DNA of 18,524 nucleotides, from the NCBI GenBank assembly GCA_963845245.1, contig CAWJRJ010000006.1, forward strand, positions 1 to 18,524, in the 5' to 3' direction. The notes beneath the pieces were generated by a model that saw nothing but the letters and a program-made list of their open reading frames with translations, made no database searches and was not told the origin of the DNA. The position numbers and the translations under genes were made by a program. This DNA is from Nitrospirota bacterium (GTDB lineage Bacteria > Nitrospirota > JACRHJ01). Positions 1 through 18,524 of this stretch are shown piece by piece. Every line of letters starts with the position of its first letter. Position 1 is the stretch's first letter.

Positions 1-1563
1 ATGCAAAGGCGGTGCTACTCATAGGCAACGACGCCGCCAGCGAGAACCCCATAACCGGCCTTGCAATAAAGAAGGCGGTAATAAAGAACGGCGCGAAGCT
101 CATCGTCGCGGACGCGGGCAAGAACTCGATGATGAAGCACGCCGCGCATACGCCTTCAGTACAAGCCGGGCAACACCTCCGCAATCATACAGGGCCTCAT
201 CAACGTAATATTCGAAGAAGGCCTCCAGAACAAAGACGTAGAGGCGCAGAACAAGGCCCTATTCGACAAGATAAAGGCGATTGCCGCGCCACACACCGCG
301 GAAAAGGTGGCGGAGAAGGCAGGCATATCGGCGGATAGCATAAAGGCCGCGCCAGGGAATTCGCTTCGGCTGCAGTCGGCGACTATAGTTTTCGGGCGCG
401 GCGTCACGGCCTGCGTGTGCGGATACAAGAACTCACTTGCCCTTACCGACCTCTCGCTCATAACCGGCAACGTCGGGAAATCCGGCGGGGGCGTCAACCC
501 GATGGCCGCAAAGGCAGGCGAGCAGGGGGCATGCGACATGGGCGCCCTGCCCGACAGGCTGCCCGGATACAGAAGGGTCTCGTCAGAAGAAGACAGGAAG
601 AGGCTTGGCTCGCTCTGGAAGACGGACCTGCCGCAGAAGCCGGGACTTACCGTTATCGAGATGGTACAGGCCGCGCATGCGGGAAAGATAAAGGGGATGT
701 ATGTGGTGGGCGCGGACCTTGCGTTCGACCTGCCCAACAAGGCAAGCGTTGTTGAAGCCCTTGGCAAGCTCGACCTGCTGGTCGTGCAGGACCTCTTCAT
801 GAGCGAGACGGCTGCGCTTGCCGACGTCGTCCTGCCTGCCGCGAGCTTCGCCGAGAAGGAAGGGACTTTCACCAACTCCGAGCGCAGGGTGCAGAGGATA
901 AGGCCGGTCATGAAGCTTGAGGGCGACTGCAGGCCGGACGGTGAGATAATAGCTGCTATATCCGCCAGGATGGGCCGTCCGATCGAATGGAACCCGTCCG
1001 TGGTCATGGACAAGATAACTGTATCCACACCGATATACGCAGGCATAACGTACGACCTGATAGCCGGTGGAGGTGTCCAGTGGCCTTACTACGAAGAGAT
1101 GAAGTCGGGCACCGCCATACTCCACTCAGAAGGTTATGACTCCAAGAGGGCGGCCAAGGAAGCGGACATCGCCGCAAAGGTCGTAACAGTCAACACATCC
1201 AAGGCTGGTGCGGAGGAAGGCTACAACTTTACAGCGGATATCACTACCAGCCTGTACCACTCCGGTACGACGACCAGAAGGACCCGCGGGCCCAACATGG
1301 TCGTGGGAAGCCCGTTTGCAGCGCTGAACCCGGCGGATGCGGCGGGGCTTGGAGCACAAGAGGGAAAGACTGTTACCGTGAGCTCGAAGAACGGGTCGGT
1401 GAAGCTGGCCGTGAAGATAGACTCCGGCGTCCCAAGGGGTGTTGTGCATATACCCAACCATTTCCTTGGCTCAGGCTGCAACATTTTCACTGACAGCATA
1501 CTCGACCCGGTTAACAAGGTACCGGCCGTCAGGTTCTGGCCGGTTGCATTGACGGTTGAATAG
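1..1563 (+). CDS. nuoG: NADH-quinone oxidoreductase subunit G-like protein (FdhF/molybdopterin-oxidoreductase fold), C-terminal part; 5' end outside the window; apparent frameshift near 147
   Basis: Frame 3 (AKAVLLIGND..GAKLIVAD) continues in frame 1 from ~148 (IRLQYKPGNTSAIIQGLINVIFEEGL) into the 307..1563 ORF. Family motifs present: QGACDMG, LVVQDLFMSETAALADVVLPAASFAEKEGTFTNSERRVQ and a C-terminal molybdopterin dinucleotide-binding domain (LNPADAAGLG..VTVSS..G). It sits directly upstream of nuoH. A compensating indel pair near 350-372 is also likely (AAAREFASAQS). Confidence 0.75.
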
Positions 1564-1583
1564 GCAAAGCGGGAGAAGCATAA

Positions 1584-2642
1584 TTGGAATTTTCTAGCCT
1601 GTTTTTCTATACGCTTTTTATATTGGTGGAAATAGCCATAGTGCTGGTATTCACCATGCTGAACGCGGCATACCTCACATATTACGAGCGCAAGGTGATG
1701 GCGCACATGCAGGCCAGGGTCGGCCCGATGCACACCGGTTACCACGGTCTGCTCCAGCCGCTGGCGGACGGCATCAAGCTCTTCTTCAAGGAAGACATCA
1801 TCCCGGCCCAGGCGGACAAGACGGTCTTTATGCTTGCCCCGCTGATGGCGCTTATACCGGCGCTTTCCGCATATGTCCTTGTCCCGTTCGGGCCGGAGGT
1901 GACGATCTTCGGCAGGCAGATTAACCTCTATATCACCGACATCAACATCGGCGTCCTTTACGTCCTGGCGCTTTCGTCGCTGGGCGCGTACGGCATAGTG
2001 ATGGCCGGGTGGGCATCCAACAGCAAGTACGCCCTGATGGGCGGGCTTAGGTCCGCGTCGCAGGTAATCAGCTACGAGATACCGATGGGGCTCTCCATCA
2101 TCGCGGTGCTGATGATGACCGGTTCGCTCTCTCTCGTCGATATAACCAAGAGCCAGGCGCATGTCTGGAACATCTTCTACCAGCCGGTCGCGTTCGTTAT
2201 ATACACCATCGCCGCAATCGCCGAAACCAACAGGGCGCCGTTCGACCTGCCGGAGGCCGAGAACGAGCTGGTCGCCGGGTTCCACGTAGAGTACTCAGGC
2301 ATGCGGTTCGCCTACTTCTTCATGGCGGAATACGGGAACATGCTGATGGTCTCCTGCATGGCCGTCGTGCTCTTCCTTGGCGGCTGGAACCCCATCATAC
2401 CGCGTCACTTGATTGAGATGATACCGCTGATGGGCCCGTACATGGGTTTCGTCGGAGATCCCGCCATCTGGTGGTTCATAATAAAGATATACGCCTTCTT
2501 CTTCCTGTTCCTCTGGGCAAGGGCTACGCTCCCGAGGCTGAGGTACGACCAGCTTATGGGTTTGGGCTGGAAGATATTGATCCCTGTCGCCCTGGGTAAT
2601 ATCCTTGTTACGGGCATCGTCAGAATTCTCTACCTGGGTTAA
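1584..2642 (+). CDS. nuoH: NADH-quinone oxidoreductase subunit H
   Basis: TTG start after GGGAG; motifs YYERKVMAHMQARVGP, GLLQPLADGIKLFFKED, AETNRAPFDLPEAENELVAGFHVEYSG, PRLRYDQLM. Confidence 0.97.
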   Translation: MEFSSLFFYTLFILVEIAIVLVFTMLNAAYLTYYERKVMAHMQARVGPMHTGYHGLLQPLADGIKLFFKEDIIPAQADKTVFMLAPLMALIPALSAYVLVPFGPEVTIFGRQINLYITDINIGVLYVLALSSLGAYGIVMAGWASNSKYALMGGLRSASQVISYEIPMGLSIIAVLMMTGSLSLVDITKSQAHVWNIFYQPVAFVIYTIAAIAETNRAPFDLPEAENELVAGFHVEYSGMRFAYFFMAEYGNMLMVSCMAVVLFLGGWNPIIPRHLIEMIPLMGPYMGFVGDPAIWWFIIKIYAFFFLFLWARATLPRLRYDQLMGLGWKILIPVALGNILVTGIVRILYLG

Positions 2643-2653
2643 GGAGCGCCAGT

Positions 2654-3121
2654 TTGAAGGGTCTTGTAAAATTCTTAAAATACATTTTTTTCTGGGAGAT
2701 ACTGAAGGGGCTCAGGCTCACCCTGAGCACCATGTTTGTAAAGCCTGTGACCAGGCTTTATCCCATGGAGAGGCCTGTTGTGCCGCCGGTTTACCGCGGC
2801 CTGCACGCCATGAGAAGGAACGGCGAGGGGGAACCACTATGCATAGCCTGCGGGCTTTGCGCGGCATACTGCCCTTCAAGATGCATAACCATCAAGACTT
2901 CCGAAGGCGCCGACCACAAGAAGTCGCTCGACAAGTACGAGATAGAGATACTTAAGTGCCTTTTCTGCGGTTACTGCGTGGAGGCCTGCCCGGTCAGGGC
3001 GCTTACCATGACCCAGGAGTACGAACTTTCCGAATACAAGAAGGAGAAGCTCCTATACACCATGCAGATGCTCCTCGCCAACGGGGATAAATACAAGGGG
3101 AAGGAGACGTTCTTAGACTGA
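2654..3121 (+). CDS. nuoI: NADH-quinone oxidoreductase subunit I (2x[4Fe-4S])
   Basis: TTG start after AAGGAG; two ferredoxin motifs, CIACGLCAAYCP and CLFCGYCVEACP; lies between nuoH and nuoJ. Confidence 0.95.
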   Translation: MKGLVKFLKYIFFWEILKGLRLTLSTMFVKPVTRLYPMERPVVPPVYRGLHAMRRNGEGEPLCIACGLCAAYCPSRCITIKTSEGADHKKSLDKYEIEILKCLFCGYCVEACPVRALTMTQEYELSEYKKEKLLYTMQMLLANGDKYKGKETFLD

Positions 3122-3637
3122 TGGAAATAACCCAGGTCGGTTTTATATATTTTGCGTCGGTTATCGTCTTCTGCGCCATCATGGTCGTGACGCGCAGGAG
3201 CCCGGTCCATAGCGCGCTCTTCATGCTCCCGCTCTTCTTCCACGTCGCGGGGATATTCATCATGCTGGACGCCGAGTTCGTGGCGGCGATACAGGTGCTG
3301 GTCTACGCGGGCGCCATCATGGTCCTGTTCCTTTTCGTCATAATGCTGTTCAACGCCCACAACATAAGGGAAAAGAAGTGCTTCCAGGCGGGCTGGCCCG
3401 TTACCGTGCCGTTTGTAATGGTACTCTGCGGTTTCTTCATGTCGATAATACTCAAGTCCGGGTTCAACGGGTACCAAGGGACAGTACACGATCGAGATGA
3501 TGAAGAGGCTCGGGAATTCCCAGGCTATCGGCAATGCCCTTTTCACGGATTTTCTGTTCCCGTTTGAGGTTGCGTCCATAATACTTCTTGTCGCCATGGT
3601 CGGTGCGATAGTCCTGGCGAAAAAGCATATAGACTAG
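3121..3637 (+). CDS. nuoJ: NADH-quinone oxidoreductase subunit J (apparent +1 frameshift near 3480)
   Basis: N-terminal part AEFVAAIQVLVYAGAIMVLFLFVIML; the shifted frame gives GNSQAIGNALFTDFLFPFEVASIILLVAMVGAIVLAKKHID, ending at TAG 3635-3637. Confidence 0.93.
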
Positions 3638-3645
3638 GGGGTTGC

Positions 3646-3950
3646 ATGGTTCCGCTTTCATGGTACATGGCGCTTAGCATAATGGTTTTCTCAATAGGGT
3701 CTGCTGGGCGTCCTTATCCGCAGGAACGTCATAGTCATCTTCCTCTGCATCGAGCTCATACTGAACTCGGTGAATATAGCGCTTGATAGGGTTCTCGCAT
3801 TACCTGAATTCAATCAGGGGGCAGGTTTTCGTGCTGTTTATAATGACGGTCGCCGCTGCCGAGGCCGCGATAGGCCTCGCAATAATAATCTCGGTTTACC
3901 GGAACAAGGAAACCCTGAACGCGTCAGATATAAACTTGATGAAGTGGTAG
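3646..3950 (+). CDS. nuoK: NADH-quinone oxidoreductase subunit K (two apparent frameshifts, near 3700 and 3785; not recovered as a single ORF in the track)
   Basis: ATG at 3646 gives [18 protein letters not shown]; then [27 protein letters not shown]; then [43 protein letters not shown], stop TAG 3948-3950. Confidence 0.92.
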
Positions 3951-3975
3951 CAGACCATTATAAAAAGGTTGGTGC

Positions 3976-5901
3976 ATGCTTAAATACTCTTTAATACCGT
4001 TTCTGCCGTTAAGCGCGTTCATAATCTCCGGCCTTCTGGGCCACTGGCTGAAGGAACGCGCACACTGGCCCTCGATAATCGCGGTGCTGGCATCGTTCGT
4101 GCTCGCCGTATCCACGCTCTTCGACGTGATGGGCGGGAAGACCGTCAACACGGTCCTCTACTCATGGATACTGTCCGGCACGTTCGACGTCCATATCGGG
4201 TTCAAGATCGACCAGCTCACCGCCGTGATGCTGATAGTCGTCACCACGGTAAGCTCTCTGGTGCACATCTATTCCACCGGCTACATGCACGGGGACAAGG
4301 GTTACCCGAGGTTCTTCGCGTACCTGTCGCTCTTCACGTTCTCGATGCTCATGCTGGTTATGGCGGACAACTTCCTCCAGCTCTACGTCTTCTGGGAGGC
4401 GGTCGGCCTTTGTTCCTACTTCCTTATCGGGTTCTGGTACGAGAAGAAGTCCGCGTCCGACGCAGGCAAGAAGGCCTTCGTCGTAAACAGGGTCGGCGAC
4501 TTCGGTTTCGGCCTCGGCGTCATGCTGATATTCATCAGCTTCGGCACGCTGAACTACGATGCGGTGTTCGCACAGGTCGCGGGCCAGGCCGGGCAGACGG
4601 TAAGCATACTTGGCAACACCTACAGCCTGTTCACGGTGATAGCGCTCCTGCTCTTTACCGGCGCGATGGGCAAGTCCGCCCAGCTTCCGCTCCATGTCTG
4701 GCTGCCGGACGCGATGGAAGGCCCGACCCCGGTCTCGGCCCTCATACATGCCGCGACGATGGTTACTGCCGGCGTATTCATGGTCGCAAGGTGTCACCCG
4801 ATATTCAACCAGTCCCAGACCGCGCTTGACGTCGTCACCTGGACCGGCGGTATAACCGCGATATTCGCGGCAACGATCGCGCTCACACAGTATCGATATC
4901 AAGAGGGTCATCGCCTACTCCACCATAAGCCAGCTTGGGTACATGTTCGTCGCATGCGGCGTGGGCGCATACGCGGCAGGCATATTCCACCTGATGACCC
5001 ACGCGTTCTTCAAGGGCCTTCTCTTCCTGGCCGCAGGCAGCGTCATCCATGCCCTTTCAGGGGAGCAGGACATGAGGAAGATGGGCGCGCTTCGCAAGAA
5101 GATACCATGGACATTTATTACGTTCCTGCTTGCATCCATATCGATTTCCGGCATACCGCCCTTTGCAGGCTTCTTCAGCAAGGACGAGATTCTCTGGAAG
5201 GCCTACACCGCAGGGTCTGCCGGACATGCCGTCTATTTTTTGCTTGCGCTTGCAGCCTTTATTACAGCCTTCTATTCGTTCAGGCTGATATTCATGACTT
5301 TCTACCAGGAGTCGAGGGTCGACCATGAGGTCGCGCACCACATACACGAATCACCCAAAAACATACTGGTACCCCTTGTTATTCTTGCAGTGCTCTCGGT
5401 AGTCGCCGGTTTTGTCGGCGTGCCTGAGGTGCTGCATGGCTCGAACAGCTTCCACGGCTTCATGTCCCATGTGTTCGGTGAAGGCCACGAAGTTGCTGTC
5501 GAGCCCGAGGGTCTTGAAATGGACCATGATGCTGGTTTCCATCCTTATCGGTGCTGGCGGTATCGGGACGGCCTGGTTCATGTACATCGTGAAGCCGGAC
5601 TGGCCCGGAAAGATCGCGACTGCGCTTTCGCCGGTGCACAAACTTCTGTACAACAAATATTATGTCGATGAGATATACAACTTCGTATTCGTGGATTCGG
5701 TCAAGTGGCTCTCCACGCACTTCTTCTGGAACATCGTCGATGTGCATATCATCGATGGCATCGTGAACGGTTCGGCCTCGCTTGTAAATTCCACTGAGCA
5801 GGGTGCTAAGGAGGCTCCAGACCGGGTATTACAACCACTACGCATTCGGCATGGCCTTCGGTGTGTTTGTCGTTGTCGGAATATATATCTTCGCAAGATA
5901 A
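3976..5901 (+). CDS. nuoL: NADH-quinone oxidoreductase subunit L (apparent frameshifts near 4893, 5520 and 5795)
   Basis: GKSAQLPLHVWLPDAMEGPTPVSALIHAATMVTAG; then DIKRVIAYSTISQLGYM and FHLMTHAFFKGLLFLAAGSVIH; then NKYYVDEIY..IDGIVNG; then LRRLQTGYYNHYAFGM, ending at TAA 5899-5901. Confidence 0.95.
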
Positions 5902-5910
5902 GGGGAAAAA

Positions 5911-7485
5911 GTGACCGGTTACATAATGAACAGCATGGGTTACCGGATTTTAAGCCTTGTGGCCTTCCTGCCGGTTTTCGGCGCGCTGGGCATACTGCTG
6001 CACGTCAAGAGAAGCGACAACCTGGCACGCTGGATGGCCCTTGCGACGACCGCGGTGACGTTCATCGTCTCCATACCGCTCCTTTTGAATTTCGATACCA
6101 CCACACACAACATGCAGTTTGTGGAAAACTACTCATGGATACCTTCATGGAATGTCCACTACACGGTAGGCGTCGACGGCATAAGCGTGCTGCTGGTGCT
6201 TCTTACCACGCTTCTTTCGCTCATCTGCGTCATATCCTCCTGGAATGCCATTCAGACGAAGGTCAAGGAGTACATGATCGCCCTACTCCTCCTTGAAACG
6301 GGCATGATCGGCGTCTTCATCGCGCTCGACCTCTTCCTGTTCTACATCTTCTGGGAGGCGATGCTCATCCCGATGTTCCTGCTGATAATCATCTGGGGCG
6401 GGCCAAGGAAGATGTACGCGGGCATAAAGTTCTTCCTCTACACCCTGGCGGGCAGCGTATTTATGCTGCTTGGCATCATCGCTCTCTACTACCAGGGCGG
6501 ACATACCTTCGAGATCGTGAAGCTCATGGGCCAGAACTACCCGCTGGAGTTCCAGTATTGGGTGTTCCTGGCATTCTTCGTAGCGTTCGCCATCAAGGTG
6601 CCGATGTTCCCGTTCCACACCTGGCTGCCTGACGCGCATGTCGAGGCGCCGACTGCGGGCAGCGTTATCCTTGCCGGCGTGCTCCTGAAGATGGGCACCT
6701 ACGGTTTCCTGCGTTTCAACCTTCCGATGTTCCCGGCCGCCACCATGCATTTTGCGCCGTACATCCTTATGCTTTCTGTCATGGGCATAATTTACGGCGC
6801 GCTAGTGGCGATGATACAGAAAGACCTTAAAAAGCTGATTGCATACTCGTCCGTAAGCCATATGGGTTTTGTAACGCTCGGTATCTTCGCCTTCAATACC
6901 CAGGGGCTCGAAGGCGGTATACTCCAGATGCTGAACCATGGTGTGACCACCGGCGCACTCTTCCTTTGCGTGGGTATAATATACGAACGGACCCACACCA
7001 GGATGATCGCCGACTACGGCGGTCTTACCAAGCGGCTTCCGATATATGCCGTCTTCTTCATGATATTTACCCTTTCATCGCTTGGCCTTCCCGGCATGAA
7101 CGGGTTTATCGGCGAGTTCCTGATACTACTTGGCGCGTTCACGTCCCAGCGCATCTATGCGGTCATCGGCACGACCGGTATAATACTCGGCGCCGCATAT
7201 ATGCTGTGGATGTACCAGAGGGTGATGTTCATGGAGCTTAAGCCAAAGAACGAATCGTTGCTTGACCTTAGCGCGCGCGAGGTTATAACGCTTCTGCCGC
7301 TTGCGGTGCTGGTCTTCTGGATCGGTGTATTCCCGAACCCGCTCCTGGGAGTTTTGCACGAGACCGTGAAACACCTGCTTATACAGGTAAACGGCCAGGC
7401 ACAATTCGCAGCATCCGCCGAACTGGTATTTGAACTTTTAGTCGGTCCACAAGGAGTCATAGATGCCCTCTTTTTCCCTGGATAA
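5911..7485 (+). CDS. nuoM: NADH-quinone oxidoreductase subunit M
   Basis: GTG start; motifs FYIFWEAMLIPM, AIKVPMFPFHTWLPDAHVEAPTAGSVILAGVLLKMGTYG, KKLIAYSSVSHMG. The ORF overlaps nuoN by 23 nt, so the true stop may be earlier (TAG near 7441) if there is an indel near 7425. Confidence 0.95.
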   Translation: MTGYIMNSMGYRILSLVAFLPVFGALGILLHVKRSDNLARWMALATTAVTFIVSIPLLLNFDTTTHNMQFVENYSWIPSWNVHYTVGVDGISVLLVLLTTLLSLICVISSWNAIQTKVKEYMIALLLLETGMIGVFIALDLFLFYIFWEAMLIPMFLLIIIWGGPRKMYAGIKFFLYTLAGSVFMLLGIIALYYQGGHTFEIVKLMGQNYPLEFQYWVFLAFFVAFAIKVPMFPFHTWLPDAHVEAPTAGSVILAGVLLKMGTYGFLRFNLPMFPAATMHFAPYILMLSVMGIIYGALVAMIQKDLKKLIAYSSVSHMGFVTLGIFAFNTQGLEGGILQMLNHGVTTGALFLCVGIIYERTHTRMIADYGGLTKRLPIYAVFFMIFTLSSLGLPGMNGFIGEFLILLGAFTSQRIYAVIGTTGIILGAAYMLWMYQRVMFMELKPKNESLLDLSAREVITLLPLAVLVFWIGVFPNPLLGVLHETVKHLLIQVNGQAQFAASAELVFELLVGPQGVIDALFFPG

Positions 7486-8909
7486 CCTCGTCTCCATAGT
7501 CCCGGAGTCGATTGTCCTCTGCCTCGCAATAGCGGTCCTGATGTTCGACCTCTTCACCCCCAAGGAGAAAAGGCACTACCTGGCCTACTTGTCCGTCGCG
7601 GGTCTTGTGGTCGCGGCATTCGAGACGTGGCAGTTGAGGGGCTTGAACATCACTACCTTCAGCGGGATGTTCGTCCTTGACGGCTTTTCCATATTCTTCA
7701 AGATGCTCTTCTATATCGTTGCCGCGCTTGCGATCCTCATCTCGATAAACTACCTCAAGAACGAGCAGTCGGAGAGAGGTGAGTACTACGGCCTGATCCT
7801 GTTCGCAACCTCAGGCATGATGATAATGGTTTCCGGCGCCGACCTGATTACCATTTACCTGGGCCTTGAGCTTATGGCCCTGTCGGTATACATACTTGCC
7901 GGGTTCCTGCGCGGTTCCATGAAGTCGAACGAGGCGGCATTGAAGTATTTTCTGCTGGGCGCCTTCTCCTCCGGCATACTGCTCTACGGCATAGCCCTTA
8001 TCTTCGGCATCACAGGCACGACAAACCTTCAGGGAGATAGCCGCCTTTATACAGACCGGCAACCTTAGCAAGCCAGTCCTTATACTCTCGATGATCTTGA
8101 TGACTGCCGGTTTCGGGTTCAAGATCGCGGCTGTCCCGTTCCATATGTGGGTGCCTGACGTATATGAGGGCGCGCCGACGTCGGTCACCGCGTTTATGTC
8201 AGTCGGGCCGAAGGCGGCTGCCTTCGCGGCATTCCTCAGGGTGTTCATGGTAGCCCTCCCTGGCATCCAGCCTGACTGGACGGTTATACTGTCCGCCCTT
8301 GCCATTCTGACGATGCTGATAGGCAATGTCGTGGCAATCTCGCAGACCAACATCAAGAGGATGCTTGCATATTCGAGTATCGCGCACGCAGGGTACGCCC
8401 TCGTCGGTTTTGTGACAGGTGGAGCGGCTGGCATGTCGAGCGTCATGTTGTACCTCCTGATCTACGTGTTCATGAACTTGGGCGCATTCGGTGTGGTAGT
8501 CATGCTGCGTAAGGGCGGGGTGGCCAGTGACAACATAGAGGACTTCGCGGGCCTTTCAAAGAACCACAAGTTTGCCGCCATGCTGATGCTCATATTCATG
8601 TTTTCGTTGGCCGGGATCCCGCCGACGGCAGGCTTCATAGGCAAGTTCTATATATTCATGGGCGCGCTTAATGCCGGTTTCCTCTGGCTCGCAATCATCA
8701 CAGTCATAATGAGCACCATCTCTGCATTCTTCTATCTGCGCGTGGTGATTATTATGTATATGAAGGACCCCTCCGGCGAGTACGAGCTTTCGGCCCCTTA
8801 TACGATCAAGTTTGCCCTTGCCGTCGCCGCTTTCTGCGTGCTTTACATAGGCATGAACCCCGGCGGTATAATCGAATATGCGATCAGTTCCGTGGCCGGA
8901 CTGGTATAA
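7463..8909 (+). CDS. nuoN: NADH-quinone oxidoreductase subunit N (apparent +1 frameshift near 8033)
   Basis: ATG after AAGGAG; LGLELMALSVYILAG..SNEAALKYFLLGAFSS; the shifted frame gives FKIAAVPFHMWVPDVYEGAPT, NIKRMLAYSSIAHAGY, SLAGIPPTAGFIGKF. Confidence 0.95.
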
Positions 8910-8990
8910 ATAATATAATCCTTAAAAAGCCTCCGTTTTTTCTGCATTAAAATGCCAGATTTTCATCCAATTCCCTGAAAAGCCGTATTC

Positions 8991-9018
8991 TTGACTTACT
9001 GCCGGATTTTGATATAAT
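8991..9018 (+). promoter_or_regulatory. Sigma70-type promoter with extended -10
   Basis: TTGACT (8991-8996), 16-nt spacer, TG at 9010-9011 and a perfect TATAAT (9013-9018), followed by an AT-rich start region. Confidence 0.7.
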
Positions 9019-9024
9019 ATTATT

Positions 9025-9362
9025 AAGAAAGTATGAGAGGAAACCCGTTATGGGGGTCGGAACAGCGCAAAACGCTGTCCGTCTCTTGCCTCCTTTCGAG
9101 GCGGGCAGTAGGAGAGCGTGAAGCTGACCCCCATAATTTAAGGAAATTGAGGACAGGGGGAAGAAAGAAGGCATTCAAGGAGGGAAGATAAGACCTTCAG
9201 GACTTGCCTCCATCCTCAAGAAAAAAAAGATACCGCGCCGTCCACGAGGGCTTAAGCCACCGCTCATCCGTCGGGTGCGTGAAACCACCTAATTAGACAG
9301 GAGAAATCCTGCACTGACGGATAGGGATACAGGGACGGCTAACGCGGTATCTTGCTTTTTTT
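9025..9362 (+). ncRNA. Candidate structured non-coding RNA of unknown family (~340 nt)
   Basis: Lies downstream of the strong promoter and has no convincing ORF. Three closed domains pair 9048-9060/9124-9136, 9147-9153/9213-9219 and 9227-9243/9333-9353. It ends in a T-tract at 9356-9362. The strand is inferred from the promoter. Confidence 0.5.
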
Positions 9363-9369
9363 GTGGTCC

Positions 9370-9771
9370 TTAAACGAGGGCCTTTTTTATTTTCTCTTGT
9401 AGTTCCGGGGAGAGCTTCCTTGGACGTCCTTCAATATCGACAAATGCGTGACTGGTAGTACCTTCCACCAGTTTGATCCCGTCTCTTATTATCTCATACG
9501 TAAATCCAAGCCTGATGCCCTTGAATTCCGATATTGTCGTCCTTATGGTAAGGACGTCATCATATCTTGCCGGTTTGTGGTATTTGCAGGAAGCCTCCAG
9601 GACGGGTAGCATGTACCCCATGTCCTCAAGCTCCTTGTAGGCCATGCCCGATGACCTTATGTACTCTGTCCTCCCGATCTCAAAGTAGATTAGGTAGTTG
9701 GCATAATAGACGAAACCCATCCTGTCCGTCTCTGCGTAGGTCACCCTGTGTTCGAATTCGAAATGTTTCAT
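9370..9771 (-). CDS. Acyl-CoA thioesterase, YbgC/FadM (4HBT hotdog-fold) family, 133 aa
   Basis: Likely start at ATG 9771 (MKHFEFEHRVTYAETDRMGFVYYANYLIYFEIGRTE), plus YHKPARYDDVL. The ORF-track extension to 9930 runs through a terminator and is probably not translated. Confidence 0.9.
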   Translation of the reverse strand: MKHFEFEHRVTYAETDRMGFVYYANYLIYFEIGRTEYIRSSGMAYKELEDMGYMLPVLEASCKYHKPARYDDVLTIRTTISEFKGIRLGFTYEIIRDGIKLVEGTTSHAFVDIEGRPRKLSPELQEKIKKALV

Positions 9772-9882
9772 TAAAGAGAGGTTTGTCCTTTCTTGAAAAA
9801 ATAAGGGATTGATGTTGGAATGACTATGTCTCAGAATGATAAGTCGCTTCTCTGATAAATTCAAGTGATTATAGCCGAGAGG

Positions 9883-9914
9883 AAAAAAAAGAGGGCGGAA
9901 TTTCTTCCGCCCTC
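9883..9914 (-). terminator. Rho-independent terminator of the large multicopper oxidase gene
   Basis: The - strand reads GAGGGCGGAA-GAAA-TTCCGCCCTC-TTTTTTTT: a perfect 10-bp stem with a U8 tail, 26 nt after the stop codon. Confidence 0.9.
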
Positions 9915-9940
9915 CTGAAATAGCAGTCATGCCCGCTTAA

Positions 9941-12900
9941 TCAAGGCTGCGTAGTGGCAGATATCGCAGAGCTGTACGGGCCGAGTCCCGTAGAGGTCCT
10001 GGTTGCGATACGGAACCAGTAGGTAATGCCACGTGTCAAGCCGGTGATAGTCCTGGAAGATGTGGACCCACCGGAGACGCTATAAGATCCAACGCCAGAC
10101 GTGAAGGTTGCGTTCCTCGCACGTTGGATTGAGTAGCCCGTTGGTGTCAGTCCACTTGCGGGTGGAGTGGCTGTCCAGGTGAGGGGTACGGTGGTTGTGG
10201 TCGTGACGCCAGCGGCAAAATTCAAAGGAGCAGGCAGCTGCAGGTAGCCCGTGGTGATATTAGCTGTATTGGAGTTTGCAGAGTTGCCTACTGAGTTAAA
10301 TGCGAATACTCTGTACCAGTACCTGGTCCTTGGCGCGACCGTTGTGTCAGTGTATGTAGTTACGTTCGGGCCGACCGAGCCTAGTGTTGCCGGGCCAGTG
10401 AAGGAGGAGTTCGACGCCCTCAGGACCGTGAAGCCGGCCTCATTGTTTGAACGGTCAGTCCATCGCAGTGTCACTGTCGGTGCTCCTGATGCATCGTAGG
10501 TCCGCGTGAGAGCCAGGTTGCTTGGCGCGATGGGGAGAACATTCGGGATCGCGCTATTTGACTCAGCCGACGGTAGGCTGTTACCAAAAATGTTTGTTGC
10601 AACTACCGTGAACGTATAGGCAGTGCCGTTTGTCAACCCAGTAACAGTAACAGAGGTAGCGGCCGCTCCCAGCACTGTAGCTGTTATAGGCTGTGCTACA
10701 GTGCCTATATATGCGGTAGCAGTGTACGATATAATCGGGCTCCCGCCGTCATTGACAGGCGCTGTGAAGGTTACGGTTGCCTGCGCGTTGCCAGGTGTTG
10801 CAGTCCCTATTGTCGGCGGATAAGGCACCCCGAGCGGTATTATACTGTTGGACTGTGCCGACGGCAGGCTGTTTCCTGCCAGGTTCGTTGCAACTACCGT
10901 AAACGTATATGCAACACCGTTTGTCAGCCCTGTGATGGTATGTGTGAGTGTCAGTGAACCCGCGTTGGAGTCAACACCGGCCGCACCGCCAAGGCCAGGT
11001 ATTGGTGTCACTGTGTAGCCTGTAATCGGGCTGCCGCCGTCAAAGGCAGGCGCGGTGAAGGCTACGGTTGCCGTAGTGTTGCCTGCTGTCGCAACCCCTA
11101 TTGTCGGCGCATCAGGCACCGTGTACGGTATTACGGCGTTTGACATCCCCGACGGAGTACTGCTTCCGCCCAGGTTCGTCGCAACTACCGTGAAGGTGTA
11201 GGCGACTCCGTTAGTAAGCCCGGTAACAGTTACAGAAGTAGCGGCCGCTCCCAGCACTGTAGCTGTTATAGGCTGTGCTACATTGCCTATATATGCGGTA
11301 GCAGTGTACGATATGATCGGGCTGCCGCCGTCAAAAGCAGGCGGTGTGAAGTTTACGATTGCCTGCGCATTGCCAGGTGTTGCAGTCCCTATTGTCGGAG
11401 GATCAGGTAACGTGAACGGCGTTACGCTGTTGGATGGAGCCGATGGCAGGCTGTTTCCAAACGCGTTTGTTGCCGTTACCGTAAAGGTATAGGCGACTCC
11501 GAGAGGAAGCCCTGTGATGGTATGCGTGAGTGCGGTCGTGCCGGCATTTAAGTCAGTTCCTAATACACTGCCCGTAGCAGGTATTACTGTCACGGTGTAG
11601 CCAGTGATTGCGCTTCCTCCATTTGAGATAGGCGGAAAGAACTTAACGGTAGCCGATGCGATCCCTGCCGTTGCTGTCACTGACAATGGCGCATCCGGAA
11701 CTTTGGGCGTCCCGAGTATGAATGCAACCGGTCTCATCATGTCGTTTTCTTCGTGGCCCAGTAGGTGGCAGTGCAGGACATACTCCCAACCCAGGTTAAC
11801 ATAGTTGTCAACTAGTTGAGGGTTGCCTGTCGCCGGGTCAGTGACACTGATGGTGGCATGCAAAGGCTGTGTCACGTCCAGCGGACGTACACTGTCCGGA
11901 ACTGTAAACGGTAGCGTTGGCGCGACCGGCTGCAACGCCACGATACAGTCCTCCAGCGGGTTCATCAGGACGGTTTCCTTCCAGCCGAGTTCGTTTGGTG
12001 CAGGCGGTTTTATTGCTCCATCCCAGCCTACACGGTTGATCAACTGCACATTGAACAGGTGGAAATGGATCGCATGCGTATCGACGCCGTTATGGGTTAT
12101 CTTCCATATCTGGACCTCGCCGTTGTTAATCGTCTCGGTGAGCGGGTCGATGTAACCCAACGGGATCGTTACCTGGATATTGAAATTGGTTCCCGGAACT
12201 TCTAGGCCCATCGTGGCGTTCATTCGGCCATAATTAAGCTCAAAAAGCTCCTGTATGGCCTTCGGTTCCATCGGAGTCGTAATCGGCGCGGATGCCCCGG
12301 CCGGTGTGTAGTTCAGGGAGGTGTCCTGGATCCTAGAGTACGTGTCCGTGAAGGTGGCATTGAAAGGTTGGTTATAAGTTGACTCCGGAACTATTGGAGC
12401 TGCCTGGGTTGTGGTGTAGGCGGCTGGCCAGGCTGCCTCCAACGCGGCCAGGTTGAATGGCGCGGTAGCCGTCCCTGAAACCTGGAACTGCATGACGGTA
12501 CGGGTGTTGGGCCCGTAGCCAGGGAGCGTAGTGGGCGCGCCCCCGGTCGAGGTCTGGTCCGGGTCGCCCGAGTAGTAGTCGATGCGCGAGTCGAAAGCAG
12601 GCATAGGCGCTGGAGCGTCGTTATACATGATAACGTTATTAACCCCGGCCGGGACCTGGGAGAAGTCGACTATGACGTCCGCCCGCTCGGCAGGCCCAAG
12701 ATAGAGTGCCTTCTCTTGGACATTCAGCACCGTTATGCTCCTGCGGTTGTATTCATAACCGACAGGCCTGTTTGGAATAACAACGGGAGCCGGAAGGAAC
12801 CCGCCTTCGGTGCCTATCTGTATGAAATTCGGGCCCATCGCGGTCGGGTCGGGGAAGCCGCCGTCCCTTCCGTCCGGCATAGGCCAGCCCGCCGGCCATG

Positions 12901-15151
12901 CCGTAGTCGTGGACGCTGGTATCATCTTGACTTCCGTATTGGGCGATGCAATGGCAAGGGCGCCAGTTCCGCCGCCGCCAGAGATTGTAACGGTTGGGGC
13001 GGTGGTGTAGCCCGTCCCTGCACTTGTAACGGTGAGCCCGTTCACGACCCCGGTCAATGCCGCCGTCGCAGTTGCCGCCGTGGTGGCGCCGCCGCCCGAG
13101 AAGGATACTGCAGGCGCAGTGGTGTAACCTGAGCCTCCGGTTACAACCGTAACGGCGGTAACCGCGCCTCCAACCACCGTTGCTACCGCGGACGCTCCTA
13201 TGCCGCCGCCGCCAGTGATGTAGACGGTAGGAGCGGAGGTGTAGCCGACGCCACCGGTCTGGACAGCGATGCTGTTGACTACGTTTGTTATCGTCGCAGT
13301 CGCCGAGGCAGTGCCGCTTGAGAAGATTACACTAGGAGCGGAGGTATATCCGGAGCCCCCCGAGATAAGTGTGAGGCCCAATGGGTCCGCATAATAGAGC
13401 TGCAGGTTGAGGTAGCGGTCGTTGCAGGCGTTAAGTATACGGAACCTGTAAGGTTGACGCGTCACCGGGAGTACCGGGTAGGCGGTGCCGTTTACGACCG
13501 GTGTGTCCATGAAAGATTCCGGTGTGCCGGATGGGTTTGGCGTCCCGGGGTTCACAGGCCCTTCAGCGGGCGTAGTGCCTGCGAGCGGGTTCGTGACCTC
13601 GCCATGTTTCAGGCCGGCTGCTATTGTGACCGGGGGCCAGAACCATGGGCCGTAATCCCATCTGCCGCATGGGTTTGCACCGGAGAGGTCCGCCGGGTTC
13701 TGGTTAGTCATATAGACATGCGGGAACCACAGGTTGCCTTCCCCTGCCCATTTCCAGGTGGGGTCTTCGGCGGTCAGTTGTGCAGCGTTCGGCACGAAGG
13801 TCTTGTCCTGGATAATCAGGGGTATGCCCCAATGGTTGACGCCGCCAAGGTCAGGTATGGCTTTTACAAGCCCCGGGTTGATGCCCGAAGCGTTTGTCCC
13901 GGATATCAGGTCCTCTTCGACCTTGTCCGATATCAGGTAGCCGGCCGCCTCGCCCGCATAGACGCCCAGACGAGTTGTACCGTAGGCATGTTCGTGGTAG
14001 AACATCAGCCTGGCGCTCTGCTGGTTGGTGTAATACAGAGTGACCGAACCCTGGCCGGGGTCGTTCGTAGCTCCGTTGGCCGGCGCAGATGGCGATGAGC
14101 CGGCTATCACGTTACCTGACGCGTCAAACCACATGTCTGGCACGTTCTGGTAACTCAAGCCTCTGGCGTAGGAGCTTGTCTCTCCGAACGGAATAGTCCA
14201 CTGGTGCGGCGTGCCGTCGCTTATCCACGGTGTGGCTCCGCCGTGTAGATGGACGACCGCACGGTTCTGCAGATACATCTCGGACCCTCCGTTGGGTCCT
14301 GTCCCTGCTCCCATGTAAGTAGTGTCACAAGGGATGAATAGGTTGCCGCCGGCGCCTGTGGGCAGGTAGTTTGTGAATTTGATACGCACGGGCTTCCCGG
14401 CTTGGGCCAGGATAACCGGTCCAAGATATTGGGGCGGGTCTACCGCAAAGACCGGGCTTCCGGCTGCATTTAATATCGGAGAGCCGTTAGGATAAGTCAG
14501 GGGATAATGTTTGCTGACTGCGGCGATAGCCGGAGTCTCAATCTGCACATAACCGCGTAACTTGGTGCCTGTCGCAGGCAGGTCCGAGTGCATCTTTATT
14601 GTATATTCGACCAATGCGATCTCGTAATAATCGGCTGCCGGTGCAGTATATTTTGTCGATCCTGTCATATTTGTGAAAGGATATGTGGTTATATCCGCCA
14701 CCGCTACCGGTATGTACTGTCCGAGTCCGTTTGTAACGGCGGGTGCCGTACTCGGAAGCGACAAGACAGGCATCTGGTCGACGAATTTTCTAATACCTCC
14801 GGTTATGGCTCCGGTGGCCGGGTTGAGTGTAGGGAGCTGGCTGTTGGCGTAATTGGGTATAGTGCCGAAATAATCCGTGGTGGTCATTGGAGTAAATGGC
14901 GCGGCAACTAAGCTGATTCGTGTACTCTGTGTGACCTTTGTTCCCGCACGGGCCGCGGCGGCGCGGGCTGCAGCCTCCTTCCGTTGTTGGGATTTCATCA
15001 GGCTTCTCATAAACGGCTGGCCGGTAGCGGGGTTGATCGCTGGGTCTGTCGGCGGCTGTAAATCCGCTTGGGCAAGTCCTGCTCCCAAGGGAAGGGTCGC
15101 GGCAAAAGTTATTGCCGCAAATGTAAATAATAATTTCTTGATTATACCCAT
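9941..15151 (-). CDS. Large secreted multicopper oxidase with six C-terminal fibronectin type III domains (MofA/OmpB-like), 1736 aa
   Basis: RBS AGGAGG; signal peptide ending AGLAQA. Cu motifs: HLH (14243-14251), HEH (13988-13996), HAIHFH (12059-12076) and [13 protein letters not shown] (11735-11773). FN3 repeats of the form P.AP....ATAG...ATV.F..P...GGS.I..YT...GLTNG.AYTFTV.ATN..G.S.PS..SN. Confidence 0.93.
9944..11700 (-). repeat. Array of six FN3 domains; the first four form an A-B-A-B duplication with a 582-bp period
   Basis: 10656-10700 and 11238-11282 are identical over 45 nt, followed by one mismatch and 31 more identical nt. At protein level, [34 protein letters not shown] occurs twice and NAG...LTHTITGL occurs twice. 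Confidence 0.9.
12941..13381 (-). repeat. Four tandem ~35-40-aa Gly/Thr/Ala-rich repeats ([11 protein letters not shown]) inserted in the oxidase core
   Basis: [36 protein letters not shown] and [12 protein letters not shown] lie between YYADP and NTEVKM. Confidence 0.85.
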
Positions 15152-15156
15152 ACTTT

Positions 15157-15162
15157 CCTCCT
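15157..15162 (-). promoter_or_regulatory. Shine-Dalgarno site of the large multicopper oxidase gene
   Basis: The - strand reads AGGAGG-AAAGT-ATG. Confidence 0.85.
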
Positions 15163-15534
15163 ATTTCGATAACCTGGAAGGTCGCTTCCATCCAGATACC
15201 TTGATGCTCACTACATTCTGGCAAAAGGAAATAAAGCTGCCAATATCAAATAAAACGGTGCCTCCTTTCTTTTGATAAGCAGGTTTGATAACTAAATATT
15301 TGGGGGGTAATAGAGCGTCAAAACTAGATTGATTAAAACATATCAATCATTTTTAATTCTGTCAAGTTAACATGATTGAACTAATGGGAGGGGGTATGTC
15401 TAAATTTTTCAATCAGTTATTATGGCTAATAAGCTAAAAATACTTTGGTAATGTTTTTAATAAAAGTCAATATTAAATAGTAATCGGAAATGCTTTTAAT
15501 AATCATACTCGGGACTGGGTAAATATATTGGAAT

Positions 15535-15562
15535 AAAAAAGAGGAGGGATTTCTCCCTCCCC
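15535..15562 (-). terminator. Rho-independent terminator of the second multicopper oxidase gene
   Basis: The - strand reads GGGGAGGGA-GAAA-TCCCTCCTC-TTTTTT: a 9-bp stem with one G-U pair, 21 nt after the stop codon. Confidence 0.85.
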
Positions 15563-15583
15563 GACGAAAATTGATCCAGCGAG

Positions 15584-17866
15584 CTACGGTAGTGTCTTAA
15601 CGGCTGCAATGTTGGAGAATGGGGAGTCGCCGACAGCGTTGTTGGCCTGTACCCTGTAGTAGTACTTAGTGCCCCTCGCTACAGTGGTATCGGTGTAGGC
15701 GGTAATCCCCGCTCCGGTGTGGAATGTCGCCACCGTCGTGAAGGCGGTGTTCGCCGACCTCTGGATAGTGAACCCGGTCTCATTATTGGAGTTCTGCGTC
15801 CAGGTCAAGCGCACGGTCGGCGGGTCCACAATTGCGGCAGACGGAGTCCCAACGAGTTTCGAAGGCGCCGCCGGGGCGGTGTTCGTAGGAGTCACGATGT
15901 TTGATTGGGCCGATGCGGGGCCATCCCCGTTCGCATTCGTCGCAATCACCCTGAACGAGTAGAGGGTGTTGTTGGTCAGCCCAGTCACCGTTATCGGGCT
16001 TGCGGCCCCTGTGGTCGTTACTCCGCTGCTTGCGATAACCGTATACCCAGTTATAGCGCTGCCGCCGTCGGCAGGAGCGGTGAAGTTCACAGTTGCGGTG
16101 GTATTGCCCGCCGTTGCTGTCACGCCGGCCGCCGCCGCCGGTATACCATCAAGCAGAGTCACGAGGCTGAATACAATCGGTCGCATCATGTCGTTTTCTT
16201 CATGGCCCAGCAGATGGCAGTGCCATACATACTCCCAGCCGAAGTTGGTCAGGTGCGTTGGTGACGCTAATCGCCGGTTCCGTTACAGGGTCTATGCTGC
16301 TGAACGATTCATGGTGGAACCCATCGGCCTGTGTCAGATCCAGCAGGCGAATGCTGTTGGGAACCGCGAAGGGGAGACCCGTTGGTGCAACTGGCCTCAA
16401 CGCAACAATCGCGTCTTCCAGCGGGTTCATCCTGACGGTTTCCTTCCAGCCCAGTTCGTTGGGGTCCGGCGGCCTGATCGCCCCGTCCCAGCCGACCCGG
16501 TTGATCAACTGCACGTTGAACAGGTGGAAGTGTATGGCATGGGTGTCAACGCCGTTATGGGTGATCTTCCAGATCTGGGTTTCGCCGTCCTGTCAGTGAT
16601 CTCGGTGACCGGATCAATGTAGCCGTAGGGGATGGTCGTCTGGGTGTTGAAATTGGTAAACGGCAGCTCAACCCCCAGCGTGGCATTCATACGTCCATAA
16701 TTGAGTTCAAACAGCTCCTGTATGGCCTTCGGCCCCATCTGGACCGTTCCGCTATTTATGTCCAGGGAGGTGTCCTGAATCCTCGAATATGTGTTATTTG
16801 CCGCCCCATAGGCCACTTCCGGCACGATCGGAGTGGGCTGGGACTCGATGAAGGCTGCCGGCAACTGTGCCTGAAGGTTGGCCAGGTTATATGGAACCGG
16901 TTTTCCCTTAGTCGCCGCTTTCGTTACCACAAACTGCATTATGGTACGGGTGTTTGGCCCGTAGCCAGGCAGCGTGGAAGGCGCTCCGCCAATACTGGTC
17001 TGGTCCGGGTCGCCAGTGTAGTAGTCGAGGCGAGTGTCAAACGCCGGTACAGGGGCGGGCGCATCGTTATAGAGGATTATTTTTGAGCCGGGCTGGCTTT
17101 GGAGAAGTCAACTATGACGTCCGCACGTTCCGCAGGACCAAGAAACAATGTCTTGTTCTGCACATTCAGGACTACTATGTCCCTGCGGTTGTAGTTATAG
17201 CCTGACCGGCGTATTCGGCAGCACCGCCGGTGCCGGCAGGAAACCGCCCTCGGTACCGATCTGGATCATCGACGGGCCTGCCGTGGCCGGGTCAGGCACA
17301 CCGCCATCCCTGCCATCCGTGGGCCAGGTCGCAGGCCATTTCGTCGAGCCCGGATGCGGGATAGCGGGGACCATTTTGACTTCCGTGCGAATGTTGTTTG
17401 TCTGCATAATAAAGTTGCAGGTTCAACATACGGTCATTGCACCCGTTCAGTATCCGGAACCGGTAGGCCTTGGGCTCCACCGTCAGGACGGGGTACGGGG
17501 TGCCGTTGACCAGGGGTGTGTCCATAAAGGCTTCCGGCACCAGTGGACGGGTTGGGCGTCCCGGGTGAATGTCGGGTCGCCTAAGGGGCGTCGGTGCACG
17601 GGTTGGACTGGCGGATGCGCAGCAGGTGAGGCTGAACCGGAGGCCAGAACCAGGGCCGTAGTCCCACCTGCCCATCGCGTTTACGCCATCGAGTCGTCGA
17701 GCCGGGTTCTGGTTCGGCATATAGACGTGCGGGAACCAGAGGTCGCCGGTGTTGCCGGTATCGCCGGCGTTGTTCCCCAGTTCCAGGTGGGGTCCGTGAC
17801 TGGCAAGTTCGTGTGGCGTCGACAAAGGTCTTGTCCTGGATTATCGAGAGGTATGCCATAGCGGTA
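15584..17866 (-). pseudogene. Second multicopper oxidase-FN3 paralogue, 5'-truncated and multiply frameshifted (true pseudogene or sequencing/assembly artefact)
   Basis: Colinear pieces in shifting frames match the 1736-aa protein: [98 protein letters not shown] (16524-16541), [13 protein letters not shown] (16184-16222), then two FN3 domains. Shifts occur near 16260, 16592, 17090, 17200 and 17400, with several more in 17550-17850. Confidence 0.85.
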
Positions 17867-17873
17867 GCGGCGG

Positions 17874-17975
17874 CGGGGGGTGCTGCTGATGCGGTCGTAC
17901 ATGGATGTGGTGGAGTTTAACCCCAAAGGCAATCAGATTCATCTGGTCAAGTTTCGCAAGCAGGACAAAGGGTAA
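17874..17975 (+). pseudogene. 3' fragment of an RsbW/SpoIIAB-like anti-sigma factor Ser/Thr kinase (HATPase_c_2) gene
   Basis: The frame reads RGVLLMRSYMDVVEFNPKGNQIHLVKFRKQDKG-stop (TAA 17973-17975), matching the typical family C-terminus GRGhhhM+xhMDxVxfNxxGNxhxhxK. An in-frame TAG at 17865 and oxidase sequence lie upstream. Confidence 0.65.
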
Positions 17976-18524
17976 TTTATTTTCATGTCAGGTCGCAAAG
18001 TCGCAAAGAAATTTTTTTCCTACCGTTATACTTTCCCTATATTCGGACACGTACTATCCTTCTATGGGTGAAAAATGGGGGGGTGACTGAGGGCCAAATC
18101 GGGGTTTTGGGGGTTGCAAGTCTTTTGGCATGGAGGTTGCACGCATTTGTGGATGGCCGGGTTCTCAGGCATTTACCTAAGGTGTGGCTCTGTCAACATA
18201 GGGTTACAGCTGCCGGGGGAGCATGCAGCTTTCATTGTCATGTTGGATTGTCTGGAAACTGGGCAGGTAAAAATGGATATGGGATGTTGGATTCAGGGGA
18301 TGAACAGAGACAGGACAGGTCGCCTGTCGATGGTCTGATGGTCGCTGGTAAAAGGATGGGGATGGCGGATTGTTCCGGCCATGGGCTTGGTACTTCTGCT
18401 AACTGGTCCGTGGGTTTGGCCGGGCTGGTCCTTCGGTAAGGCGAGACGACAGTAGACCCCCATCAAACCGGGGACCGCATGGGTCCTCGTCACCTCGGAG
18501 TGTCTGGTTTGACTCGAAATCCCA

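Follow-up and report, generated by a model that had tools for sequence, protein, structure and literature searches.

An undescribed, stand-alone structured ncRNA with a ribosome-linked SD/anti-SD mimic is the best overall explanation for the region between a nuoN-like gene and a convergent thioesterase gene on a Nitrospirota contig, and we put the probability of this reading at about one half. Its two parts carry different weight. That positions 9025-9362 of the plus strand hold a genuine gene for a functional ncRNA from a new family is very probable, while ribosome-linked SD/anti-SD mimicry as its mode of action is a tentative proposal with somewhat less than an even chance of being correct. 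Coordinates refer to the window, that is, the whole stretch of 18,524 nucleotides that was analyzed (Table 1). The case for a stand-alone gene, put forward in a preliminary description as an ncRNA of a poorly described family, is built on the RNA's own conserved strong promoter, its helix and U-tract end, its covarying domains, the lack of a conserved ORF or Rfam match and the contigs from RNA libraries.

Table 1. Features of the RNA locus and its neighbors in window coordinates.
Feature	Position	Strand	Description
Candidate RNA gene	8991-9362	+	Promoter, ~335-nt three-domain RNA and U7 tract
Sigma-70-type promoter	8991-9018	+	TTGACT (8991-8996), 16-nt spacer, TG-n-TATAAT (9013-9018)
Short 5′ leader	9025-9047	+	Without boxA and without the 5′ hairpin D0 present in 12 of 14 relatives
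D1	9048-9135	+	Single long irregular hairpin; covarying variable middle; apical stem CCGUCUC/GAGGCGG
D1 apical loop	9086-9097	+	12 nt, UUGCCUCCUUUC, invariant in 14 of 14 sequences
D2	9145-9220	+	12-bp outer helix, A-rich internal loop, inner helix GAAGG/CCUUC, large purine-rich cap loop
SD-like AAGGAGG in D2 apical loop	9177-9183	+	Complementary to the D1 loop and the 16S tail
D3	9229-9360	+	Multi-branched module with 10-bp closing helix; structure drawn by hand
U7 (T7) tract	9356-9362	+	Immediately 3′ of the D3 closing helix; intrinsic-type termination predicted
Second canonical terminator-like hairpin	9365-9392	+	GGUCCUUAAACGAGGGCC, then UUUUUUAUUU; hairpin called by the scan at 9365-9382
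4HBT thioesterase gene	9370-9930	-	Downstream neighbor, convergent
nuoN-like gene	ends at 8909		Upstream neighbor

Promoter, 3′ end and genomic setting

The near-consensus promoter that the preliminary description had seen pointing into the region matched the consensus at 11 of 12 positions in a promoter scan and carries a TG before its −10 element. Two sites were called in the window, compared with a mean of 1.4 (s.d. 1.1) in shuffled sequences, so that the count alone is not above chance. A near-consensus CTTGACA/CTTGACT-N16/17-TATAAT element, in turn, lies in the same position at all 14 distinct homologous loci. From this promoter, transcription is predicted to start near 9025.

At the other end, the RNA likely stops in the U7 tract by intrinsic-type termination. 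In an intrinsic terminator, a U run comes right after a G+C-rich stem; here, the closing helix of D3 is G+C-rich, encloses ~110 nt and leads into U7. The terminator consensus scan missed this tract because its 'loop' would be all of D3. A U-rich run was found at the matching place in all 13 complete homologues, in agreement with the T7 end, convergent with the thioesterase gene, that had been proposed for the window. The second hairpin further downstream overlaps the stop codon of the thioesterase gene and is therefore a possible back-up or two-way terminator.

The region had also been described as free of a credible coding sequence on this strand, and closer comparison upheld this view. The longest ORFs across it encode 52 aa (plus strand) and 75 aa (minus strand), and those of the 14 homologues disagree in position, frame and sequence, with none conserved. 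The nuoN-thioesterase interval, suggested as a handle for collecting homologues, is only partly conserved, at five of the eight genome loci; neighbors differ in L002, L003 and L007, and those seen across loci include nuoN, thioesterase and era genes.

Three domains maintained by compensatory changes

Folding of plus-strand positions 9025-9362 yielded −138.9 kcal/mol (z = −6.28), a value attained by none of 100 shuffled sequences; the minus strand reached z = −5.35. G-U pairs and covariance-model (CM) scores favor the plus strand, the D1 model (R2) scoring 78.1 bits there versus 31.4 bits on the minus strand. The three successive self-closing domains of the preliminary description recur in an RNAalifold consensus of eight homologues. 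D1, with UAUGGGGG/CCCCCAUA at its base, folds on its own into one hairpin of 28-32 bp in all 14 sequences, and the outer helix of D2 is formed by UUGAGGACAGGG and ...CCAUCCUCAA. D3, whose model (R1) matches at G000:C6:9229-9360 with 97.1 bits, is closed by GAUACCGCGC/G(C/A)GCGGUAUC and contains the inner helices P3.2 (GUCC/GGAC), P3.3 (CAUCCGU/ACGGAU), P3.4 (GGUG/CACC) and P3.5 (CAGG/CCUG). Many conserved bases across the domains are unpaired, for example GGGAAAAAGG and CCUCAAAG.

The helices of all three domains are maintained by compensatory changes, as the preliminary description would lead one to expect of stems in relatives. Across the 35 pairs of D3, 95.7% of alignment cells are paired, compared with 36-42% when partners are slid, and eight pairs show changes on both sides, which was matched by none of 500 shuffles. 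For D2, 17 pairs were 91.2% paired, with eight both-side-changed pairs (reached by 2 of 500 shuffles), and for D1, 17 pairs were 95.0% paired, with six such pairs (7 of 500 shuffles). The D1 and D2 counts come from CM-fitted alignments, since the MAFFT alignments of these domains were out of register in variable helices.

Contigs from RNA libraries

The RNA is present in RNA libraries, as judged from assembled contigs that carry no information on strand, ends or level and for which DNA carry-over is possible; within these bounds, they agree with the transcript that had been anticipated. In three metatranscriptomes, each from a different study, the matching contigs fell only within 9028-9358, and their word depths ranged from 29 to 647. 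A 368-nt contig flanked by adapter sequence on both sides covers the RNA from D1 through all of D3, and the rightmost contig stops at 9358. The single DNA run used for comparison gave short contigs only and thus provides no control for the flanks. Positions 8800-9027 and those beyond 9376 had no cover in the RNA runs, but this gap says nothing about where the transcript starts or stops, since flanking sequence in relatives may simply be too diverged and the comparison used assembled contigs.

The spanning contig also bears on the organization of the locus. The preliminary description had allowed for a cluster of small RNAs as an alternative to a single molecule; this is less likely, as the order D1-D2-D3 is constant and the domains always occur together, with one promoter before them and one U-tract after.

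Distribution and comparison with known RNA families

The 14 distinct homologues have a median pairwise identity of 63% and come from one small class-level Nitrospirota lineage (8 of the 12 genomes examined) plus metagenome contigs; among 13 metagenome loci, six were unrelated. Family-, order- and class-level searches with R1 drew on one shared set of these 12 genomes. The RNA measures ~335 nt in the window and ~350-470 nt in relatives, where a boxA leader, the 5′ hairpin and longer arms are added. In a phylum sample of 151 genomes, R1 returned G041 as the sole match outside the class. A degenerate-pattern scan of the phylum matched 59 of 401 genomes, and a reversed-pattern control also matched often. 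Its matches outside the class were discarded: they were G+C-rich, six of them (L076-L081) scored at most 11.4 bits with filters off, and the one inspected, L076, looked coding. So far, the family appears restricted to a single small lineage, of class rank, among the uncultivated Nitrospirota.

Within this lineage, the RNA was absent from four of the five genomes of genus g5, including G007 at 96% completeness, indicating that it is dispensable or replaceable. The D1 model found no match in these four genomes or in G041. The fifth genome, G004, belongs to the same genus as G007, G009, G010 and G011. When the thioesterase adjoining the RNA in G004 was used as query, G007, G010 and G011 returned only a 33-35% paralogue and G009 none; with no orthologous neighbor, the interval is not comparable in the genomes without the RNA.

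By eye, the region had resembled none of 6S, SRP, RNase P, tmRNA or the common riboswitches, and the Rfam search gave the same answer. Rfam 15, whose 4227 models include OLE, 6S, SRP, RNase P, tmRNA, riboswitches, raiA, ROOL and GOLLD, returned no match at gathering scores across the whole window. At E ≤ 10 over 8850-9450, it gave only noise from snoRNA and sRNA models (13-16 bits, E 3.5-7.2), and at E ≤ 1 the RNAs of five further members had no match. Nor was the RNA found in the literature searched. With 6S RNA, RNase P RNA and tmRNA, it shares a stand-alone, strongly promoted, highly structured design of a few hundred nucleotides; each of the three is encoded elsewhere in this genome. 6S RNA folds into one long, irregular hairpin opened by a central bubble and is usually present as one housekeeping copy per genome; a genuine copy lies at G000:C21:88773-88951 (103.1 bits), and the locus studied here has three separate domains. 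RNase P RNA (RF00010) was located at C14:99712-100085 with 314.9 bits, and ARAGORN placed the one tmRNA elsewhere.

Possible links to rRNA operons

Between promoter and D1, 12 of the 14 loci carry an rrn-type boxA, which is an exact TCTTTGAHAA in seven and a one-off variant in five. The two others are the window copy (L001), without a TCTTTGA-type motif between 9019 and 9047, and L026. In this genome, boxA elements of the TCTTTGAHAA type lie ~100 nt upstream of 16S and ~90 nt upstream of 23S rRNA, with another before the 16S gene of G006, and the exact 10-mer occurs only 39 times in 2.88 Mb. The motif fits the consensus GYTCTTTAANA, as given in a published boxA survey, with one change; by its own statement, that survey left noncoding RNAs out of consideration (PMC5725501).

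A second, putative link to the rRNA operon comes from a single genome of another Nitrospirota class, G041. Its 286-nt 23S-5S spacer holds a D3-like module (30.1 bits, E ~1e-6) behind GTTCTTTGACA; the arm equivalent to the mimic forms a simple hairpin there, with CUUGCCU paired to AGGUGGG. The G041 locus had no match to the D1 or D2 models, and none of its three class-mates gave a hit. Comparison of the RNA with the rRNA operon of the window genome gave only 9- to 13-mers (E > 0.2); a supposed likeness of D3 to 16S helix 45 was dropped.

Complementary loops and competing readings

The apical loops of D1 and D2 resemble the two partners of the SD/anti-SD helix. The invariant 12-mer of the D1 loop is unique in the window genome, and its CCUCCUUUC is identical to the final 9 nt of the anti-SD tail of the 16S rRNA from this genome, which reads ...GGAUCACCUCCUUUCUAAGGA. 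The 9-mer CCTCCTTTC occurs 44 times in the genome, so that a lone match with this tail is, by itself, unremarkable. The D2 loop reads GGAGGUGA in most relatives and carries GGAGG(UGA); GGAGG is present in 13 of the 14 sequences, with GGAUG in L002. Predicted D1-D2 loop-loop duplexes ranged from −12.0 to −16.2 kcal/mol in all 14 sequences, compared with means of −7.1 to −10.1 kcal/mol for shuffled D2 interiors; in three of them (the window copy, L026 and L029), 7-11% of shuffles attained the observed energy. Loop pairing, and hence any mimicry, is predicted from this complementarity, as both loops are nearly invariant and covariation therefore lends no support.

Purine-rich and pyrimidine-rich loops pair readily, and the two loops may accordingly form an architectural kissing contact, within the molecule or between copies, in a scaffold, ribozyme or RNP without any tie to the ribosome, the SD/anti-SD likeness being a by-product. 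We regard this as rather unlikely, though the most probable of the alternatives. The complementarity across all 14 sequences would suit it, ornate covarying domains with conserved unpaired GGGAAAAAGG and CCUCAAAG are typical of tertiary-structured RNAs, and there is no rRNA similarity beyond 9-mers; cryo-EM work on ROOL, GOLLD and OLE has reportedly revealed assemblies joined via kissing loops. However, a mere contact leaves unexplained why the loops are exactly the 16S-tail 9-mer and the full GGAGGUGA, why an rrn-type boxA precedes most copies and why a D3 module sits within an rRNA operon.

Less probable still is a trans-acting base-pairing regulator, in which the D1 loop would mask SD sites of mRNAs, the D2 loop would block the 16S tail on free 30S subunits, or both, with the loop-loop contact as the off state. 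The D1 loop is by construction complementary to GAAAGGAGG-type SD sites, duplexes predicted between the 16S tail and the D2 interior have energies of −12.3 to −22.2 kcal/mol, and the promoter is strong. A loop that fits every strong SD site, however, has no target specificity, and D1 plus D2 would suffice for such a role, leaving D3, about half of the window RNA, unexplained.

It is very improbable that the region is not an independent gene at all, that is, a nuoN 3′ UTR, a cis-regulatory leader, a mobile-element RNA (omega RNA, retron or intron fragment) or a decaying rRNA-operon remnant. The RNA does follow nuoN directly at five of eight genome loci, and the rRNA spacer of G041 contains a D3-like piece. 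Against this stand the promoter conserved at every homologous locus, the variable neighbors of L002, L003 and L007 and the convergent orientation of the downstream gene. Moreover, the locus is single-copy in the window genome, no RT, TnpB or IscB gene was seen among the neighbors inspected, an 18-mer scan of viral contigs returned one locus, which was unrelated, and the strong covariation speaks against decay.

Finally, a sponge for a CsrA/RsmE-type protein with GGA motifs in its loops is hardly credible: the RNA is GGA-rich and the L002 D2 loop, ACAGGAUGU, resembles the CsrA SELEX consensus, but CsrB/RsmZ-type sponges go with a cognate CsrA and arrays of GGA hairpin loops, whereas PF02599 was found in none of five class genomes (control genomes matched), one or two GGA loops are exposed without an array, and known sponges have far simpler folds.

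Discussion

Few large structured bacterial RNAs are left to find, and each has opened new biology. Support for the present one is good: its 14 sequences are divergent, all three domains covary, a promoter of its own is conserved and RNA libraries contain it. Its hosts are uncultivated, its lineage is small and its function is inferred. As far as our literature searches show, three of its features have apparently not been described together: an rRNA-type boxA leader ahead of an ncRNA with its own gene, a module that recurs in the spacer of an rRNA operon and a pair of invariant loops matching the anti-SD tail and an SD site.

These features suggest that the RNA belongs to the ribosome's sphere. 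The Nus antitermination complex protects long untranslated RNA and helps it fold, and the boxA of most lineages would recruit it to the transcript. The anti-SD copy on D1 and the GGAGG(UGA) loop of D2 could then pair with each other and so present an imitation of the SD/anti-SD helix or, alternatively, stay open and offer a mimic of the 16S tail together with an SD decoy. Such a mimic might bind and buffer a factor of the 30S platform that normally reads the SD/anti-SD helix or the 16S 3′ tail, with tuning of translation initiation or of late 30S maturation as the possible effect. A candidate for this factor is bS21, for which OLE RNA offers a precedent; Era, IF3 or a 3′-end maturation enzyme are alternatives. 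Genes for bS21 (PF01165) were detected in four of five class genomes checked, with two adjacent copies in the window genome. Co-occurrence with the RNA is not strict: G004 has the RNA without a PF01165 match, and G007 has bS21 without the RNA.

If the mimic reading is right, sequestration of ribosome-platform factors on decoy RNAs would have evolved more than once, and the RNA would provide a second, simpler system (~340 nt) for what OLE-like RNAs do. Taken further, it might accompany the ribosome as an RNA peculiar to this lineage, transcribed with boxA and Nus, still partly embedded in the rRNA operon in one class and freed as its own gene here, that displays an SD/anti-SD copy to capture a 30S-platform or 3′-end maturation factor (bS21, Era, IF3 or a nuclease). 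This full scenario is speculative and doubtful. Were it true, the principle seen with OLE and bS21 would have arisen twice, independently, and rrn-type antitermination would be known for the first time at a stand-alone ncRNA gene of bacteria.

Among known systems, the raiA motif, ROOL and GOLLD are similar in kind: multi-domain RNAs supported by covariation, without a known reaction, that emerged from comparative genomics. The new RNA differs in lacking an Rfam match and in its far narrower distribution, 8 of 12 genomes of one class. Its likeness to the rrn boxA/Nus leader lies in the matching element shortly after the promoter at 12 of 14 loci; here, in contrast, the transcript is neither rRNA nor mRNA, and the window copy has lost the element.

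OLE RNA (RF01071), likewise a large, ornate, stand-alone bacterial ncRNA of uncertain biochemical function, has a consensus fold of ~600 nt, Bacillota hosts and oapA/oapB neighbors. The new RNA measures ~340-470 nt, occurs in Nitrospirota and has no RF01071 match; no oapA-like gene was seen beside it (neighbors were nuoN, thioesterase and era), and our literature search found no report of an OLE RNA with a boxA leader. According to a published report, OLE stem P6 acts as an SD-ASD mimic to which the ribosomal protein bS21 binds (PMC12054373). Each of the two RNAs holds a copy of its own organism's anti-SD sequence together with an SD-like partner. The OLE mimic lies within one stem, whereas the one proposed here would join the apical loops of two domains. 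With loop pairing and bS21 binding both predicted, the likeness to OLE would be one of mode of action only, not of membership.

A conserved RNA gene between nuoN-like and thioesterase genes

The interval between a nuoN-like and a thioesterase gene holds a conserved, structured and independently promoted RNA gene, which is single-copy in the window's genome. The arrangement reported in the preliminary description, a promoter pointing into three self-closing domains, then a T7 tract and the convergent thioesterase gene, was recovered in full at 8991-9362, and its proposal of a stand-alone noncoding RNA is supported by relatives. The 338 nt 3' of the promoter are predicted to form the three domains at -138.9 kcal/mol (z = -6.28), a stability equalled by 0 of 100 shuffles. 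As the promoter scan of the window returned two sites, within chance (1.4 +/- 1.1 in shuffles), and the reverse strand of the region also folds well (z = -5.35), the case for an RNA gene rests on its relatives.

Features of the RNA gene, its neighbors and the related module in G041
Feature	Location	Strand	Description
nuoN-like gene, upstream	ends 8909		Pfam match
Promoter	8991-9018	+	TTGACT-16-TGaTATAAT; 11/12 consensus positions (promoter scan)
D1	9048-9135	+	one long irregular hairpin; base UAUGGGGG/CCCCCAUA, variable middle, apical stem CCGUCUC/GRGRCGG
D1 apical loop		+	12 nt, UUGCCUCCUUUC
Linker		+	9 to 62 nt across members
D2	9145-9220	+	12-bp outer helix, A-rich internal loop, inner 5-7-bp helix, large purine-rich apical loop
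D3	9229-9360	+	multi-branched module; closing 10-bp helix GAUACCGCGC/GCGCGGUAUC, U-rich run directly 3'
T7 tract	9356-9362	+	end of unit (sequence)
4HBT thioesterase gene, convergent	9370-9930	-	ORF and Pfam match
23S-5S spacer of G041 (Nitrospirota of another class)	L041 1491-1776	-	286 nt; holds the D3-like module

The Rfam comparison proposed in the preliminary description, run with Rfam 15, left the entire window unmatched at gathering scores; it gave four noise matches (E 3.5-7.2) over 8850-9450, and nothing at E<=1 over the RNA in five relatives. The genome's 6S RNA (contig C21, 103.1 bits), RNase P RNA (C14, 314.9 bits) and single tmRNA all lie elsewhere. Full-text searches of the open literature brought up no account of a comparable RNA.

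Two ORFs, 7463-8068 and 8091-8909, together make up the nuoN-like gene (Pfam profile positions 3-67 and 86-294). A nuoL-like ORF (3976-5328, in region 3976-6296) matches PF00361 at profile positions 1-170 only and is followed by overlapping ORFs in other frames; two complex I genes are therefore either interrupted by frameshifts or stops, or misassembled in this MAG. Beyond the thioesterase gene, a 1736-aa protein with five fibronectin type III (fn3) repeats and a weak multicopper-oxidase-like stretch (9941-15151, - strand) is followed by a second fn3 protein (15584-16189, - strand). These two genes stand where era, encoding a KH-domain GTPase, follows the thioesterase gene in three homologous loci (L004-L006). 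Convergent to the RNA gene in four of eight genome loci, era directly adjoins it in L003 and is one gene away in L004-L006, which may be plain synteny among relatives.

Distribution and covariation

Of 41 genomes searched with BLASTN, 8 matched: the window's own and 7 of 11 others of its family, against none of 29 from other families of the phylum. An exact scan with its best-conserved stretch, a 27-30-nt hairpin, across one genome per GTDB species gave seven records, all Nitrospirota/Nitrospirae MAGs. Among JGI metagenomes, an 18-nt core marked 13 loci, seven with the whole RNA (one identical to a genome copy) and six unrelated; the single match to this core in a viral collection was also unrelated to the RNA. 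Two metagenome contigs (L023, L024) and the viral contig (L032) have in common the 18-mer, GTCTCTTGCCTCCTTTCG, and equal downstream motif spacing, carry none of the RNA's other motifs, and are probably one unrelated, perhaps phage, sequence. A covariance model of D3 (R1; 163 positions, 35 pairs) found the RNA in 8 of 12 genomes of the family, which among the genomes examined is the whole order and class. The four genomes without a match all belong to genus g5 (G007 96% complete, the others 75-88%), and a D1 model (R2) found nothing in them.

The homologue comparison suggested earlier thus yielded 14 distinct sequences, of which L007 ends at a contig end inside D3, and compensated pairs in D1, D2 and D3. 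From D1 to the U-tract they measure 313-436 nt, with a median pairwise identity of 63% (range 55-97%); the shortest forms are those of the window and of the closely related L026 (93.5% identity). The order of parts is identical in all members. The absence of a credible CDS noted beforehand also holds among the homologues, whose longest ORFs vary in position, frame and sequence, none being conserved.

For D3, drawn by hand on a MAFFT alignment of 13 sequences, 95.7% of cells in 35 pairs were standard pairs, versus 36-42% with the 3' partners slid by 1-3 columns; both sides changed in eight pairs, and no shuffle out of 500 equalled the alignment in pairing, in covariation score or in how many pairs were compensated. 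Compensations include GGUG/CACC versus GGCG/CGCC in five sequences, GUUC/GAAC versus GUCC/GGAC and GUUU/AAAC, and CAGG/CCUG versus UGGA/UCCA. D2 (alignment fitted by its model, R3) had 17 pairs, 91.2% paired, with both-side changes in eight (2/500 shuffles), and D1 (fitted by R2) 17 pairs, 95.0% paired, with both-side changes in six (7/500 shuffles), in alignments biased to the model structure and with related sequences able to beat shuffles without structure. More weight therefore falls on the slid controls (37-64% paired) and on the compensations checked by hand. Folded singly, D1 formed an unbranched hairpin of 28-32 pairs in all 14 sequences, its middle 40 nt being barely alignable between members. 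The RNA lies on the + strand, as indicated by the direction of promoter and U-tract, by the U-A/U-G alternation of several conserved D1 pairs in the R2-fitted alignment, and by R2 scores of 69-88 bits on the + versus 21-37 bits on the - strand.

Sequence hints of expression

Six RNA runs contain 15-17% of the stretch's sampled words. Contigs of three metatranscriptomes, each from a different study, and of one DNA run were placed on 8800-9500 at a likeness of at least 80%. The metatranscriptomes contributed 2, 16 and 12 contigs; among the pieces listed, all fell between 9028 and 9358, with word depths from 29 to 647, leaving nuoN, the promoter and the thioesterase gene uncovered. A 368-nt contig that carries sequencing adapters at either end spans 9049 to 9358; 66 other letters replace its D2 part, so it comes from a relative. 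The DNA run gave two short contigs only (8971-9360) and hence no flank control. Strand, ends and level are not readable from contigs, and an RNA library may also contain DNA; these data are a moderate hint, short of proof, that the RNA is made and abundant. In another metatranscriptome contig (run X18, record 13), the D2 3' end (...CCUCCAUCCUCAAGAAA, ~9222) is joined to 9028, upstream of D1, at a common AAGAAA; this may be an artefact of template switching, reflect a permuted or tandem arrangement in a relative, or stem from a D1-D2 fragment that was ligated or circular.

A boxA-type leader and a related module in an rRNA operon

All 14 loci have a near-consensus promoter, CTTGAC(A/T)-N16/17-TA(T/C)A(A/C)T, and 12 carry the motif (G/T)(T/A)TCTTTGA(A/C/T)(A/G)A, or a one-off variant, 25-35 nt downstream of it, followed by UUCUCUG(Y)(R)GUG (in most of the 12), a 5' hairpin and then D1. 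The exact 10-mer TCTTTGAHAA, present in seven loci, recurs in the window genome's rRNA operon ~100 nt upstream of 16S and ~90 nt upstream of 23S, and ~100 nt upstream of 16S in G006, a further genome. Sites upstream of 16S and 23S are the classical places of boxA. With 39 occurrences on both strands of 2.88 Mb, a chance match in a 60-nt leader has a probability of ~4 in 10,000. The motif is one base away from GYTCTTTAANA, the gamma-proteobacterial consensus given in a boxA survey that by its own account left noncoding RNAs out (PMC5725501). Given the exact 10-mer, the rRNA-operon sites, the consensus likeness and the genome-wide rarity, we read the motif as an rrn-type boxA, which NusB/NusE would be expected to bind. 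Such a leader could shield a long untranslated transcript from Rho, aid RNA folding, and couple synthesis of the RNA to that of rRNA.

No boxA leader was found in the window's copy or L026, where the promoter abuts D1. As their -10 region (TTTGATATAATATTA) recurs in L003 upstream of that locus's own boxA, the short form seems to have lost its leader by deletion. The RNA-gene promoters (L001-L030) are A+T-rich between -10 and start, as in TATAATATTATTAAG; in the rRNA promoter of the genome (L083 1480-1560), TTGACA-17-TAGGAT precedes the G+C-rich TCGCACC. Should discriminator rules apply here, the stringent response may act in opposite directions on the RNA and on rRNA despite their common boxA.

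Searching an even sample of 151 phylum genomes with R1 gave one match outside the class, in G041 (30.2 bits over the full model length; 30.1 bits, E about 1e-6, with filters off). This structured, D3-homologous element of 206 nt, in the 23S-5S spacer, starts a few bases after a boxA-like GTTCTTTGACA and ends 10 nt before 5S. It keeps AUCCGUAGGGUGCGUAACCACC nearly letter for letter and builds the closing helix, P3.2 and P3.3 from other bases. Covariance models did not find D1 or D2 at this locus, and three class-mates of G041, all fragmented MAGs, gave no match. The G041 spacer is unusually long compared with the 97 nt in the window's genome, which hold no D3-like element. Together with boxA, this single case ties the RNA to rRNA transcription.

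Loops resembling anti-SD and SD sequences, and the proposed function

The D1 loop does not differ by a single base among the 14 sequences, and its CCUCCUUUC matches the nine final bases of the 16S rRNA tail in the window's genome (...GGAUCACCUCCUUUCUAAGGA). GGAGG occurs in the D2 loop of 13 sequences, mostly as AAGGGAGGUGA (AAGGAGGG in the window; GGAUG in L002). The two loops could pair over 7-11 bp: the best duplex of D1 loop and D2 interior reached -12.0 to -16.2 kcal/mol in all 14 sequences, against averages of -7.1 to -10.1 for shuffled D2 interiors, with 0-4% of shuffles attaining the observed energy in 11 sequences and 7-11% in L001 (the window's copy), L026 and L029. This contact has no covariation to prove it, since the two loops are almost invariant. 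In the G041 module, the corresponding arm is a plain hairpin with strands CUGCCUUGCCU and AGGUGGGGCAG, seemingly a cis version of this pairing.

We infer that the RNA is most likely ribosome-linked, acting through a Shine-Dalgarno (SD)/anti-SD mimic. Against this stand the missing boxA of the window's copy and the absence of the RNA from most genomes of one genus. Genes for ribosomal protein bS21 occur in four of five class genomes checked, one in each other class member with a match and two (PF01165), ~300 nt apart, in the window's genome (G000:C11:198072-198230 and 198523-198678). A further point against the reading is that co-occurrence is not strict: G004 has the RNA and no bS21 match, and G007 bS21 and no RNA. 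A different reader of the 16S tail could take the place of bS21, for instance Era, which binds the 16S 3' end and whose gene lies close to the RNA gene in the four loci named above.

Alternatively, the loops may complement each other solely as a kissing contact that serves the architecture of an RNA with some unrelated function, which we regard as the less probable account, though a serious one. The D2 interior pairs more strongly with the 16S tail than with the D1 loop (down to -22.2 kcal/mol). Such pairing would also suit an RNA that, as antisense or decoy, directly targets mRNA SD sites or 30S tails, which seems unlikely. That the RNA is not an independent gene is very improbable, with promoters at every locus and compensated pairs in every domain. 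A CsrA sponge can practically be dismissed, CsrA having been found in none of five genomes.

Overall, we regard the RNA as a new family that appears to combine known principles, anti-SD mimicry and boxA antitermination, in a new way. The nearest precedent for the SD/anti-SD mimic is OLE RNA, in whose P6 stem a perfect copy of the host anti-SD pairs with an SD-like strand; ribosomal protein bS21 binds this stem, and the phenotypes match (PMC12054373).
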